Virus record (IMG/VR): IMGVR_UViG_3300032242_000723
Location: 248,001 to 312,000 of that record
Direction: 5' to 3' (one strand)
DNA length: 64,000 nt
Position 1 is the first letter of the stretch. Every line of letters starts with the position of its first letter. A program made the position numbers and the translations under genes. The notes beneath the pieces were generated by a model. It saw only the letters and a program-made list of their open reading frames with translations. It was not told the origin of the DNA and made no database searches. Below are positions 1 to 64,000 of the stretch, in pieces.

Positions 1-630
1 CTATATGAAAATCTAGTAAACGACGATTGTTATTACTCGTTTTATAATCCTGCACTACCCTTTAATACTGATACTACACTGCAAGAACAAATAGTTGAAT
101 GTTTACCTAATATACATAAGAACATAGATTATGTTGGTAAGCTTAGACTGAATTTCGATGATAATAGAACTAATCCAGTGGACGTTATACCAGAAGACAT
201 GCCACTATTCGATGATACGTACTTCTCTCTAGTTACTGAAACAATGTACTATGATTGTACTGTACCTAAATATAAACTCGGATATGATCTACCATTCTTG
301 AACTGTACATTCTTCTCTGAGAAGGTTTACAAGCCAATTATCATGATGCATCCTTTTCTATTGGTCGCTCGCCCACACTCTATTAGAATGCTCAAAGAAC
401 ATGGCTTCAAAACGTTTCATCCCTATATAGATGAGAGCTATGACAGTATAGAAGAAGATGGCGATAGAATGCAAGCTATCATCGCTGAAGTTAAGAGATT
501 ATCTAACCAAACTCCATTGGAATGGTTAATATGGTGTTCTAATGTTAAATCTATCGTAGAATATAATCAAAAATATCTCAAGGAAAACGTCAGTTACATT
601 GTGAATAAAGATTTGTCAGTATTCAAGTGA
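1..630 (+). CDS. Partial (5'-truncated) glycosyltransferase-like/modification protein
   Basis: Frame 1 is open from base 1. Motif FFSEKVYKP..HPF..GFKTFHPYIDESYD resembles the SEK-x-x-KP motif of phage GT-like proteins. Confidence 0.5.
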   Translation, partial: LYENLVNDDCYYSFYNPALPFNTDTTLQEQIVECLPNIHKNIDYVGKLRLNFDDNRTNPVDVIPEDMPLFDDTYFSLVTETMYYDCTVPKYKLGYDLPFLNCTFFSEKVYKPIIMMHPFLLVARPHSIRMLKEHGFKTFHPYIDESYDSIEEDGDRMQAIIAEVKRLSNQTPLEWLIWCSNVKSIVEYNQKYLKENVSYIVNKDLSVFK

Positions 631-668
631 TTCTAAATAGCTGTATGACTCTAAAGGAATTTTAACAG

Positions 669-2888
669 TTGGTAGATTTCAAGCTAACCTCTTTGGCTAA
701 CAAAAATACCAAGCCAAAAGAAAGACCAACTGTAGACATAACTGATTCTAGTCATCAATCAATGCTAGAAGCCATCTCTCCCTATGTTAAGCCTGCCGTT
801 CAGAAAAATCTAACACCGATTTATGTAGATTACAAGACACGCAAGTCATCGATGGTACTTGTCACCTGTCCACTTTGGAGTCCTTATATTCCCCCGTTAG
901 CAATAGCTAGACTGTCGGGTATAGCTAAAGCAGCAGGATACGAGACACATATCATGGATTTGAATGTGAAGGCTTATACTATTTTCCGTGATGATTGGAT
1001 CGTACACCAAAAGGTACCATTCACATTGTGGGACACATCATCAGCATGGCATTGGGCAGGCGGCATATATTATAATGATGTTCATCCTGTACTAGAACCT
1101 ATGCTCATGGAAGCAGTTGATCAGATCATTTCACTAAAGCCCTCAATAGTTAATTTCACTGTATACAGCAGTAGTGAAGAACCCACTAAGTGGATGTGTC
1201 AAGAGATCAAGCGTAGAGACCCTAATATACTAATCGCAGTAAATGGACCTAATGTACACAAAGCTTGGTATACTATCCAACCCTACTATGATTATGTTAT
1301 TGTCGGTGAAGCTGAGAAAAATCTATTGGTAATGCTTACTGAGATTGAAGAAGGTAAACTTCATACTGAACCAAGAGTATTAACACAGCCAGAGAACGAA
1401 CGTATCAATATTAATAATCTTCCTATGCCAGACTATGACTCAATCGATTTCTCATTGTATGAAATACCTAACGGCATTAATAGTGAAATTAGTAGGGGAT
1501 GTACTGCTAAATGTACCTTTTGTGATGAAACACACTTTGTACGTTATAGACAACGGCAAGCAATAGATTTGATTACAGAAATAGAGTGGCTCTATTATAA
1601 TAAAGGTACTGACGTAATATGGTTTATTGATAGTCTTATCAATGGTGACTTAAATGAACTAAGAGCGTTTGCGATAGCTTTACGAGAAAAAGACTTAAAG
1701 GTTAAGTTCACTGGATATGCCCGATGCGACGGTAGAATGAATCTAGAATATCTACAAGATTTAGCAGACGGCGGCTGTATCATGTTTAATTTTGGATGCG
1801 AAAGTGGAAGCCAAAAAGTACTTAACGATATGCACAAGGGTGTGACTATTGCCGAGATGGAGCAGAACTTCATCGACTGTAAGAAGGTTGGTATCTACTG
1901 TGCTACGAACTGGGTAGTTGGATTTCCTACTGAGAACTTTCAAGATTACTCTGACACGATGACATTCATGTGGCGTATGCGTAATATGAACATCAATAAT
2001 ATGGGATTGGGGATTGGCTTTAGCCCAGGGCTTGAAACTATAATAGCACAGAATCCACATAAGTACAACGTCTCATATCACAAATATCAATCGCATTGGA
2101 TTAGCAATGACTTTACCATTGGTGGCACACATGTTATGACTAGGGTAAAGAACATCCATATATGGCTAGATTTGTTTACAGGATGCACTGATATTGTGGT
2201 TGGATATCCAACCAGACCGTCACTGGCACGAGATCATTATAAGATTACATTGAATGACCCGTCAGTATGCAAAGAAATATACTATGAGAAGTTTGATTAT
2301 AACATCATTCCTCCCATTAATGATACGAACACATTTGCTAATCATCTTGTAAATGAGATGTGGCCGTTCTTTAGAAATTTATGGCGAGCACGGGGAGGAT
2401 ATACAGCAGAAATATTGTTTAATCCTGATATCGACTTGAAAGAGTTCGGCCACCAATTTGGTCCTGGCATGTATAATGCCGTATACAAGTTTACGATCAG
2501 TGACGATGGCATATGGGAAGCAGACTTTGATATTAAGTTTGATCAGATCGATAATCCATTAAATGACCCAACTATGCCAGGCTGGCGTCCAGGACCGTTT
2601 TATGCACAAGATCCCTCTCGTATGCAATCTAATACAGCTAAGCGAGCAAGAAAGTTAGCGAAGCCTACATGGGACATAGTGAATGGTAGATCAGATCAAG
2701 ATTTTACTGATTTGCTTAATGAAGAGAGTAAGTTAAATAACATTATAGATTTCTCGTTTGAACTAAAGTGGAAGGGTAACGGAGACTGGAGTAATGTAGA
2801 TGACTATCGTGTTGATACAACTACTAGTCAACCTAAAAATAAAGTCAAAACAACTACATTAATTAATTTTAATAGGAAGAATAAATGA
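669..2888 (+). CDS. Cobalamin-binding radical SAM protein (class B methyltransferase-like)
   Basis: CxxxCxxC motif (CTAKCTFC). N-terminal B12-binding-like domain (PPLAIARLSGIAKAAGYETHIMDLN ... VIVGEAE). FGCESGSQKVLNDMHKG and VVGFPTE motifs. TTG start after AAGGAA. Confidence 0.85.
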   Translation: MVDFKLTSLANKNTKPKERPTVDITDSSHQSMLEAISPYVKPAVQKNLTPIYVDYKTRKSSMVLVTCPLWSPYIPPLAIARLSGIAKAAGYETHIMDLNVKAYTIFRDDWIVHQKVPFTLWDTSSAWHWAGGIYYNDVHPVLEPMLMEAVDQIISLKPSIVNFTVYSSSEEPTKWMCQEIKRRDPNILIAVNGPNVHKAWYTIQPYYDYVIVGEAEKNLLVMLTEIEEGKLHTEPRVLTQPENERININNLPMPDYDSIDFSLYEIPNGINSEISRGCTAKCTFCDETHFVRYRQRQAIDLITEIEWLYYNKGTDVIWFIDSLINGDLNELRAFAIALREKDLKVKFTGYARCDGRMNLEYLQDLADGGCIMFNFGCESGSQKVLNDMHKGVTIAEMEQNFIDCKKVGIYCATNWVVGFPTENFQDYSDTMTFMWRMRNMNINNMGLGIGFSPGLETIIAQNPHKYNVSYHKYQSHWISNDFTIGGTHVMTRVKNIHIWLDLFTGCTDIVVGYPTRPSLARDHYKITLNDPSVCKEIYYEKFDYNIIPPINDTNTFANHLVNEMWPFFRNLWRARGGYTAEILFNPDIDLKEFGHQFGPGMYNAVYKFTISDDGIWEADFDIKFDQIDNPLNDPTMPGWRPGPFYAQDPSRMQSNTAKRARKLAKPTWDIVNGRSDQDFTDLLNEESKLNNIIDFSFELKWKGNGDWSNVDDYRVDTTTSQPKNKVKTTTLINFNRKNK

Positions 2889-3640
2889 GAAAGATAGCAT
2901 TAATAGCAGGATGCAGTCAGAGTGCTGGCTCTGAGATAGATGGTAACCAAGATAGTAGATACAATAGAGATCATTCTTTTGGTAATCTATTAGCTAATAA
3001 GTTAGGATATGAACCCGTTAATATTGCTGTAAGTGGGTCAACTAATGCAGGTATTGCACGTAGCATTCAACTATGGTTCAAAGAACATTATGATAGTACG
3101 ACTATGGAAGTATTTGTGATTGTAGGATGGACTGAGGGTAGTAGAATAGAAGTACCTTCAAGGCAGCTTGGACAAGACTATCATAGTTCTAACCCCGACT
3201 CAGACTGGTATGATACTACTGCTGGCAACTACTATAGACTAAACTTTAGTTGGGACGGTGACAATGATGAACAAAGATCAGTCGTTGCACCGCATAAACG
3301 GTACATGGTTGACAATCCTATCATAGTAGAAACTAACTCGATCAATCAAATACTGTTGATTCAATATTTCTTAAATTCGTTGAATATTGAATATGTTATG
3401 TCTCATACTATGCATCTATGTACCCAAAATGAATACTTATCCTATTATCTAGATTTAGTAGATCGTTCTCGATATTATGAGTTAGATGCCGATGATCAAA
3501 CATCATTCTATTGGAAATATAGAAATCTAGGATACACTAACGAAAAGGCCAAGTATTGGCACCATGGGGAAGAACCTCATAGGCTACACGCTGAAGCACT
3601 ATATACATTTATAAAGGAAAACAACAATGTCATTATCTAG
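2885..3640 (+). CDS. SGNH-hydrolase-like protein
   Basis: N-terminal AGCSQSAG block-I-like motif, NIAVSGSTN, and C-terminal HHGEEPH. Confidence 0.55.
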   Translation: MRKIALIAGCSQSAGSEIDGNQDSRYNRDHSFGNLLANKLGYEPVNIAVSGSTNAGIARSIQLWFKEHYDSTTMEVFVIVGWTEGSRIEVPSRQLGQDYHSSNPDSDWYDTTAGNYYRLNFSWDGDNDEQRSVVAPHKRYMVDNPIIVETNSINQILLIQYFLNSLNIEYVMSHTMHLCTQNEYLSYYLDLVDRSRYYELDADDQTSFYWKYRNLGYTNEKAKYWHHGEEPHRLHAEALYTFIKENNNVII

Positions 3641-4130
3641 TTTATTAGTATTACTATTAATTCCAGCATTTGCTATATTCGACAGATGGTCTGGTGGCGG
3701 TTTAGGGTGGAAGTCTACGTTTAAAGGCCGCCCATTATATTATGTTATGCTACTCATTCCATTCTTCTTTGTTATTAACTGGCAACTTGGAGTCATATTG
3801 ACTGGATGGTGTATCTGGCGAGAGCCTAAGTGGAAACTGTTTGGTGGATCATTAACTCCAAATACCGATAGAGAGATTGCTGGCACATTTGCCCGACATC
3901 TATTGATTCTCCCTGTTATACTAGTATGCTTAACATTCCCACTAGTAGCATGGTTAGGAACACTGATCACTCTAGTCGTATGGGCAGTACTCGCTACATA
4001 TCTAGCAAAAGAAAATGCTACTTATGCTAAGCATGGTGTTGATGTAAATGGTAGCATTGAGTTGGGACGCGGTGCACTGTTCGGTATCGCGATGTTCACG
4101 GTGTTGAACATCATTCAAATCGTAAATTAA
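3627..4130 (+). CDS. Multi-pass membrane protein, unknown function
   Basis: Five or more hydrophobic segments in 167 aa. Confidence 0.7.
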   Translation: MSLSSLLVLLLIPAFAIFDRWSGGGLGWKSTFKGRPLYYVMLLIPFFFVINWQLGVILTGWCIWREPKWKLFGGSLTPNTDREIAGTFARHLLILPVILVCLTFPLVAWLGTLITLVVWAVLATYLAKENATYAKHGVDVNGSIELGRGALFGIAMFTVLNIIQIVN

Positions 4131-4142
4131 AGGAAAACCAAA

Positions 4143-4247
4143 ATGTTTAAATATATTAAGAAGATGATCAAGTATATCAAGAGAGAACTTATGTACAGAA
4201 AGCGTATGAAAGAATTAAAAAAGCGGGACCCGTTTATCTATAAGTAA
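4143..4247 (+). CDS. 34-aa basic micropeptide MFKYIKKMIKYIKRELMYRKRMKELKKRDPFIYK
   Basis: Read manually: AAGGAA RBS, ATG at 4143, TAA at 4245-4247. Fills the gap before the carbamoyltransferase gene. Confidence 0.7.
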   Translation: MFKYIKKMIKYIKRELMYRKRMKELKKRDPFIYK

Positions 4248-4251
4248 TATC

Positions 4252-5727
4252 ATGAACTATATTGGAATAAGCTGTGGCTTTCACGATGCGGGACTAAGTG
4301 TAGTAGACGATGAAGGTAGGATATTGTTTGCTGGTCACAGTGAGCGATATAGTATGCAAAAGCATGACAAAGACCTATGTGCCGATATTATTCAAGATGC
4401 TCTTGGCTACGTGACAGATGACTATGAGTTGCACTACTATGAGAGGCCATTGCTCAAAGCTGTACGACAGTTCCAAGCAGGACAAGCATTAGGACCCTTT
4501 AGTGCTAAGTCAGTTATCGGCAAAGATAACATGACCATGCTAAGTGATAAGCCGGTCAAGACGCATGGACATCACCTAAGTCACGCGGCTGCTGGATTCC
4601 AAACAAGTCCATACAGTGATGCAACTGTAGTTGTTATTGATGCCATTGGTGAGCTTGACACTATCACTATATATGACGCATCATATGATAAGAGTGGCAA
4701 AGCAGTCTATAAGAAACTATGGAGCCGCATGTATCCTGACTCGATTGGTCTTTTTTATTCTGCGATGACAGCTAGAGTTGGCTTACGTCCACTAGATGAA
4801 GAATATATTCTAATGGGTATGGCCGCGTATGGGAATGCTGACAAATGCATAGACGAAATGGAAGAATCTATTGACTACGAGATGCTAGATTTCTACTATA
4901 ACTTTCATACCGGTGTCGATAGCGAATTCCTAAAGGGGGCAGATGATATGGACATTGCCGCGGCGGCACAGTCTGTTGTTGAAAGGTTAATCAATATGGT
5001 CATGAGTAAAGCCAGACAATATGGCAAGAGTAAGAATCTTGTATATGGAGGCGGCGTTGCATTAAACTGTTTAGCGAATAGAAATCTCGGAGAATATTTT
5101 AAGAATATTTGGATCATGCCTAACCCAGGTGACGCAGGTAACAGTGTAGGTGCAGCAGCATTAGGCTATGGTCGCAAGTTACAGTGGAATAATGCGTTTC
5201 TAGGATACGACATCAAAGGTGATTATCCAGTTGACAATATCATCGATAAGTTACATAATGATAAGATAGTAGGAGTGGCAAGTGGTAGAGCCGAGTTTGG
5301 CCCTAGAGCCTTAGGCAATCGTTCATTACTAGCAGACCCACGAGGACCAGACATTAAGGATAAGGTAAATGCAATCAAACGAAGACAACAGTTCAGACCA
5401 TTCGCACCCGTCATACTTGAAGAGCATCTTACTCAGTACTTTGACATGCCTATTAATTGGGATAGTAGCCGTTATATGCAAGTCATTGCTACTTGTAGGT
5501 ATCCTGACTTATTTCCCGCTATCGTTCATGCTGATGGGACTAGTCGTGTTCAAACAGTTCCAAAAGATAAATCAGGAATCAGACGACTCTTAGAACGTTG
5601 GTATGACGAGACCGGCTGCCCTATGCTACTTAACACATCGTTGAATATACGCGGTGAGCCAATGGTAAATAACCGTTCCGATGCAGATCGGTTTGAAAAA
5701 CTTTATAACGTTACTGTGTGCTCATAA
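4252..5727 (+). CDS. Carbamoyltransferase (NodU/CmcH/TobZ family)
   Basis: GISCGFHDAG, HHLSHAAAGF, GGVALNC, GDAGNSVGAA, EFGPRALGNRSLLADP, FRPFAP, LLNTSLN motifs. Confidence 0.92.
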   Translation: MNYIGISCGFHDAGLSVVDDEGRILFAGHSERYSMQKHDKDLCADIIQDALGYVTDDYELHYYERPLLKAVRQFQAGQALGPFSAKSVIGKDNMTMLSDKPVKTHGHHLSHAAAGFQTSPYSDATVVVIDAIGELDTITIYDASYDKSGKAVYKKLWSRMYPDSIGLFYSAMTARVGLRPLDEEYILMGMAAYGNADKCIDEMEESIDYEMLDFYYNFHTGVDSEFLKGADDMDIAAAAQSVVERLINMVMSKARQYGKSKNLVYGGGVALNCLANRNLGEYFKNIWIMPNPGDAGNSVGAAALGYGRKLQWNNAFLGYDIKGDYPVDNIIDKLHNDKIVGVASGRAEFGPRALGNRSLLADPRGPDIKDKVNAIKRRQQFRPFAPVILEEHLTQYFDMPINWDSSRYMQVIATCRYPDLFPAIVHADGTSRVQTVPKDKSGIRRLLERWYDETGCPMLLNTSLNIRGEPMVNNRSDADRFEKLYNVTVCS

Positions 5728-5734
5728 GTAGTAG

Positions 5735-8700
5735 ATGCTGAGAGATGTCTTTTATTACGGCGATAAGCCAAATGTACACCCACGAGAACAATACGCAGAA
5801 TCATTTGATGATGCTAGACAGAAGTCTACTACAGAACATTTTTGGATCATTAATGAGTTCTGCGATTATCGTGGATTTGATTGGGACTGGGACTTTGAGT
5901 TCCTTCCTGACGAAGACGTATGGGCAGAACAACATACTAACATATGGCCTAGCCAGCATCAAAAAGATAGTGGCACTTGGCTGTGTTCAAGTGAAGAATA
6001 CGATTTAAACCTATTTATATATCGTAATGATGTTACCCCGATTAAGCGTAAAAATATCAAGACATCTAACTGGGTTGAATTTGACCTAATTGATCAGACG
6101 AAGTTCGACTTCTCATGGCATCCGGACCCAACTGATCCTCCTTATATCTATAAATGGGGCAGCAAGTTTGCTCCGGCACAACTTAAGACATGCTTAGAAT
6201 ATCATGTTGAAGGTGCAACTAGAATAAAGTACATGACTAGTATCGTTGAACTATTACCGGATACAGATCGCTGGATCGAACATCAGGCTATCGACAAAAC
6301 TAAGTTTGATATGTCATGGCGTCCAGACCCAATGGATCCCCCTTTTATCTATATTTGGGGTAATAAGTATATAGAAGGTACATTAAGACCTACACTAGAA
6401 TATCGTGTACCCGATGCAATACATACGAAGTATATGCCTGATTTAATCTCAGTACTCCCTGAATATGATAGATGGGTAGAAGTACAGGCGGTAGATAAGA
6501 GCAAGTTTGACTTTAGTTGGCGACCAGATCCAAGAGAACCGGCATATATCTATACATGGGGTAATAAGTATATTGATGCTGAGTTTATACCTACGCTAGA
6601 ATATCATTGCGAAGGCGCAACAGAACGCAAGTATATGACAAATGATGTTGTTGTACTTCCTCAATATGATAGATGGGTAGAAGTACAGGCGGTAGATAAG
6701 AGCAAGTTTGACTTTAGTTGGCGACCAGATCCAAGAGAACCGGCATATATTTATGTTTGGGGTAATAAGTATATAGAAGGTACATTAATACCTACATTAG
6801 AGTATCATTGTCCCGATGCGACTAAAGTAAAGTATATGACAAACGATGTTGTTGTACTTCCTCAATGGGACAAATGGCAAATTCCTGACAATCTTGACAA
6901 GGCATCATTTGACTTTAGTTGGAGACCTGATCCACGTGAACCTGATTTTATTTACGAGTTTGCAACTCAATGGCAGAAGACAGGTGGACCGCGTTATATT
7001 GTAGAGAACGCAAAACAAAGAAAGTTTATAAATGATATACGAGCTACTATTTTGCCCACACACGCAAATTGGACTATTCCAGACAATATTGACATTAACA
7101 GTTTTGACTTTAGTTGGCATCCTGACGATACCGATCCTGCTTATATCTATGTATTTGGTACTCAATGGGCAACAAGTGGCGGACCAATTTACACTGTTGA
7201 CAATGCTACTAAAACAAAATATGTAGGAGTTCAGGTAGCGTCTGCTGTTGCATCTAAAACTAATTGGAAGTATAATTCAACTGTTGTAGATGAGAGTCAG
7301 TTTGATTTCTCGTGGCATCCAGATCCAAGAGAACCTGCATATATCTATGTATGGGGTAACAAATATGAAGACGGTAAATATAAATCTACAATAGAATATC
7401 ATGCCGAAGGTGCTACTGATGTCAAGTATATGACAAATGATGTCGCTTTGCTTCCTGATTGGGATAGATGGGTATTTCTTAAAGAGGTAGATAAGAACAA
7501 GTTTGACTTTAGTTGGCGACCAGACCCATTAGAACCCGCCTATATCTATACCTGGGGTAACAAGTATGAACCTGCTGAAATATCTCCGACGTTAGAATAT
7601 CATTGTCCTAACGCTACTGATGTAAAGTATATGGGCGATACAGCTCCTGTACTCCCTGAATGGGATAGATGGCAAATTCCTGATAACGTAGATAAATCTA
7701 AGTTCGACTTTACCTGGAGACCGGACCCAAGAGAGCCGCCCTTTATGTATGCGTTTGCTACTGTATGGAATGATAGGGGCGGCCCCATCTATGTTGCACC
7801 TACTTCAACTAAATTCAAATACATTGAAGATGTTAAAGCAGTATTGTTGTCGAGTACTGATAATTGGGAAATTTCTGAAGGAATAAATGTTTCTGACTTT
7901 GACTTCTCGTGGGTTCCGCACCCTCAGGCACCACCTTATATCTATCAGTTTGGTACATTAGGAGATCCTGACGACGGTCCAAGATATGTTTCTCCTGGTA
8001 ATAACGGCGAAATCGTTAAACTTAGAAGAGTAACAAAGAAGTTTGAAAAAGAACAGGTTGTCGCACAGTACTACATCGAAACAACGTTAGCTGATCTAGC
8101 CAGCAAATACCCTAGAAAATTATTTTGGGCTAAACAAAAAAATATTGATTATTCAACGTTCGACTTCACATGGCGACCTACGATTGAACAGGCAGAATAT
8201 GTACATGTATTTGGTTCGTCTGATTCAGATGCCACCCATACATATTTAGTTAACGGTATGCAATGGGCCAAAGGCAATCGTGAATTAAACTGGGTCAAAG
8301 ATGATAAGCTTGATGACAAGACACTGTTCAACATATTCAAGAAGTCTGATATGTTCTATGTTGACAAAGGTAATTTAGAAGCACAAGTAAGATTTGAAAA
8401 GCTTAGACTATTACACCCGCAGATACAAAAGACACGCTATCTAAACTCGTGGGTCGATACTATAAAGCGTTGTAATAATCGTGCAACGAGTGAATTGATA
8501 TGGGTACTCAACTCTGAGCTTGACTATACTGACTTTGACTTTGAATACTATCCTAATCCTTGGCAGATGAAGATGGTACATGTATTTGGTACACAGTGGT
8601 CACATTGGGGAACAACTTTCATGGTTAACAGAGAAACATTTGCCGAAGACACAAAGTATATTAATATCATTGAGCATCTATCTAACATTAACTTTGTAAA

Positions 8701-10069
8701 GAACATCAGAGCTACAGCAACTCAATGTGTATACGATACGATTATTATTGATCACGGTAATAAAGAACTTGATCGAGTCGTAGAACAAGTTACTAGCAAA
8801 ATATCTGGTAAGAACGTAACTGTTGTAAAGTATAACGAAAGTTATTTGCAAACCTTAAAGGATATTGTCGCACGACAGCAAGATAAAAAAGAACATTATC
8901 TGTGGCTATGTAGCAGTGTATGCGACTACTCATCGTTTGATTTCTCATATACTGTTGATCCATTTGCTAGAGATAATCTACATGTATTTGCTAGTGGTAG
9001 TCAGAAGTTTGGTGATACTTTCTTTATTGACGTAAATAAGGCCAAAGAGATTATTGATAAAATGTTGTCGTTAGAATATTATCATAAGGTCAACTATAAT
9101 AATGCACAAAAGGTCACCCGATTACCAGAGCCAATCATTGTTACGAATAATGATACATTAATTGACGCGGCGATGCATATTGAAGGTTTCCCTTATGCAA
9201 CAATCATCACAAGTGATAATAAAGATATCACTGTAATGCCAACAGAGCCTATGAATCTGTGGGCTCCGGAAACTAAGAACATCTTAGTTACATCTACTGG
9301 TGCAACTCGTATTGTTGTGCCTCGTGAAGTCAAAGATCATGTAAGCAAAGAACTATACGACTATCCGTATATTAAGAAAGCATCTAAGCTTGCTATCTCA
9401 TCGCCTATGGACATCGTGTATTTGAGCAACGGTGAGACAGGTGCGGAAGAGAACTGGGAACATCTGCAAAAGATCACAAAGGGATTAAAGAACCGTGTTG
9501 TTCGTGTTGATGGGGTCAATGGTCGTGTTCAAGCATATCATGCAGCATTGGAAGCGAGTGAGACACCTTGGGCATTCACTGTGTTTGCTAAGTTAAAGAT
9601 CAGTCCAAAGTTTGACTTCAACTGGCAACCAGATAGAATGCAAGCTGCAAAGCATTATATCTTCCACGCAAAGAATCCTGTCAACGGCTTGATTTACGGA
9701 CACCAGGCAATGATCGCATACAACAAGCGACTTACATTAGCTAACAAGGGTAACGGACTTGACTTCACTCTAGACGATGAACACGAAGTTGTGCCATTGT
9801 TGTCAGGTATCGCAAACTATAACACAGACGAGTTTTCCACTTGGCGTACATCTTTCCGTGAAGTGTTGAAGTTGAAGGCTGAAGATAGTGACATTGCTCG
9901 TACACGATTAGATGCGTGGCTTAACAAGGCAGAGGGTGACTTTGCTCAATATAGCATCAAGGGTGCGATTGACGCTGATGAATATTATGACGAGGTTGAT
10001 GGTGACTTTGATATGCTGAAGCTTAGTTACGAGTGGTCCTGGCTGAAAGAAAAGTTCGCTAACTCATAA
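5735..10069 (+). CDS. 1444-aa protein with about 15 FDFSW(R/H)PDP repeats and degenerate glycosyltransferase-like domains
   Basis: About 10 tandem ~67-aa units (FDFSWRPDPREPAYIYxWGNKY...PTLEYH..GAT..KYM) plus degenerate copies. C-terminal GT-A-like segment MDIVYLSNGE...VDGVNGRVQAYHAA...FTVFAK. Confidence 0.75.
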   Translation: MLRDVFYYGDKPNVHPREQYAESFDDARQKSTTEHFWIINEFCDYRGFDWDWDFEFLPDEDVWAEQHTNIWPSQHQKDSGTWLCSSEEYDLNLFIYRNDVTPIKRKNIKTSNWVEFDLIDQTKFDFSWHPDPTDPPYIYKWGSKFAPAQLKTCLEYHVEGATRIKYMTSIVELLPDTDRWIEHQAIDKTKFDMSWRPDPMDPPFIYIWGNKYIEGTLRPTLEYRVPDAIHTKYMPDLISVLPEYDRWVEVQAVDKSKFDFSWRPDPREPAYIYTWGNKYIDAEFIPTLEYHCEGATERKYMTNDVVVLPQYDRWVEVQAVDKSKFDFSWRPDPREPAYIYVWGNKYIEGTLIPTLEYHCPDATKVKYMTNDVVVLPQWDKWQIPDNLDKASFDFSWRPDPREPDFIYEFATQWQKTGGPRYIVENAKQRKFINDIRATILPTHANWTIPDNIDINSFDFSWHPDDTDPAYIYVFGTQWATSGGPIYTVDNATKTKYVGVQVASAVASKTNWKYNSTVVDESQFDFSWHPDPREPAYIYVWGNKYEDGKYKSTIEYHAEGATDVKYMTNDVALLPDWDRWVFLKEVDKNKFDFSWRPDPLEPAYIYTWGNKYEPAEISPTLEYHCPNATDVKYMGDTAPVLPEWDRWQIPDNVDKSKFDFTWRPDPREPPFMYAFATVWNDRGGPIYVAPTSTKFKYIEDVKAVLLSSTDNWEISEGINVSDFDFSWVPHPQAPPYIYQFGTLGDPDDGPRYVSPGNNGEIVKLRRVTKKFEKEQVVAQYYIETTLADLASKYPRKLFWAKQKNIDYSTFDFTWRPTIEQAEYVHVFGSSDSDATHTYLVNGMQWAKGNRELNWVKDDKLDDKTLFNIFKKSDMFYVDKGNLEAQVRFEKLRLLHPQIQKTRYLNSWVDTIKRCNNRATSELIWVLNSELDYTDFDFEYYPNPWQMKMVHVFGTQWSHWGTTFMVNRETFAEDTKYINIIEHLSNINFVKNIRATATQCVYDTIIIDHGNKELDRVVEQVTSKISGKNVTVVKYNESYLQTLKDIVARQQDKKEHYLWLCSSVCDYSSFDFSYTVDPFARDNLHVFASGSQKFGDTFFIDVNKAKEIIDKMLSLEYYHKVNYNNAQKVTRLPEPIIVTNNDTLIDAAMHIEGFPYATIITSDNKDITVMPTEPMNLWAPETKNILVTSTGATRIVVPREVKDHVSKELYDYPYIKKASKLAISSPMDIVYLSNGETGAEENWEHLQKITKGLKNRVVRVDGVNGRVQAYHAALEASETPWAFTVFAKLKISPKFDFNWQPDRMQAAKHYIFHAKNPVNGLIYGHQAMIAYNKRLTLANKGNGLDFTLDDEHEVVPLLSGIANYNTDEFSTWRTSFREVLKLKAEDSDIARTRLDAWLNKAEGDFAQYSIKGAIDADEYYDEVDGDFDMLKLSYEWSWLKEKFANS
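6462..6750 (+). repeat. 88-bp identical direct repeat with 201-bp period inside the repeat gene
   Basis: 6462-6549 is identical to 6663-6750. Confidence 0.9.
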
Positions 10070-10077
10070 GATTGTTG

Positions 10078-10106
10078 TTGACATATGTTTCCCGTTTCGC
10101 TATATT
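10078..10106 (+). promoter_or_regulatory. Sigma70-type early promoter
   Basis: TTGACA-17 bp-TATATT; ATG 5 nt downstream. Confidence 0.8.
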
Positions 10107-10111
10107 AAATC

Positions 10112-10360
10112 ATGGACAAACAAACGGAGATTGATAACATGAACTGTATCAACTGTAACAAGCCCGATGACGGCACCCTCACTAAGCCCTACGAAAAGGG
10201 TATCGATGTTGAGTCATATTTGGCAAGTCAAGGCCTAAACTTTTTTGTCTGCGAACAATGTTTAGATCACAACGAGTCTCAGCTTAAGCAGCTAGGATTT
10301 ACCGAAGAGTTGGAATTCTCGCAATATATGCGAGATAAATCAGCCAAGAGCTGGCGTTAG
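10112..10360 (+). CDS. Small protein with CxxC...CxxC putative Zn finger
   Basis: CINC and CEQC motifs. Confidence 0.6.
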   Translation: MDKQTEIDNMNCINCNKPDDGTLTKPYEKGIDVESYLASQGLNFFVCEQCLDHNESQLKQLGFTEELEFSQYMRDKSAKSWR

Positions 10361-10365
10361 GATAC

Positions 10366-10557
10366 GTGATGCAACGGTACGAGGCAGAACGGCTTCTAGA
10401 GTCTCTTGAGGGAATCATATACAATCGCATTGCGATATCGGAACATCCAAATGATCGGCCCCGCAATGACAGGCATCAAGCCGAGATGGAACTAGAACGA
10501 GAAGTTGCAATTAGTATCCTTGAATCTATTCCAAATGGTGAGCCGTGGGTAGAATAA
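10366..10557 (+). CDS. Small hypothetical early protein
   Basis: ORF packed in a small-gene cluster. Confidence 0.55.
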   Translation: MMQRYEAERLLESLEGIIYNRIAISEHPNDRPRNDRHQAEMELEREVAISILESIPNGEPWVE

Positions 10558-10730
10558 GTAACTGCCCTCGTTCTCCATGTGCTACTTCTTTCCCGTCATT
10601 AATTGATGGTAAGTGTCGTGCTTGTCGTACACGAAAGGACAAGCGGCTTTATCGCGAGCATATGGATGCCTTTCGGAAAAAGTGTGAAGAAAAAAGAGCC
10701 GCATCACGGTTTAAAACGGAGAACAAATAA
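10545..10730 (+). CDS. Small Cys-rich basic hypothetical protein
   Basis: CPRSPC...CRAC; overlaps its neighbours. Confidence 0.5.
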   Translation: MGRISNCPRSPCATSFPSLIDGKCRACRTRKDKRLYREHMDAFRKKCEEKRAASRFKTENK

Positions 10731-11053
10731 TGAGTATTGATAGCGATGAAGCAGAATATCAAAAGTATAAAGAAGAACTAAACAATCACATGTGGGATAT
10801 CAGGCAAAGAATTGATGCCTCTGAGATTGCTATGCGTAAGGTTCTGTGGGTTCTGGCTAACATCGCAGACAAGTATGATGCTAACGGTCTAGATGACGAT
10901 GCTCGCAAATATTGGGGCGTTGATAGTGTCAACACAAAAGATCCAAAAAAGATTGAACTTTACACAGGGCGCGGCGGTCAATGTCTATTGACTCTTCAAG
11001 ATTGCTTTGATGCCCGTGATGCATTAAACTATAACCCCCCAAAGGATAAATAA
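10730..11053 (+). CDS. Hypothetical protein
   Basis: Stop/start coupling with the upstream ORF. Confidence 0.65.
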   Translation: MSIDSDEAEYQKYKEELNNHMWDIRQRIDASEIAMRKVLWVLANIADKYDANGLDDDARKYWGVDSVNTKDPKKIELYTGRGGQCLLTLQDCFDARDALNYNPPKDK

Positions 11054-11054
11054 A

Positions 11055-11216
11055 ATGTTAAAAGTATTTAATATTATCGGAGCGAGCATCCTGCTTTTCG
11101 TAGGGGTTCATTATCTTTTCAGTAACGAAATGGTTGAAGGCTGGCACTATGGTATCATGACTTTAGTCGTCGCTGGACATTGGGTACTTGATAACATGCG
11201 AAATGGAAGAGACTGA
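11055..11216 (+). CDS. 53-aa two-TM membrane peptide
   Basis: Read manually: MLKVFNIIGASILLFVGVHYLFSNEMVEGWHYGIMTLVVAGHWVLDNMRNGRD, preceded by AAGGA. Confidence 0.6.
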   Translation: MLKVFNIIGASILLFVGVHYLFSNEMVEGWHYGIMTLVVAGHWVLDNMRNGRD

Positions 11217-11480
11217 GTGATGATTGATGTTCGCGATTTAAAGTGGGAAGTGCTAAAGCAAACTGAAAATGATATGCTGTGCCGCTGGAAAAAAGTGCAG
11301 GTTTCATACTATGATATGAAGTTTCATTTCAATGTTGACTGGTTCCATGATGATTATATCCCAAATCCAAAATATTTCGCTGAAGATATGCTACATGGAC
11401 AAGAGGCGGTGTTGAAAGAAATTGGATATCGGCTTGCTCATATCCAAAAACACGAAAAGAAACATCAAACCCTACAGTAG
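11217..11480 (+). CDS. Hypothetical protein
   Basis: ORF track; tight packing. Confidence 0.55.
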   Translation: MMIDVRDLKWEVLKQTENDMLCRWKKVQVSYYDMKFHFNVDWFHDDYIPNPKYFAEDMLHGQEAVLKEIGYRLAHIQKHEKKHQTLQ

Positions 11481-11491
11481 TTAACTATACG

Positions 11492-11623
11492 ATGAACGAA
11501 TATGCCAAACCTACTAGGTACGTACACGATGTACACTGCAATGCTGGTCGCGATAAACCTAAGTGGACTCCAGGAACTGGGTGTTCATGTTATCGTCTTA
11601 TGGACACTAGCCTAAAGAAATAA
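11492..11623 (+). CDS. 43-aa Cys/His peptide
   Basis: Read manually: MNEYAKPTRYVHDVHCNAGRDKPKWTPGTGCSCYRLMDTSLKK. Confidence 0.45.
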   Translation: MNEYAKPTRYVHDVHCNAGRDKPKWTPGTGCSCYRLMDTSLKK

Positions 11624-11635
11624 TCAAGGAAGAAC

Positions 11636-11664
11636 TTGACAAGCTATCCGAAAGTTAGTATATA
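11636..11664 (+). promoter_or_regulatory. Sigma70-type promoter
   Basis: TTGACA-17 bp-TATATA. Confidence 0.65.
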
Positions 11665-11698
11665 TACTATAGAGTGTAATCACAGAAAAGGAACTACC

Positions 11699-12196
11699 AT
11701 GAAGAACAAGCTAATCGCAGGCATCGCAATGTCTGCTGTACTAATCGGAGCCCTAACAGCAACTCCCGCACAATCTCGTGATAGGAATAGTTGGATCGCG
11801 CCTCTAGTTGGTGGCATGATCATCGGCAGCATTATGAACGATTCGGCAAGGTATCAAGAACAACAACGACAATACCAAGCTCAGCAACGATATCAGGCAC
11901 AACGGCAATATCAAGAACAACGGTATCAACGATATCAAGAACCACAACGTCCTTATGATTTGCCACTAACTAGGGTAAAGCCGAATCAAATTGATGCTCC
12001 TCTTTTCCCACCTTCTGACGGTCAATCTACTTATGGATCATCGACTGAAACTTATCTTCCTGTTACAATTTGCAGCAGAGAATGGAATGCTGACAAAACT
12101 CATGTAATGGAGCGTTGTTCAAAGCAGTATATGAACCAACGATATATTACATGTGACGGTAGCGACGATGAAAGCGGCATTTGTTGGCAACAATAA
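11699..12196 (+). CDS. Exported protein with signal peptide, Gly-zipper-like segment and Gln/Tyr/Arg-rich repeat
   Basis: Start corrected to ATG 11699 after AAGGAA. MKNKLIAGIAMSAVLIGALTATPAQS signal; WIAPLVGGMIIGSIM; QQRYQAQ repeats; four C-terminal Cys. Confidence 0.7.
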   Translation: MKNKLIAGIAMSAVLIGALTATPAQSRDRNSWIAPLVGGMIIGSIMNDSARYQEQQRQYQAQQRYQAQRQYQEQRYQRYQEPQRPYDLPLTRVKPNQIDAPLFPPSDGQSTYGSSTETYLPVTICSREWNADKTHVMERCSKQYMNQRYITCDGSDDESGICWQQ

Positions 12197-12198
12197 GA

Positions 12199-12229
12199 TT
12201 GACATGCACTGACAGACAGTGTATAAATA
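12199..12229 (+). promoter_or_regulatory. Dual promoter of tmRNA (sigma70 plus T4-type late TATAAATA)
   Basis: TTGACA 12199-12204, 17-bp spacer, TATAAATA 12222-12229. Confidence 0.75.
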
Positions 12230-12231
12230 AG

Positions 12232-12596
12232 ATTGAAACTGTTGATACAGGATCAAAGTTGGCGTAGACGCGGGTGCGAATCCCGCCGCCTCCACCATAG
12301 ATACACTAAAGGTGAGAACGGCTACCTCACGCACCAGAAATGGTATAGTAACGATAAAACGTGAAGAGATCCAGGATTGCATCTGGTTAGTGTGTCTATG
12401 ATGGGGGCGACTAGAATCGATACGCAATGGCGACGACGAGTAGGTTTCCGGTAAGTTACGACCGACAATTTGTACAAAAAACGTAAATGCTAACTTTATT
12501 GCTAGCAATGACAACGAGTTTGTAGCTATGGAAATGGCTGCTTAATCTGAGTTATTTGGAGCTTCGGGGATGTGCTCTATAACCTAAACATCCTCA
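12232..12596 (+). ncRNA. ssrA: Circularly permuted (two-piece) tmRNA
   Basis: T-arm GCGGG-UGCGAAU-CCCGC plus CGCCUCC-A-CCA ending at 12297 lies upstream of the 5' end GGGGGCG (12403), giving a 7-bp acceptor stem with G3-U70. Tag ORF 12489-12545 encodes ANFIASNDNEFVAMEMAA* after GUAAAU. The outer ends are approximate. Confidence 0.92.
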
Positions 12597-13367
12597 CTTA
12601 TCTGGGTACACCCAATATTTTGTACCATCTTTCCTAGATATCAGTTTTCTTCCTGTTACTGTTTGAGATTGTTTATCACGCCCTTTTCTGCCGTTAACAG
12701 CAGCGTTAGGGTTAGATAATCCTTTATTCCAGGCCGCTTTCCCTTTTTTAAATCCCGGAACCGCTGTTCCTTTTATCCAGGCAATCTTACCAGAACATAC
12801 CTTTGAACAAGTTTTTTGTTTTTGTGTATAGGTAGTAAAATCTTCGCAACACGCTGGGCATTGTTTAGTATGCAAGAGTTTGATTTTTTTTGTATTTCCT
12901 ACTTTCTTGGTAGTATTGTTTCGTTTCTTTTTTGTCACAGGACAATCAAGTGGAATAAATGACAGTAGCCCACTCTGCCTTAGTTCAACTTCTACTTTAC
13001 TATATCCTTTATTCCAGGCTGGTTTAGTTCTGTTTTTGGTATGTCCCTTACAACTTCCGCCCCTGGATAGTTTCTTTTGATTATAATATCTAACTGTTTT
13101 GTTCTGTATATTAGTGGTCCAATACAGTTCAGTGTCTTTGATCATATTAAGCCAGCGTTGTTCTGCATTACGCAAATCATCTAATTCACCATTAACATAT
13201 TCTAGTACTCTAAACTTAAAGGTATCTGGTCGTTTCTTGTGTGCCCGCAACATCATTGTGTTAGAACAAATATATGCATCTTCTATTAGTCCTTGATGTC
13301 CACCGACATAATAGAACTTTGCTTTGGTATCAAACCAAAGATACACGTAGCCAGTATAAATATTCAT
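12594..13367 (-). mobile_element. Free-standing GIY-YIG (Seg-like) homing endonuclease
   Basis: GYVY-x10-YYVGGH N-terminus, FKFRVLE..E..WL, YYN; repeated AWNKG/AWIKG DNA-binding-module motifs and a CPAC...CSKVC Zn ribbon. Confidence 0.8.
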
Positions 13368-13437
13368 GCTGATAGCTCCTTAATAGCATTAGAGTAGTTG
13401 GAGATTCCCGTCTCGCGAACTATATTAGTATTTATAC
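13368..13437 (-). promoter_or_regulatory. Conserved leader element, copy 1 (late promoter + hairpin + RBS)
   Basis: Minus strand: TATAAATA, TAGTT-CGC-GAGA-6nt-TCTC-C-AACTA, CTCTAATGCT, AAGGAG, CTATCAGC, ATG. 48 of 55 nt identical to 20045-20099. Confidence 0.85.
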
Positions 13438-13460
13438 ATACCTCATTGATAAATACTCGT

Positions 13461-16400
13461 ATGAATCTCAATGAACTCCATTCTTTCAAACTTGCAGATG
13501 CTATCAAGTTTCATACGGAACTTAATCCAAAACTTTGGAAAAATGACCAGTTAGATCCATTAGTTAGAAAGCAGTTATTGATTATTGCTGAGGACTTTGT
13601 TGAGGAGTTAGGAATACCTGATTTGGATATAGTTGATGTAACTATCTCAGGTTCTAACGCCGCATTTACCTGGACTAAACATAGCGATTTAGACCTTCAT
13701 ATCCTCGTAAATATGAGCGAGTTGCACCAAGACGCAATCTACCGCGAACTATTCAGAGCAAAGAAGACATTATATAATAGTAATCACGATATCACGGTGC
13801 ACGGCATCCCAGTTGAACTTTATGTTCAAGATTCAGCCGAACCTGTTGTATCGTTAGGTGAGTACAGTATCCTACATGATAAGTGGATCAAGGTCCCTGT
13901 TCGTAGAGCGGCCAAGTTAGATCAAAATGCTGCCAAAGCAAAGTTTGACCAACTTAAAGATTTGATTAGTGTTGCACTTAAGACTAAGCATAGCAAAAAG
14001 ATCAGTAAAGCCCTAGCATTAATCAAACGTTATCGCCAAGCTGGTCTTGACAAGGGCGGCGAGTTCAGTCCTGAGAACCTTGCCTTTAAGGCTGTTAGAT
14101 CGCAAGGTGCGATTGATGCACTATATGCAATGCGTGATAAGTTACACAGTGCAGAGTTAACGATTGAAGAAGGCTACGCTGGAGCCAAGATGAAGTTCTT
14201 GAAGCCAGGTGAATTGCGTGGATCGTACACGCCTGCTAAACTTACCGCATTAGGATTCAAGAAGTCACAGAACGGCTCATGGTTCATTCTACAATCTAAG
14301 TGGGAAGAGTTGCGTAAGACTGGTCAACTATATGAGACCGATGTTGTTGCAGAAAATCTCAGAAAAGAGTTTGAAGACTTTGATCCTGAAAACTTAGCTG
14401 AAGCACTTGACTCTACACCATATCCTTATGAAGAGATTTCGTCCACTCACCATAACTATATTGCTAGTAGAAGCCAATACATATTCACTACTGAAGATAA
14501 TCTGCCTTATGTAGCTATGATATTCAAATATCCAGGCAATAGAATCCGTATTGAGTTTAAGTCCACAAAGCAAACTCGTGATTTTCTTGGGTTCGAGGTG
14601 ACAGGTACAGGTGATGCCCGTAAGGTATTCGCTACTGTGATTGACATTGTGAAGAAGTATGTAGATAAGCATCATCCTGTTGAAATATCATTCTCAGCCA
14701 AAGAACCAAGCAGAGTCCGTTTATACGATGCGTTCTTGAAAAGACTGGATAGAGAGTTACCTGATTATGAAGGCAAATCGGGTCCAGGATACGAACCAGA
14801 TAATACATATTACCATCTCACTTTAAAAAATCAAAAGATAGACGAATCACTTGACTCACAACCATATCCTTATATTTCAACTATCGGCACAACAGGTGCA
14901 CATGAATATGCGTTCACTACGGATGACGATAACGAATATGAAGCCATAATCATTAATCAAAAATTTGGGATCCATGTATCTTTTTTTCTAAAACAAAAAC
15001 AACATAAAAATGGCCTAATCATAACCCGCACAGGTATAACGGGTACCGGCGATGCTCGTAGAGTGTTCGCTACTGTTATTGATATCGTGAAGAAATTCGC
15101 AGCAGCAGAGAAGCCTGAAGCCATAGTGTTTACTGCAAGTGAACCTAGCAGGATCCGTTTGTATGACGCATTCGTTAAAAGATTAGACAGAGAATTACCT
15201 GAGTATGCTGAGACTCGTAAAGAAAAAGGCATGGCAGAATGGTTCGTACTTCTACGCAAAACTAAGAAGATAGACGAAGCAACCGACCGTGACAGTGCGA
15301 TTAAGCAGATATTGAAGTTACAGAACACACAAGGTCGTTCACCAAGTGAGATAGAGGCATCAAAAGCTATCATCGCTAAAATGATGAAACGCTATAACAT
15401 TCATTCAAAAGAGTTGCTACCAGTTGAACGTAATCCATACCAAGATCGTATCAAACAAGCACGAGCCGAGCGTGATGTAGCAGGCGATATGCTAAAGGCA
15501 GAGTGGGATAGATTCAAAGGTGGGATCAAGGATAAGGTGTCTACTATCTTTAAAGAAGACTTAGACGAAGCACTTGATTCCCAACCATATCCATACGAGA
15601 TTGAAGAAGATAGCATAGCCTGGCAGATCAGCACCTTCACGACAAGTGACCGAAACCGTTATAAGGTTTGGGTAGTGAAATACAGTAATAAAGAAGTTTC
15701 GGTTGAATTCTCCTATCAAGGTAACGATGACATTGACACGAACTCAATGGAAATTGAAAACATAGGTGATGCCCGTAAGGTATTCGCTACTGTGATTGAG
15801 ATTGTAAAGAACTACGCTAAGAAGTATAAACCTAATAAGATTTCTTTTGACGCTGATCCAACTGAACCAAGCAGGATTCGTTTTTATAGTGCTCTTGTCA
15901 AGAGAGCAGACCGAATGTTGCCGGACTACGAAGATCAATCAATTGACTTCCTAGGTGACTTCAACCTTGTTAGAAAAGGTTATCAGTTTAACGAATCAAT
16001 AGTCTATCATGTGACCCCTACTAAAAATGTAAAGTCTATTATGCGTGACGGATTACGACCTCAAGTCGGCAACCGTTCGAGTAAGATTACAGGTGAAGAT
16101 AATGGTATCTTTGTCTTCAATAGCAAAAACGATGCAGAAGATGCTATAATGAACTGGCTCGGTGATGAGTTCGGTGAAGATGCTGAGTTAACCTTATTAG
16201 CAATCGATGCTGAAGGATTAGAACAGCATATGTCTACGGGTGCAGGATACGAAACAATCATGGATGTAGGGATCGAGCCTAGTCGTATTCGAGTAACTCA
16301 GGATATTCTTGAAGCATCTGGTTACATTCCAAGCAAGAAGGAAGCGAACGATCCTCGCTTCTCAACTGCGTTAACGGTAGATGTGAAACCTGATTCAATA

Positions 16401-16481
16401 CAAAAGAACGCTAAGGCATTTGGTTCAAAAACTTCACGAGCAGGTATTCCACCTCAAGCACGGACTGACGGCAAGATTTAA
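13461..16481 (+). CDS. 1006-aa polyvalent polyprotein: nucleotidyltransferase + 3 copies of an unknown domain + DUF2786-like + ADP-ribosyltransferase-like
   Basis: Start ATG 13461, 5 nt after TAAATA. SGSNA..SDLDLH Pol-beta NTase motif; three E(A/S)LDSxPYPY...GDARKVFATVI...EPSRIRLY units; KQILKLQ..SPSEIEASKAIIAKMMKRYNI; YHVT..NVKSIMRDGL.P. Confidence 0.8.
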   Translation: MNLNELHSFKLADAIKFHTELNPKLWKNDQLDPLVRKQLLIIAEDFVEELGIPDLDIVDVTISGSNAAFTWTKHSDLDLHILVNMSELHQDAIYRELFRAKKTLYNSNHDITVHGIPVELYVQDSAEPVVSLGEYSILHDKWIKVPVRRAAKLDQNAAKAKFDQLKDLISVALKTKHSKKISKALALIKRYRQAGLDKGGEFSPENLAFKAVRSQGAIDALYAMRDKLHSAELTIEEGYAGAKMKFLKPGELRGSYTPAKLTALGFKKSQNGSWFILQSKWEELRKTGQLYETDVVAENLRKEFEDFDPENLAEALDSTPYPYEEISSTHHNYIASRSQYIFTTEDNLPYVAMIFKYPGNRIRIEFKSTKQTRDFLGFEVTGTGDARKVFATVIDIVKKYVDKHHPVEISFSAKEPSRVRLYDAFLKRLDRELPDYEGKSGPGYEPDNTYYHLTLKNQKIDESLDSQPYPYISTIGTTGAHEYAFTTDDDNEYEAIIINQKFGIHVSFFLKQKQHKNGLIITRTGITGTGDARRVFATVIDIVKKFAAAEKPEAIVFTASEPSRIRLYDAFVKRLDRELPEYAETRKEKGMAEWFVLLRKTKKIDEATDRDSAIKQILKLQNTQGRSPSEIEASKAIIAKMMKRYNIHSKELLPVERNPYQDRIKQARAERDVAGDMLKAEWDRFKGGIKDKVSTIFKEDLDEALDSQPYPYEIEEDSIAWQISTFTTSDRNRYKVWVVKYSNKEVSVEFSYQGNDDIDTNSMEIENIGDARKVFATVIEIVKNYAKKYKPNKISFDADPTEPSRIRFYSALVKRADRMLPDYEDQSIDFLGDFNLVRKGYQFNESIVYHVTPTKNVKSIMRDGLRPQVGNRSSKITGEDNGIFVFNSKNDAEDAIMNWLGDEFGEDAELTLLAIDAEGLEQHMSTGAGYETIMDVGIEPSRIRVTQDILEASGYIPSKKEANDPRFSTALTVDVKPDSIQKNAKAFGSKTSRAGIPPQARTDGKI

Positions 16482-16517
16482 GTTGACACCCGACTCATAT
16501 TCATATACAGTATGAAC

Positions 16518-16778
16518 ATGAGTGACCGATTTAATACCGCAGAAGACGCCCGCAAATATGTGGATAACTTCCGTTATACCAATATTGACATCACTTTTAC
16601 ACAAGATACAACTCGGATCCTCAATAACGTTATCAAGTTGGTTACTGAACTCAGCCAGCTTGAGGTCGAGGCACGGCAGTCACGCAAAAATCGTAAGGTT
16701 GATGAGTGTAAGATACGGCTTGATCAAGCCATTGACAGACTAGAAAAGTTGATGATTATCGCTAAACTCATGAGTTAA
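16518..16778 (+). CDS. Hypothetical helical/coiled-coil protein
   Basis: Downstream of TTGACA(16483)-17 bp-TACAGT; alternative start at 16512. Confidence 0.65.
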   Translation: MSDRFNTAEDARKYVDNFRYTNIDITFTQDTTRILNNVIKLVTELSQLEVEARQSRKNRKVDECKIRLDQAIDRLEKLMIIAKLMS

Positions 16779-16796
16779 AAGGTTTACCCAAACTCT

Positions 16797-16825
16797 TTGA
16801 CACCATCATGTATATTGATTATATT
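16797..16825 (+). promoter_or_regulatory. Sigma70-type promoter
   Basis: TTGACA-17 bp-TATATT. Confidence 0.8.
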
Positions 16826-16875
16826 CACATCATAGAGACGCAAGAGGCGATCTCGTAAACATAAGGAACTATAAA

Positions 16876-18015
16876 ATGTCTCAAGTATCTACCGATCTAA
16901 CGGTTAACTCCGTACAGGCTCGCAAGGCCATTCTACAAGCATTCAAGGTCAAGCGACCCGTGTTTCTCTGGGGTCCCCCAGGTATCGGTAAATCGGAAGT
17001 TGTTTCCGATATCACTGATGAACTCGGCGGCTATATGGTCGATCTGCGTATGGCGCAGATGGAACCTACTGATATTCGCGGTATTCCTTACTTCAATAAG
17101 GAAAACGGCAAGATGGACTGGGCTGAGCCTGTCGATCTTCCAAGTGCTGAACTCGCTGCACAATATCCAATCGTCGTTCTCTTCCTCGATGAAATGAACT
17201 CGGCACCCCCTGCTGTTCAGGCAGCTGGTTATCAGTTGATCCTCAATCGTCGTGTTGGTAAGTACAAGCTTCCTGATAACGTGGTTATTGTCGCTGCTGG
17301 TAACCGCGATAGCGATAAGGGCGTTACATATCGTATGCCGATGCCGCTCGCAAATCGTTTCGTTCACATTGAAATGCGTCCTGACTTCGCATCTTGGCAA
17401 GCATGGGCTGTCAACAAGGGCATTCACCGTGACGTTGTTGGTTATCTCTCGTTCGCTAAGCAAGACTTGTATGACTTCAACGCTAAGTCGTCTTCTCGTG
17501 CATTTGCTACCCCGCGTTCGTGGTCCTTCGTTAGCGACATGATCGCCAATGAAAATGTCCCTTCGACTAGCGAAGATACGCTTGACAAGTTGGCAGGCGC
17601 ACTTGATCAAGATACTCTCTTGCATCTTGTCTCGGGTTCTGTTGGTGAAGGCCTTGCTACGAAGTTCATGGCACACCGCAAGTATGCAAGTCGTATGCCT
17701 AATCCTGCTGACATTCTGTCGGGTAAGGTCAAGGATCTTGACGTGAAGGAAATCTCTGCGATGTATTCGTTGACGATTTCTATGTGTTACGAGTTGCGTG
17801 ATGCAGTCACTAACAAGGTCGATCATAAGCAGTTTCATATCATGATTGATAACTTCCTCGAATATATGATGAAGAACTTTGAGACTGAGTTGGTTATCAT
17901 GGGTGCAAAGGTCGCTCTCAAGACCTACAAGCTTCCTATTAAGCATGAGGATTTGAAGACGTTTGATGCGTTCCACAAGCAGTTCGGTCGGCATATTGTG
18001 GAAGCAGGTAGCTAA
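16876..18015 (+). CDS. MoxR/CbbQ-like AAA+ ATPase
   Basis: Walker A GPPGIGKS, Walker B LFLDEMN, AAGN, PLANRF, TPRSW. Confidence 0.9.
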   Translation: MSQVSTDLTVNSVQARKAILQAFKVKRPVFLWGPPGIGKSEVVSDITDELGGYMVDLRMAQMEPTDIRGIPYFNKENGKMDWAEPVDLPSAELAAQYPIVVLFLDEMNSAPPAVQAAGYQLILNRRVGKYKLPDNVVIVAAGNRDSDKGVTYRMPMPLANRFVHIEMRPDFASWQAWAVNKGIHRDVVGYLSFAKQDLYDFNAKSSSRAFATPRSWSFVSDMIANENVPSTSEDTLDKLAGALDQDTLLHLVSGSVGEGLATKFMAHRKYASRMPNPADILSGKVKDLDVKEISAMYSLTISMCYELRDAVTNKVDHKQFHIMIDNFLEYMMKNFETELVIMGAKVALKTYKLPIKHEDLKTFDAFHKQFGRHIVEAGS

Positions 18016-18024
18016 GCTACCCGC

Positions 18025-18063
18025 TACAGGGGGAGGTTAGAGACGTCCTCCCCCTGTATTTTT
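18025..18063 (+). terminator. Rho-independent terminator
   Basis: 12-bp stem TACAGGGGGAGG/CCTCCCCCTGTA followed by T5. Confidence 0.85.
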
Positions 18064-18075
18064 GTATAAAATATC

Positions 18076-18104
18076 TTGACAAATTGTCTCATATGTATTA
18101 TATA
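18076..18104 (+). promoter_or_regulatory. Sigma70-type promoter
   Basis: TTGACA-17 bp-TATATA. Confidence 0.7.
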
Positions 18105-18133
18105 TTAAGACTTAATCAAGCAAAGGATATCTC

Positions 18134-19432
18134 ATGACCACACTCACTACGGCTAGTAAGCAAAGTAAGAAAAAGAAGTCTAGCGGCGAAAAATATGAAA
18201 ATCTCGTAGGACCAACTGATCCTAAAGTAGACTTTGCTGCACGAGATCGTTTGGTCTCTGCCCGTGTCGGGCTTTTGCTAAATCATTCTTTCTTCGGCAA
18301 CCTTGCAACTCGCATGAAGTTGATCAACGCTGATGAATGGTGCGGTACTGCTGCAACCGACGGACTAAACTTCTATTACAACTCACGCTTTATTATGATG
18401 CTCAGGACTAAGGAAGTTGAATTCCTAGTCGGTCACGAAGTCCTTCACATTGTTTATGATCATTTGGGTCGTCGCGGTAGCCGTGATCCTCAAATCTTTA
18501 ACATCGCAAACGACTATGCAGTCAACGCAGACTTGAAGAAGCACAAGGTCGGTGAGTTCATTACGACGGTACCTTGCTTGTATGATGCTAAGTATCTTGA
18601 CTGGGCTTCGGAAGTAATCTATGACGATTTGATGAAGAATGTTCAATACATCAACGTCCAGTCTTTGCTTGATCAAATGATTGACGATCACTTAGATGGT
18701 GAAGGCGATAGTGACGAAGACGGCGAGGGCGAAGGCAACGGTAACGGCAAGGGTCGTCCAAAGATGACCGAAGCCGAACGCGAGGCTATGCGTCAAGAAA
18801 TGAAGCAGGCTATCATCAGTGCTGCACAGTCTTCGGATGCAGGTTCTGTCCCGCTTGGTGTTCAACGTATGATCAAGGATCTCACTGATCCTGTTATGCC
18901 CTGGCGCGAATTGATCCAAACAAACTTGACTTCGGCTATCAAGAATGATTATAGCTGGATGCGTCCTTCGCGTCGTAGCTGGCATATGGATGCAGTGATG
19001 CCTGGTATGACTCCCGGTGAAGAGATTGACGTGACTGTCATGGTTGATATGTCAGGTTCTATCTCTAACAAGCAGGGGATGCAGTTCCTAAGTGAAGTTG
19101 CAGGTATGATGGACTCGTTTGATGGCTATCGTATTCGCATTGCTTGCTTTGATACTCAAGTGTATAACATGCAGGAGTTTACTTCTGAGAACATGGAAAA
19201 GATCGAGGAATATCAACTAGCAGGCGGCGGGGGAACCGATTTCGATTGCTTCTTCAACTATCTTAAGGAAAATGCTATCGAGCCTAATCGGTTGATCGTA
19301 TTCACAGATGGGTATCCGGCCGGAAGTTGGGGCGATCCAGAATACTGCGATACAACTTGGATCATTCATGGTGATCCCAATCCAAATCCCCCATTCGGAA
19401 CTTTTGCGATTTATGATGATCACATGAATTAA
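18134..19432 (+). CDS. Metallopeptidase-like (HExxH) + vWA domain protein (DUF2201-like)
   Basis: TAATDG, HEVLH, NIANDYAVN, MIDAS VDMSGS, GGGGTDF, VFTDG. Confidence 0.88.
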   Translation: MTTLTTASKQSKKKKSSGEKYENLVGPTDPKVDFAARDRLVSARVGLLLNHSFFGNLATRMKLINADEWCGTAATDGLNFYYNSRFIMMLRTKEVEFLVGHEVLHIVYDHLGRRGSRDPQIFNIANDYAVNADLKKHKVGEFITTVPCLYDAKYLDWASEVIYDDLMKNVQYINVQSLLDQMIDDHLDGEGDSDEDGEGEGNGNGKGRPKMTEAEREAMRQEMKQAIISAAQSSDAGSVPLGVQRMIKDLTDPVMPWRELIQTNLTSAIKNDYSWMRPSRRSWHMDAVMPGMTPGEEIDVTVMVDMSGSISNKQGMQFLSEVAGMMDSFDGYRIRIACFDTQVYNMQEFTSENMEKIEEYQLAGGGGTDFDCFFNYLKENAIEPNRLIVFTDGYPAGSWGDPEYCDTTWIIHGDPNPNPPFGTFAIYDDHMN

Positions 19433-20042
19433 TAATGCTTGTACTGGAGAAATCCTCGTATAACTGTACGAGGGTTTTTTCTGACTTTTTGTGTTTCTTA
19501 TAGTTTTCTTTATCGGTTATTAACCTAAGATTGGATATATCCGAGACTACGTTGATAGGTACATCATTTAAAAATCCATCAGTGACACTAAAAATATGAT
19601 CCACATGCCAATCTCTACTTCTTTTTCGTTCCGGATCAATATCATCTATATGTCTTGAATACTGAGTTTCTGCGTATTGATGGCATCGTCTTCCGTAGGT
19701 AGCACGATCCATACCATCAATAGTAAAATCTTTGTTTTCATAAATCTTGTTCCAATAGTCTGATCGTTTTTCGGAAAGGTCTTTCTTGATACAGGGTGCT
19801 TTAGAAACATTATCTACCCCATATTTCTCTATTGATTTTTCTTTGCGGACATCCTTCACGTAATCACATGAACTCGCATTAGGGAAACCATATCGTTCTA
19901 CGCATGTTTCCTGCATCCTCTTTAGGACCGCAGGACATCCTGCCGGTTTATGCGAACATACTGCTTTTCCTTTTTTGGTAAATCTTATTGCTTGGTCACC
20001 ACAACCATTTTCACATAGCGGTAAAGATTGATCTAAATACAT
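19362..20042 (-). mobile_element. HNH-type (putative homing) endonuclease with N-terminal CENGCG Zn motif and CxxRYG repeats
   Basis: Start corrected to ATG 20042 after AAGGAG. WHVDHIFSV..GF...ISDISNLRLI...N.KK is an HNH-like C-terminus; TCVERYG and SIEKYGVDN repeats. Confidence 0.7.
19450..19480 (+). terminator. Terminator after the vWA gene (lies inside the antisense HNH ORF)
   Basis: AAATCCTCGTA/TACGAGGGTTT stem followed by a T-run. Confidence 0.65.
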
Positions 20043-20044
20043 TT

Positions 20045-20113
20045 GCTGATAGCTCCTTGTAAGCATTAGAGTAGTTGGAGACGCCAATCTCGCGAACTAC
20101 ATCTTTATTTATC
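20045..20113 (-). promoter_or_regulatory. Conserved leader element, copy 2
   Basis: Minus strand: GATAAATA, same hairpin stems and AAGGAG as 13368-13437; only the loops differ. Confidence 0.85.
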
Positions 20114-20157
20114 CCAAACACGTTGCTATCACTACATATATAAGTTATAAAGAGATC

Positions 20158-20403
20158 ATGACACACACTATTGCCGATCTAAATCTAAATCATTGGTATA
20201 TTGACCGAGAGTTAGCATATTGTCCTGATCACTTTGTGGCTTCTAGGGTAGATTTAACTCCTGAAAGATATCTTTGGATTCAAGAAAAACTAGTTGGAAG
20301 ATTTGTGCGTGTTGCATCTCGGAATTCAGATAGATCCTTTGAAATGGTTCCTGCTTTTGAGGATCCGTCCGAGATGCTCTTCTACGAACTAGTCTGGGGC
20401 TAA
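20158..20403 (+). CDS. Small protein of a dispersed W..E(N/K)...FxLxW family
   Basis: RYLWIQEKL ... MLFYELVWG. Confidence 0.6.
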   Translation: MTHTIADLNLNHWYIDRELAYCPDHFVASRVDLTPERYLWIQEKLVGRFVRVASRNSDRSFEMVPAFEDPSEMLFYELVWG

Positions 20404-20465
20404 CAAATATTTAAATCATGTGTTTCCTTATTAAATAGTTTTGTCATATAATAAGGAGACACAAC

Positions 20466-21158
20466 ATGAGTTTTTTACGCCACGTCGGTAAGCACGGTGA
20501 TCGCCGGGTAGCGATTGTATATCGTGAAGTTCCAGGCGAGCCTCACATGTGTTTAGTAGTTTACACTGAGTTGTTAAATAGAAACATCCATGATCCAATG
20601 ATCCGCTGTATTGAAAGCGACATTGGTCAAAACAGTGAAAATCTTGCTGATGCATTGAATAGATCATACACAACTGACGGACAAATCATCCTTCAGAAGT
20701 TGCATTACGAAGGACAACTGAAGAAGGTTCAAACTGAACTTGTTGTCGTAACCCCTCAACCAGGTGCTAAAATCAAGTTGAGCGATCTTAATAAGATCCT
20801 TGATGAAATGAAGATGGGTGAAGATGCTACTCGCCGCTTAGCAGAAATGGATAAGCAAGCAGGAATGCAATCTCCCATGGAAGTTGCTAGAAGAATGCGA
20901 GGCGACCGCGATCCGACGCCATTCGTATCACCTACACCGGTAGCAGGTGGACCAGACGCATTGGGCGATACTCAACTTGCAGACTCGTTTGTTCAACAAG
21001 CCGAACGTATGCAACGTGAAGCAAATGGTCTTCTCGCAGAAGCTAAGCGTTTATTGAGCGAAGCTGCTGCACTTTCACCAACTGCCCCTATTGCCCCTGC
21101 TGTTTCAGAAGAGAAGAAGTCACGCGGTAGACCAAAGAAGACTACAGTAACAGCGTAA
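20466..21158 (+). CDS. Hypothetical protein with C-terminal coiled coil and AT-hook-like RGRPKK
   Basis: AAGGAG RBS; SRGRPKK near the C-terminus. Confidence 0.75.
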   Translation: MSFLRHVGKHGDRRVAIVYREVPGEPHMCLVVYTELLNRNIHDPMIRCIESDIGQNSENLADALNRSYTTDGQIILQKLHYEGQLKKVQTELVVVTPQPGAKIKLSDLNKILDEMKMGEDATRRLAEMDKQAGMQSPMEVARRMRGDRDPTPFVSPTPVAGGPDALGDTQLADSFVQQAERMQREANGLLAEAKRLLSEAAALSPTAPIAPAVSEEKKSRGRPKKTTVTA

Positions 21159-21171
21159 AGGTACCTAACTA

Positions 21172-21468
21172 ATGTCCCCTGAATTTTTACAAAAGTGGGA
21201 ACGGTTGATCGAGGGCGTTGAGAAAGAGAAGATTCCAGTAGAGTTTATCAAAAAACTAGTTCTAAAGCTGATCGGCAAAAAGCAAAAAACAATCAATGTT
21301 GAGCGAATGCTAGATCAGGGACTTGATCCAGAACAAGTTGAAGAAGTGATAAGCAGACAACTAATGGAGTTAGATAACGCAGTGATTGGTATTGAGTTTA
21401 TTCTTAATGTACAAACGATTGCTGATACTGTACAGCCCGAAACTAACAAACTATTGAGTAACCTATGA
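21172..21468 (+). CDS. Hypothetical protein
   Basis: ORF coupled to DHFR. Confidence 0.7.
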   Translation: MSPEFLQKWERLIEGVEKEKIPVEFIKKLVLKLIGKKQKTINVERMLDQGLDPEQVEEVISRQLMELDNAVIGIEFILNVQTIADTVQPETNKLLSNL

Positions 21469-21911
21469 AACTCATAATAGCATGTGACCCAAACGGGGGA
21501 ATAGGCTACGAAAACAAGTTACCCTGGACTCACATCCAGGGTGATTTGCCAAGATTCAAGCAACTCACTGCCGACTATCCAGTAATCATGGGACGCAACA
21601 CTTGGGACAGTCTCCCGAGAAAACCATTACCCAACCGCACCAACATCGTAGTTACATCAAGACCTTTTGATGAAGCACATTGCGTGGATCAGATTCTTGA
21701 TCATACCGACTTCTATTGGCTGATTGGCGGTGCCAATCTAATAGAACAATGCTGGCCATACATCAACGAGATTCACTTGACTAGAACACATGACCATTAT
21801 ACTTGCGATACTTTCATAGATTTGTTATACATTGAGAACAACTATGTTAAGACCCATTCAGAAGTATTAATGGACCATACATATGAGATTTGGAGAATAA
21901 AGAATGTATAA
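21465..21911 (+). CDS. frd: Dihydrofolate reductase
   Basis: GIGYENKLPW, DLPRFKQLT, VIMGRNTWDSL, PLPNRTNIVVTS, IGGA, DTF. Confidence 0.95.
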   Translation: MKLIIACDPNGGIGYENKLPWTHIQGDLPRFKQLTADYPVIMGRNTWDSLPRKPLPNRTNIVVTSRPFDEAHCVDQILDHTDFYWLIGGANLIEQCWPYINEIHLTRTHDHYTCDTFIDLLYIENNYVKTHSEVLMDHTYEIWRIKNV

Positions 21912-22413
21912 TTTAGAGATAGATGGTTGGATGATGGAGGTTGAACTCCAAGAGATTGAACGTTTAGCAGCAGAGGTTCCAGCCAACGGTCTTATCGTTG
22001 AAATTGGTTGTTTGTACGGCAGAAGTACATATGCTTGGGCAAAATCGTGTGATCCTAGTGTTAAGGTATTAGTGATTGACGCCTTTTACGGTAAAGATCA
22101 ACGTGCTAAATTTGATGCCAGTATGGCTGGAATCGAAAACATCGAAGTCATTGACGGAAAAGCTCCGGACAAAATGATTTATCCAGGATACATGATTGAT
22201 TTATTATTCATCGATGCAACACACTTTAATCCAAATGATTTGGAAATCATCGAGTATTTCCTTCCTTTTATGAAAAAGGGTGGAATATTATCAGGACATG
22301 ACTATTATGAAGCCTACCCTGATGTTATAGCTAATGTTAGAATGTTGGAGGAAAGATTTGATCAAAAAGTTACGAATGCACAAGGTACATCTATTTGGGC
22401 ATTTAGAGTTTAA
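21904..22413 (+). CDS. Class I SAM-dependent methyltransferase (Methyltransf_24-like)
   Basis: IVEIGCLYGRST, LLFIDATH, GGILSGHDY. Confidence 0.85.
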   Translation: MYNLEIDGWMMEVELQEIERLAAEVPANGLIVEIGCLYGRSTYAWAKSCDPSVKVLVIDAFYGKDQRAKFDASMAGIENIEVIDGKAPDKMIYPGYMIDLLFIDATHFNPNDLEIIEYFLPFMKKGGILSGHDYYEAYPDVIANVRMLEERFDQKVTNAQGTSIWAFRV

Positions 22414-22415
22414 AC

Positions 22416-23255
22416 ATGAACGAACACGTATATCTAGAACTATTAGAAGACATCCTCGAGAACGGTGAAGTAAGAGAAGACCGCACTGGTGTAGGCACAA
22501 TCAGTGTGTTTGGAAGACAGTTGCGATTTGATCTTGAAAAGGGCTTTCCTGCTGTAACGACTAAGAAGCTAGCATGGAAAGCATGTAAGTCTGAACTGAT
22601 TTGGTTCCTTGAAGGAAGCGGTGACGAGCGTAGACTTGCTAAGATTCTACACGGTACGAAGGATCCAGCTAATACTACAATCTGGTCGGGCAATGCTACT
22701 GCACCATACTGGGAACCTAAAGCCAAGTTTCCAGGTGATCTAGGCAGAGTATATGGGGTGCAATGGCGTAACTGGGGAGGCGTTGATCAGATCAAGAAAC
22801 TGATTGATGGTATCAGTAAAGACCCTTATAGTCGTAGACATATTGTCAGTGCGTGGAATGTAGATGAACTAGACGATATGGCACTGCCGCCTTGTCATGT
22901 GATGAGTCAGTTTAGTGTGAGCAACAACGGCCGTTTAAGTTGTCATATGTACCAAAGAAGTTGTGATGTTTTTTTGGGAATTCCCTTTAATATCGCAAGT
23001 TATGCTTTACTAACACATATGATTGCTCAAGTATGCGGCTTGCGTGTGGGTGAACTTGTTATCTCAACAGGAGACACTCATATCTACCTAAATCATCGTG
23101 ATCAAGTTGAAGAGCAACTTACCCGTAAACCTTATCCAGCACCGACTCTTTGGTTGAACCCAGATATTATCGAGATTGATCGGTTCAATATGGACGATAT
23201 TCAGTTGACAAACTATGAGAGCCATGCTAGTATCAAGGCTGAGATGGCAGTATGA
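22416..23255 (+). CDS. thyA: Thymidylate synthase ThyA
   Basis: DRTGVGT, MALPPCH, YQRSCDVFLGIPFNIASY, GDTHIY. Confidence 0.97.
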   Translation: MNEHVYLELLEDILENGEVREDRTGVGTISVFGRQLRFDLEKGFPAVTTKKLAWKACKSELIWFLEGSGDERRLAKILHGTKDPANTTIWSGNATAPYWEPKAKFPGDLGRVYGVQWRNWGGVDQIKKLIDGISKDPYSRRHIVSAWNVDELDDMALPPCHVMSQFSVSNNGRLSCHMYQRSCDVFLGIPFNIASYALLTHMIAQVCGLRVGELVISTGDTHIYLNHRDQVEEQLTRKPYPAPTLWLNPDIIEIDRFNMDDIQLTNYESHASIKAEMAV

Positions 23256-23494
23256 CGGACATCAAGTTCACCGCATTTGAGTTTCAAGTTGATTTAGATC
23301 AAGATGATCCTGATCTAGTGGCTGACTTATCAATAAATGAGTGGCAAAAGACTGATTCGGCAAAATGGCTATTAGAACATTCAAATATTGCTAAGCACCG
23401 CTGCAAAGACCCTGCTAGTATAAGTTTACATTACAAAATCGTCTCAACAATAACCCCTGAAAAATATACCTTTTGGAGCTTGACATACAAATGA
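23252..23494 (+). CDS. Small protein of the dispersed family
   Basis: KWLLEH ... YTFWSLTYK. Confidence 0.6.
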   Translation: MTDIKFTAFEFQVDLDQDDPDLVADLSINEWQKTDSAKWLLEHSNIAKHRCKDPASISLHYKIVSTITPEKYTFWSLTYK

Positions 23495-23793
23495 CACTAG
23501 ACAGAGATCAAATCATCAATAACATGTGCTTGACCTTTCGTCACGATTACGGAATCGTAATCACTGAAGAAGATAGAATGTATTCGTTGGCAGCAGGCAT
23601 GACCAAGCGAGAACGCGAAGCACTGTTTAATGACATGGCTCAAGTCTTTGACCATCACTTTGCTCATTTTGCTACTGGGTTGGAAGAATATCGTAAGATT
23701 AATGAGGGTGAGTTAATCACTATGCCAAAGAGCAAAGAACATGCAAAGTACATGATCTTGATTGCTGAACACTACTTGAAGTCTCACGAATGA
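23491..23793 (+). CDS. Hypothetical protein
   Basis: ATGA overlap start at 23491. Confidence 0.65.
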   Translation: MTLDRDQIINNMCLTFRHDYGIVITEEDRMYSLAAGMTKREREALFNDMAQVFDHHFAHFATGLEEYRKINEGELITMPKSKEHAKYMILIAEHYLKSHE

Positions 23794-24743
23794 GAATACT
23801 TGTCACTGGTGGAATGGGTTTCATCGGACATAATGTCGTAGCACAGTTAGAAATGTTAGGACATGATGTACTGACGGTTGATAACTATACCAACTATGGT
23901 ATCGTACCAAGTACTGAACTCACTCACCTAGTGAAAGAACGAGCCAAGAAGGTAGATTCAATGTGTCATCCATATGACATTGCGGATCTGATCGTCATGG
24001 ATAGGACATTCAACACTTTCAAGCCTGAGTTAGTGATTCACTTAGCCAGCTTTCCTAGACAGAAAGCAGTTGGTATTGATCCAGGAGCAGCATCTCGTAC
24101 AATGACAGAAGGATTGCTCAACCTATGCGAAGTATCGGCTAAGCATAATGTCAAGCGTTTTGTCTATATCAGCAGCAGTATGGTATATGGTAACTTTGCT
24201 GACGGTACGACAGAACATGCACAATGCGATCCAATCGGTCAATATGGAATCATGAAACTAGCAGGTGAAATGCTGGTTAAAGATTATGCCAAACGTGGAT
24301 GTTTTGACTACACCATCTTGCGTCCAAGTGCGGTCTACGGCCCACTTGATGTCAACGACAGAGTAGTAGCGAAGTTCATTCTAGCAGCGATGCAAGATCA
24401 ACCACTTGAGGTCAATGGTTCAGGTGAGTCACTTGACTTTACATATGTAGAAGATGCTGCTTCAGGTATCGTAGGAGCGTCTCTGAGCGACGTTGCAGCA
24501 AATCGCACATATAACATCACTCGTGGCAGGGGCGTCTCTCTGCTTGAAGCAGCGTCACTTGTCACGAAGATCGTTGGTAAAGGTACACTAAAGATTGCTG
24601 AGCGTGACAATACCTTCCCTAGCAGAGGTGCATTAGATATTAGTGCTGCTCACAGAGATTTCGGCTACAACCCAACTGTTAACATCTTAGAAGGTTTCCA
24701 AAGATACTATGACTATCTTAACAATACCGCACTTCGGTCTTAA
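23790..24743 (+). CDS. NAD-dependent nucleotide-sugar epimerase/dehydratase (extended SDR)
   Basis: GGMGFIG, SSSMVYG, YGIMK (YxxxK), RPSAVYGP, DFTYVED. Confidence 0.93.
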   Translation: MRILVTGGMGFIGHNVVAQLEMLGHDVLTVDNYTNYGIVPSTELTHLVKERAKKVDSMCHPYDIADLIVMDRTFNTFKPELVIHLASFPRQKAVGIDPGAASRTMTEGLLNLCEVSAKHNVKRFVYISSSMVYGNFADGTTEHAQCDPIGQYGIMKLAGEMLVKDYAKRGCFDYTILRPSAVYGPLDVNDRVVAKFILAAMQDQPLEVNGSGESLDFTYVEDAASGIVGASLSDVAANRTYNITRGRGVSLLEAASLVTKIVGKGTLKIAERDNTFPSRGALDISAAHRDFGYNPTVNILEGFQRYYDYLNNTALRS

Positions 24744-25779
24744 ACGACAGTACACTACTCTTAAGGATGAGTTATTACAGGCGACTGATAATGTCCTAAG
24801 CAAAGGTATCCTAATTGGCGGTGAATATACTCGCGAGTTTGAACAATGGCTGGCTAAGAAAACTTGGTGCAGATTTGCAACGGTAACCCACAGTGGTACT
24901 CAGGCTTTAGAGTTCATTGCTCAATATGTAAGCGATCAAGACTTCTTAAATGGTAACCCAGACAATCCCAAAATTATACTACCAAATCTATCCTATCCCG
25001 CAACATTGAATGCGTTCTTAAGTAACGGTTGGGAAGTGGAACTTGTGGATACAGACAGTCACGGTTGTATGTCGTTTGATACACTTGAAAGAACGGATGA
25101 CCAGACTTATTCTTGTTATGTAGGATTGTATGGAGTAGAAGCACCTACGTACTTCACTAACTGGACTATAGTAGACGGAGCACAACATTGGCTTCAAGCG
25201 GATGGCAATGTGGGTGCTGGGATGGCAATCAGTTTTGATCCTACCAAGAACCTAAACGCATCTGGAAACGGCGGTGCGGTAGTCACAAACGATGAAGGAC
25301 TATATAACTTTGTAAACAAAGCAAAGAACAACGGTAAGCCAGAGTATGATTATCGTGGTACAAACTCTAAGATGAGTGAGATTGATTGTGCCCATCTATT
25401 GGTGCGAACGAAGTACATCGAGGAGTGGCAAATACGAAGAAGATTCGTCAGTGACACTTATATTGAGAACTTTGCTGATATGCCATTTAGATGCCTTTCA
25501 AAAGGAATTATCGATCATGCTGATCAGAAGTTTGTAATTTACACTGAGAGACGAGATGAGCTACATGCATACTTAAACGAGCACGGCGTTGAATCTAAGA
25601 TTCACTATCCGTATACATTGAGTGATCTTCCCGTTGCTACTGGATTAGTCAAGCCAGACATGATGAGTGTTAGCATGATGCTTAGTCGCGGTGTGCTTAG
25701 TTTGCCCATTTACCCTGAACTCACTGATGATGAAATATACTACATTATAAAGCAAGTTAAAGATTTCTTTGCTAAATAA
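24709..25779 (+). CDS. DegT/DnrJ/EryC1/StrS PLP-dependent sugar aminotransferase
   Basis: SGTQAL, VDGAQ, SFDPTKNL (PLP Lys), GNGGAVVT, GTNSKMSE, LSLPIYPEL. Confidence 0.93.
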   Translation: MTILTIPHFGLKRQYTTLKDELLQATDNVLSKGILIGGEYTREFEQWLAKKTWCRFATVTHSGTQALEFIAQYVSDQDFLNGNPDNPKIILPNLSYPATLNAFLSNGWEVELVDTDSHGCMSFDTLERTDDQTYSCYVGLYGVEAPTYFTNWTIVDGAQHWLQADGNVGAGMAISFDPTKNLNASGNGGAVVTNDEGLYNFVNKAKNNGKPEYDYRGTNSKMSEIDCAHLLVRTKYIEEWQIRRRFVSDTYIENFADMPFRCLSKGIIDHADQKFVIYTERRDELHAYLNEHGVESKIHYPYTLSDLPVATGLVKPDMMSVSMMLSRGVLSLPIYPELTDDEIYYIIKQVKDFFAK

Positions 25780-25786
25780 TAGTATC

Positions 25787-26242
25787 ATGTGGCTATTAAC
25801 AATCTTCTCGACCTTCCTCGTTCACGCTATGCTTATGACAGGCGTAATACTCCTTGCATGTTCTATGTTCTTAGGAGCTATCACATTCTTTAGGACATAT
25901 AAGTTTCCTATGCAGATTCTTGGGTTTATCTTGCTTGGTGCAGGATTGTACTATGAGGGTGCATTGGCTCATATGGCATCACAGGAAAAGGCAGTTGCTG
26001 CTCTTGAGATAAAGCTGAAGACTGCTGAAGCAGAATCATTGCGATTGAATGGTATAATCATTACTCAAAAGCGTGATTATGACATATTAGTGCAGTCAAA
26101 GGGCGACACTATCATCAAATATATTCATGATAGGTCAACTGTCATTGATAGCAAATGTGTAATCACACCCGATGTCATCGACGCACTCAATCAGGCTGCA
26201 AGCCTCGACGCGACCACTGAACCCAAGAAAGATAAGCCATGA
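25787..26242 (+). CDS. Putative inner-membrane spanin (Rz-like)
   Basis: N-terminal TM helices followed by a coiled coil; directly upstream of a lipoprotein gene. Confidence 0.6.
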   Translation: MWLLTIFSTFLVHAMLMTGVILLACSMFLGAITFFRTYKFPMQILGFILLGAGLYYEGALAHMASQEKAVAALEIKLKTAEAESLRLNGIIITQKRDYDILVQSKGDTIIKYIHDRSTVIDSKCVITPDVIDALNQAASLDATTEPKKDKP

Positions 26243-26541
26243 AAAAACTTATAATCGTTGCCTGTTTGTTCCTCGCATCTTGTTCTCACATTGCGGTTCC
26301 TGTAACTGCTAAGTTCCCAGATGCACCAGTTGAACTTAGACAAGAATGTGAAACACTCACTAAACTAGCATCTACTGCCAAACTAAGCACGGTAATGATC
26401 GCCGTCACTGAAAACTATGTCAAATATGCAAAGTGTAAGCGTCAAAATCAAGCTTGGAATGAATGGTATGACGGACAAAAGAAGATATTTGACGAAGCTA
26501 CAGAGACACGCAAGTTCCCTTGGATTCATATCAAGAAGTAA
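26239..26541 (+). CDS. Putative outer-membrane lipoprotein spanin (Rz1-like)
   Basis: Signal with lipobox FLASC; Pro-rich segment; C...Y..C pattern. Confidence 0.7.
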   Translation: MKKLIIVACLFLASCSHIAVPVTAKFPDAPVELRQECETLTKLASTAKLSTVMIAVTENYVKYAKCKRQNQAWNEWYDGQKKIFDEATETRKFPWIHIKK

Positions 26542-26581
26542 CATTCTTTTGATAAATACAAGATAGCAACGGAAGATCAAT

Positions 26582-27139
26582 ATGAGTACCACACCACTAT
26601 ATAATCAACAAGTTATCAACATTGGTGCACAGCCAAATGATGGCGTGGGCGATCCGTTACGTGTAGCGTTTGAGAAAGTAAACAATAACTTCTCTAATCT
26701 ATTTGCTACCTTTGTTAACTCTACTATTGCTTATACATTTGGAAACACTGCTGGTCAGGTTATCTTTGAATATCCAGCAAACGCTTTCTCTGAGGGTCAG
26801 TTCTATATTCAATCAAGTGATACTGGAACACCAGACAGACAAAATATTCAACTTTTTGCACAGATTAATCCAGCACATGATACTATCAAGTTCAGTGGTT
26901 ATGGTTCTACCTTCTTTGGTAACTGTACTTCTCGCTATAATATGGATGTTGTTGGTGGCAATGTAAGAATATTGGCCAACCCATTGATTGACGATGATAT
27001 GACTCACTTTATCTCTTCGCAGATCATGTGGACAGGCCCAAATGTACCAGGTATGTATATCTCTCCCGATGGATATGCTAACTCATCTATCGCTACCGAA
27101 ACAGTGGTCAACATCACAACAGAGCAACCTGCACCATGA
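26582..27139 (+). CDS. Baseplate wedge-like structural protein (T4 gp9/gp10 N-terminal motif)
   Basis: INIGAQPNDGVGDPLRVAFEKVNNNF motif. Confidence 0.7.
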   Translation: MSTTPLYNQQVINIGAQPNDGVGDPLRVAFEKVNNNFSNLFATFVNSTIAYTFGNTAGQVIFEYPANAFSEGQFYIQSSDTGTPDRQNIQLFAQINPAHDTIKFSGYGSTFFGNCTSRYNMDVVGGNVRILANPLIDDDMTHFISSQIMWTGPNVPGMYISPDGYANSSIATETVVNITTEQPAP

Positions 27140-27555
27140 GAGCTTGGGAATTTCTAACAGAAGCACAACTTCATCCAGAAGAAGCATCGTTGCCTACAAA
27201 GCCAACCGACAAGTTACTTCCTGATCAGGCCGGCGCATTGCCCGCTACTTATATCATTCCTGAACTACCTAACCAAGATCCATATCTACAATATCGTTTC
27301 GGAGTAGCATTAGCAGGCGCTAAAGGTAGAAAACAACGAGAACAAGATGGTGTTTCTAGTATGGATCGCACGAGTGCATTCGGTGAAGCAGAGATCATTG
27401 TATCGTACGGTGATGATGTCGGACCATTTATTGACGATGCTCTTAAGCAAATGGGCATGAGTGGAAAGAAGATGGTAAGCACTCCTACGAGTATAGAAAC
27501 TTCTGATGTTACTAAAGTTAGCCCAATGAGACCGTTTAAAGGATATGCAAGATGA
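27136..27555 (+). CDS. Putative head/internal protein with capsid-targeting-like N-terminus
   Basis: MRAWEFLTE; paralog of the next gene (shared S..E...V.KVSP ending). Confidence 0.6.
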   Translation: MRAWEFLTEAQLHPEEASLPTKPTDKLLPDQAGALPATYIIPELPNQDPYLQYRFGVALAGAKGRKQREQDGVSSMDRTSAFGEAEIIVSYGDDVGPFIDDALKQMGMSGKKMVSTPTSIETSDVTKVSPMRPFKGYAR

Positions 27556-27932
27556 GAGCACATGAGTTTATTAGTGAAGGTACTGGTGTTCCACCTGAAT
27601 CCCATACTCACGCCCACAGCGGCGGTTATAAGTTTATGGATAACGGAACAGACAGAACTTACAACTTGAATCGCATCATGGCCGCAGCAGGGCAATCTGA
27701 CGGTAAATCAACGAAAGCAATAAAAGACTTCGATGATGAAAGTTTTGCTGGTAAACATAACATGGCTTATCCTTATACTGAGATTGAACACAACATGCTG
27801 AAGCAAGCATTCAATACTGTTTCTCCTAGCGATGTTCATCGTATTCCTGGCGACAAAAGTAGTGCTGAGCATCCATCTACACATAAAGTAAGTCCGGTTG
27901 CTAAACGACCTACTGATCACAGAAAAAAATAA
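27552..27932 (+). CDS. Putative head/internal protein with capsid-targeting-like N-terminus
   Basis: MRAHEFISE; tandem paralog of the previous gene. Confidence 0.6.
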   Translation: MRAHEFISEGTGVPPESHTHAHSGGYKFMDNGTDRTYNLNRIMAAAGQSDGKSTKAIKDFDDESFAGKHNMAYPYTEIEHNMLKQAFNTVSPSDVHRIPGDKSSAEHPSTHKVSPVAKRPTDHRKK

Positions 27933-27962
27933 TCACAAGCCTGTTGCTATATAAATATTATC

Positions 27963-28658
27963 ATGAGCAACATTGACATCAACCAAACACTAGACCTAAT
28001 CAAACTCAAGTTCTACAACGAATATCTGTACACCGCCCACCTGTACGATGAAGGCGACAGTCCATTTCATAAAGAACTAACAGCACAAGTCGTAAAGACT
28101 TATGTAGACCCACTCAATCTTCCAAAAGATGCACATATTCTTGATCTTGGATGCGGCCCTGGCTACTTCTTAGACGAGATGAAGGAACGCGAGTACACTA
28201 ACACTGTTGGTGTCACACTCAGTCCAGGTGATATCAAGATTTGTGAAGACAAGGGACATGTGATCAAGAAGTATGATCTATCATTTCTTCCACAGAAGGA
28301 TGGCTACTACGATGAGTCAGTAGACTTTATCTTCTTGCGTCATGCACTTGAGCATAGTCCGTATCCTATCTTCTCATTGATGGAATATAATCGTATCCTC
28401 AAGCAGGGATCAAAGATTTACATTGAAGTTCCAGCCCCAGACTGTGAACGACAACATGAATCTAACCTGAATCACTATTCTATCTTAGGTTCTAATCAGT
28501 TGGGAGCACTATTACAACGCTGTGGATTCAACATTGATGCGTTTAACAACTTAGAGTTTGATCTTCATATTCCAACCGAAGATGGTGAAACTAAGAAGGT
28601 TACTGAAAAGTATTATTGCATAGTTGCCACGAAGGCTAAACCACTAGATGTAAAGTAA
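27963..28658 (+). CDS. Class I SAM-dependent methyltransferase
   Basis: ILDLGCGPG, VDFIFLRHALEH, RILKQG. Confidence 0.9.
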   Translation: MSNIDINQTLDLIKLKFYNEYLYTAHLYDEGDSPFHKELTAQVVKTYVDPLNLPKDAHILDLGCGPGYFLDEMKEREYTNTVGVTLSPGDIKICEDKGHVIKKYDLSFLPQKDGYYDESVDFIFLRHALEHSPYPIFSLMEYNRILKQGSKIYIEVPAPDCERQHESNLNHYSILGSNQLGALLQRCGFNIDAFNNLEFDLHIPTEDGETKKVTEKYYCIVATKAKPLDVK

Positions 28659-28677
28659 GTTTTAAATATCGAGCATA

Positions 28678-28716
28678 AATACTCTCACAACAGATACTTG
28701 TGAGAGTATTTTTTTA
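28678..28716 (+). promoter_or_regulatory. Hairpin overlapping a late promoter (terminator-like)
   Basis: AAATACTCTCACA/TGTGAGAGTATTT inverted repeat plus T-run; its left arm contains the TAAATA box. Confidence 0.55.
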
Positions 28717-28727
28717 AGGAAAAACCT

Positions 28728-29096
28728 ATGAAACCTAGTGAGATTCTGCGTAGTCTAGCAGATATGATTGACGCAAGACAACAAGCAATCAAGCCTTTAG
28801 GAGCAAGCGGCGCATTGAATCCTAGATTGATGCCGCAAGTTATAGCAGAACCAGTAGATGTTGAGTTTGAGCCTGCGAATGGTCTTGCTCAACAACCTGA
28901 TGATGTGTTTGTTCCTCCATTGCAGTTGAAGATTGAACTTCTCAAGAAATCACAGGGTGTGGAAAACATCTATGATGATCCTGAAGAGGAAGAAGATGAA
29001 GCCCATCATTATGATGAGTTGGCTGCGATCAAGCGTAATGCAGGAATCGCCCCTATCGTGTTAGACGCATTAGACGACGACGAACCACTAGGATAA
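28728..29096 (+). CDS. Acidic virion-associated hypothetical protein
   Basis: MKPSEIL N-terminus; follows a late promoter; AAGGAA RBS. Confidence 0.6.
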   Translation: MKPSEILRSLADMIDARQQAIKPLGASGALNPRLMPQVIAEPVDVEFEPANGLAQQPDDVFVPPLQLKIELLKKSQGVENIYDDPEEEEDEAHHYDELAAIKRNAGIAPIVLDALDDDEPLG

Positions 29097-29102
29097 CAAA
29101 TT

Positions 29103-31664
29103 ATGGCCTTCATCCAAAATCTGTTTACAAGTAGAGACAATAGTGCCAACGCATCAACGTATGTAGGTCAGCAAGGCCGCATCTGGTGGGATCCGTTGAC
29201 CAACTCTATGTATTACAGTGATGGATCAACTCCAGGCGGTATACCAGTTGGAGCAGGTGGCAATCCATTCAATCAGGTTCTTAATACAAACAGCAATGTT
29301 ACCTTTAGTAGCGTTACTGTAACGGGAAACATCAATCTAGGTGCTTCATCAACTATTACAGGCAACCTTAATCTTTCAAACACCTCTGTTGCTAATCTTG
29401 GTAACTTTACGATCAGCGATCAAACACTAGCAGGTACAATCAACAATAGAACTATTAGAATCAGTCCGGTCGGCAACGCAGCCGTACAAGTATTAAACGG
29501 TATTCAGGTATATCAAGGAAACTTTAGCACAAGTCCATTGTTCAGCGTTACCAATAGTGGAGTTGTATCAACAATAGTTCCTAACGCAGTAAGTTATTTA
29601 GGTGCGTTTGAAATCGTAGGTAACCCTGCAGGCAATACAGTTCCTCCTCAGAACTATGGCGTGTTGCTACACACTACAGGTGTGCCGTCAGTTCCTGCTC
29701 GTATCTATAACGACGGTGTTGCAAACTACGCAGCGATTATTAATCGTAGATATAACGGCACAAGTGCTGCACCAACTGGCGTACTTGCTAATGAAATAAT
29801 GGGTCGTATTGGTGCTACTCCTTATCTCAATAACGCAACATGGACATCATTAAGTACTACACGTATTGACATGATTACAACTGAAATACAAACTACCGCT
29901 GCTCAAGGTAGCAAGATGGAGTTTTATACAGTAGCAAATGGCGATACTGTTCCTACTCTAACTATGGATTTAGACACTGATACTGGAATCACACTACACG
30001 CTAATGTACTTCCTGCCCACACTAATCAGTTTTCATTGGGCAACTCTACTTTTAAATGGAATGATTTGTGGCTTGGCCCAACAAGTCTGCACATGGAAGA
30101 TACTGTAACACATTTGAACACTGCATTGACTGTACAAAACGGTACATTGTTCATTGACGGTTCGCAGCGTATTCAAATCGGTAATATGCAAATGACGACT
30201 GATGGCATCAGTCTAGTAACTGCAAACACTGGTTCAAATGTTCAAATCGGAACTGCTGGTGACACTGGTTATATGCAACTCAATATGCCAGGTATCAAGT
30301 TTAGAGACAGCACGATTCAAACAACCGCCGCTGTTCCTCTAAGTTATATGGGTGCAGCAAACGGCGTAGCAACACTTGGTGCAGACAGCAAAGTTATACC
30401 ATCACAACTTCCAGCAGGAGCAGTGTTCTTTAAAGGCATATGGGATGCATCAACTAACACTCCAACCCTCGTAAATGGTACTGGAACTGCTGGTTGGGAA
30501 TATCAATGTTCTGTTGCAGGCACGGTAAACTTTGGCGCTGGCAATATCACATTTGCAGTGGGCGACTTTGTAATCTACAATGGTTCGTTGTGGCAAAAGA
30601 TCGCAGGTTCAGGTGCAGGCGTCACCAGCTTTAATACGAGAACAGGTGTAGTCACACTAACAAGTAGTGATGTTACTACTGCATTGTCTAACAGCAGCAT
30701 TGTAAACAGTAAACTAGTTAATCCAAATGTAACGATCACAACAGGTGCAGGCTTATCTGGCGGCGGAGTACTTGCATTGGGCGGAAGCCTCGCACTTGTT
30801 GCTAATGTCGGTAATGTTGTTGGTGGTACTGGCGTAAATGTTGCCGCTGCATCAGGAAACTACACGGTTAGCATCGGTCAACCAGTTGGAACTGCGAATA
30901 GCGTACAGTTCTATGCACTAACAACGACAACGACTGTTGCTGCAACTGGAAACATCACAGGCGGTAACTTAACAACGGGTGGCAAAGTTGTTGCAACCGG
31001 AAACATTGAAACAAGTGGTAACTTAGTTACACCAAACACTGTTATTAACAGTAGCATGACGAGTAACGGTAATGTTAACTTCACTGGTGCTAATGTCAGC
31101 TTAGGTGCAGTCGGTAATGTTCGTGTTACAGGCGGTACTAACGGTCAGTTCTTGACGACCAATGGTTCAGGCACACTAAGCTGGTCAAATGTTGCAGGCG
31201 CCAATGTTTCAGGAACAGTAGCGAATGCAACTTATGCAACAAGCGCAGGTATTGCCACTTCAGCAAATGCAGTGGCAGGTGCCAATGTTTCAGGAACAGT
31301 AGCGAATGCAACTTATGCAACAAGCGCAGGTATTGCCACTTCAGCAAATGCAGTGGCAGGTGCTAATGTTTCAGGAACAGTAACAACCGCAACCAACTTA
31401 TCGGCAGCTAGTAGTATTTTAGCAGGGTCGTTCTCATTGGCAGTCAATGTAGGTAAAAACAGTTTGACTACATTAACACAAACTATTTCCGGGCTAACAA
31501 CTAGTCATAAAGTTATCATTACACCTGCAACAGCAATGCCGGATAATAGTGCCGGTTTTGAAGCAGCATGGGCAAGTTCTTCTAATACACTTAGTCTACA
31601 GTTTTCAAATCCCGGCGGCGCAGTCAATGCTTCATTCAACATAAACTATTTTGCCTGGGTATAA
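29103..31664 (+). CDS. Tail fibre/virion appendage protein
   Basis: Mtd-N-like start (VGQQGRIWWD...SDGSTPGG); Gly/Thr/Asn/Ala-rich beta repeats; NGVATLGADSKV..SQLP; W.AS.N.P.L..G.G..G..Y module. Confidence 0.75.
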   Translation: MAFIQNLFTSRDNSANASTYVGQQGRIWWDPLTNSMYYSDGSTPGGIPVGAGGNPFNQVLNTNSNVTFSSVTVTGNINLGASSTITGNLNLSNTSVANLGNFTISDQTLAGTINNRTIRISPVGNAAVQVLNGIQVYQGNFSTSPLFSVTNSGVVSTIVPNAVSYLGAFEIVGNPAGNTVPPQNYGVLLHTTGVPSVPARIYNDGVANYAAIINRRYNGTSAAPTGVLANEIMGRIGATPYLNNATWTSLSTTRIDMITTEIQTTAAQGSKMEFYTVANGDTVPTLTMDLDTDTGITLHANVLPAHTNQFSLGNSTFKWNDLWLGPTSLHMEDTVTHLNTALTVQNGTLFIDGSQRIQIGNMQMTTDGISLVTANTGSNVQIGTAGDTGYMQLNMPGIKFRDSTIQTTAAVPLSYMGAANGVATLGADSKVIPSQLPAGAVFFKGIWDASTNTPTLVNGTGTAGWEYQCSVAGTVNFGAGNITFAVGDFVIYNGSLWQKIAGSGAGVTSFNTRTGVVTLTSSDVTTALSNSSIVNSKLVNPNVTITTGAGLSGGGVLALGGSLALVANVGNVVGGTGVNVAAASGNYTVSIGQPVGTANSVQFYALTTTTTVAATGNITGGNLTTGGKVVATGNIETSGNLVTPNTVINSSMTSNGNVNFTGANVSLGAVGNVRVTGGTNGQFLTTNGSGTLSWSNVAGANVSGTVANATYATSAGIATSANAVAGANVSGTVANATYATSAGIATSANAVAGANVSGTVTTATNLSAASSILAGSFSLAVNVGKNSLTTLTQTISGLTTSHKVIITPATAMPDNSAGFEAAWASSSNTLSLQFSNPGGAVNASFNINYFAWV
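31200..31382 (+). repeat. 81-bp (27-aa) tandem repeat, about 2.3 copies
   Basis: 31200-31280 is identical to 31281-31361, plus a partial third copy; encodes ANVSGTVANATYATSAGIATSANAVAG. Confidence 0.9.
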
Positions 31665-31665
31665 C

Positions 31666-31935
31666 ATGACAGACAATGCTGGTATCAATCTTGTTGTAAA
31701 GGGAAGTTGTAATCCCTTCGGTGGTTGCGGCGGCGGATGTTGCAAAGTTAGAGTGTACGAACCTGGAAATGTAAACTATCATTTAGAATGGTGCGAGTAT
31801 TTTGATGAACCTACTCGTAAATGTAAAATATACGAAACTAGACCCGAGGGGTGCAGAACATACCCAACTGTAAGGCACATCCAACACGATATATGGTTAA
31901 TACCAGGTTGTGGATATTACCTTGAAGAAGAATAA
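31666..31935 (+). CDS. YkgJ-like Cys-cluster (Zn/Fe-S chelating) protein
   Basis: C-x5-C-x3-CC ... C..F......C.IY..RP..CR.YP; ATG at 31666. Confidence 0.75.
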   Translation: MTDNAGINLVVKGSCNPFGGCGGGCCKVRVYEPGNVNYHLEWCEYFDEPTRKCKIYETRPEGCRTYPTVRHIQHDIWLIPGCGYYLEEE

Positions 31936-31943
31936 ATACTATC

Positions 31944-33491
31944 ATGAGTAACGCACCTTCACTAATCAAAGACCCATATAAGAAAACAGTATTTAAAAAT
32001 CAACAAGAACTAGACGATTTCGTTAAATGTTGTGACCCGGCAACAGGTTATCTATATTTCATGGATAACTTCTTTATGATTCAACACCCTACTCGTGGCA
32101 GTATGAACTATCACCCCTGGGCATTCCAAGAACGATTGATTGAAACATATCACAAATATCGTTTTTCTATCTCACTGATGCCAAGACAGTCTGGTAAATC
32201 AACAAGTGCAGCCGGATACTTGCTTTGGTATGCAATGTTCAATCCGGACTCAACGATATTAATCGCAGCACACAAATATACAGGTGCTCAGGAAATCATG
32301 CAGCGTATTCGTTATGCGTATGAAAACTGCCCAGATCATATCAAGGCTGGTGTCACAACCTATAACAAGGGTTCTATTGACTTTGAAAACGGTTCGCGTA
32401 TCGTATCTGCTACAACGACTGAGAACACTGGTCGTGGTATGTCAATCACCTTATTATATCTTGACGAGTTCGCATTCGTTAGACCTTCAATCGCTAAAGA
32501 GTTCTGGACAGCAATCACTCCTACTCTGTCAACAGGAGGTAAAGCCATTATCACATCAACACCAAACTCAGATGAAGATCAGTTCGCACTCATATGGAAA
32601 GGTGCTAACAAGACAGAAGACGAGTTCGGCAATACTACTGATATAGGCGTAAACGGATTTAGAGCATATAGAGCATACTGGAGAGAACAGCCGGGCCGCG
32701 ACGACAAATGGGCTGCTGAACTCCGTGCTCAACTCGGGGATGATCGCTTTCGCAGAGAGATGGATTGCGATTTTATCATCGCAGACGAGACGCTTATCAA
32801 TCCAAACACGTTACTACTGTTAGACGGCATCGAACCTGTTTCTCGTATGGGACAAATACGCTGGTACCAACAACCTGTCAAGGGAAATATATACGCAGTT
32901 GGTCTTGATCCTTCATTAGGTACAGGTGGCGATCCATCTGCGATACAGATATATGAAGCAAATACAACCACACAGATTGGTGAATGGAAGCATAATAAGA
33001 CTGACATTCCTAGCCAGATCAAGTTGATTGCTGAAGTTTGTAGGCACATAGAATCCATCACGAAAGAACCAAACAACATCTATTACTCTATTGAGAGCAA
33101 TGGTATCGGTGAAGCGGCTATCATATCATTAAACGAGTTCGGTGAATCAAACATCCCAGGAACCTTCTTGAGTGAGAGCGGCAAAAAGCGTAAGGGCTTT
33201 AACACAACAAACAAGGTCAAGATCGCCGCGTGTGCTAAGTTCAAAACATTGCTAGAATCAAAGAAAATGACAGTCAATAGCCGTCCATTGATCAGCGAAC
33301 TTAAAGCATTTGTCGCATCTGGTGGCAGTTATGCAGCCAAAATCGGTGACACGGATGATTTGGTAATGGCCTCACTATTAGCGGTTAGAATGATGACTCA
33401 ACTCGCAGAGTATCATGGTGACTTAGAATCTCAAATCAGAGATCATAGTGAGTTCATTGAGCCATTACCCTTCTTTGCGGTACTCGGATAA
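31944..33491 (+). CDS. terL: Terminase large subunit (T4 gp17-like)
   Basis: PRQSGKST Walker A, LLYLDEFAFV Walker B, ITSTPN, GLDPSLGTGGD and DDLVMA nuclease motifs. Confidence 0.95.
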   Translation: MSNAPSLIKDPYKKTVFKNQQELDDFVKCCDPATGYLYFMDNFFMIQHPTRGSMNYHPWAFQERLIETYHKYRFSISLMPRQSGKSTSAAGYLLWYAMFNPDSTILIAAHKYTGAQEIMQRIRYAYENCPDHIKAGVTTYNKGSIDFENGSRIVSATTTENTGRGMSITLLYLDEFAFVRPSIAKEFWTAITPTLSTGGKAIITSTPNSDEDQFALIWKGANKTEDEFGNTTDIGVNGFRAYRAYWREQPGRDDKWAAELRAQLGDDRFRREMDCDFIIADETLINPNTLLLLDGIEPVSRMGQIRWYQQPVKGNIYAVGLDPSLGTGGDPSAIQIYEANTTTQIGEWKHNKTDIPSQIKLIAEVCRHIESITKEPNNIYYSIESNGIGEAAIISLNEFGESNIPGTFLSESGKKRKGFNTTNKVKIAACAKFKTLLESKKMTVNSRPLISELKAFVASGGSYAAKIGDTDDLVMASLLAVRMMTQLAEYHGDLESQIRDHSEFIEPLPFFAVLG

Positions 33492-33530
33492 GATTGCACA
33501 GACTATTTCACATTTAGTATAAATAGTATC

Positions 33531-35522
33531 ATGGCACTAGAAAACAAATCATTCAATGTAAAACTTTATAAACTTTTGAAATCTAAAGGTTATGAACCAG
33601 TTCCTTTGGACTCAAAGAACAAAAGAGTTCAAGCATCACAAGAAGCTGATGTTATTGAGTTCACTTTCAAAAAAGAAGGTGAAGATTATGGCAAAGCTTG
33701 GGTAAGTATCGACGATGCTCAACGGGTCATAGTATATTACGACGATGAGCAAGAAAACAGTCCAAGCGAAGTAACTCCAGGTGTTGATTACGATGATACT
33801 TGGACAGGTTTCTTGACCCACTTAAAGAACTGGTCAATGCGTAAGCAACTTGATTTTGAATTAGCCAACAAAGACCGCTTAGGCGATGACATGAGACAAC
33901 GGGATTATCATAAGATGAAAGAAAAAGTATCAGAAGGCTATCACGCTATGGGCAGAGCAAAAAGTTATAATGACAATGTACCAGATGTAAAGATCGTCCT
34001 TCAACATAGCCGTAATATCGAAGAAGGTGAACAACGCTATCGTAACGTAGCGAAAATCTATCTTGAAAACTCAGACGGCGAGCGTATCCTTGCACCTACT
34101 AACAAGCCAGGCGTAGCACAGATTTATGCACGTCACTTAGCAGAAGGTGGACAACCTCATGATGAACGTTGGAATCACTTGAAGGGTCTTTGCGAAGAAT
34201 ATAACAAGATGGCTGGATTTGTCCGTGCTACCCGCAATGGTGAGTTCACTGAGTCCGCACAAAAACTCGTACAAGAAGGTATCAATCACTATAATAAGTT
34301 ACGTGAATCACTTAGCAAGATGCGTGGTTCGCGTGGCTACAACGCATACTTTGAATCATGGTCACCTCCTCTCATGGAAGATGAGAGTGATGACACGATC
34401 AATGAACTATTCGTCCAGGAAACAATGGATCCTCGTATCGAGTCGGTTATGCCAATCCTCTCACGCCTTCGCAAGAATGTAGTAGAGATGAATGAAGTTG
34501 GTATGCTTGAAAGCTGGGCTGACAATGTTATCAATGAGAAGCTGGAACTTGGCGAATATAACGATCATGAAATGGCTGACACAAAAACTGACATGAGAAA
34601 AACAGGTGATGAAGTCACATCAGAGCATGACGAAGCCTATGCAAAGTTAAAGAGAATGGCACCCGAACTCTATAACTTCATTCGTAACGAAGCTCCGATG
34701 CCGATTGATCCGATCCAAACATTACAATATCTTCGCCAATCAGGTGGAAATGCAGGACAACTATTACGTATGCTTAAGGATCACATCAAGCAAGATACCG
34801 AAAAGCAATACGACAAAAAGCATCCATCCTTAGCAGAAAGCATGAAGCGTTTCTTAGAGACACTCGTGAATGAAGGACTCAAAGATACAGGTTGGATGGA
34901 CAAGGACGAAGCCGAGGACGGCACGGTTCCTGCATTCATGCGTAAGAAGCAATATGACGACAAGATGAAGGACGCTACGGGCGGCCCTGCAGTTCGTACT
35001 GCAAAGAACAAGCCTGAAGACGAAATTGACGAAAACTTCATCAGCATGGACGCACAAGCCGTAGCAGAAGAAGATGATGCAGGTCAACTCAAAGGTGGCC
35101 CAATCGAAGCCTATGGTGTACATGGCGTGAAGTCTAAGCAATGGCGCAAGACATTTAAAAGTCAAGCTGCGTTTGAAAAATGGTTAGACAAAAATGAAGG
35201 CAACGTTGAAGTTTATGGCACTCGTGACCTAGATGAAAGCCTAGACGAATCTAGTTATCCTTGGTTAGATCATAATGATCGTCCTGCAAACAAAAGAGAC
35301 AAATCGCGTGATTCAGAAGAAGCATTGCGTAAAGAAGTCTCGCGTAAACAGGAAAAGAAGGTTGAAGAAGATTTAGATGCTAACCAAAAGCGTGTAGGTC
35401 AACTTGGTCCTACAGAAAAGGTCAAGAACAATAACATCGGTAAACTAGTAGGTGCCAACGAAAGCACTGAGTATGATGAAGAATTGGCAAGAATAATGGA
35501 TATTGCCCGTTTTAAAAGATAA
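33531..35522 (+). CDS. 663-aa modular head-associated protein
   Basis: Late, leaderless start. Acidic C-terminal half is broken by VNEG, IDEN, LDES-LDES, VEED and ANES sites. Confidence 0.55.
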   Translation: MALENKSFNVKLYKLLKSKGYEPVPLDSKNKRVQASQEADVIEFTFKKEGEDYGKAWVSIDDAQRVIVYYDDEQENSPSEVTPGVDYDDTWTGFLTHLKNWSMRKQLDFELANKDRLGDDMRQRDYHKMKEKVSEGYHAMGRAKSYNDNVPDVKIVLQHSRNIEEGEQRYRNVAKIYLENSDGERILAPTNKPGVAQIYARHLAEGGQPHDERWNHLKGLCEEYNKMAGFVRATRNGEFTESAQKLVQEGINHYNKLRESLSKMRGSRGYNAYFESWSPPLMEDESDDTINELFVQETMDPRIESVMPILSRLRKNVVEMNEVGMLESWADNVINEKLELGEYNDHEMADTKTDMRKTGDEVTSEHDEAYAKLKRMAPELYNFIRNEAPMPIDPIQTLQYLRQSGGNAGQLLRMLKDHIKQDTEKQYDKKHPSLAESMKRFLETLVNEGLKDTGWMDKDEAEDGTVPAFMRKKQYDDKMKDATGGPAVRTAKNKPEDEIDENFISMDAQAVAEEDDAGQLKGGPIEAYGVHGVKSKQWRKTFKSQAAFEKWLDKNEGNVEVYGTRDLDESLDESSYPWLDHNDRPANKRDKSRDSEEALRKEVSRKQEKKVEEDLDANQKRVGQLGPTEKVKNNNIGKLVGANESTEYDEELARIMDIARFKR

Positions 35523-35557
35523 CGCAATAAAGTATTATATTACTTACCCATTACTGG

Positions 35558-35684
35558 TATAAATATATTGACACAGTGTTTGATATCTTGTATATTGAAC
35601 ACTGTGTTAGTTGTCTCCGACAGCAAAACATAAATCTCACACTAAAGCTCAAAATAAAGCACATTTTAACAGGAGAAAAACAAA
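35558..35684 (+). promoter_or_regulatory. SSB gene leader: late and sigma70 promoters, 16-bp hairpin, A-rich unstructured tract
   Basis: TATAAATA at 35558; TTGACA 35568-17 bp-TATATT; inverted repeat ACACAGTGTT (35571)/AACACTGTGT (35598); CAGGAG RBS. Confidence 0.65.
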
Positions 35685-36683
35685 ATGGCAAGTTTAGCAG
35701 AAATCCGCGCTCGCATTGCAGCAGCAGAAAATAAGGGTCAAAACAAAGGCTCAAATACACAATCAGATAACGCAATCTATCCTCACTGGAATATCGATGA
35801 AGGCACTACTGCCACTGTTCGATTTCTTCCAGATGCTGATCCAAACAACACATTCTTTTGGATTGAACGTCAAGTAATCAAGCTCCCATTCAACGGCATT
35901 AAGGGCGACGCCGACAGCAAGCAAGTCACTATTCAGGTGCCATGCGTAGAGATGTATGGTGACAACTGTCCTATTCTAGCAGAAGTTCGCCCTTGGTATA
36001 AGGATGATTCGCTTAAGGATATGGCTAACAAGTATTGGAAGAAGCGTTCTTATATCTATCAGGGCTTTGTTCGGCAAAACCCAATTGGCGATGACAAGAC
36101 TCCAGCGAATCCTATTCGTCGCTTTGTCGTTACCTCGCAGATTCAAACGATCATCAAGGCATCACTTATGGATCCTGAGATGGAAGAGTTGCCAACTGAC
36201 TACACGAAAGGTCTTGACTTCAACGTCCGTAAGACTTCTGGTAAGGGAGGTTATGCAGAGTACACTACATCCAGTTGGGCACGTAAGGAAACTTCTTTGA
36301 CTGAGGCTGAAATGGCTGCTATTGAAGCACATGGTCTGTACAATCTTGCTGACTTCTTGCCAAAGAAGCCAAGTGAAGCAGAACTTCGCATCATCAAAGA
36401 GATGTTTGACGCTTCAGTTGACGGTCGTCCATATGACACCGATAAGTGGGGTGCATACTATCGTCCTTACGGTGTTGATGCACCAGCAGGTACTGCAACA
36501 GATAAACAAACGGCTACTGCTGAAACCAGAGCCCCTGTTACAGCTCCTACTACAGTCACTTACTCATCAGATCCAGATGATGTTCCGTTTGAAACAGATC
36601 AACCAATCGTGGTTCCTACTACAACTTCAAGCGACAAGGCACAGGACATTCTCGCAATGATCCGTGCAAGACAGCCTAAGTAA
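35685..36683 (+). CDS. Single-stranded DNA-binding protein (T4 gp32-like)
   Basis: VRFLP, PC.EMYG..CP, KYWKKRSY, G.DF..RKT...GY..Y..S.W, acidic C-terminal tail. Confidence 0.88.
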   Translation: MASLAEIRARIAAAENKGQNKGSNTQSDNAIYPHWNIDEGTTATVRFLPDADPNNTFFWIERQVIKLPFNGIKGDADSKQVTIQVPCVEMYGDNCPILAEVRPWYKDDSLKDMANKYWKKRSYIYQGFVRQNPIGDDKTPANPIRRFVVTSQIQTIIKASLMDPEMEELPTDYTKGLDFNVRKTSGKGGYAEYTTSSWARKETSLTEAEMAAIEAHGLYNLADFLPKKPSEAELRIIKEMFDASVDGRPYDTDKWGAYYRPYGVDAPAGTATDKQTATAETRAPVTAPTTVTYSSDPDDVPFETDQPIVVPTTTSSDKAQDILAMIRARQPK

Positions 36684-36696
36684 CTAGCCTAACAAA

Positions 36697-36720
36697 GTCG
36701 GGGGAGGAAACTTCCCCGAC
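36697..36720. other. GC-rich GAAA-tetraloop hairpin
   Basis: GTCGGGGGAG-GAAA-CTTCCCCGAC; no T-run on the + strand. Confidence 0.6.
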
Positions 36721-36736
36721 AGTTAAGGATATCACA

Positions 36737-36967
36737 ATGACAACATCAGATGAAAGATACCGTGCTATCAAGCAGGGAAAGAAACTTCTTGAGGAGCTTT
36801 GCGATCCAGGCAAGACTCCAAGAGTCCCAAGTATTGTTCGTGACCGGGCTAGAAGCATTCTAAGGCATTTTCCTAATGAGAATGACTTAGACGAGATTTC
36901 TACCAATAGTCCCGAACTACTTGAAAAAACATCATTTAATGATAAAGTAAAACACATAGCAAGATAG
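36737..36967 (+). CDS. Small conserved protein (BPSL0761-like)
   Basis: T.SDERYRAI...LLEEL.....PRVP..VR.RA..ILRHFP. Confidence 0.55.
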   Translation: MTTSDERYRAIKQGKKLLEELCDPGKTPRVPSIVRDRARSILRHFPNENDLDEISTNSPELLEKTSFNDKVKHIAR

Positions 36968-36976
36968 GAAATACAA

Positions 36977-38047
36977 TTGGCAAAACCGTTCGATGTATCA
37001 AAATTCCGTAAGGATATTACTAAGGCCATTGATGGCCTAAGTATCGGGTTTAACGACCCAACAGATTGGATTAGCACAGGCAACCATGCACTTAATTATC
37101 TCATTAGCGGTGACTTTAATAAAGGCGTACCTCTTGGTAAAGTTACTGTCTTTGCCGGAGAGTCTGGATCAGGCAAGTCATTCATTTGCTCAGGAAATCT
37201 AGTAAGACACGCTCAAGAGCAAGGCATTTATGTCGTACTCGTTGATAGCGAAAACGCACTTGACGAGGCATGGCTACACGCTCTTGGCGTTGACACTAGC
37301 GAAGACAAGCTACTAAAGCTTAATATGGCAATGATTGATGACGTTGCTAGGACTATTCATGAGTTCATGAAGGGTTATAAGACTATCCCAGACGGCCCTG
37401 AAAAGCCTAAGGTACTGTTTGTTATTGACAGTCTTGGTATGTTGCTCACTCCAACTGACGTAAATCAGTTTGAAGCAGGTGACATGAAGGGTGATATGGG
37501 TCGTAAGCCTAAGGCACTGACTGCACTTGTTCGCAACTGTGTAAACATGTTCGGTAATCATAATGTTGGATTGGTTGCTACTAATCACACTTATGCTTCA
37601 CAAGATATGTTTGACCCAGACGACAAGATTTCAGGTGGTCAAGGGTTCGTATACGCATCTAGTATCGTAGTTGCGATGAAGAAACTAAAGCTCAAAGAAG
37701 ACGAAGACGGCAATAAGATTTCGGAAGTCAAAGGTATTCGTTCTGCATGTAAGATTATGAAGACGCGATATGCAAAGCCTTTCGAATCAGTTCAAGTCAA
37801 GATTCCATATGAGACTGGCATGAGTCCCTATTCAGGTCTAGTTGACTTGATTGAAAAGGCTGGCATGCTTGCAAAGGAAGGCAACTCACTTGTTTACACT
37901 CGTCTCGATGGTACAATCATCAAGAAGTTTCGTAAAGGCTGGGAGCGTAATGACGATAGCTGTTTGGACACTGTTATGACAGAGTTTGAACAGAAGTCAG
38001 CCAAGATCGCTCCTATCATGGTCGAAGAAGAGGATTCAGCAGAATGA
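36977..38047 (+). CDS. uvsX: RecA-like recombinase (UvsX)
   Basis: AGESGSGKS, DSENAL, IDSLGML, TNHTY, SGGQG..YASS, KTRYAKPF. Confidence 0.93.
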   Translation: MAKPFDVSKFRKDITKAIDGLSIGFNDPTDWISTGNHALNYLISGDFNKGVPLGKVTVFAGESGSGKSFICSGNLVRHAQEQGIYVVLVDSENALDEAWLHALGVDTSEDKLLKLNMAMIDDVARTIHEFMKGYKTIPDGPEKPKVLFVIDSLGMLLTPTDVNQFEAGDMKGDMGRKPKALTALVRNCVNMFGNHNVGLVATNHTYASQDMFDPDDKISGGQGFVYASSIVVAMKKLKLKEDEDGNKISEVKGIRSACKIMKTRYAKPFESVQVKIPYETGMSPYSGLVDLIEKAGMLAKEGNSLVYTRLDGTIIKKFRKGWERNDDSCLDTVMTEFEQKSAKIAPIMVEEEDSAE

Positions 38048-38331
38048 GTCTAGCACTGGTTAATGAAATCTGGAAACTTCTCAAGGTTAGCATTGAAGCA
38101 GGTGACACTAGTGGTGCCGCAGAGATATTAGTCAACTATCTAGTTGAGGAAGACTACTCTCCGGCTGAAATTAAGCAGGCATTTCGTAATGATACAAACA
38201 TTAAGAAAGCACTAGACTACTATTTAGAAACGCCAGAAGATGGTCTTGTCGAAGTCAAGCATGATCCATATGAATATGAAGATGAAGACGAACTATACTT
38301 TGATGACGAAGACTTTGACGACACGTACTGA
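38044..38331 (+). CDS. Hypothetical protein with acidic tail
   Basis: Coupled between uvsX and the uvsY-like gene. Confidence 0.7.
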   Translation: MSLALVNEIWKLLKVSIEAGDTSGAAEILVNYLVEEDYSPAEIKQAFRNDTNIKKALDYYLETPEDGLVEVKHDPYEYEDEDELYFDDEDFDDTY

Positions 38332-38789
38332 TGGCGTGGTACAGTAGAGTCTCACAAGATTTAAGTGTACTCCCTGATTTTATCTCACACTATGAAGGTG
38401 AGATACAGTCAGCAAAGGGCGATGTCAAGGTATATGGCAATGTTGAAAAGAACATTGCTGCCCTTCCAGGAATTGCTGAGTATCGTTTCAATCAACTACA
38501 AGAGATTGAAGCGGTACTCAACTTTCTTAACATACAACTACGAAAGATTCGCAGGAAGCACTTTCAGAAATATTTAGAGAAATACAATCGTCAACTATCA
38601 AGCCGTGATGCCGAAAAATACGTAGACGGCGAAGATGAAGTGGTTGACTTTGAAGTTTTGATCAATGAAGTCGCACTGATACGAAATAAATTTTTAGGTG
38701 TCATGAAGGGACTAGATAGTAAGAACTTCATGTTAGGCCATATTGTCAGGCTTAGAACAGCTGGTATGGAAGATATTACAATCGGATGA
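38331..38789 (+). CDS. uvsY: Recombination mediator (UvsY-like)
   Basis: Helical protein with KYLEKYNRQLSSRDAEKYVDGE; position next to uvsX. Confidence 0.7.
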   Translation: MAWYSRVSQDLSVLPDFISHYEGEIQSAKGDVKVYGNVEKNIAALPGIAEYRFNQLQEIEAVLNFLNIQLRKIRRKHFQKYLEKYNRQLSSRDAEKYVDGEDEVVDFEVLINEVALIRNKFLGVMKGLDSKNFMLGHIVRLRTAGMEDITIG

Positions 38790-38796
38790 ACATATA

Positions 38797-39978
38797 ATGA
38801 ATAATGCTTATGTAGTCGGCTATGGAATGATTGATGCGTTGGGAAACAATCCAAAAGATTGCTTTCAACGAATGTTAGACGATAATGATTATTCTTCCGA
38901 CATTCCGTCAATGCTTGAAGAAAATCTCAAAGTTTATCGCGGATATCAAGTAGATGAATCCAAATTAATACTTCCAGAAGGTTGGAGCAATAAAGGTGTT
39001 AACTTATCTCAAAAACTTGCTATGCATTCTGCAATGCAAGCATTAGAAATGGCAAATCTTCCCTATAGTAGCAATGTTGCAGTTATTTACAGCACAACTT
39101 CGGTGATTGATGAAGCATTAGAAGAGTTTTTTCCCAAACTTATTGCGAACAAAAGAATTAACCCTCGCACGGTAATCAATCGTATTCCTGATATGACTGC
39201 CGATCATATTAGCAGCTATTGGAAATTTATGGGAGTAAGTGCTGCGGTACTTGGCTCTTGTGCAACAGGTATTCTATCGATTGATTATGCAATGCGTTTA
39301 TTAGACGAATATGACTATGTGGTATGCGGTAGTGGTGACGCAGGAACCTTTCGTATTGCAATGAAGAGTTTTTCTTCAGGCGGCGCATTAGGAAACAATA
39401 ATAAACCATTTGATGACGACCGTGAAGGATTTGTCATGGGATCAGGTGCAGGTGTATTGATTCTAGCATCGGCTAAAAGTGTTGAAAAGTATGGTTCAAA
39501 AGTTTATGCTACTTTGTATCCTGCAGGTTTGGCAAGTGATGCATATGATCAAACGTCTCCTGCCGCAGATGGACGAGGATCCCGCTTAGCATTATCCAAA
39601 GCAACAGCAAGCAATGTTACAATCGATGCAGTATCGGCACATGCTACTAGCACTCCTATAGGAGACATCATTGAATATACTTCGGTAACTGATTATTTCG
39701 GAAAGATACCTATCTATGCACCTAAATCTAAAATAGGCCATACCCTAGGTGGTTCTGGTATCGTTGAAACGATTTATGCCATTGAGTCAATGAATGCTGG
39801 CATAATACCTCATATACAAAACCTAAATAATGCATCGATGGATACATATAACTGTTTAGTACGTACTAACACGCTTTTTGAAGATAAGCCTACGTTACGC
39901 ACTCTTAATAACTCATTCGGTTTTGGTGGTAAATGTGCATCGCAAATTATTGAGGTAACAAGGCACGATTTCGGTTGA
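38797..39978 (+). CDS. fabF: Beta-ketoacyl-ACP synthase II (FabF-like)
   Basis: Start corrected to ATG 38797. Cys-His-His triad: GSCATG, SAHATSTPIGD, KSKIGHTLG; NNSFGFGG; GFVMGSGAG. Confidence 0.92.
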   Translation: MNNAYVVGYGMIDALGNNPKDCFQRMLDDNDYSSDIPSMLEENLKVYRGYQVDESKLILPEGWSNKGVNLSQKLAMHSAMQALEMANLPYSSNVAVIYSTTSVIDEALEEFFPKLIANKRINPRTVINRIPDMTADHISSYWKFMGVSAAVLGSCATGILSIDYAMRLLDEYDYVVCGSGDAGTFRIAMKSFSSGGALGNNNKPFDDDREGFVMGSGAGVLILASAKSVEKYGSKVYATLYPAGLASDAYDQTSPAADGRGSRLALSKATASNVTIDAVSAHATSTPIGDIIEYTSVTDYFGKIPIYAPKSKIGHTLGGSGIVETIYAIESMNAGIIPHIQNLNNASMDTYNCLVRTNTLFEDKPTLRTLNNSFGFGGKCASQIIEVTRHDFG

Positions 39979-40003
39979 CTTCGTTTGTTCGTTTTGATAG
40001 ATT
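39975..40003 (+). promoter_or_regulatory. Early promoter
   Basis: ACGATTTCGG-TTGACT-17 bp-TAGATT; upstream decamer shared with the promoter at 42745. Confidence 0.7.
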
Positions 40004-40040
40004 GAATCATAGACAGAAACACACAAACGGAGCTACTCAC

Positions 40041-40358
40041 ATGACTCAGTTCTCAAACGAAAATCTCAATGATTCTAACGGCTGGCTCTCTTACGGTCCA
40101 GAACGCAAGTTCGTTGCTAACTTCTCAAAGCGTGGTGGTGGTAAGGCTACCTTCATCAAGTTCTTGATCAAGAACTTCACTGTTGAAGAATATTTTGAGA
40201 TGCTTGAGACTAACAAGTCTCCACTTGGCATCGCTCAAACTAAGGGCTATGTTCTTCCTCACATCAAGAAGTGGCTCAAGGATCGGGGTTTGCCCCAGAC
40301 TTCAGCTGGCTTTGACACGATGATCCAGCAAAATATGGCTGCTCGATTGGCTGCATAA
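40041..40358 (+). CDS. Hypothetical early protein
   Basis: GGAG RBS; ATG at 40041. Confidence 0.7.
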   Translation: MTQFSNENLNDSNGWLSYGPERKFVANFSKRGGGKATFIKFLIKNFTVEEYFEMLETNKSPLGIAQTKGYVLPHIKKWLKDRGLPQTSAGFDTMIQQNMAARLAA

Positions 40359-40379
40359 TCCTAGATTAAGGGTCATACT

Positions 40380-40712
40380 ATGTCCGCATATGGCTATTAT
40401 AAAATCAAAATGAGGCAACGGCTATCAGAAGCACAAAATCATCGCTGCTGCTATTGTCATGTACGCTTTAGTGATGATCGTGCCTCCCCTTATTATGCAA
40501 CACTTGAACATGTTATTCCAATATCGCGCGGCGGAAGTAATAACTTAAAAAATCTTGTGGTAGCGTGTGAAGCATGTAATAACATTCGTGGTAGTAGATA
40601 TAAGGCTGAAGAGTTCGGCAACCTAATACAGCATGGTCGCCTGGGTCTTTTGATGAACAACATGCATTTCATTTTTGATAAAATCAAAGCAAACGAGGAA
40701 CTTGCCACATGA
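40380..40712 (+). CDS. HNH endonuclease
   Basis: CCYC, TLEHVIPISRGGSN..KNLVVACEACNN.RG. Confidence 0.9.
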   Translation: MSAYGYYKIKMRQRLSEAQNHRCCYCHVRFSDDRASPYYATLEHVIPISRGGSNNLKNLVVACEACNNIRGSRYKAEEFGNLIQHGRLGLLMNNMHFIFDKIKANEELAT

Positions 40713-40915
40713 CTACGCCTGAAACGATTGAACGCCTTGACAACATCATCGCTAAGTTGGACGAGTCTGACGGCATGTTCGTTTACGGTATGCTCAACAA
40801 GATTGAAGCACTTGAGCGTGAGGTTGCCAAGCTGAAAGAGGATATTGGTTACCTAGAGTTCGCACATGACGATGCAATGTATAACGAAGGTTGGAAATTC
40901 GGTGACGGTTACTAA
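40709..40915 (+). CDS. Small coiled-coil hypothetical protein
   Basis: ATGA overlap. Confidence 0.6.
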   Translation: MTTPETIERLDNIIAKLDESDGMFVYGMLNKIEALEREVAKLKEDIGYLEFAHDDAMYNEGWKFGDGY

Positions 40916-40916
40916 C

Positions 40917-41183
40917 ATGAAACTGAATATTTCTGCATTCAAGCCTTATGATAAGGACGAAGGATATCACTTCTGTTTTTACCATGAAGAATATCTAAAG
41001 ATTGGGGTTAATCATAACAACCCTAAAGACGGGGGTTATGTTTTGTATGTGATTGACAACGACGATTTTGTCATGAATAAGTTTTATGCATCATATGCAG
41101 ATGTCATGATTGACTTTATGTCACTGCTCAAGGTACCACATATACAGATTCGTTCATTGGAAGCACTTGGTTTAGAAGTTTAG
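40917..41183 (+). CDS. Hypothetical protein
   Basis: ATG at 40917, directly after the upstream stop. Confidence 0.55.
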   Translation: MKLNISAFKPYDKDEGYHFCFYHEEYLKIGVNHNNPKDGGYVLYVIDNDDFVMNKFYASYADVMIDFMSLLKVPHIQIRSLEALGLEV

Positions 41184-41185
41184 AC

Positions 41186-41214
41186 TTGACATCTATCCTC
41201 ATATAGTCTACATC
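41186..41214 (+). promoter_or_regulatory. Sigma70-type promoter
   Basis: TTGACA-17 bp-TACATC. Confidence 0.65.
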
Positions 41215-41243
41215 GATCTATAAACTGAAACAAGGAGCATACC

Positions 41244-42464
41244 ATGAACTACGATTTTCCGATTATCAATAACATCTCGGATGTGTTGCCAGCGATTGAA
41301 GGTCGTGACGAGTTCACGGTTGCTCAAAAGGACGGCTACACTGTCATCAACTATAATGTGATGTTTGAGGATACCTTTCCTCCCGTGAAAGTTACTGGAG
41401 GTTCTGCTAAGATGCGAGCCGAAAGGTCTCGTCATAACGTCCTGCGTCGTGAATGTCGCGGCATCATGTTTGACTCCGTGACTGGCGACATCATCCGTCG
41501 TCCTTTTCATAAGTTCTTTAATGTGAATGAAAGGGATGAAACTCAAGATAACACTATTGATATGTCTAAACCTCATGTTATCCTTGAGAAGCTGGACGGT
41601 AGCATGGTCGCTCCATTCTACGCGAATGATTTAATGCTATTTGGAACGAAGATGGGTGCTACTGATGTAGCGAAGCCTGTTGAAGCCTTTGTTAATGCAA
41701 ATCCAAAGTATATTGACTTTTCGCGAAACCAGATTGAAAATGGGTTTACTCCTATCTTTGAATGGTGCTCGCGTAAGCAGCGTATCGTTTTAGATTATCC
41801 TGAAGATCAGTTGATCTTGACTGGTCTCCGTCATCTTGAAACTGGTGAATATGTTTATTATGACGGTTTTGCTAGACTAGGAAAGGCTATGGATATCCCA
41901 GTTGTCCGTGCGTTTGACTCTCGTTCGGATATGAAGGAGTTCATTGAGTACACTCGTGATCTAGAAAACCTCGAGGGCTTTGTCGTTCGCTTTGACGATG
42001 GCCACATGCTAAAGTTAAAGTGTGAATGGTACCTTCAGATCCACCGTGCGAAGGAAGCGATTCTACAAGATCGTAACATCGTTGAGTTGATCCTTGACGA
42101 ACACTTGGATGATGTGAAGCCTCACCTGCTTCAGGAAGATCGTGATCGTATCAACAAGTTTGAGAATGATTTCAATCAAGCGATTATGAAAATATCAACT
42201 CACATCCTCGACAAGATAGTCAAAGATGTTCGTGGCTTGAAGATTTCTCGTAAGGACTTTGCTCTTGTCGTGTCTACTGTCGGTAACCAAAAAGGTGTCA
42301 ACTATATCGCTCCTATCATCTTTACTCTTTGGGATACTAATCCTATTGAGGTGAGTGATGTTGATGCACAGGTCCGCAAGATGGTACGCAAGTATCTGAA
42401 TAAGATTGCGAGGTACGAAGAGATTCGTGCTGCGTGGTTCCCTAATGTAATCTATAACATCTAA
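41244..42464 (+). CDS. rnlA: RNA ligase 1 (T4 RnlA-like)
   Basis: ECRG..FD, FHKFFN, EKLDGS (motif I), EGFVV (IV), LKLKCEWY (V). Confidence 0.88.
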   Translation: MNYDFPIINNISDVLPAIEGRDEFTVAQKDGYTVINYNVMFEDTFPPVKVTGGSAKMRAERSRHNVLRRECRGIMFDSVTGDIIRRPFHKFFNVNERDETQDNTIDMSKPHVILEKLDGSMVAPFYANDLMLFGTKMGATDVAKPVEAFVNANPKYIDFSRNQIENGFTPIFEWCSRKQRIVLDYPEDQLILTGLRHLETGEYVYYDGFARLGKAMDIPVVRAFDSRSDMKEFIEYTRDLENLEGFVVRFDDGHMLKLKCEWYLQIHRAKEAILQDRNIVELILDEHLDDVKPHLLQEDRDRINKFENDFNQAIMKISTHILDKIVKDVRGLKISRKDFALVVSTVGNQKGVNYIAPIIFTLWDTNPIEVSDVDAQVRKMVRKYLNKIARYEEIRAAWFPNVIYNI

Positions 42465-42486
42465 ACAACCTTAAAGGAAAAAGACA

Positions 42487-42732
42487 ATGGCTACCGCACT
42501 AGAAACTATTAAGTTCGCTGAAGGCAAACTCCTTGCTGCTAAGACATACTTCCCTGGCAGCAATGAGATTGCTCGTTTGGAGTTCATTGTTGAGGATCTG
42601 AGGTCCAAGTTGACCCCAGAAGAACTCATTCAGCATACCACTAAGGTGGTCAAGACCGAAGCCGATGTAGAGGCTGAGCGTATTGCTACTGTTAAGGCAA
42701 TGAACGAAAACCGAGATAAGCCTAGCATTTAG
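42487..42732 (+). CDS. Hypothetical protein
   Basis: AAGGAA RBS. Confidence 0.65.
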   Translation: MATALETIKFAEGKLLAAKTYFPGSNEIARLEFIVEDLRSKLTPEELIQHTTKVVKTEADVEAERIATVKAMNENRDKPSI

Positions 42733-42744
42733 GTACGATTTCGG

Positions 42745-42773
42745 TTGACATCATTTACCCGTTTTGCTATATT
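42745..42773 (+). promoter_or_regulatory. Early promoter
   Basis: ACGATTTCGG-TTGACA-TCATTTACCCGTTTTGC-TATATT. Confidence 0.8.
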
Positions 42774-42805
42774 GATCAAGTTGAAACATTTCAAAAGGAA
42801 TAAGC

Positions 42806-43813
42806 ATGCCTCGCGTTCTCGTTAAGTCTGGTGAATATCGCAACTATCCGGTGACCAATGCCGAGTTTGAACTTGTTAAGGGTTTTCAAGTCGGTGCAAA
42901 GGGTGGTTATCTAACTGTTAAGAACGGTGGGTTTTTCCCCATTGACATTGAAGATATCAAGATCAAGGTCGCAGGACTTGATAACTTTGAAATCGACGGC
43001 GAACCAGTTGTTGTTGAAACTAAGGTCACAGAGACCGACGAAGAGGCAATGAACCGTATTGCTACACGCTTTCAAATCCTAGATGAAATGTCAGCGGCTT
43101 GTATCAATGGCAATATTCGTGCGATGATCGTCTCGGGTCCTCCGGGTGTTGGTAAATCGTTCGGCGTTGAAACGCAACTTGAAAAGTCTGCGATGTTTGA
43201 CAAGATCGCAGGCAATCGTGTGCGTTATGAAGTTGTCAAGGGTGCAATGACTGCATTGGGTCTGTATGCCCAGCTTTACAAGTACAGCGACAAGAAGAAC
43301 ATCCTAGTGTTTGATGACTGTGATAGCGTGTTCATGGACGATCTTACCTTGAACATTCTAAAGGCTGCTCTTGATAGTGGCAAGCGTCGCAAGATTTGCT
43401 GGAATTCGGACTCGCGACTATTGCGTGAAGAAGGTATCCCGCACAGTTTCAACTTTGAAGGCTCTTGCATCTTCATCACGAACATCAAGTTTGACAACAT
43501 TAAGTCAAAGCGTCTTCAAGATCACCTCGAAGCATTGCAATCTCGTTGTCACTTCCTTGATCTCACGATTGATACAGCCCGCGATATGATGCTTCGTATC
43601 AAGCAAGTTGACCGTGATGCTAATGGCGGATTGTTCAACGACTATCATTTCCAAAACAATGAGGGCGAAACTGTCCTCGCATACATGGAAGATAACAAGG
43701 CTAAGTTGCGTGAGTTGTCTATTCGTATGGCACTCAAGATTGCTGATCTTGTCAAGATTTCCCCTACTAACTGGAAGAACCTCGCTCAAAGCACTTGTAT
43801 GAAGCGTTCGTAA
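42806..43813 (+). CDS. AAA+ ATPase, phage-type, function unknown
   Basis: SGPPGVGKS, LVFDDCD, FITN, LQSRC. Confidence 0.85.
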   Translation: MPRVLVKSGEYRNYPVTNAEFELVKGFQVGAKGGYLTVKNGGFFPIDIEDIKIKVAGLDNFEIDGEPVVVETKVTETDEEAMNRIATRFQILDEMSAACINGNIRAMIVSGPPGVGKSFGVETQLEKSAMFDKIAGNRVRYEVVKGAMTALGLYAQLYKYSDKKNILVFDDCDSVFMDDLTLNILKAALDSGKRRKICWNSDSRLLREEGIPHSFNFEGSCIFITNIKFDNIKSKRLQDHLEALQSRCHFLDLTIDTARDMMLRIKQVDRDANGGLFNDYHFQNNEGETVLAYMEDNKAKLRELSIRMALKIADLVKISPTNWKNLAQSTCMKRS

Positions 43814-43840
43814 AACTTCTAATCTATACCAGTTAACTTT

Positions 43841-43863
43841 GGGGGCTTCGGCCCCCTTTTTTT
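43841..43863 (+). terminator. Rho-independent terminator with UUCG loop
   Basis: GGGGGC-TTCG-GCCCCC-T7. Confidence 0.92.
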
Positions 43864-43908
43864 ACCAATATATTTGTATTAAAATATTGATGCTGCTATA
43901 GTACTAAG

Positions 43909-44940
43909 ATGAACAATAAAGAACATCTCCTTTACTTCTTTTTGCAAGGGACAATAAACCTTAGTCAATATGATTATAAGTTTATGTCTAACCTGCAAAC
44001 AATGATAAGCAATGATAGCAGAGTGACCTCTAACCAGGCAACATTGTTTGATAACCTTATCAGCAAATATCAAAAGCAGTTAGCTAAGGCTGGGTACGAT
44101 AAGCAAACGCTTAAGACATTACCTTGGAAAGCAACCATAGTCGAAAGCACGGCTGAACATACTAGTGCCAGAGTGTCATTGTTTGATAACGAACTTAAGA
44201 TCAGGGTACCGTTCAACAAATCCTTCATTGCTCATTTCAGAGAGAATGTAGTTGACAATCCTTTTACCTGGGACAAAGAGTCTAAGTACTATCGCGCCTA
44301 TTTTACGACAAACGCACTGAAGATCGCATCAAAGTCACTTCCTAAATATTTCCCCACAGTAACCTATCATGATGACCTCGTTGATATCGTGAATGAGTTA
44401 AAGAAATATGAGGCACCTGTATGGGATCCAATGTTGATCGACAACAACGGTCACTTAATGATCGCCGCTACAAATCCTATCGTGGATAATATCGTAAAGG
44501 ATATAAATCTTCAGTTAAATATGAAGACATTGCATACATTATCACGACATGGAATCAAAACTGATAATAAGATCACTGATACTGATCTTAAACTTAAGTT
44601 CGCAGCCGAGTATGTAACCGAAGTAGATTTGGACAACATGGAACAAGTGGCAGAATGGGTGAAGGAACTCGAATGTGATGGTGTGATATTAGGTAGAGGC
44701 ATCATATATGGTAAACCTTACGGACTAGGTGAGACGGCTACGATGAAAGAGATTATTACTACTAATCTAGCCAAACATGATGTGCCCTGTATTGCATCGC
44801 ACTCATCACAAGAAGGCGCGACTGTGGACCGTAACTATCTTTTAATGCAACTTACTAGCATGACAACTACGCCAGCATTTCCCAGCAATACTTCTAAGAT
44901 AATCATAGTGAAAAACTCCCGTCCCATAGAGGTCAAATGA
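43909..44940 (+). CDS. Hypothetical protein
   Basis: 343-aa ORF coupled to the helicase gene. Confidence 0.7.
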   Translation: MNNKEHLLYFFLQGTINLSQYDYKFMSNLQTMISNDSRVTSNQATLFDNLISKYQKQLAKAGYDKQTLKTLPWKATIVESTAEHTSARVSLFDNELKIRVPFNKSFIAHFRENVVDNPFTWDKESKYYRAYFTTNALKIASKSLPKYFPTVTYHDDLVDIVNELKKYEAPVWDPMLIDNNGHLMIAATNPIVDNIVKDINLQLNMKTLHTLSRHGIKTDNKITDTDLKLKFAAEYVTEVDLDNMEQVAEWVKELECDGVILGRGIIYGKPYGLGETATMKEIITTNLAKHDVPCIASHSSQEGATVDRNYLLMQLTSMTTTPAFPSNTSKIIIVKNSRPIEVK

Positions 44941-46385
44941 AACAAGCAAAAATAATAATCAAAGATGAAGTCAATGTAAAGATTGAGGGACTAGAACTCA
45001 ATATCCGCAAAGCGTTGACGAAAAAGTTTGAGTTTGAGAAGCCCGGTGCAAGATATCAGCCAGCAGTACGATTAGGTAGATGGAACGGTAAGGTCAGTTA
45101 TTTCTCATTAGGTGGTAGCACCTATATGAATCTACTAGACAAGATCATCCCTGTACTGATCGACTATGACTACGACATTGAGTTACAAGACCTTCGTGAA
45201 CCTAGCGAAGAGTTACAGTTTGAACGGGTGACAGAAGATACCTTTTCTGATATCAAATGGCCAAAAGGACATGAGCGTGAAGGGCAACCTGTTGTCTTGC
45301 GTGACTATCAGATAGAGATCGTAAACAACTTCCTAGAGAACCCTCAATCGCTTCAGGAAGTCGCTACAGGGGCGGGCAAGACTCTTATGACTGCTGCACT
45401 GTCTAAGAGTATAGAGCATCTAGGACGCTCTATAGTGATCGTTCCTAACACATCGTTGGTCGTTCAAACAGAAGCAGACTACATCAACTTAGGGCTTGAC
45501 GTGGGCGTATATTTCGGTGCCCGTAAAGAGTATGGAAAAACACATACGATCTGTACCTGGCAATCACTGAATATCTTATTGAAGAACACCGAAGAGGATA
45601 GCGAAGTAGTACCCAGTTTCTTTGAGGATGTCGTATGTGTTATCGTAGACGAGGTACATATGGCTAAGGCTGATGTTCTCAAGACGATGCTAACTGGTGT
45701 GCTATCTAATGTCCCTATTCGTTGGGGACTAACAGGTACGATCCCTAAAGCAGAGATGGATAAGACATCTATATTAGTATCATTGGGACCTGTTATAGGT
45801 AAGCTCTCAGCAAGCGAACTACAAGACAGAGGGGTATTAGCAACCTGTCATGTGAATATCATACAGTTGAAGGATAAGGTAGAGTTTATCAACTATCAAA
45901 GTGAACTCAAGCACCTATTAGAAAATGAATCTCGTCTTGATAAGATCGCAGAACTGATCGCGAATATTAACTTAACAGGTAATACTCTAGTATTAGTTGA
46001 CCGAGTGAATGCAGGTAAAGAACTTGCTAGTAGATTACCTAATGCAGTTTTTGTAAACGGCGGAACCAAACTTACAGAGAGAAAAGAAGAATATGACGAA
46101 GTTGCTACCAGCAATGATAAGGTTATCCTTGCCACCTATGGTGTGGCTGCTGTTGGTATTAACATCCCCCGTATTTTTAATTTGGTTCTCATTGAGCCCG
46201 GGAAAAGCTTTGTTCGTGTCATTCAATCGATTGGTCGTGGTATTAGAAAGGCCGAAGATAAAGACCATGTTCAAATCTGGGATATTACAAGCTCCTGTAA
46301 GTTCGCAAAGAGGCACCTAACACAACGGAAAGCATTCTATAAAGACGCAAACTACCCATTTACAATAGAGAAATTGGATTACTAA
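44937..46385 (+). CDS. uvsW: SF2 DNA helicase (UvsW-like)
   Basis: LRDYQ, ATGAGKT, IVDEVH, GLTGT, AVGINIPR, QSIGRGIR. Confidence 0.92.
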   Translation: MKQAKIIIKDEVNVKIEGLELNIRKALTKKFEFEKPGARYQPAVRLGRWNGKVSYFSLGGSTYMNLLDKIIPVLIDYDYDIELQDLREPSEELQFERVTEDTFSDIKWPKGHEREGQPVVLRDYQIEIVNNFLENPQSLQEVATGAGKTLMTAALSKSIEHLGRSIVIVPNTSLVVQTEADYINLGLDVGVYFGARKEYGKTHTICTWQSLNILLKNTEEDSEVVPSFFEDVVCVIVDEVHMAKADVLKTMLTGVLSNVPIRWGLTGTIPKAEMDKTSILVSLGPVIGKLSASELQDRGVLATCHVNIIQLKDKVEFINYQSELKHLLENESRLDKIAELIANINLTGNTLVLVDRVNAGKELASRLPNAVFVNGGTKLTERKEEYDEVATSNDKVILATYGVAAVGINIPRIFNLVLIEPGKSFVRVIQSIGRGIRKAEDKDHVQIWDITSSCKFAKRHLTQRKAFYKDANYPFTIEKLDY

Positions 46386-46424
46386 TATGTTGACATCAAA
46401 TACTATCTGTGCTATATTAGCAAC

Positions 46425-46928
46425 ATGAGAATACTTACATTAGACGAAAACGAGGCATTCAACCTCGAATACTTGCCAGAAGAAATTGATGATCTAAGAT
46501 TTGCGGTACTAGATAACTCAACACCTACTAATGTAGACTATCTGTATATCCCGTTAATCTTCCTAGAATCATTCAATGCTCCTGCACTCGTGCTCAAGAT
46601 CGGCAACAAAACGATCAAGATGCCAGTTGATTGGCAGATACTAATCGGTGAACAAGAACATGGTGATTTAGAAACTCTTCAGTTGTCCAGCTTGAATGAC
46701 AGGGGATTCAATGCGTTTCAGTTCAATCCATTGACATCTAAGGCACCGACATTCTTACCCATTGAGATATTAGATATCTATCCAGATGTGACATGGTATG
46801 CACCTAAGTTGCGTAATGGACAGTTCTTATGTGTACCAATAGACGATGGTCCCGAACCGCGTTGCGTATACTTTGTTAAAGAGATCAGCAGGAACTGCGA
46901 GATCGTAGATTATGGACAGGCGTTTTGA
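46425..46928 (+). CDS. Conserved hypothetical phage protein
   Basis: ATG 6 nt after TTGACA(46390)-17 bp-TATATT. Confidence 0.7.
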   Translation: MRILTLDENEAFNLEYLPEEIDDLRFAVLDNSTPTNVDYLYIPLIFLESFNAPALVLKIGNKTIKMPVDWQILIGEQEHGDLETLQLSSLNDRGFNAFQFNPLTSKAPTFLPIEILDIYPDVTWYAPKLRNGQFLCVPIDDGPEPRCVYFVKEISRNCEIVDYGQAF

Positions 46929-46939
46929 GGGAAATAACA

Positions 46940-47068
46940 ATGGTAAACTTAGAAGCAGTAACAAAGTTCCAAAAGAAGCATAAACAGTCGGATATCATGG
47001 GAGTGATTAGAACGATGTATCCAGACTTAGAGATCACTCTAGCAAAAAACAAAGGAAAACACAAATGA
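46940..47068 (+). CDS. 42-aa basic peptide
   Basis: Read manually: MVNLEAVTKFQKKHKQSDIMGVIRTMYPDLEITLAKNKGKHK after GAGGG. Confidence 0.45.
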   Translation: MVNLEAVTKFQKKHKQSDIMGVIRTMYPDLEITLAKNKGKHK

Positions 47069-47382
47069 ACTTTATCGACAAATGGTTTAGGAAGATGATG
47101 CGGAAAGTAGAGCAGGAAGACTGCACTATTGATGCACCAGAGTCCCGCCCATCATATTCAGGACTGAGAAGTGGTCAGGTTATGAACTTCACGATATACA
47201 AGGCTAGTGGTGGATTTGTTATTCAGTATAACAACGAAGATAACGATCATAATAACCATAAATCTTACCACGCAGTACCCACACCTAACAATCATGAACC
47301 TAAGTTATTGATCGTGAATAACGGTGAAGATTTGGGCAAGGCTATTGATCAACTTATCTTAGTAGAGGCATTAAAGGCGTAA
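47065..47382 (+). CDS. Hypothetical protein
   Basis: AAGGAA RBS. Confidence 0.65.
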   Translation: MNFIDKWFRKMMRKVEQEDCTIDAPESRPSYSGLRSGQVMNFTIYKASGGFVIQYNNEDNDHNNHKSYHAVPTPNNHEPKLLIVNNGEDLGKAIDQLILVEALKA

Positions 47383-47969
47383 TGGCTAAAGAAAAGGTAC
47401 AAGCTGACGAGAAGTTTGAGAACCAAGACTTTGACTTGTTCCAAGCCCTCATTGCTATTGACAAGAAAGACTATGGTTACTACGATAGACTGACTGTTGA
47501 ACAGCAGAAGAAGTTTGTACCTTTCATGATGTTACATTGGGTCAGTGCAGTGAATGGTGGTAAAGATATTCAATCTTACTATCTTCAAAGCACTGATTAT
47601 CATGCGAACAAGTATCTGTTCAATGAGAATGTGCAAAAGCATCCCAAGTTACAGTGGCTAATGCTATGTTCAGCAAGTCCAGGTGTGGGGAAACAGTTCC
47701 ATCAGTGGATACCTCATATCAAGGACAAAGTGGCAAAACTACGAGAAAAGCCAAAGAATAAAGAGATCAAAGAATACTACAAGAAGATTTATCCTAGAGC
47801 GAGTGACAGTGACCTTACCCTATTGAGTGAGAGATATGTTGACCAACATCGCAAAAAGATGTATCTTGCTAATAAGTTTCCTACCCTGAAGTTTGATGAG
47901 ATTGAGACATTAAGTGGCATTATTACAGACCAAGACATTGAAGACTACGAACAAGACTGGGGCAACTGA
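47382..47969 (+). CDS. Replication-module protein (possibly clamp-loader small subunit-like)
   Basis: FDLFQALIAID...FVPFMM pattern and location; weak resemblance only. Confidence 0.4.
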   Translation: MAKEKVQADEKFENQDFDLFQALIAIDKKDYGYYDRLTVEQQKKFVPFMMLHWVSAVNGGKDIQSYYLQSTDYHANKYLFNENVQKHPKLQWLMLCSASPGVGKQFHQWIPHIKDKVAKLREKPKNKEIKEYYKKIYPRASDSDLTLLSERYVDQHRKKMYLANKFPTLKFDEIETLSGIITDQDIEDYEQDWGN

Positions 47970-48645
47970 ACCTAAGTTCGGTTGCGAGTTCTGTAATAGA
48001 TCGTTTCAGCGTGAGACATCTATTGCTACTCACCTCTGCGAAAACAAGCGTAGGTGGCAAGACAAAGACCAAGCAGGAAATCGTATTGGCTTCCAAGCTT
48101 GGTTAGAGTTCTACAAAAAGAACACCGCGACTAAGAAGGCTCGGACTTATCTTGACTTCACAAAGAGTGCATATTACCTAGCGTTTGTGAAGTTCGGTCA
48201 TTATTGTGTCAATGTAAATGTGTTGAATGTCAGCCGCTATGCTGATTGGCTACTCAAAAACTCAGTCAGTATTGACAACTGGTGCAGCGATACGACCTAC
48301 ACTAAGTTTATCATTGATCATCTCAAAACAGAAGATCCATTTGACGCGATTGCTCGTAGTATTGAGACAGCTATCACACATGCAAAGAATGAAGGTATAC
48401 AGAGTCACGATTACTTGCGTTATGGCAATCGTAATAAACTCTGTCATGTGATTACCACTGGTAAGATCAGTCCTTGGATGCTTTATCATAGCACGAGTGG
48501 TATTGAGATGATTGAAAGCCTGGACGAGATACATCAAAAGATGATCATAGATTATATCAATCCAGAACAATGGGCGATCAAGTTTGTGCGTAACGCAGAT
48601 ATCATTCCGCAGATCAAAGAACTATTATCCGCTGCAGGGTACTGA
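47914..48645 (+). CDS. C2H2-type Zn-finger protein
   Basis: CEFC..SF.....IATHLC. Confidence 0.65.
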   Translation: MALLQTKTLKTTNKTGATEPKFGCEFCNRSFQRETSIATHLCENKRRWQDKDQAGNRIGFQAWLEFYKKNTATKKARTYLDFTKSAYYLAFVKFGHYCVNVNVLNVSRYADWLLKNSVSIDNWCSDTTYTKFIIDHLKTEDPFDAIARSIETAITHAKNEGIQSHDYLRYGNRNKLCHVITTGKISPWMLYHSTSGIEMIESLDEIHQKMIIDYINPEQWAIKFVRNADIIPQIKELLSAAGY

Positions 48646-48926
48646 TGGATTTCCCTCATCCTATATCCCATATGCCACCCAAAAAAGCCTGGTATGATTG
48701 TAAGCCTGGGTGGCATGAGGTCATTATACCTACTCCTTGGGATACAGAAAACAATGAACCAGGATGTTATAAAGTCATCCGATGGCTGTACGAGAATATA
48801 GCACAATGCGAAAGACATTGTATATGGGCTGGTAGTTTCTATCTATTTCAGGACCCCAGATCGGTTACCAGCATTAAGTGTAGATATGAAAGAGATTACT
48901 TATGGCTAAAGCTAACATGGGGATGA
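48645..48926 (+). CDS. Small protein of the dispersed family
   Basis: IRWLYENI ... YLWLKLTWG. Confidence 0.6.
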   Translation: MDFPHPISHMPPKKAWYDCKPGWHEVIIPTPWDTENNEPGCYKVIRWLYENIAQCERHCIWAGSFYLFQDPRSVTSIKCRYERDYLWLKLTWG

Positions 48927-49195
48927 CATCTTCTCCTACCATTGTATATGAAGAAATAGACAACACACCAAAGTTAAACATCGTTACTAAACAACTTTGG
49001 GTCGACGGTCAAGGTTGGGTTCCTACAAAGTTTTACAACATTCCTAACTTAGGTAGGATATCAAACATATCCCCACTTGAGCGATGGTGCATAGACAACT
49101 TAGGCGAACCTAATTATCTAGGCAGATGGTTTAAAGGGTCTCAAACGATCATTCTTGATGATAAATCCTACATGCTTTGGTTGCTGATGAAATGA
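48923..49195 (+). CDS. Small protein of the dispersed family
   Basis: ATGA overlap at 48923; ERWCIDNL ... YMLWLLMK. Confidence 0.6.
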   Translation: MTSSPTIVYEEIDNTPKLNIVTKQLWVDGQGWVPTKFYNIPNLGRISNISPLERWCIDNLGEPNYLGRWFKGSQTIILDDKSYMLWLLMK

Positions 49196-49283
49196 AATAT
49201 TTACCCATGATACACTTTTTGCACTTGCTTAATATCCTAAGCAGTGCTACTATACAAAATAGACAACATATGGAAAAGAATTA

Positions 49284-49835
49284 ATGGCACATGCAATCAT
49301 GATTGATATGGAAACGCTTGACACTGCTACGTCAACAGTTATCCTTACCATCGGCGCGGTATTGTTTGATCCAATGGGATCCGGTATTATCGAACAAATC
49401 GAACTTCGTCCTACTATGGATGAACAAACAGACGTATACAATCGTACAATCAGTGAAGACACTCTGCGTTGGTGGAGCGAACAAAGCCCTGACGCTATCA
49501 ACGAAGCAATGGGTGATCATGATCGTATCCCATATAAGGAATGTATGGAGAAACTTGCTAAGTTCTGCTGGAACAGAAAGGCTGTTTGGTCTAACGGTTC
49601 CGTCTTTGACATCATGATTGCAGAGTCGTCCTTCGCTGAACTTGACATCAAGACTCCTTGGCAGTTCTGGTCTATCCGCGATTGTCGTACTATATATGAA
49701 CTTGCAAATGTCAGCCTCAAAGACGGTGGACACGTGACCTCACACAAGGCAGTAGAAGATGCGGCTCATCAGGCTGCATGTGTTCAACGAGCATACAAGA
49801 AACTGTATGACGCAGGGTTTACGCACCTCAAATGA
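49284..49835 (+). CDS. DEDD 3'-5' exonuclease (RNase AS/DexA-like)
   Basis: MIDMETL, VWSNG..FD, RDCRT, HKAVEDA..QA. Confidence 0.85.
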   Translation: MAHAIMIDMETLDTATSTVILTIGAVLFDPMGSGIIEQIELRPTMDEQTDVYNRTISEDTLRWWSEQSPDAINEAMGDHDRIPYKECMEKLAKFCWNRKAVWSNGSVFDIMIAESSFAELDIKTPWQFWSIRDCRTIYELANVSLKDGGHVTSHKAVEDAAHQAACVQRAYKKLYDAGFTHLK

Positions 49836-50035
49836 CTAAGATTTATGAGTTTCCTCCTCAGCAACGGAAAACTGTTGAAACTTGGCTTACTGAGAACGTA
49901 AGCATAGAGGGGACTCGGTGGTGGACACATGGATTGAACGTGACTACTGAAGGACCATTGGTATATAAAGTTCACATTGATCTTACTGAAGAAGAAGAAT
50001 CTAAACTTACTTGGTTTATATTGGCAAATAAATGA
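49832..50035 (+). CDS. Small protein of the dispersed family
   Basis: ETWLTENV ... LTWFILANK. Confidence 0.55.
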   Translation: MTKIYEFPPQQRKTVETWLTENVSIEGTRWWTHGLNVTTEGPLVYKVHIDLTEEEESKLTWFILANK

Positions 50036-50613
50036 ACTTAGATGCAGATGTTGACATTGACGTAGGTGATCGGGATAAGGTTCTTAATCTTATCAAGCAT
50101 ATCCCTGCATCTATGCGTAACGTCACTCCTATCAGGAAGCATTCGTCTGGGGTTTATGTCACTGATATTCCCTATGATCCTGTTTATGATATGGCTACGA
50201 TTGATTATGCTGAAGCAGAACAACGCGGCTATTTCAAACTTGACTTGCTTAATGTTCATGTCTATAACTTGATCAAAGATGAAGAACATTTATTACGTAT
50301 GATGCAGGAACCAGATTGGTCTATGTTGAAAAAGCGTAGCATTGTTCTAGAGTTGATTCACCTCGGCAATCAGGCTGATTCTGTTAGTAGAATGCCAGAA
50401 CCAATCGACTCCATCCCTAGACTAGCAATGTTCCTAGCAGCGATCAGACCTGCAAAGAGACATCTGTTAGGTAAGTCTTGGAAAGAGATCAACGAAACTG
50501 TGTGGGATAAAGATCAAACTGGATACAGTTTCAAAAAGAGCCATGCTCTTGCCTATGCACAACTGGTAGTCGTCCACATGAACTTACTAAAAGAACAGGA
50601 AAACAAAGCATGA
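50032..50613 (+). CDS. DnaE (Pol III alpha, C-family) palm/fingers fragment
   Basis: DADVDID (cf. PDxDxD), KHSSGV (cf. HAxG), FKLDLL (cf. KxDxL), AAIRPA, YSFKKSHALAY (cf. FNKSH..AY). Confidence 0.8.
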   Translation: MNLDADVDIDVGDRDKVLNLIKHIPASMRNVTPIRKHSSGVYVTDIPYDPVYDMATIDYAEAEQRGYFKLDLLNVHVYNLIKDEEHLLRMMQEPDWSMLKKRSIVLELIHLGNQADSVSRMPEPIDSIPRLAMFLAAIRPAKRHLLGKSWKEINETVWDKDQTGYSFKKSHALAYAQLVVVHMNLLKEQENKA

Positions 50614-50825
50614 ATTGGATCAAGTGGCTCGGTACAACTGGGGTGATTGTAGCAACTATTCTTCGTGCATTAGGCTATCACGTTGAAGATATGGTGATCG
50701 GATTTCTAGGCACTGTGTTGTGGACATATGCAGCGTATAAAGATAAGGATATGGCACTGTTAACTTGTAACGTGTTTATCATAGCAGTATTGTCATATGG
50801 CATTTTAAAGGGATTTGGACACTAA
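50610..50825 (+). CDS. Three-TM small membrane protein
   Basis: Three hydrophobic helices in 71 aa. Confidence 0.65.
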   Translation: MNWIKWLGTTGVIVATILRALGYHVEDMVIGFLGTVLWTYAAYKDKDMALLTCNVFIIAVLSYGILKGFGH

Positions 50826-51349
50826 TGATTGGAAAAACAATGGAACTTAAACTACTCAAAGAAAACGATCCTAAACTACTTCAACCATCTACACCTTGGG
50901 ACTTTGATGTTGACGGTGATCCAACCGAACTCGTTAAGGAAATGGTGCGAGTACTAACTGAGAACGGCGGCGTTGGTCTTGCTGCGCCGCAATGCGGAAT
51001 CAATAAGACGATCTTTATCATGGGCAACTTCACGAAGATGGTAGTCTGTATCAATCCAAAGATCGTTTCTCTATCAGAGGGACGCACTACTGACACAGAA
51101 GGATGCTTGAGTTTCCCCGAACTTTGGCTAAAGGTTTCAAGAGCCGATAGTTGCTTTGTCAGTTATCAAAACACATCAGGTGAGTTGGTTGAAGATGAAC
51201 TTACAGGAATGATGGCTCGTGTTTATCTGCATGAGTTTGATCATCTATTGGGGATCACGTTTGATCAACGAGTTGGTGAAATGAAGTTGAAGATGGCTAA
51301 GGAAACAAGAGTTAAAGACTTGAAGAAGAAGTCTAGGGCATCCGCTTAA
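50825..51349 (+). CDS. def: Peptide deformylase
   Basis: GVGLAAPQ, EGCLS, HEFDHLLG; basic C-terminal helix. Confidence 0.96.
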   Translation: MIGKTMELKLLKENDPKLLQPSTPWDFDVDGDPTELVKEMVRVLTENGGVGLAAPQCGINKTIFIMGNFTKMVVCINPKIVSLSEGRTTDTEGCLSFPELWLKVSRADSCFVSYQNTSGELVEDELTGMMARVYLHEFDHLLGITFDQRVGEMKLKMAKETRVKDLKKKSRASA

Positions 51350-51713
51350 CAAGCGTAATACTCCTACGCTTAGCACGTTTCTTAGCAAAGTCTGTCATAC
51401 TAACAACAGGACCGTGTAAAATCTCTAGGCTCTTATTGTTGAATGTTCTAATATAGGGCTTGAAGATGGACCAATCATCTTTCAGGAAAAGGTTAATGGG
51501 AATCGTTCTATTTGATTCCCACCACCATATGTCTCCTAGTTCTAAAAACTTAGCCTTAAGATCGGCTGTTAATATTGACCCGTAATCGTACATGGTTGTT
51601 ACCATGTCGTCGCGATTCTGGATGATACCTACAAAGTCTTGTGAGGCATAGGAACAGACCGTGATAAACGGGTGATTATTACTCAGTTTGATGAAAAAAT
51701 CGTTTGCGTCCAT
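51333..51713 (-). CDS. Hypothetical protein (tail-to-tail overlap with def)
   Basis: 126-aa ORF with upstream TAAATA; fills an otherwise empty interval. Confidence 0.7.
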   Translation of the reverse strand: MDANDFFIKLSNNHPFITVCSYASQDFVGIIQNRDDMVTTMYDYGSILTADLKAKFLELGDIWWWESNRTIPINLFLKDDWSIFKPYIRTFNNKSLEILHGPVVSMTDFAKKRAKRRSITLVKRMP

Positions 51714-51797
51714 GATGTAACTGTATTTACACTAGGTTGCCCAAACTTAATATTTTAATATTATAAAGACTAAATACTATATCAAGGAGCAACATCA

Positions 51798-52559
51798 GTG
51801 TATTCCACTTCAGTTTATGTATATACACAACGACAAATAGTTGTTACCCTGTCAGGAAACTCACCGAGGAAGTATATGCCACAGTATGCAAAAACACTTA
51901 CACTGCACAAAGGTGTAGACAACCAGTTGCAGTTCCAGTTCTTGAATCAACAGCAAAAACCAGTTGACATCACGGGTAAGGAAATCACTTGTAGAATCAT
52001 CAACTATAACGGTGGTGCAATACTGTTGACTAAGGCACTAAATCTTCAGTTTGCATTAACTGGCATCGCGACTCTTGATTTGAATGCCGCTGATATCGAG
52101 AACATTTCTCCGCAACTATGCTACTATACACTTGAGATTCCAGTAGGGGCATTCAACTATCCTGTATTCGTTGATCAAAATGCAGGTGGGCGCGGCGATC
52201 TAAATATCATCAACTCTATTCTACCAGCATTTGTTCCATCGTCAAATGTAACGATTCCAACTGGACAAACTTTCCCTAATCTGGCACCCAATGTAACGAC
52301 CCCTCTTGTATACCATACTAGCGTAATCAATACTGAAGACAATCCTGTACTGACTATTCAGGCTAGATATGAAGAGTTCAATGGTAATGTAGTTATCGAA
52401 GGTTCCTGCCAACCAGATACTGATTGGTATCCTATTGAACTACATACTTACGATTCCATTACAGATACTTTGGGTTATGTAGTCAGAGGCTTTCATCCGT
52501 TCATTAGAATGGAATTCACCAGTAATGCAGGCGCGGTTACTAACATAATCTCCCGTTAA
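51798..52559 (+). CDS. Virion structural protein (BppU-N-like beta domain)
   Basis: LTLHKGVDNQLQFQFLN...KPVDITG motif; late promoter and AAGGAG RBS; GTG start. Confidence 0.55.
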   Translation: MYSTSVYVYTQRQIVVTLSGNSPRKYMPQYAKTLTLHKGVDNQLQFQFLNQQQKPVDITGKEITCRIINYNGGAILLTKALNLQFALTGIATLDLNAADIENISPQLCYYTLEIPVGAFNYPVFVDQNAGGRGDLNIINSILPAFVPSSNVTIPTGQTFPNLAPNVTTPLVYHTSVINTEDNPVLTIQARYEEFNGNVVIEGSCQPDTDWYPIELHTYDSITDTLGYVVRGFHPFIRMEFTSNAGAVTNIISR

Positions 52560-52606
52560 GTTACCAGAATACTTGATTAAACAACAGGATATGCTATACT
52601 GATATC

Positions 52607-53581
52607 ATGTTTGATATCCTAAATGTAATAACAGGAAAGAAAAAGCGTACACAAGGCGGCTGGTATAGCTTCAACGCACCTTGTTGTCATAATCGCGGAC
52701 ATAAAGTTGACAAGAGAATGCGTGGCGGTATCAAGCATGACGGTGACAACAACTGGTCGTACAACTGTTTCAACTGTAACTTCAAGTGCGGATTTGTATT
52801 AGGCAAGCAACTTAGTGCGAACACTAAGCAGTTGCTACGCTGGATGGGCGTAGAAGACAGTCAGATCACTAAGTGGAACCTAGAAAGTCTACAGCAAAAA
52901 GATTTGATTGAATATGTGACATCTAAGAAACAACGATCACATATTAGATTTGAAGAAGTTACATTACCTGATGCTGAAATGCTTGACAGTAACAATATAA
53001 AGCACAAATACTTTACTGACTATGTGAATAGCAGAGGATTTAAGACAACTGATTATCCTTTCATGGTCACTCCTGATGATGAGGGGCGAAACGCAAATCG
53101 TATTATCATTCCCTATACATATAAGAACAAGATCGTAGGACACACAAGTCGTTATCTTGACAATCGTATCCCCAAGTTCATCAAAGAACAACAGCCAGGA
53201 TATGTGTTTGGTTATGATTTTCAGAAGCCAAACTGGGAAGTATGTATCGTAGTCGAAGGCATATTTGATGCACTATCGTTAGATGCTATTGCACTGACAC
53301 ACGATACGATCAGCGACGAACAGGCTATCTTGATACGCTCACTCAATAGACGAGTCATCGTTGTTCCTGATATGGATAAGACAGGCTTAACGATATGCGA
53401 ACGAGCATTAGAGTTGGGCTTTCAAGTATCGATCCCAGATTGGGGACCTGATGTAAAGGATGTCAACGATGCTGTAGTTAAATATGGCAAGTTGGCGACA
53501 TTACTAAGTATACTACAAAACGCAACGAACAGTAAGATTAAGATAGAGATGAATAGGAAACGCATTGCTAAAAGAGTATAA
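52607..53581 (+). CDS. DNA primase (DnaG/gp61-like)
   Basis: Zn motif PCCH...CFNC; TOPRIM VVEGIFDA, VPDMD, KDVND. Confidence 0.9.
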   Translation: MFDILNVITGKKKRTQGGWYSFNAPCCHNRGHKVDKRMRGGIKHDGDNNWSYNCFNCNFKCGFVLGKQLSANTKQLLRWMGVEDSQITKWNLESLQQKDLIEYVTSKKQRSHIRFEEVTLPDAEMLDSNNIKHKYFTDYVNSRGFKTTDYPFMVTPDDEGRNANRIIIPYTYKNKIVGHTSRYLDNRIPKFIKEQQPGYVFGYDFQKPNWEVCIVVEGIFDALSLDAIALTHDTISDEQAILIRSLNRRVIVVPDMDKTGLTICERALELGFQVSIPDWGPDVKDVNDAVVKYGKLATLLSILQNATNSKIKIEMNRKRIAKRV

Positions 53582-54971
53582 TACAGACGTTCAAACATTA
53601 TTCTTGAGAATGATGGTAACTAATGCCGAGTTGTATACTCGCGTCATGAATATCATGAATGCTGAGAACTTTGATCGTAAGTTACGTCCAGTTGCGGAGT
53701 TCATGGTTGAGCACTCTACGAAGTATAGCATCATGCCTGATCCATTGCAGATCAAGGCAACAACTGGTGAAGATATTGAACCTATCCCTGAACTCACTGA
53801 GGGTCACTTTGATTGGTTCTTAGAAGAGTTTGAATCATTCACAAAGCGTCAAGAACTTGAAAGAGCGATCCTCAAAGCAGCAGACATGCTTGAGAAAGGT
53901 GAGTTTGACCCTGTTGAAAAACTGATCAAGGACGCGGTTCAGATCAGTCTACAGCGTGACATGGGTACAGATTACTTTGCGAATCCTACAAATCGTATCA
54001 ACAAGTATTTCAACGCAGGTGGACAGGTCAGCACTGGCTGGCCTCAGATGGATCGTCTATTGTATGGCGGATTTAGTCGCGGCGAGTTGAACATCTTTGC
54101 TGGTGGTTCTGGCTCTGGTAAGTCTCTTGTCATGATGAACATCGCACTCAACTGGTTACAACAAGGCATGAGCGGTGTCTATATCAGTCTTGAACTCTCA
54201 GAAGAGTTAACCTCATTGCGAACAGATGCGATGTTGACTAGCATGAGCACGAGAGACATTCGTAAGGACATTGAAACGACTGGATTAAAGGTCGTGATGA
54301 TGGGTAAGAAGTCTGGTAAGTATCGTGTTAAGGGCTTACCGGCACAAAGCACAGTGAACGACATTCGCAGCTATCTCAAAGAAGTTCAGATCCAAACTGG
54401 AATCAAAGTGGACTTCGTGATGATTGACTATCTTGATCTGGTGATGCCTGTATCAGTCAAGGTCAATCCTAACGATCAGTTTATCAAGGACAAGTATGTG
54501 TCTGAAGAACTACGTAACCTGGCAAAGGAACTTGGTGTTCTAATGGTAACTGCATCTCAGCTAAATCGTTCGGCTGTTGAAGAGATTGAGTTTGATCACA
54601 GTCACATTGCAGGTGGTATTTCAAAGATCAATACTGCTGACAATGTATTCGGTATCTTTACTTCACGATCAATGCGTGAGCGTGGCAAGTATCAGATTCA
54701 GTGTATGAAGTCTCGTTCATCTACTGGTGTTGGACAAAAGATTGACCTAGAGTATAATATTGAGACGATGCGTATTACAGATGAAGATCCAGAAGGTGAT
54801 AGTAAACCACAACCTAGTGCAAGTCAGATCATGAGTCAGATCAAGAATACTAGTACTGTGGGTACAATAAACGATGCTGTTCACAACACTATGGGAACAG
54901 ATGAAAAAAGAGTTGTTCCAGATGTACAGAGTGCAAAATTAAAGGCAATGCTTAACTCACTAAAGAAATAG
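53565..54971 (+). CDS. Replicative helicase (DnaB/gp41-like)
   Basis: AGGSGSGKS, SLELSEE, IDYLDL, ASQLNR, KSRSS; TTG start. Confidence 0.93.
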   Translation: MLKEYNTDVQTLFLRMMVTNAELYTRVMNIMNAENFDRKLRPVAEFMVEHSTKYSIMPDPLQIKATTGEDIEPIPELTEGHFDWFLEEFESFTKRQELERAILKAADMLEKGEFDPVEKLIKDAVQISLQRDMGTDYFANPTNRINKYFNAGGQVSTGWPQMDRLLYGGFSRGELNIFAGGSGSGKSLVMMNIALNWLQQGMSGVYISLELSEELTSLRTDAMLTSMSTRDIRKDIETTGLKVVMMGKKSGKYRVKGLPAQSTVNDIRSYLKEVQIQTGIKVDFVMIDYLDLVMPVSVKVNPNDQFIKDKYVSEELRNLAKELGVLMVTASQLNRSAVEEIEFDHSHIAGGISKINTADNVFGIFTSRSMRERGKYQIQCMKSRSSTGVGQKIDLEYNIETMRITDEDPEGDSKPQPSASQIMSQIKNTSTVGTINDAVHNTMGTDEKRVVPDVQSAKLKAMLNSLKK

Positions 54972-55017
54972 TTTTGACTTTTATGAATAAATACAATCAG
55001 TAGGATCTTTACACTCT

Positions 55018-55263
55018 ATGCAAAAGAAAACAAAAAGTCTCCTTGAGGAGTTGCAGTCGTACGGTGAGAATCGTGACATTAATCATGTCATTGAATCGCG
55101 GGCGTCCAACATCATCACAAGTGCTATCAACCTGATAGAACTGATGCAACGTAACTATTCTCCTGAGAAGGCTGAACTTCTAGAGAAGAAGTTGCTTAGT
55201 GCAATCAAAGGCAAAGATCAAGCAAGATTTTCTAAAAGTTTGAGGAAGAAAAATGAAGATTAA
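55018..55263 (+). CDS. Hypothetical late protein
   Basis: Follows AATAAATA. Confidence 0.65.
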   Translation: MQKKTKSLLEELQSYGENRDINHVIESRASNIITSAINLIELMQRNYSPEKAELLEKKLLSAIKGKDQARFSKSLRKKNED

Positions 55264-56275
55264 TGAGTTTGGTAATAAGCAGCAAGTTGAAGAGGGATTA
55301 GGCGACGGCCTACAAAGCATAGGCAATGCAGTCATCGGAAAAAATGCTACTTCTGCTATCAAAGGAATGTTCACTGGAAATCAAGAACAAGGTGTAGAAG
55401 ATGCCTTTGTAAGAAACTTTTTGACAAGTGTTACTCCTAGATTAAAACAAGCAATTTCTACTGGTTTAGTCTCTCTTCCAGCCGCCTCTGCCGCACCTGA
55501 CCTGACCAACAGAACGGCTGATGGAGCCCCACCTACGCCAGAACCAGCAGCAGCACCAAATACAACATCCTCTAATTCTAGAAAAGATGCAGCAGGAAAC
55601 GTACCATATGATGATTTAGCTGAAACTGCATATAGCAAATATGCTAAACTCAATGCGATCTTTGAAAGCATCATGTCTGAAGAAGAGGTAGTCGGTGGTT
55701 CTGAAAGTATTTCTCAATTTTTAGAGGACTGGTTTACTAAGTACATGCAAGGATACAACTGGCAATCAAGAAAACCTGTATTTGATGCAATATTTAAAGA
55801 AGTAGAATCAACATATAGCAAGACAGGCGGAAAAGAAGCACTTAAAAAACTAGCAAAGGCCGCTTTTGCAATCACAGGCGGAGCAACTCCTTCAAAGATC
55901 AATGCAACTCCTAATGATACGACGAAAAGTAATACAATACAGAATCAGCAGCCAACCCAAAATAATCAAGGCGTAGGGCAAGGTAGAGGGCAAGGCGCCG
56001 GTCAAAGTGTAGGTGGACAGGCACCAATGAGCGCATCATTCGTACAAGCACATTTGGATGCGTTGAAACAATCTGACCCTAAAGGGTATGCTGCTATTGT
56101 GAGCAAGATTATTAAAGAATATAAGAAAACATTTGCTGCAAGAAATTCTAAGAAGGCGGCGGCACCTACTCCTCCTCCAGTTCCAGCGGCAGCACCAGCG
56201 GCCGGCCCCGTCACTAAGACTGAACCGCCGGTTAAGATAGCAGAATCAAGACTTAGACGTTACCCAAAACTATAA
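55253..56275 (+). CDS. Putative head/internal protein with Ala/Pro/Gln-rich linkers
   Basis: MKINEF start; VEEG, IFES and IAES sites. Confidence 0.55.
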   Translation: MKINEFGNKQQVEEGLGDGLQSIGNAVIGKNATSAIKGMFTGNQEQGVEDAFVRNFLTSVTPRLKQAISTGLVSLPAASAAPDLTNRTADGAPPTPEPAAAPNTTSSNSRKDAAGNVPYDDLAETAYSKYAKLNAIFESIMSEEEVVGGSESISQFLEDWFTKYMQGYNWQSRKPVFDAIFKEVESTYSKTGGKEALKKLAKAAFAITGGATPSKINATPNDTTKSNTIQNQQPTQNNQGVGQGRGQGAGQSVGGQAPMSASFVQAHLDALKQSDPKGYAAIVSKIIKEYKKTFAARNSKKAAAPTPPPVPAAAPAAGPVTKTEPPVKIAESRLRRYPKL

Positions 56276-56300
56276 AACATATTGTCAAAACCGACTTTTT

Positions 56301-56357
56301 TTATTCCTAGCATAAATATATTCATGAGTCAATGAACTCACTTTTTTGAAGGAATAA
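56301..56357 (+). promoter_or_regulatory. Anti-SD/late promoter/RBS leader
   Basis: TTATTCCT (56301) pairs with AGGAATAA (56350); CATAAATA lies between them. Confidence 0.6.
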
Positions 56358-56361
56358 CAAA

Positions 56362-56775
56362 ATGACACAATTTACACGTACACATGGTGACTATCAACCA
56401 GTACAGAATATGGACTCACCAGCTTATACAGTTGGTGCGATCAACGCTGTTACTTCTGCTGCTACTGTTCAACCACAAGGTCCAAAGCTCGACTACTTCA
56501 CTATCACTGCTTCGGGTTCAACTGCTTTCAGCACAACTCAAGTAAACGTAATGATTCAAACTATCCAGCAAAAGGCAACTATCTACATCTACGAGTTCAC
56601 AACTGCTGGTCCTGATACTCTTGCAGTTGCTGTTTACCCAACTGGTGTATGGGCTCCTGTTGATGCGACTTACGGTGCAAACGCAAACGTTGTTGCAGCA
56701 ATCAATACAGCACTTACTGCTGCTTCAGTTGCTAATACTACTACTGGTACAGCTTCAGCTACCTTCACTAACTAA
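56362..56775 (+). CDS. Virion structural protein
   Basis: Thr/Ala-rich; late promoter; strong codon bias. Confidence 0.65.
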   Translation: MTQFTRTHGDYQPVQNMDSPAYTVGAINAVTSAATVQPQGPKLDYFTITASGSTAFSTTQVNVMIQTIQQKATIYIYEFTTAGPDTLAVAVYPTGVWAPVDATYGANANVVAAINTALTAASVANTTTGTASATFTN

Positions 56776-56796
56776 TCTTAGTTAGACATACTAACG

Positions 56797-56830
56797 AAAA
56801 CCCGAGAATTTAATTATTCTCGGGTTTTTT
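56797..56830. terminator. Bidirectional terminator
   Basis: AAAACCCGAGAAT/ATTCTCGGGTTTT followed by a T-run. Confidence 0.85.
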
Positions 56831-56847
56831 ATGTTCTAAATACTTGC

Positions 56848-57291
56848 ATGTCACACCGCATCTGCTGCTATACCTTATTCAATATCACTCATACTGGTGT
56901 GTTAAACAGGTCAAGGCCTAATGAAGATAATGTAAATGAATGGTTACGTAAACGCAATACACAATGTAACTTTGATACAGTACTACAAGCAATATCATTG
57001 CGGTCACAGCCCGAAGTTGTTAAGGTGCCGATAAGAATAGAAATGCAAGAAGCTGACTTTATAAAGTTTGGTTTTTTGTATAGTAAAGAAGACAAGATTA
57101 GTTACTATTGGAAGTTTGAGTTTGAAGTACAACATGCAAGTGTGTTTGAGAACGGAATCATTCCATTAGGAGCGTTATACAATGATTGCAACGGTATTCC
57201 AATGATACTATGCGAAGATCAACTTACTATGCTGTCCAACTTCTTAGATACATCATCTGAGTTAAAGAACATTCACTTTGAGGTAACATGA
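56848..57291 (+). CDS. Hypothetical late protein
   Basis: ATG 5 nt after TAAATA. Confidence 0.7.
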   Translation: MSHRICCYTLFNITHTGVLNRSRPNEDNVNEWLRKRNTQCNFDTVLQAISLRSQPEVVKVPIRIEMQEADFIKFGFLYSKEDKISYYWKFEFEVQHASVFENGIIPLGALYNDCNGIPMILCEDQLTMLSNFLDTSSELKNIHFEVT

Positions 57292-57776
57292 CGAACGCAA
57301 CTAAACTTGATCAGTTCTTTACCAGAGAGATTAACGCCGACCTGCGTGATGTATTGATCACTTGTGACAGGTTAGTCAAATATTCTTTGTTCGGTAAATA
57401 CACCATTGCCCCTACAAATGATGAATATTACAAAGTAACTATATCAGGATCCGAATCATCATATGAGTTTGCGTTGTTAAAGAACGCATTGACTTGGTGT
57501 GTATTCCGAAACTCTTCAAAACAACGTGAGGCCAGCAAGATTCAACTGCTTGACATGAAGTTATGTGGCATCGACGTTGACTTAGCTGTTCATAGACGCA
57601 AGCTAAAACTAGCAACAGATTCATTCACTAAAGACATCTATATCATCAAGGTACAAGAAGATACTATCAAGCGAAAGCAAATCGTCGCTGAAATCAATTC
57701 TTATATAAATAATTCAAGACAGATACAGGTTAAGAAGTTCACTGGCAAGAATAAGATGAATTTTAAATATCTGTGA
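57288..57776 (+). CDS. Hypothetical protein
   Basis: ATGA overlap; C-terminal coiled coil. Confidence 0.65.
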   Translation: MTNATKLDQFFTREINADLRDVLITCDRLVKYSLFGKYTIAPTNDEYYKVTISGSESSYEFALLKNALTWCVFRNSSKQREASKIQLLDMKLCGIDVDLAVHRRKLKLATDSFTKDIYIIKVQEDTIKRKQIVAEINSYINNSRQIQVKKFTGKNKMNFKYL

Positions 57777-57809
57777 TAAATACTACATCAACACGGAAGA
57801 GTAACACCT

Positions 57810-58508
57810 ATGAAACTAAATGATTTTGACAAGAAGAACGTCGCAGCTAAGGCTCTGAGAGAGTCATTCGCTATGAATTTTGATGTAACTAACCTAGATC
57901 GTCCTAAGACTCGGGCAATGCTCACTAAAGTCAATGGATTAATCAATGAATCAAAAAGATCACCTGACTTTCATAAGGCTCAGAACAATCCAACTTACAT
58001 GAAGTTAAAGTTTATGGAGCAAGTTCTAGCACAACATTTGCGTATCGCAAAGACTCCTCGCATCGTGTTTGAAAATGAAGAAGTAGAAAAGTCACAAGTC
58101 ATTCTTGCTGCACAAGATATGGTTGATTCTATTCAGAAGTATTACGAAGATGTAAACGACATGCTCGTTAAAGAACTTCCTGCTCTTGTTGATTCAATTC
58201 AATCAGAGATCGGTGCTAACGAGAGTCAAGCATACGAGCAACAAGCTGGCGAAACATTAACTGCACTCAACACCGCCCTTCAAGAAGCAAAGACCAAAAT
58301 GACAGCGGCATTAGGCGGGTTGACTGGTCAGGGTGGAATGGATGCATTCGGCGGACCTCCTGAAATGGGTGGCGAAGATGATTTGGGTGGCATGGGTTCC
58401 GAAGATGATTTGGGTGGCATGGATGACATGGGCGGCGAAGAGCTTCCTCCGATGCCTGAAGAAGAGCCTGATATGGGTTTAGGTAGCGTCGGTCGCGCAA
58501 AGAGATAA
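57810..58508 (+). CDS. Putative prohead core/scaffold-like protein
   Basis: MKLNDF start; helical body; acidic G/M/D/E tail with a GEDDLGGM duplication. Confidence 0.5.
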   Translation: MKLNDFDKKNVAAKALRESFAMNFDVTNLDRPKTRAMLTKVNGLINESKRSPDFHKAQNNPTYMKLKFMEQVLAQHLRIAKTPRIVFENEEVEKSQVILAAQDMVDSIQKYYEDVNDMLVKELPALVDSIQSEIGANESQAYEQQAGETLTALNTALQEAKTKMTAALGGLTGQGGMDAFGGPPEMGGEDDLGGMGSEDDLGGMDDMGGEELPPMPEEEPDMGLGSVGRAKR

Positions 58509-58510
58509 TA

Positions 58511-58843
58511 ATGCGTCTCTTTGAATTTGATCAGGAAAAAGCTCAGGTAACTCAGATCGTTGCTTTAATAAATCAGTTAAAGCAGGATATTGAGGATGGA
58601 GACATCGATCCTCAAGATTATACCGTTGACGAGCTACTTGACTATTTTCAAATGTATGACATCATATTAGATGTAAACGATCTATACAACATGATTAAAG
58701 TGCCTCCGCTTAAGGACCTTATCAAAAACATTCAAGGTGATAAGGTATTATTTGTTGGTCAAGGCGAAGAAGACGCCCTCGACGCACCAGAAGATGAGCA
58801 AGAAAAAGTCGTTGCTAAGATGGCTAAATCTGCAATGAAGTAA
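58511..58843 (+). CDS. Acidic putative head protein
   Basis: MRLFEF start. Confidence 0.55.
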   Translation: MRLFEFDQEKAQVTQIVALINQLKQDIEDGDIDPQDYTVDELLDYFQMYDIILDVNDLYNMIKVPPLKDLIKNIQGDKVLFVGQGEEDALDAPEDEQEKVVAKMAKSAMK

Positions 58844-58887
58844 CCATATCTGTTGACATATGATCGCTACTGTAGTAACATGCAACT

Positions 58888-59604
58888 ATGTCAATAACCA
58901 ATAAGTTTCCCTATAAAGAAATGAGTAAGGTATCCGTCGACGGTAAACGACGGTACCTCACTCCAGATGGGCTCAAAGTCCCTAGTGTAACGACTATCCT
59001 AGACTCGACTAAATCAGAAGAATCTAAGCAAGCTCTGCAAAACTGGCGTAATAGCATAGGACACAAAAAAGCTGCTGAAATCACAACTGAAGCAGCAGGC
59101 CGTGGCACTCGTATGCACAAGTGGATTGAAAACTACATCAAAGATGATGTCATCGGAGATCCAGGTAGCAATCCTTACAGTCAAACAAGTCACATGATGG
59201 CTAAGCAGATTATTGAAAAGGGTTTAGTGAACTGTGACGAGTATTGGGGCACAGAGGTTTCATTACATTTCCCTGAAGTCTATGCGGGTACGACTGATCT
59301 ATGTGGTGTTCATGCTGGCGCAGAAGCAATCATGGACCATAAACAATCAAACAAGCCAAAGAAGCGTGAGTGGATTGACGATTACTTTGTTCAAACTGCT
59401 GCATATGCTATTGCACATAATGAAGTGTTTAATACAAAGATACGCAAGGGCGTTATCTTTATGTGTGTCCCTCCTACTCAAGCAATAGATCACACTTGGT
59501 CAACTCCTCAATATTTAGAGTTCATCATTGAAGGTAATGAGTTTGACAAGTATGAAAACTTATGGTGGAAACGGTTAGAAGCCTACTATAGCAAACTCGT
59601 TTAA
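58888..59604 (+). CDS. PD-(D/E)xK exonuclease (Cas4/ExoV-like)
   Basis: PSVTTIL, GTRMH, YAGTTDL, DHKQS, QTAAYA; promoter TTGACA at 58853. Confidence 0.88.
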   Translation: MSITNKFPYKEMSKVSVDGKRRYLTPDGLKVPSVTTILDSTKSEESKQALQNWRNSIGHKKAAEITTEAAGRGTRMHKWIENYIKDDVIGDPGSNPYSQTSHMMAKQIIEKGLVNCDEYWGTEVSLHFPEVYAGTTDLCGVHAGAEAIMDHKQSNKPKKREWIDDYFVQTAAYAIAHNEVFNTKIRKGVIFMCVPPTQAIDHTWSTPQYLEFIIEGNEFDKYENLWWKRLEAYYSKLV

Positions 59605-59619
59605 GGGTTTCACAACATC

Positions 59620-59656
59620 AAGTGATAAATAACTGTAACAACAGGTAATATCACTT
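59620..59656 (+). promoter_or_regulatory. Inverted repeat enclosing late promoter and RBS
   Basis: AAGTGATA (59620)/TATCACTT (59649) abuts the ATG. Confidence 0.55.
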
Positions 59657-61888
59657 ATGGCAATTATCCAGATTTCAAAATTACAAGCCCGATCAGGTAA
59701 TCTAGTAGACCTACCTCAACTAGATGAAGCTGAGTTTGCCTGGGCATCAGATGACAAAAGACTGTTCATCGGTAAAACAACACCAAATGAAAACATCGAA
59801 GTTCTAACTGGCTATTCAAATATTAGCTTTAGTCAGATTACAGGTTCAGTTGGTAACCTTAATATTAATCCTGTAACACTCGCTGACGGGCAAGCACTAA
59901 TATATGACGGGACCAATTGGGTAAATCGTGGCGGCGATGTCGGAGGCTTAATCAATCTAGGCAATGTTGCTAATATAAAGATCACCGGTCAAGCTGGTAT
60001 TGGTTATGTGCTTCAGACAGACGGTCTAGGTAATCTATCTTGGACACCAAAAGGTGCGTTATATACCCCTATCGTCAACCTAACTAACAATACATCTGGC
60101 AATGTCATTACGATGAAGGTTGCCAACACAACGCCATATACTAACAAACAGTTAGTTACGATCAGCGGCGGCGTAATCGCAAATGCATCAGCTTCCGGCA
60201 ATATAAACGGAAAATCATTCTATGTTAAGTTGGCTACTGATTACGCATCAACTGGAAATGTAACTCTATATACTGATCTACTATTAACCACGACAGCTAA
60301 CGGTGCCGGACTGACATCATATACTGCTAACTCAGGTGTAGCGACTGCTAGTTTAGGTTCAGGTTCAGGTACAGCAACTGCTGGCGGAACTAATACTATG
60401 GTTCAGTTTAACAATACTACATTGTTAGATGGTAGTTCAGACTTCACCTGGGATTTTGGTGCAGCTAAAGTTCTTACTGTTGTCGGCAACGCCAACGTAA
60501 CCAATCTAAATGCAACTGGCGTGGGTACGGCTACTCGCTTTATTTCTAACATTGCTACTGGCACTACTCCTCTTCAAGTCGTTTCTACTACTCGTGTTGC
60601 AAATCTAAACGTTGCAAACGCTGGCTATTCAGATATCGCAGGTACAGTAACGACTAATGCTCAGCCAAATATCACTTCAGTTGGATCATTATCTTCACTC
60701 ACTGTAACTGGCAATGCAAATGTTGGTAATGTAGGTACTGCACAAGTTCTCGCAACTGCAAACGTCATCTCACCTCAACTGATCTCTAATATCACTACTG
60801 GAACTGCTCCGTTTGTTGTCACTTCAACTACCCAAGTGGCAAACCTAAATGTAGCAACTGCAGGCACTGTAACAACCAATGCTCAACCAAATATCACAAG
60901 TGTTGGTACTCTAACTGGATTGGGAGTCAATGGTACTATAACAGCAGTCAATATCACCGCAAATACAGGTGTATTCACTGGTAATGGCAATGGATTAAGT
61001 TCCATTGTTGGTGCAAATGTAACTGGAACTGTAACAAGTGCAACTAACGCATCTGCACTATTACAAAACACGTCAACAGCGACTACAGTTTACCCGACAT
61101 TTACTACTTCAAGTGCGAATGGTAACTCATCTGCGGTAATCAATACTTCTATTAGTGCGAATTTAAGTAATGCCTCAATTACAGCTACGACTTTTGTTGG
61201 TGCTTTATCTGGTGCTGCAACAACAGCGGGGACAGTAACCACTAACGCACAACCAAATATCACAAGTGTTGGTACTCTCAGTGCATTAACAGTAACTGCA
61301 AATGTCGCAACAGGCGGAATCAAGACTGACAACTATTATTACGCAAACGGTGTATCAATCAGCTTTGCAGGATCATATAGTAACTCTAATGTAGCTGCTT
61401 ATTTACCAACCTTTACAGGCACTGTGGGAGCAACTGCTCTTACTACAGGTGCAAACACTACAGTAGGCACGATTACTGGTAACTGGGGACTAAGCACTGG
61501 TTCTAAGCTAACTGCAACCTACGCTGACTTAGCAGAATATTATACAGCCGATGCTACATATCTACCGGGCACAGTTCTTGCATTCGGTGGTGATCAAGAA
61601 GTAACACTTGCATTAAATGAAACAAACAAAGTTGCAGGGGTGGTAACTACAAATCCAGCATTCGTGATGAATGAAACTTGCAAAGGTCCTGCTGTAGCGA
61701 TTGCTCTTCAAGGACGTGTACCATGCAAAGTTACAGGCACTATTCACAAGGGTGACATGATGGTCAGTGCAGGAAACGGTTATGCGAAAGCATCGGAATC
61801 ACCGGCAATCGGAACTGTTATCGGCAAATCATTAGAAAACTTCGACGGCATTGATGGTATCATTGAAGTCGCAATCGGCAAAACATAA
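59657..61888 (+). CDS. Tail fibre-like protein with C-terminal intramolecular chaperone-like domain
   Basis: Mtd-N-like start; three AGTVTTNAQPNITSVG(S/T)L repeats; ADLAEYY...GTVLAFGG...IALQGRVPCKV...GDMMVS C-terminus. Confidence 0.75.
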   Translation: MAIIQISKLQARSGNLVDLPQLDEAEFAWASDDKRLFIGKTTPNENIEVLTGYSNISFSQITGSVGNLNINPVTLADGQALIYDGTNWVNRGGDVGGLINLGNVANIKITGQAGIGYVLQTDGLGNLSWTPKGALYTPIVNLTNNTSGNVITMKVANTTPYTNKQLVTISGGVIANASASGNINGKSFYVKLATDYASTGNVTLYTDLLLTTTANGAGLTSYTANSGVATASLGSGSGTATAGGTNTMVQFNNTTLLDGSSDFTWDFGAAKVLTVVGNANVTNLNATGVGTATRFISNIATGTTPLQVVSTTRVANLNVANAGYSDIAGTVTTNAQPNITSVGSLSSLTVTGNANVGNVGTAQVLATANVISPQLISNITTGTAPFVVTSTTQVANLNVATAGTVTTNAQPNITSVGTLTGLGVNGTITAVNITANTGVFTGNGNGLSSIVGANVTGTVTSATNASALLQNTSTATTVYPTFTTSSANGNSSAVINTSISANLSNASITATTFVGALSGAATTAGTVTTNAQPNITSVGTLSALTVTANVATGGIKTDNYYYANGVSISFAGSYSNSNVAAYLPTFTGTVGATALTTGANTTVGTITGNWGLSTGSKLTATYADLAEYYTADATYLPGTVLAFGGDQEVTLALNETNKVAGVVTTNPAFVMNETCKGPAVAIALQGRVPCKVTGTIHKGDMMVSAGNGYAKASESPAIGTVIGKSLENFDGIDGIIEVAIGKT

Positions 61889-61899
61889 GGAATAATAAC

Positions 61900-62457
61900 A
61901 TGGCTTCATACGTTTATACAGCATCAGGTTCGGTAGCAGCATCTGCAAACATCGCAACTGATAAGGTCAGAATCGCTACCACATCTGGTCCGATTCACTT
62001 TACTACGAGTTTTCCAAACGTTGCAATAACTGGTACGATAACCTGTGCTACCAACAGCAAAACAGTAACTGGCGTAGGTACTTCATTTACCACTGAGTTA
62101 GCAATCGGTACTTGGTTAGGGAATACGACAGGAAGTAATGTTGGCATCGTCGCAGCAATCGCAAACAACACAAGCCTTACTTTAGTTGCAAATGCTGCGG
62201 TAGCAATCTCAGGCGCTGCTGCCAGATATAATCCATATGGCGTTCCATATACTGTTGCTACAACTAGCAGTGAAATCATTCCAGCTAGTACATTAGAAAA
62301 CAGCATCACAGTTGGTCAAGGCAACATTGTATCATATCTCAATGTGACTGGTGCAACTGCTGCACCGTTTAGCATCACTGAACTTGGTATGCCTCACCCA
62401 AATAGTGGTGCATCAGGCTTCCCATCTACACCAGCGAATGGCGGACCTAGCAGCTAA
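61900..62457 (+). CDS. Virion structural protein
   Basis: Ala/Thr/Gly-rich beta protein; AAGGAA RBS. Confidence 0.65.
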   Translation: MASYVYTASGSVAASANIATDKVRIATTSGPIHFTTSFPNVAITGTITCATNSKTVTGVGTSFTTELAIGTWLGNTTGSNVGIVAAIANNTSLTLVANAAVAISGAAARYNPYGVPYTVATTSSEIIPASTLENSITVGQGNIVSYLNVTGATAAPFSITELGMPHPNSGASGFPSTPANGGPSS

Positions 62458-62463
62458 AAAACG

Positions 62464-62557
62464 CTCCTGTTTGATAAATAGATTCATACGCTCTCGCTCG
62501 GAGAGTTTATGCAGTTTAACCCACTGCGTAGCAAGTAGACCTTGCACCAAACAGGAG
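62464..62557 (+). promoter_or_regulatory. Structured multi-hairpin 5' leader with RBS-sequestering stem
   Basis: CTCCTGTTTG/CAAACAGGAG 10-bp stem encloses GATAAATA and three hairpins. Confidence 0.7.
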
Positions 62558-62564
62558 AAAACAA

Positions 62565-63932
62565 ATGGGTCGTCCTCTAAAAATCGCAAAAGCACAAGCC
62601 GTGCTTACTATCACTGATACCAATACAAATGGTACTGTGACTGTCACACAAAATCTAACTACTGAACCAACCGTTGGCGTAGCTGAATGGATGAAGTTCA
62701 CTGTAGCAACTACAGTCGGTGGTCTAACCGCAGGTCAAACTTACTACATTCTTGCTATTACTGGTAATAACACATTCACTGTCTCATCAACACAAAAAAG
62801 CGTTCAACCACAAGTTAGCCCAACATTATCTACTACTACAGGTGGTTCTGTTAGTGCAACTGTTAACGCTGTTGACATGTACTTCAACAATCCAGATGGT
62901 GGCACTGGTTATCCAGCAACTAACGCAAATACTTATTCAGTAGTCGGTGGTAACACTGCACTTTATGGTAAGCAAGTTCTTTGTAACGTAGCATTCGGTG
63001 TCAATGGAACTGGTACTGTATTTGCTAATGCAAGTAGCAACATCGTAGTTGGTCTTGGTACTGACTTCGCGAATCTTGCAACTGGTACAATACTATTTTC
63101 AACTGGTACGGACGGCACCGTGACTCTTCTCGGTACAGGCACTGCAACTAAGGGCAATCTAACAGTTGCACTAGCTAACTCTGCTGCAAACGGTACTATC
63201 GGTACTTCAGGAAATGCACAGACACTATCAGTCAACACTCCGGTTGTATTTAACAGCACATTCGGTGGCAACATCACGTCTGGTACTACTTATTATGTTA
63301 AGGCTATCGCTAACGCAGCCGCATTCACTGTATCAACTACAGTTGGTGGTGCAACTTTAGCATTGAGTGCAAACGCTTCTGTAACTGGTAATGCGATTCA
63401 AAATCGTGTTGTTCTTGGTGCTGTATCTTCAAACGATGCTAGTGCAAATGCATTTGTTCAAGCACTTCCAGAAGCAGGCTATATTGTCCGTCAAAAGGGC
63501 AAGACAAAGTATCTCGTAACTGGCACAACAACGGCTATTACTGGTGCGGTTTATACTGCTAACGTCGCAAACACTGCGTTGACACCAAACACAATGTCAA
63601 TCATTGCAACTAACGCGGCATCTGGTACACAGTATATTTCAAGCGTGAATGATCATAGTTCACAACTATTCCCAGCAACTGTTGCTCCTGGTTCATTAGT
63701 AACTGGTACTGTATATACAATCTACAGTGCAGGTACTACCAACTGGACATCAGTTGGTGCAGCCGCAAACATCACTGGTGTCACATTCGCTGCTACTGGT
63801 ACTGCTTCTGGTACAGGTTTAGCAGTGTTGAGTACTGTTAACCCGGATGTTATTTCTTCATTCAACACAGCCGCTGTTGCGAATGCTGCAAATGGTCAGC
63901 CAAACCCAATCGTCACTATCAACAACGCATAA
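62565..63932 (+). CDS. Virion structural protein with two internal beta repeats
   Basis: MGRPLK start; two G..TYY.......FTVS.T modules; Thr/Ala/Gly-rich. Confidence 0.7.
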   Translation: MGRPLKIAKAQAVLTITDTNTNGTVTVTQNLTTEPTVGVAEWMKFTVATTVGGLTAGQTYYILAITGNNTFTVSSTQKSVQPQVSPTLSTTTGGSVSATVNAVDMYFNNPDGGTGYPATNANTYSVVGGNTALYGKQVLCNVAFGVNGTGTVFANASSNIVVGLGTDFANLATGTILFSTGTDGTVTLLGTGTATKGNLTVALANSAANGTIGTSGNAQTLSVNTPVVFNSTFGGNITSGTTYYVKAIANAAAFTVSTTVGGATLALSANASVTGNAIQNRVVLGAVSSNDASANAFVQALPEAGYIVRQKGKTKYLVTGTTTAITGAVYTANVANTALTPNTMSIIATNAASGTQYISSVNDHSSQLFPATVAPGSLVTGTVYTIYSAGTTNWTSVGAAANITGVTFAATGTASGTGLAVLSTVNPDVISSFNTAAVANAANGQPNPIVTINNA

Positions 63933-63943
63933 GGATTATTGGT

Positions 63944-64000
63944 ATGGTTCAGCCTTCTTCCATTAGACAAATCAAGCAGACTGAAACCGACGTTGCAGTC
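63944..64000 (+). CDS. Partial CDS (3'-truncated)
   Basis: AAGGA RBS; MVQPSSIRQIKQTETDVAV runs off the window. Confidence 0.6.
   Translation, partial: MVQPSSIRQIKQTETDVAV

Follow-up and report, generated by a model that had tools for sequence, protein, structure and literature searches.

The ORF at positions 50032..50613 (+ strand, 193 aa) of the window, i.e. the whole stretch of 64,000 nucleotides that we analysed, encodes the C-terminal, Mg2+- and template-binding half of a minimal, split DnaE-like Pol III alpha (hereafter the C-half). Its counterpart, the N-half, is a 169-aa ORF that sits ~51 kb from it when the distance is counted across the ends of the record. The best explanation for these data, which we regard as highly probable, is that the two genes encode a split minimal C-family enzyme with a composite active site held together non-covalently. 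In such a Pol III alpha / DnaE-like nucleotidyltransferase, the C-half, as the C-terminal part, would give the metal-binding residues D6, D8 and D71, with K69 by the third aspartate, and also a trimmed finger core made of R139-P140 and K168/K169-S-H171...Y175. The N-half would give a helix-loop with the GRGS phosphate-binding motif. The split point would thus fall inside the polymerase-beta-like palm, between GRGS...EFLK and the DxDxD strand. Neither half is expected to be active by itself, and the two would have to join, without the help of an intein, into one site.

The C-terminal half

The window spans bases 248001-312000 (G+C 41%) of the record IMGVR_UViG_3300032242_000723, a jumbo phage of 333,115 bp with a CheckV completeness of 92%. 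A search of metagenome runs found its DNA mostly in freshwater metagenomes (DNA runs). Megablast of 3 kb revealed no near relative among cultured phages at the DNA level, and the identity of this member to cultured phages is at most 48%. The gene of the C-half, at 298032-298613 in genome coordinates, is preceded immediately 5' of its ATG by an in-frame TAA (50029-50031). Hence the protein starts no earlier than M-N-L-D-A-D-V-D-I-D and the ORF does open at the catalytic DxDxD, as had been claimed from the sequence. Both of its junctions are ATGA overlaps: at 50032-50035 the start of the C-half overlaps the stop of a 67-aa ORF on the 5' side, and at 50610-50613 its stop overlaps the start of a 71-aa ORF on the 3' side. 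The coupling to both neighbours that had been noticed earlier is therefore real. The PHROGs profiles assign the C-half to phrog_11778, a family of 197 positions annotated as 'DNA polymerase' (E 5.4e-56), and give weak matches between its C-terminus and long DnaE-type families. A Pfam scan of the ORF returned no family.

From a search of 1.84 billion cluster representatives we drew and aligned 85 homologues of the C-half whose identity is 30-77%. D6, D8, K69, D71 and P140 are present in 85/85 of them, which means that the three catalytic aspartates of the C-family core (D6, D8 and D71) are all there and invariant. D10, H37 and R139 are each found in 84/85 homologues, as is H171; G40 is found in 83/85 and K168 in 79/85, and K142 is also near-invariant. 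These are exactly the motifs that the original prediction had listed, in DnaE order. Their correspondence with E. coli DnaE is based on evidence of several kinds. Using hhalign, K69/D71 match K553/D555 and R139-P140 match R639-P640 (E 1.3e-5), and the stretch F167..Y175 matches F756..Y765 (E 6.1e-5). D6/D8/D10 and H37..G40 were equated with D401/D403/D405 and H511..G514, respectively, by motif position and whole-length structural match only. The first 20 residues of the C-half gave no significant hhalign match to E. coli 393-445 (probability 2.9%), and the DxDxD...RD pattern can be aligned by eye between these segments. Since hhalign proposes two competing finger placements for residues 93-142, we anchored the mapping at R-P and KSH and otherwise relied on structural superposition. 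An HMM built from close homologues of the C-half produced chance matches only against PDB sequences.

The motifs are close together, as previously remarked. D10 and H37 are separated by 27 residues in the C-half, whereas 106 separate D405 from H511 in E. coli. Hence, the thumb (E. coli ~433-510) is absent from the C-half. Likewise, R139 and K169 are separated by 30 residues in the C-half and by 119 in E. coli, showing that its fingers are trimmed.

The AlphaFold2 model of the C-half, computed from the 85-sequence alignment, has a pLDDT of 96 and a pTM of 0.89. When this model was searched against the PDB with Foldseek, the best 14 matches were all C-family polymerases, with modest E-values (0.015-0.15). 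VIA-align placed DnaE or PolC in all of its top 12 entries, with Z of 6.4-9.7 and 170-189 of the 193 residues aligned. The highest Z, 9.7 (189/193 residues), compares with 3.8 for the best unrelated chain. The matched structures, which cover the C-half from end to end, are the DnaE proteins of Taq, E. coli and M. tuberculosis, and PolC. Residues 1-193 of the model span E. coli 397-784, Taq 458-841 and PolC 968-1299. The comparison of models thus agrees with the proposed fold: the C-half is a DnaE palm plus a finger core.

DnaE is normally longer than 1000 aa. The small size of the ORF and the absence of a Pfam domain could thus be taken as signs that it is a decaying, non-functional fragment of a full-length dnaE captured from a host. 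Yet its dN/dS is 0.070 relative to the two nearest relatives and 0.115 relative to the next, with a median of 0.088 over the 215 pairs with unsaturated dS. An intact ORF of 188-206 aa was present in all of the 80 IMG/VR relatives fetched. The length and boundaries of the ORF are constant across thousands of clusters: at 90% identity there are at least 7,895 clusters of the C-half and at least 8,000 of the N-half, and nearly all those listed have the split length. Invariant catalytic residues, the high pLDDT of the model, the translational coupling to both neighbours and the conservation of the partner half in the same genomes all argue in the same direction. The C-half is a real and intact ORF under strong purifying selection (dN/dS about 0.07-0.12). 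This was one of the checks that the original prediction had called for, and it excludes decay. Given these ratios and the intact ORFs of the relatives, we rejected the pseudogene interpretation, to which we attach a negligible probability.

The N-terminal half and the pairing

Searching the whole genome with the Pfam profile DNA_pol3_alpha (PF07733) gave one match, at 15876-16109 in genome coordinates. It lies inside the ORF of 169 aa at genome 15600-16109 (+ strand, outside the window), which encodes the N-terminal, NTP-binding half and belongs to phrog_11127, annotated as 'DNA polymerase'. The match covers residues 93-168 with 37.7 bits (cut-off 23.9) and an E-value of 2.3e-9. The protein ends in ...GVGRGSS...DEFLK, followed by the stop codon. 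Another subunit, encoded elsewhere and ending near GRGS...FL, had been anticipated from the C-half, and this ORF corresponds to it. The N-half aligns to E. coli DnaE 348-392 and to Taq 406-454, i.e. to the GRGS...FERFL segment, which places the break between FERFL and the DxDxD strand. The phosphate-binding GRGS loop, missing from the C-half, is present in the N-half, where G137-R138-G139-S140 are invariant in 33 sequences. EFLK ends 32 of the 33 aligned homologues and EFIK the remaining one, and the N-half has thousands of homologues of equal length. Its HMM gave only marginal matches to the DnaE chains of the PDB (E about 0.1). Opposite R390, the second arginine of the E. coli FERFL motif, the N-half has an invariant Glu, and its way of binding the nucleotide may therefore differ from that of DnaE.

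The first ~90 residues of the N-half fall outside the PF07733 match. Within them, residues 46-92 align to phrog_405, a long DnaE-type family, and the N-terminal stretch has a sub-threshold match to DUF7438 (23.6 bits for a cut-off of 25). Residues 3-31 take part in the predicted interface described below, although the equivalent part of the fused model is of low confidence.

No intein segments occur at the break: EFLK closes the N-half, and in the C-half only five residues precede the first catalytic Asp. We considered intein-mediated splicing and rejected it, since an intein would not fit there and a natural fusion of the two halves needs only a 10-residue linker. Without an intein, the assembly of the halves must be non-covalent.

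These natural fusions are rare, three clusters against thousands of split ones among the matches listed. In P0287, P0391 and P0392 (375-376 aa), the N-half is followed by the linker and then by the C-half, in DnaE order. The junction passes from ...EFIK to DFDID via the 10 residues of the linker, and the PF07733 match runs across it (E 4.8e-16). The fusions confirm the colinearity of the two halves. In a quick tree, with SH-aLRT support and a midpoint root used for drawing only, the three fused forms are nested in a clade of split forms with 95% support. Their position in this quick midpoint-rooted tree fits a secondary fusion of split forms.

The model of the fused form has a pLDDT of 84 and matches 16 C-family polymerase entries with Z of 13.8-21.8, the next chain having a Z of 4.6. 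Its residues 74-375 correspond to E. coli 272-773, with ~288 residues aligned at 3.0-3.6 A, and Foldseek also retrieves C-family polymerases (E 7e-9, probability 1.00). Polymerase-beta-fold nucleotidyltransferases trail behind the C-family matches (Z at most 4.6). One might nevertheless speculate that the pair is one of these, a non-templated enzyme working as a terminal transferase, in nucleotide tailing or as a maker of a small nucleotide product for phage-host conflict. What remains of the protein is barely more than a nucleotidyltransferase core, the DNA-gripping parts of DnaE are gone, and structural similarity extends next to ANT(2''), MenT, CCA-adding enzymes, Cid1 and cGAS-like proteins. 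But this is at odds with the C-family finger motifs R-P and F-x-K-S-H..A-Y, near-invariant across the 85 sequences, with the gap between Z of 14-22 to DnaE/PolC and of 4.6 or less to other nucleotidyltransferases, and with the location of the genes among replisome genes and not among defence or counter-defence genes. We thus find a non-templated function improbable. Because the palm is complete and the finger motifs are near-invariant, a template-dependent polymerase is favoured over a generic nucleotidyltransferase.

We also predicted the complex between the N-half and the C-half of this genome. Its score is 0.89, and that of the best control is 0.26. The halves are thus predicted to bind, in line with the original prediction. 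The mark of 0.89 is attained by 58/80 solved complexes and by 2/110 mismatched pairs, a benchmark that is only roughly applicable because custom alignments were used for the complex prediction. The predicted interface involves residues 130-143 (the GRGS loop) and 166-169 of the N-half, and residues 4-12, 65-68 and 168-171 of the C-half. In this model the GRGS loop and the C-terminus of the N-half would be in contact with the DxDxD strand, the K69 region and the KSH motif. The score may partly reflect the memory that the model has of intact DnaE structures; the predicted complex supports the binding of the halves without showing it.

The two halves also occur in the same phages. By tblastn, 96 phage records contain the C-half and 92 contain the N-half, and the jumbo-phage genera concerned are the same. 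They include the PA5oct group, Rak2/K64-1, GAP32, 121Q/PBECO4, CBB and Atu_ph07, and further phages are Phosso, SCTP-2, XacN1 and Vibrio 2.275.O. Several of the GenBank records name the halves 'DnaE-like DNA polymerase III alpha'. Among relatives' contigs at least 76% complete, the N-half was found in 3/3, at 40-45 kb from the C-half. The halves are 34-45 kb apart in Paride, PA5oct, GAP32 and three IMG/VR genomes.

Gene neighbourhoods and role

The upstream edge of the replication block is marked in the window by a gene for a UvsW-like helicase (44937..46385, +; ResIII and Helicase_C; phrog_16, E 7e-75), in which the match to UvsW_N is weak (E 6.6e-5, 23.7 bits, under the 25.3 cut-off). A helicase occupies the equivalent relative position in GAP32 and Paride. 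Upstream of this block we observed a T4 Rnl1-type RNA ligase at 41244-42464 (+; PF09511, E 1.4e-30, plus T4_Rnl1_C). In Phosso, Paride (PA5oct-like) and GAP32, the gene order starts with a 195-aa ORF, a 243-aa ORF of phrog_11058 and the C-half. It continues with a convergent ORF of ~120 aa (phrog_11637), a virion protein, the primase and the DnaB-like helicase. In the window, the ORF of phrog_11058 (47914..48645, +; 243 aa, E 3e-58) carries a C2H2-like Cys/His motif; according to tblastn, its homologue in Phosso, Paride and GAP32 directly precedes the C-half. The convergent downstream neighbour has 125 aa here (51333..51713, -; phrog_11637, E 7.5e-32) and is found on the opposite strand in 67/80 close relatives as well as in Phosso, Paride and GAP32. 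A Toprim DNA primase (52607..53581, +; phrog_47, E 1.2e-34; Toprim_2) follows ~2 kb downstream of the C-half, in the same order as in these three phages, and then comes a DnaB-like replicative helicase of the T4 gp41 type (53565..54971, +; PF03796, E 3.3e-21; phrog_19, E 2.1e-72). The ORFs of phrog_11058 and phrog_11637 thus flank the C-half across jumbo phages of Sinorhizobium, Pseudomonas and Cronobacter, and are candidates for further subunits or regulators.

The subclade of the window has genes inserted in this order, an exonuclease upstream and a small membrane protein and a peptide deformylase downstream. The exonuclease is an Rv2179c-like 3'-5' enzyme of 183 aa (49284..49835, +; PF16473, E 4.6e-33), one small ORF upstream of the C-half. 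It is upstream of the C-half in 77/80 close IMG/VR relatives and was not found around the C-half gene at the loci of Phosso, Paride and GAP32. We therefore rejected it as a universal partner, the adjacency being limited to this subclade. Proofreading for a polymerase that has neither PHP nor epsilon is a possible function of this enzyme, although distant relatives do not keep the two genes adjacent. The peptide deformylase (50825-51349, +; PF01327, E 4.7e-38) lies between the C-half and the conserved convergent ORF. It is near the C-half in 59/80 close relatives, but the annotations of Phosso, Paride and GAP32 show no such gene around the C-half.

The N-half has a conserved context of its own. 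In Paride and GAP32, two to three small ORFs separate it from the clamp loader, which is downstream. The run from the N-half to the apparent clamp-loader gene is the same in this genome except for one inserted HNH gene. We identified this apparent clamp-loader gene (genome 17970-18959) by visual inspection, using its WVEKYRP motif and the synteny with Paride and GAP32. By eye, there are three HNH-type homing endonuclease-like ORFs near the N-half (genome 12558-13277, -; 17010-17630, +; and 20480-21247, -). Two of them open with MCIYCGTTK, the motif H-H-(I/V)-D-G is common to all three, and one of them is the gene that breaks the otherwise conserved run.

Is this enzyme the replicase of the phage? 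The halves lie in replication blocks, by the primase-helicase genes and by the clamp loader, and they are conserved like core genes across the clade. One could thus imagine that the heterodimer is the main replicative polymerase and that the B-family enzyme has another role. However, a search for a polymerase of the gp43 type, which the original prediction had suggested, found an intact B-family polymerase of 904 aa with exonuclease and polymerase domains (genome 46076-48790). According to PMC7824862, such an enzyme is the conserved T4-type replicase of the group. Furthermore, the mini enzyme has no thumb, HhH, clamp-binding motif, proofreading or PHP domain. We consider it very unlikely that the heterodimer is the main replicase. 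As a side observation, the Pfam polymerase match of the B-family enzyme is stretched (residues 339-624 for 222 profile positions) and a weak, sub-threshold NUMOD4 match is found at 491-540, so its polymerase domain may carry an insertion.

Domains of a full-length DnaE were also looked for in the whole genome. PHP (PF02811) was not found in the 333-kb genome, in a search whose control was positive in 14/14 genomes, and neither were DNA_pol3_finger (PF17657) and HHH_6 (PF14579). The HhH module, the clamp-binding motif, the OB fold and the tau-binding C-terminus are beyond the C-half, whose model ends at ~784 of E. coli. The lack of PHP and HhH/OB domains had thus been read correctly. The original prediction had, more broadly, proposed a split, minimal replicase. 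The split and the partner are borne out by our results; the word replicase is not, given the presence of the 904-aa B-family polymerase and the missing processivity parts.

With an intact B-family polymerase in the genome and without the PHP, finger and HhH domains, the split enzyme is probably accessory. The lack of the thumb, HhH, clamp-binding and OB parts that confer processivity makes this role likelier still. Stable primer-template binding is not assured when the thumb, HhH, clamp-binding motif and PHP are missing, and an enzyme lacking the first three should grip DNA weakly. On balance, we lean slightly towards a heterodimer that acts as a low-processivity template-dependent DNA polymerase beside the B-family polymerase. 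Its jobs might include lagging-strand primer extension, repair and gap filling. From the replisome context we infer an accessory role in primer extension, on the lagging strand or in repair.

Relation to known systems

A split minimal polymerase might have seemed to be new. Yet, the split mini Pol III alpha of jumbo phages has already been known, by computation, since 2021: Iyer, Anantharaman, Krishnan, Burroughs and Aravind (Viruses 13:63, PMC7824862) describe it in group 2.2 jumbo phages. There, an N-terminal NTP-binding protein and a C-terminal Mg2+- and template-binding protein are encoded by distant genes, other Pol III domains are absent, and the split enzyme accompanies a B-family polymerase with which, in the authors' suggestion, it may cooperate in the synthesis of one strand or in repair. 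Earlier still, a Pol III alpha fragment had been annotated in Atu_ph07 (Attai et al. 2018, PMC6102473). Our system consists of the same two distant genes, phrog_11778 for the C-half and phrog_11127 for the N-half, beside a B-family polymerase, with homologues common to PA5oct, Rak2, GAP32, 121Q, Atu_ph07 and SCTP-2. The genes of a T4-type replisome are here too: the primase, the DnaB-like and UvsW-like helicases and the apparent clamp loader. Hence there is no difference of substance, except that ours comes from freshwater metagenomes, has at most 48% identity to cultured phages and carries the clade-specific insertions of exonuclease, small membrane protein and peptide deformylase. We add one more member, together with fold models, a predicted heterodimer, natural fusions, measurements of selection and estimates of metagenomic abundance, and none of these last five was found in the passages of PMC7824862 that we consulted. 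Our literature search found no biochemical work on the split enzyme, and the PA5oct omics paper does not mention the genes of the halves by name. The family abounds in metagenomes, from freshwater and elsewhere, with thousands of clusters. Since it occurs in the jumbo phages PA5oct, Rak2 and 121Q, which are therapeutic candidates, culturable test systems exist.

Compared with bacterial DnaE (E. coli 2HNH and 5FKW; Taq 2HPI and 3E0D; M. tuberculosis 5LEW and 7PU7) and PolC (3F2B), the mini enzyme has the same polymerase-beta-like palm and the same motifs in the same order, i.e. GRGS, DxD, KxD, R-P and F-N-K-S-H..A-Y. It has ~360 aa in two chains, whereas DnaE has 1000-1400 aa in one, and it lacks the PHP, the thumb, the distal fingers/HhH, the beta-clamp motif, the OB fold and the tau-binding domain, and has R390 replaced. 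If the pair is active, it would define how small a catalytic unit can be in the family of bacterial replicative polymerases, and provide an example of an active site assembled from two polypeptides. Activity would also bear on how Pol III evolved out of a nucleotidyltransferase with a polymerase-beta-like fold, and on the reasons for which a T4-type replisome retains another polymerase, unrelated to its first.

Cyanobacterial DnaE is also split, but far downstream in the full-length protein, and its halves are ligated by intein trans-splicing. The two systems share a C-family polymerase made from two distant genes. In the phage, the 169 + 193 residues amount to the polymerase segments plus a short N-terminal extension.

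Replisomes with two polymerases are found in other systems, such as DnaE and PolC in B. subtilis, and Pol alpha and delta/epsilon in eukaryotes. By functional analogy only, a less processive second polymerase could extend primers and then hand over. We would propose, quite tentatively, that the pair is the smallest known active C-family polymerase, that its two chains, ~360 residues in all, build the active site across their interface, and that it serves as a dedicated polymerase for primer extension, or for the lagging strand and repair, which hands over to the B-family replicase. If such a handover takes place, these phages would have a mixed two-polymerase replisome, of bacterial type and of archaeo-eukaryotic type, and they would offer a working model of an ancestral Pol III core without PHP, thumb, HhH and OB. 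The gene of the C-half lies, in this respect, just upstream of the primase gene.

What the first reader, a model, noticed from the sequence alone, without database searches (positions are those of the whole stretch)
62464..62557. Four-stem structured RNA leader before a virion gene
Seen: a perfect 10-bp stem (CTCCTGTTTG 62464/CAAACAGGAG 62548) sequesters the RBS and encloses the late promoter and three consecutive hairpins: CTCTC/GAGAG (62491), TATGCAGT/ACTGCGTA (62508) and GCAAG/CTTGC (62531). The three inner hairpins remain in the late transcript, so they need a function beyond the timing switch. Inference: an undescribed cis-regulatory RNA, such as a protein-binding autoregulatory site, a stability element or a riboswitch-like fold.
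Basis: partly seen in the sequence, partly recalled or inferred. Interest (0 to 1): 0.7.

Follow-up and report, generated by a model that had tools for sequence, protein, structure and literature searches.

The report
Known phage leader RNA inside translation-blocking stem
The four stems are real, but the three inner hairpins are an already catalogued RNA motif of unknown function (Rfam freshwater-2), here in the late-mRNA leader of a virion-protein gene of a T4-like jumbo phage, and the outer stem is a T4-style device that this phage uses at several late genes.

Summary
All four stems sit at the stated coordinates and form the minimum-energy fold (-37.3 kcal/mol, z = -5.0).

The claim that the RNA is undescribed is wrong. 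Positions 62490-62567 match Rfam RF02980, freshwater-2 RNA, at 56.7 bits against a cut-off of 49.9.

What I add:
- The window lies in a 333 kb T4-like jumbo phage.
- In 118 viral contigs the motif sits between a T4-type late promoter box (NNTAAATA) and the ribosome-binding site of one gene family (M[G/A]RP...).
- That family is homologous to a mass-spectrometry-confirmed structural protein of Pseudomonas phage PA5oct. Cultured-phage homologues have the promoter but not the hairpins.
- The predicted late start is about 62486, four bases before hairpin 1.
- The hairpin-2 loop (CCC) covaries with the start codon region (AUGGG or AUGGC), which suggests a pseudoknot.

The outer 10-bp stem is absent from about 100 relatives and kept only in the closest clade. 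The same promoter-in-hairpin layout recurs at other late genes of this genome, as in T4 genes e, soc, 49 and I-TevI.

The function of the inner motif remains inferred. I favour a gene-specific translational operator, with a stabilising 5' hairpin.

The parts
62464..62473 (+). 5' arm of the outer 10-bp stem (anti-Shine-Dalgarno, CTCCTGTTTG). It lies upstream of the predicted late start, so it is present only in read-through transcripts.
62473..62480 (+). T4-type late promoter box GATAAATA.
   Evidence: An NNTAAATA box is present in 113 of 114 related loci. In the window, 12 of 16 + strand ATAAATA boxes lie in the 14% of sequence that is non-coding, p = 8e-8.
62486..62486 (+). Predicted start of the late transcript (an A, the 6th nt after the box). 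This is inferred, not measured.
   Evidence: Five boxes in the window are followed by exactly 5 nt and then ATG, which implies leaderless late mRNAs. The spacing rule for T4 late promoters is from my own knowledge.
62490..62506 (+). Hairpin 1 (P1 of freshwater-2). It is variable in sequence and length among relatives, sometimes absent, and lies close to the 5' end.
62508..62530 (+). Hairpin 2 (UAUGCNG...CNGCGUA), the sequence-conserved core. Its loop ACCC (62519-62522) is complementary to GGGU (62567-62570).
62531..62545 (+). Hairpin 3. The stem covaries. The loop is UAGAC here and CUAGAAC in the consensus.
62548..62557 (+). 3' arm of the outer stem, containing the Shine-Dalgarno AGGAG (62553-62557).
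62490..62567 (+). Extent of the match to Rfam RF02980 freshwater-2 RNA: 56.7 bits, cut-off 49.9, full model 1-84.
62565..63932 (+). Downstream gene of 455 aa, MGRPLKIAK.... It is a member of a virion structural protein family: a conserved N-terminus, a small SH3/Tudor-like barrel core at residues ~295-367, and inserted beta-barrel domains.

Best explanation
The locus has two layers.

Inner layer. Positions 62490-62567 are a copy of the catalogued freshwater-2 RNA (Rfam RF02980). It forms the 5' untranslated leader of the late mRNA of a virion structural protein gene in a T4-like jumbo phage. Transcription from the GATAAATA box should start near 62486, so the mRNA begins 4 nt before hairpin 1. 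The family-wide conserved core is hairpin 2 and hairpin 3. The CCC of the hairpin-2 loop probably pairs with the GGG of AUGGG at the start codon, forming a pseudoknot. I infer that this core is a gene-specific translational operator that sets how much of this one virion protein is made. The most likely means is feedback from the unassembled protein or another conserved factor. Hairpin 1 at the 5' end would protect the mRNA.

Outer layer. The 10-bp stem is a clade-specific add-on of a known kind. Its 5' arm lies upstream of the start site, so only read-through transcripts from upstream genes carry it. In those transcripts it hides the Shine-Dalgarno sequence, and the gene is translated only from its own late promoter. 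This is the arrangement described for T4 genes e, soc, 49 and I-TevI.

Confidence by step: identity as freshwater-2 about 0.97. Late-promoter leader of a virion gene about 0.85. Outer stem as a read-through silencer about 0.6. Pseudoknot about 0.5. Operator or feedback function about 0.3-0.35.
For: Identity: the Rfam match is above threshold.

Structure is real as RNA. On 126 distinct leaders, 93% of cells pair, with 260 double-sided changes against 72 expected and 0 of 500 shuffles reaching that. Pair 7-20 reads GC 54, AU 43, UA 29, none unpaired. Three of the four hairpin-3 pairs change on both sides.

Promoter. The box is present in 113 of 114 loci. It is enriched in non-coding sequence of the window, and five late genes are leaderless. 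Boxed genes include the terminase large subunit, virion proteins and baseplate or fibre proteins. The genome has a T4 Gp23-type capsid gene, and a gp15 gene lies next to the locus in relatives.

Gene specificity. All 118 true viral loci, plus 28 further variants, are followed by an M[G/A]R... gene. The genome holds one motif copy.

Virion protein. hhalign to PA5oct EST35_0383, annotated 'structural protein, ESI-MS/MS', gives 97.7% probability and E = 1.9e-12 (PMC7318152). The gene sits near a NUDIX gene both in the closest relatives of the window and in Sinorhizobium phage Phosso.

Pseudoknot. GCC occurs in the hairpin-2 loop of 7 of 26 leaders that start AUGGC, against 0 of 100 that start AUGGG (p = 8e-6). 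CCC occurs in 7 of 26 against 74 of 100. There are 7 compensatory cells against 1.4 expected, with 0 of 500 shuffles reaching that.

5' end. In 92 of 104 leaders the MFE fold leaves at most 4 unpaired nt at the predicted start.

Outer stem. It is strong and unlikely by chance. It is kept in the closest clade. The same architecture occurs at window genes 20466, 56362 and 59657 and at two sites elsewhere in the genome. Stems of 9 bp or more occur at 4 of 83 sites against 0.2 expected. The T4 precedent is reviewed in PMC3014915.
Against: No transcript 5' end, protein binding or expression was measured. No usable RNA run was listed, and lake metatranscriptome contigs show only that relatives' leaders occur in an RNA library.

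The pseudoknot rests on one covarying pair and 3-4 base pairs. The sequences are phylogenetically related, and I enriched the sample for AUGGC variants on purpose.

My sample fixed UUAUGC, GCGUAG and UAGA through the search pattern. The invariance of those bases in my alignments is therefore circular. Their conservation rests on the Rfam consensus.

The protein's conserved N-terminus is equally conserved in cultured phages that lack the RNA motif, so it did not evolve only to bind this RNA.

The outer stem shows no covariation. Both arms are simply unchanged in four near relatives and both are absent in the next ones. The genes just upstream have their own late box, so an early-versus-late switch is not shown.
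Confidence: 0.45

Rival explanations
1. The inner hairpins act only in cis as a generic stability and expression element, with no trans-acting factor. A 5'-proximal stem-loop protects a very abundant late mRNA from 5'-end-dependent decay, and the folded leader keeps the ribosome-binding site exposed.
For: In 92 of 104 leaders the predicted 5' end lies within 4 nt of a stem. About a third of leaders begin with GUUC or UCUAG, complementary to the hairpin-3 loop, and others close a helix with the linker, so the 5' end tends to be base-paired. Hairpin 1 is free to vary, as expected of a purely structural element. In the window's late transcript the SD is unpaired.
Against: A generic stabiliser does not explain the nucleotide-level conservation inside the stems of hairpins 2-3 in the Rfam consensus. 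It does not explain the strict tie to one gene family, while other late genes of the same genome are leaderless or have short leaders. It does not explain the covariation between the hairpin-2 loop and the start codon.
Confidence: 0.3
2. The outer 10-bp stem is a chance or neutral complementarity with no regulatory role.
For: It is absent from about 100 relatives. There are no compensatory changes. After allowing for 59 genes in the window, the chance expectation is about 0.06. The mismatched-partner control sometimes gives several stems of 8 bp or more.
Against: The same layout, with a late box between the arms and the 3' arm over the SD or AUG, recurs with stems of 9-26 bp at other late genes of this genome. 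Stems of 9 bp or more occur at 4 sites against 0.2 expected. It matches an experimentally established T4 mechanism (PMC3014915).
Confidence: 0.2
3. The leader is a riboswitch that senses a small molecule.
For: [quoted passage not shown] Rfam types it as Cis-reg.
Against: There is no multi-helix junction or internal loop with conserved unpaired bases to form a pocket. The conserved bases lie in stems and small loops. It controls a virion structural gene, not a metabolic or transport gene. Cultured-phage homologues do without it.
Confidence: 0.03
4. The conserved AUG in UUAUGC starts a regulatory upstream mini-ORF.
For: The AUG is invariant. In the window's subclass the 3' arm of hairpin 1 (GGAGAG) lies 5 nt upstream, like an SD.
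Against: The uORF length runs from 2 to 50 codons with no conserved frame or peptide. Only 28 of 126 leaders have an SD-like 4-mer upstream. The AUG is buried in the hairpin-2 stem.
Confidence: 0.03

Closest known systems
Rfam RF02980, freshwater-2 RNA motif (Weinberg et al. 2017, PMC5737381; listed by Rfam as Cis-reg)
   Same: The same three hairpins, the same conserved UUAUGC...GCGUAG and UAGA(A)C elements, and the same AAGGAG...AUG at the 3' end. The match covers the full model, 56.7 bits against a cut-off of 49.9. The runs that hold the sequence are labelled freshwater.
   Different: Nothing disqualifying. The window copy has a UAGAC hairpin-3 loop with one extra closing pair, and a shorter linker. 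Several features are not in the Rfam model as printed. They are the T4-type late promoter box directly upstream, the candidate pseudoknot between the hairpin-2 loop and the start codon, subclass-specific closing helices, and here the outer anti-SD stem. From memory of the Rfam and Wikipedia entries, not checked here, the motif was known only from metagenomes, upstream of genes without a known domain, with its function open.
T4 translational silencing of read-through transcripts by a hairpin that contains a late promoter (genes e, soc, 49, I-TevI; reviewed in PMC3014915)
   Same: A TATAAATA-like box lies between the arms or within the 5' arm. The 3' arm sequesters the SD or AUG. Transcripts from the internal late promoter lack the 5' arm. 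The phage is T4-like (Gp23-type capsid, gp15). The layout recurs at several late genes.
   Different: The loop is 74 nt and holds a whole structured RNA motif rather than a few bases. The genes just upstream also have late boxes, so the silenced transcripts need not be early ones. Nothing has been measured here.
Autogenous translational operators with a pseudoknot at the start site (E. coli rpsO/S15), and post-transcriptional self-limitation of a phage assembly protein (P22 scaffolding protein). Both are cited from my own knowledge.
   Same: A hairpin loop pairs with the start-codon region while the SD lies in the connecting loop. The RNA is tied to one gene, and that gene's product is an assembly component.
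   Different: There is no evidence of protein binding. This is a resemblance of architecture only, and no membership is claimed.
5'-terminal stabiliser stem-loops (ompA-type; from my own knowledge)
   Same: A stem-loop lies within about 4 nt of the predicted 5' end in most leaders.
   Different: Stabiliser hairpins need no conserved sequence. Here hairpins 2-3 are conserved at the base level.

Membership tests
Rfam RF02980 freshwater-2 RNA | Covariance-model score at or above the curated gathering threshold (49.9 bits) over the full model | tested here: met
   56.7 bits, model positions 1-84 of 84, not truncated
Rfam RF02980 freshwater-2 RNA | Three consecutive hairpins with compensatory changes among members | tested here: met
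   Hairpin 1 variants CUCUC/GAGAG, UUCAC/GUGAA and CUUGC/GCAAG. Hairpins 2 and 3: 93% of cells paired, 260 double-sided changes, 0 of 500 shuffles.
Rfam RF02980 freshwater-2 RNA | Lies immediately upstream of a Shine-Dalgarno sequence and start codon (cis-regulatory position) | tested here: met
   AGGAG 62553-62557 and ATG 62565. The same holds in 118 viral loci.
T4-type promoter-in-hairpin translational silencing (e, soc, 49, I-TevI) | The 3' arm of the helix covers the SD and/or AUG | tested here: met
   62548-62557 includes AGGAG. The MFE fold contains the stem.
T4-type promoter-in-hairpin translational silencing (e, soc, 49, I-TevI) | A late promoter sits so that its transcript lacks the 5' arm | tested here: inconclusive
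   The box at 62473-62480 abuts the 5' arm. The start at 62486 is inferred from the box + 5 nt + ATG spacing of five leaderless genes. No 5' ends were measured.
T4-type promoter-in-hairpin translational silencing (e, soc, 49, I-TevI) | Longer transcripts from upstream enter the gene and are poorly translated | not testable with these tools
   No terminator-like site lies between 59657 and 62565, so read-through is plausible. There are no expression data.
T4-type promoter-in-hairpin translational silencing (e, soc, 49, I-TevI) | T4-like late transcription machinery (gp55-type sigma, gp33, clamp) | not tested
   Support is indirect only: a Gp23-type capsid gene, gp15 in relatives, and the box preceding terminase and virion genes.
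Riboswitch | Conserved ligand pocket (junction or internal loop with invariant unpaired bases) and association with metabolic or transport genes | tested here: not met
   The structure is simple hairpins with conserved stems and loops. The downstream gene is a virion protein.
Autogenous translational operator | Specific binding of the encoded (or a dedicated) protein to the leader, with repression | not testable with these tools
Only circumstantial evidence exists: strict gene linkage and an SH3/Tudor-like barrel.
5'-terminal mRNA stabiliser hairpin | A stem-loop within a few nt of the 5' end that lengthens half-life | tested here: inconclusive
   The position criterion is met by prediction in 92 of 104 leaders. 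Half-life cannot be tested.

The most novel reading that the evidence does not exclude
Freshwater-2 is a feedback operator for a phage virion protein. Hairpins 2-3, together with a pseudoknot between the hairpin-2 loop and the AUGGG start, are bound by the unassembled product of the downstream gene through its SH3/Tudor-like barrel. This would couple synthesis of that structural protein to its consumption in assembly. It would be a widespread, RNA-structured autoregulation of a structural gene in T4-like aquatic phages, and the first assigned function for this orphan Rfam motif.
Probability: 0.2. Interest if true: 0.65.

Novelty: new member of a known kind. Interest (0 to 1): 0.4.

Why it matters
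The motif is not new, so the finding as stated loses its main claim. The follow-up does give an orphan Rfam family a concrete biological setting:
- It belongs to T4-like, often jumbo, aquatic phages.
- It is transcribed from a late promoter.
- It always precedes one virion structural protein family, which has a proteomics-confirmed homologue in a cultured phage.
- It may reach the start codon through a pseudoknot.

That turns 'function unknown, gene unknown' into hypotheses testable with reporter fusions, toeprinting and binding assays.

The work also shows that this phage uses the T4 trick of hiding ribosome-binding sites in hairpins that contain late promoters at several genes. It also appears to make leaderless late mRNAs. 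Both points are useful for annotating uncultured T4-like phages.

Tried and rejected
- **Other Rfam families:** only chance-level hits (mir-734, rpfG) turned up in the region.
- **Cultured phages:** DNA and protein searches with the window gene found no match. Only the short homologue reached Phosso and PA5oct.
- **Protein families for the 455-aa protein:** Pfam gave nothing and PHROGs only one sub-threshold hit of unknown function (E 0.006). More than 1900 homologues are all 'hypothetical'.
- **Fold searches:** neither model has a significant PDB match. The only hints are weak SH3/Tudor/FCCH-like barrels.
- **Upstream mini-ORF from the conserved AUG:** rejected, since there is no conserved frame, length or SD.
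- **RegA-type repressor** (the motif contains UUAUG): there is no PF01818 hit in the genome, though the tool's control was also silent. I dropped the idea.
- **Second codons other than GGN or GCN:** the AAATGH and AAATGGH scans gave only chance hits beyond the GCN set.
- **Sharp structural boundary at the predicted start site:** folding from the box end gave a broad distribution, which is not informative.
- **Protein-RNA complex prediction:** not folded by the tool, so it is no evidence either way.
- **RNA-seq evidence for the start site:** no RNA run was listed for the gene. Contigs from a lake metatranscriptome cover relatives' leaders but carry no 5'-end information.
- **tmRNA:** ARAGORN does not confirm the Rfam tmRNA hit.
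- **Bacterial genomes:** only two MAG contigs hold true copies, and no isolate does.
- **Weinberg 2017 supplement:** the part that describes freshwater-2 is not held as text.

Full report

Yes. The sequence shows the following:
- CTCCTGTTTG (62464-62473) pairs perfectly with CAAACAGGAG (62548-62557). The last five bases of that arm are the Shine-Dalgarno AGGAG, 7 nt before ATG 62565.
- Between the arms lie GATAAATA (62473-62480) and three hairpins at 62490-62506, 62508-62530 and 62531-62545.
- RNAfold gives exactly this four-stem fold as both MFE and centroid. The energy is -37.3 kcal/mol against -21.6 +/- 3.1 for dinucleotide shuffles, z = -5.0.

**2. What are the inner hairpins?**

They are a catalogued RNA family.
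- A scan against all of Rfam matches 62490-62567 to RF02980, freshwater-2 RNA, type Cis-reg. The score is 56.7 bits against a gathering score of 49.9, over the complete model.
- It is the only copy in the 333 kb virus record from which the window comes.
- The family comes from the Weinberg et al. 2017 survey (PMC5737381). Its main text does not discuss the motif, and the supplement is not held.

**3. Context in relatives**

A pattern built from the conserved core found 119 viral contigs, of which 118 are true copies. Every one shows three things:
- an NNTAAATA box 14-51 nt upstream of hairpin 2, present in 113 of 114 loci with enough sequence;
- AAGGAG upstream of the start codon;
- an ORF beginning MGRP or MAR.

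The downstream proteins range from 116 to 468 aa. They share the N-terminus and a core motif, G(Y/F)I(V/L)xQ(K/R)G. In the window protein that core lies at residues ~295-367, behind inserted beta-barrel domains.

On what the protein is:
- Pfam does not name it, and PHROGs gives only one sub-threshold hit of unknown function (E 0.006). More than 1900 homologues are 'hypothetical'.
- An AlphaFold model of a 116-aa member is confident (pLDDT 88). Its N-terminal half is an SH3/Tudor-like barrel, with no significant PDB match.
- Predicted viral structures place it with uncharacterised proteins of Agrobacterium phage Atu_ph07.
- tblastn finds a homologue in Sinorhizobium phage Phosso. That gene sits next to a NUDIX gene, as the gene does in the window's closest relatives.
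- tblastn also finds EST35_0383 of Pseudomonas phage PA5oct. Its record says 'structural protein, ESI-MS/MS' (virion proteome in PMC7318152).
- A profile comparison confirms the PA5oct homology: 97.7% probability, E = 1.9e-12.

So 'virion gene' is supported by homology. In Phosso and PA5oct the gene has the box, a short plain leader, the SD and ATGGG(T/A)CG, but no hairpins and no Rfam hit. The RNA motif is therefore an insertion between late promoter and ribosome-binding site in an aquatic subset of this gene family. Runs that hold the window sequence are labelled freshwater or aquatic metagenomes. Among bacterial genome records only two MAG contigs hold true copies.

**4. Promoter and start site**

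- The genome encodes a T4 Gp23-type capsid protein, E = 2e-98. Relatives have T4 gp15 beside the locus.
- In the window, 12 of 16 + strand ATAAATA boxes fall in the 14% of sequence that is non-coding, p = 8e-8.
- The boxes precede the terminase large subunit, virion proteins and baseplate or fibre genes.
- Five boxes are followed by exactly 5 nt and then ATG. This implies leaderless late mRNAs that start at the sixth base after the box, which agrees with the T4 rule as I know it.
- Applied here, the start is A62486. The late mRNA then lacks the 5' arm of the outer stem, keeps all three hairpins, and begins 4 nt before hairpin 1. This step is inferred. No RNA run for the gene was listed, and metatranscriptome contigs give no 5' ends.

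**5. Structure across the family**

On 126 distinct leaders, hairpins 2 and 3 are strongly supported:
- 93% of cells pair.
- There are 260 double-sided changes against 72 expected, and 0 of 500 shuffles reach that.
- Pair 7-20 reads GC, AU or UA and is never unpaired.
- Three of the four hairpin-3 pairs change on both sides.

One caveat applies. My search pattern fixed UUAUGC, GCGUAG and UAGA, so their invariance in my sample is circular. Their conservation rests on the Rfam consensus.

Hairpin 1 varies freely, with compensatory changes, and is missing in some subclasses.

A new point concerns the loop of hairpin 2. It usually carries CCC, complementary to the GGG of AUGGG.
- The second codon is always GGN or GCN.
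- Where it is GCN, the loop has GCC in 7 of 26 leaders, against 0 of 100 for GGN (p = 8e-6). CCC drops from 74 of 100 to 7 of 26.
- On the alignment this pair shows 7 compensatory cells against 1.4 expected, with 0 of 500 shuffles reaching that. The GCC/AUGGC leaders fall in six different downstream-protein classes.
- In the window, ACCC (62519-62522) can pair with GGGU (62567-70).
- I rate this pseudoknot about even odds. It rests on one variable pair in related sequences.

Other subclass features:
- About a third of leaders begin with GUUC or UCUAG, complementary to the hairpin-3 loop: 38 of 104 against 12 expected.
- A subclass with an AUCGGACUUCU linker closes a helix with its GUC 5' end and places CUUCU or CUCCU next to the SD.
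- With the predicted start, 92 of 104 leaders leave at most 4 unpaired bases at the 5' end.

**6. The outer stem**

Among 102 distinct relatives, none has a comparable pairing between the region upstream of the box and the SD region. Their mean z is +0.18, while the window has dG -16.8 and z = -6.9.

The four closest contigs (downstream protein 89-93% identical) keep both arms unchanged. The next relatives (80-83%) have neither arm. The stem is therefore a clade-specific addition without covariation.

Two results argue that it is not chance:
- A 10-bp match arose in 5 of 5000 shuffles, and it is the longest among 59 genes of the window.
- The next-longest stems in the window (genes 20466, 56362 and 59657) have the same layout. 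So do two sites elsewhere in the genome: a 12-bp hairpin (about -25 kcal/mol) and one of about 26 bp (about -32 kcal/mol), each with the box in its loop. In every case the late box lies between the arms or in the 5' arm, and the 3' arm lies over the SD or AUG.
- Genome-wide, 4 of 83 box + SD + ORF sites have stems of 9 bp or more, against 0.2 expected.

This is the arrangement documented for T4 genes e, soc, 49 and I-TevI. There, long transcripts fold and are poorly translated, and transcripts from the internal late promoter are well translated (PMC3014915).

About a third of relatives instead have a terminator-like hairpin just upstream of the box (34 of 102). That would be another way to insulate the gene from read-through.

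Two reservations remain. The fibre gene upstream (59657) has its own late box, so the silenced transcripts need not be early ones. No terminator-like site lies between that gene and our gene, so read-through is plausible but unmeasured.

**7. Mechanism**

Shown:
- identity as freshwater-2;
- RNA-level structure;
- strict linkage to one virion-protein gene family;
- position between a late-type promoter box and the SD;
- the outer stem and its recurrence in this genome.

Inferred:
- the start site;
- the pseudoknot;
- silencing of read-through transcripts;
- the role of the core.

I favour a gene-specific translational operator, for three reasons. Hairpins 2-3 are conserved at base level across phages whose downstream proteins are under 30% identical. 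The motif never accompanies other late genes, several of which are leaderless in the same genome. And the loop reaches the start codon. Feedback by the unassembled protein is one plausible form, with architectural parallels in rpsO/S15 and in P22 scaffolding-protein self-limitation (both from my own knowledge).

The main rival is a purely cis-acting stabiliser or expression element. A riboswitch, a uORF and a RegA-type site are unlikely.

**8. Verdict**

The RNA is a new member of a known family, nested in a known type of phage translational control.

The value of the follow-up is context for an orphan motif: phage origin, late leader, identified gene family and a candidate pseudoknot. It is not a new class of element.

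Noticed in passing
window 12223-12545 (+): Rfam calls a permuted tmRNA (RF04321, 100 bits) with a skipping-rope RNA hit nested inside it (12302-12394). A late-type box ATAAATA lies directly upstream at 12223. ARAGORN reports no tmRNA or tRNA in the window.
   Followed up: partly
window 27951/27963, 31932/31944, 33519/33531, 56836/56848, 56312/56324: Late-type boxes are followed by exactly 5 nt and then ATG, which implies leaderless late mRNAs. The genes include the terminase large subunit (31944) and a virion structural PHROG (33531).
   Followed up: partly
window 20425-20457, 56301-56357, 59620-59656; G000:C1 ~138861-138930 (-) and 318065-318105 (+): Other late genes have hairpins whose loop or 5' arm holds the late box and whose 3' arm covers the SD or AUG. 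Stems are 7-26 bp with energies down to -31.6 kcal/mol. This is a recurrent T4-like promoter-in-hairpin design in this genome.
   Followed up: yes
loci L001-L119 (leaders of relatives): There are subclass-specific extras. About a third of leaders have 5'-terminal GUUC or UCUAG complementary to the hairpin-3 loop CUAGAAC. A linker element AUCGGACUUCU has a GAC that pairs with the GUC 5' end, and its CUUCU or CUCCU can pair with the SD.
   Followed up: partly
window 62464 (run X4, contig record 8): A public-run contig matches the window from exactly the first base of the 5' arm onward, with 1 difference in 154 nt, but has unrelated sequence upstream. This suggests a recombination or module boundary at the start of the regulatory cassette.
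   Followed up: no
L254 (Rickettsiales MAG contig), L255 (Haliscomenobacter MAG contig): True freshwater-2 copies with MGRP genes sit on contigs binned into bacterial MAGs. These are probably phage contigs, so this is weak host evidence at best.
   Followed up: no
window 59657-61888 (+): A 743-aa fibre-like protein has several repeats of a TTNAQPNITSVG-type unit. Its C-terminal part matches tail-fibre PHROGs. The 185-aa gene that follows also matches tail-fibre PHROGs.
   Followed up: no
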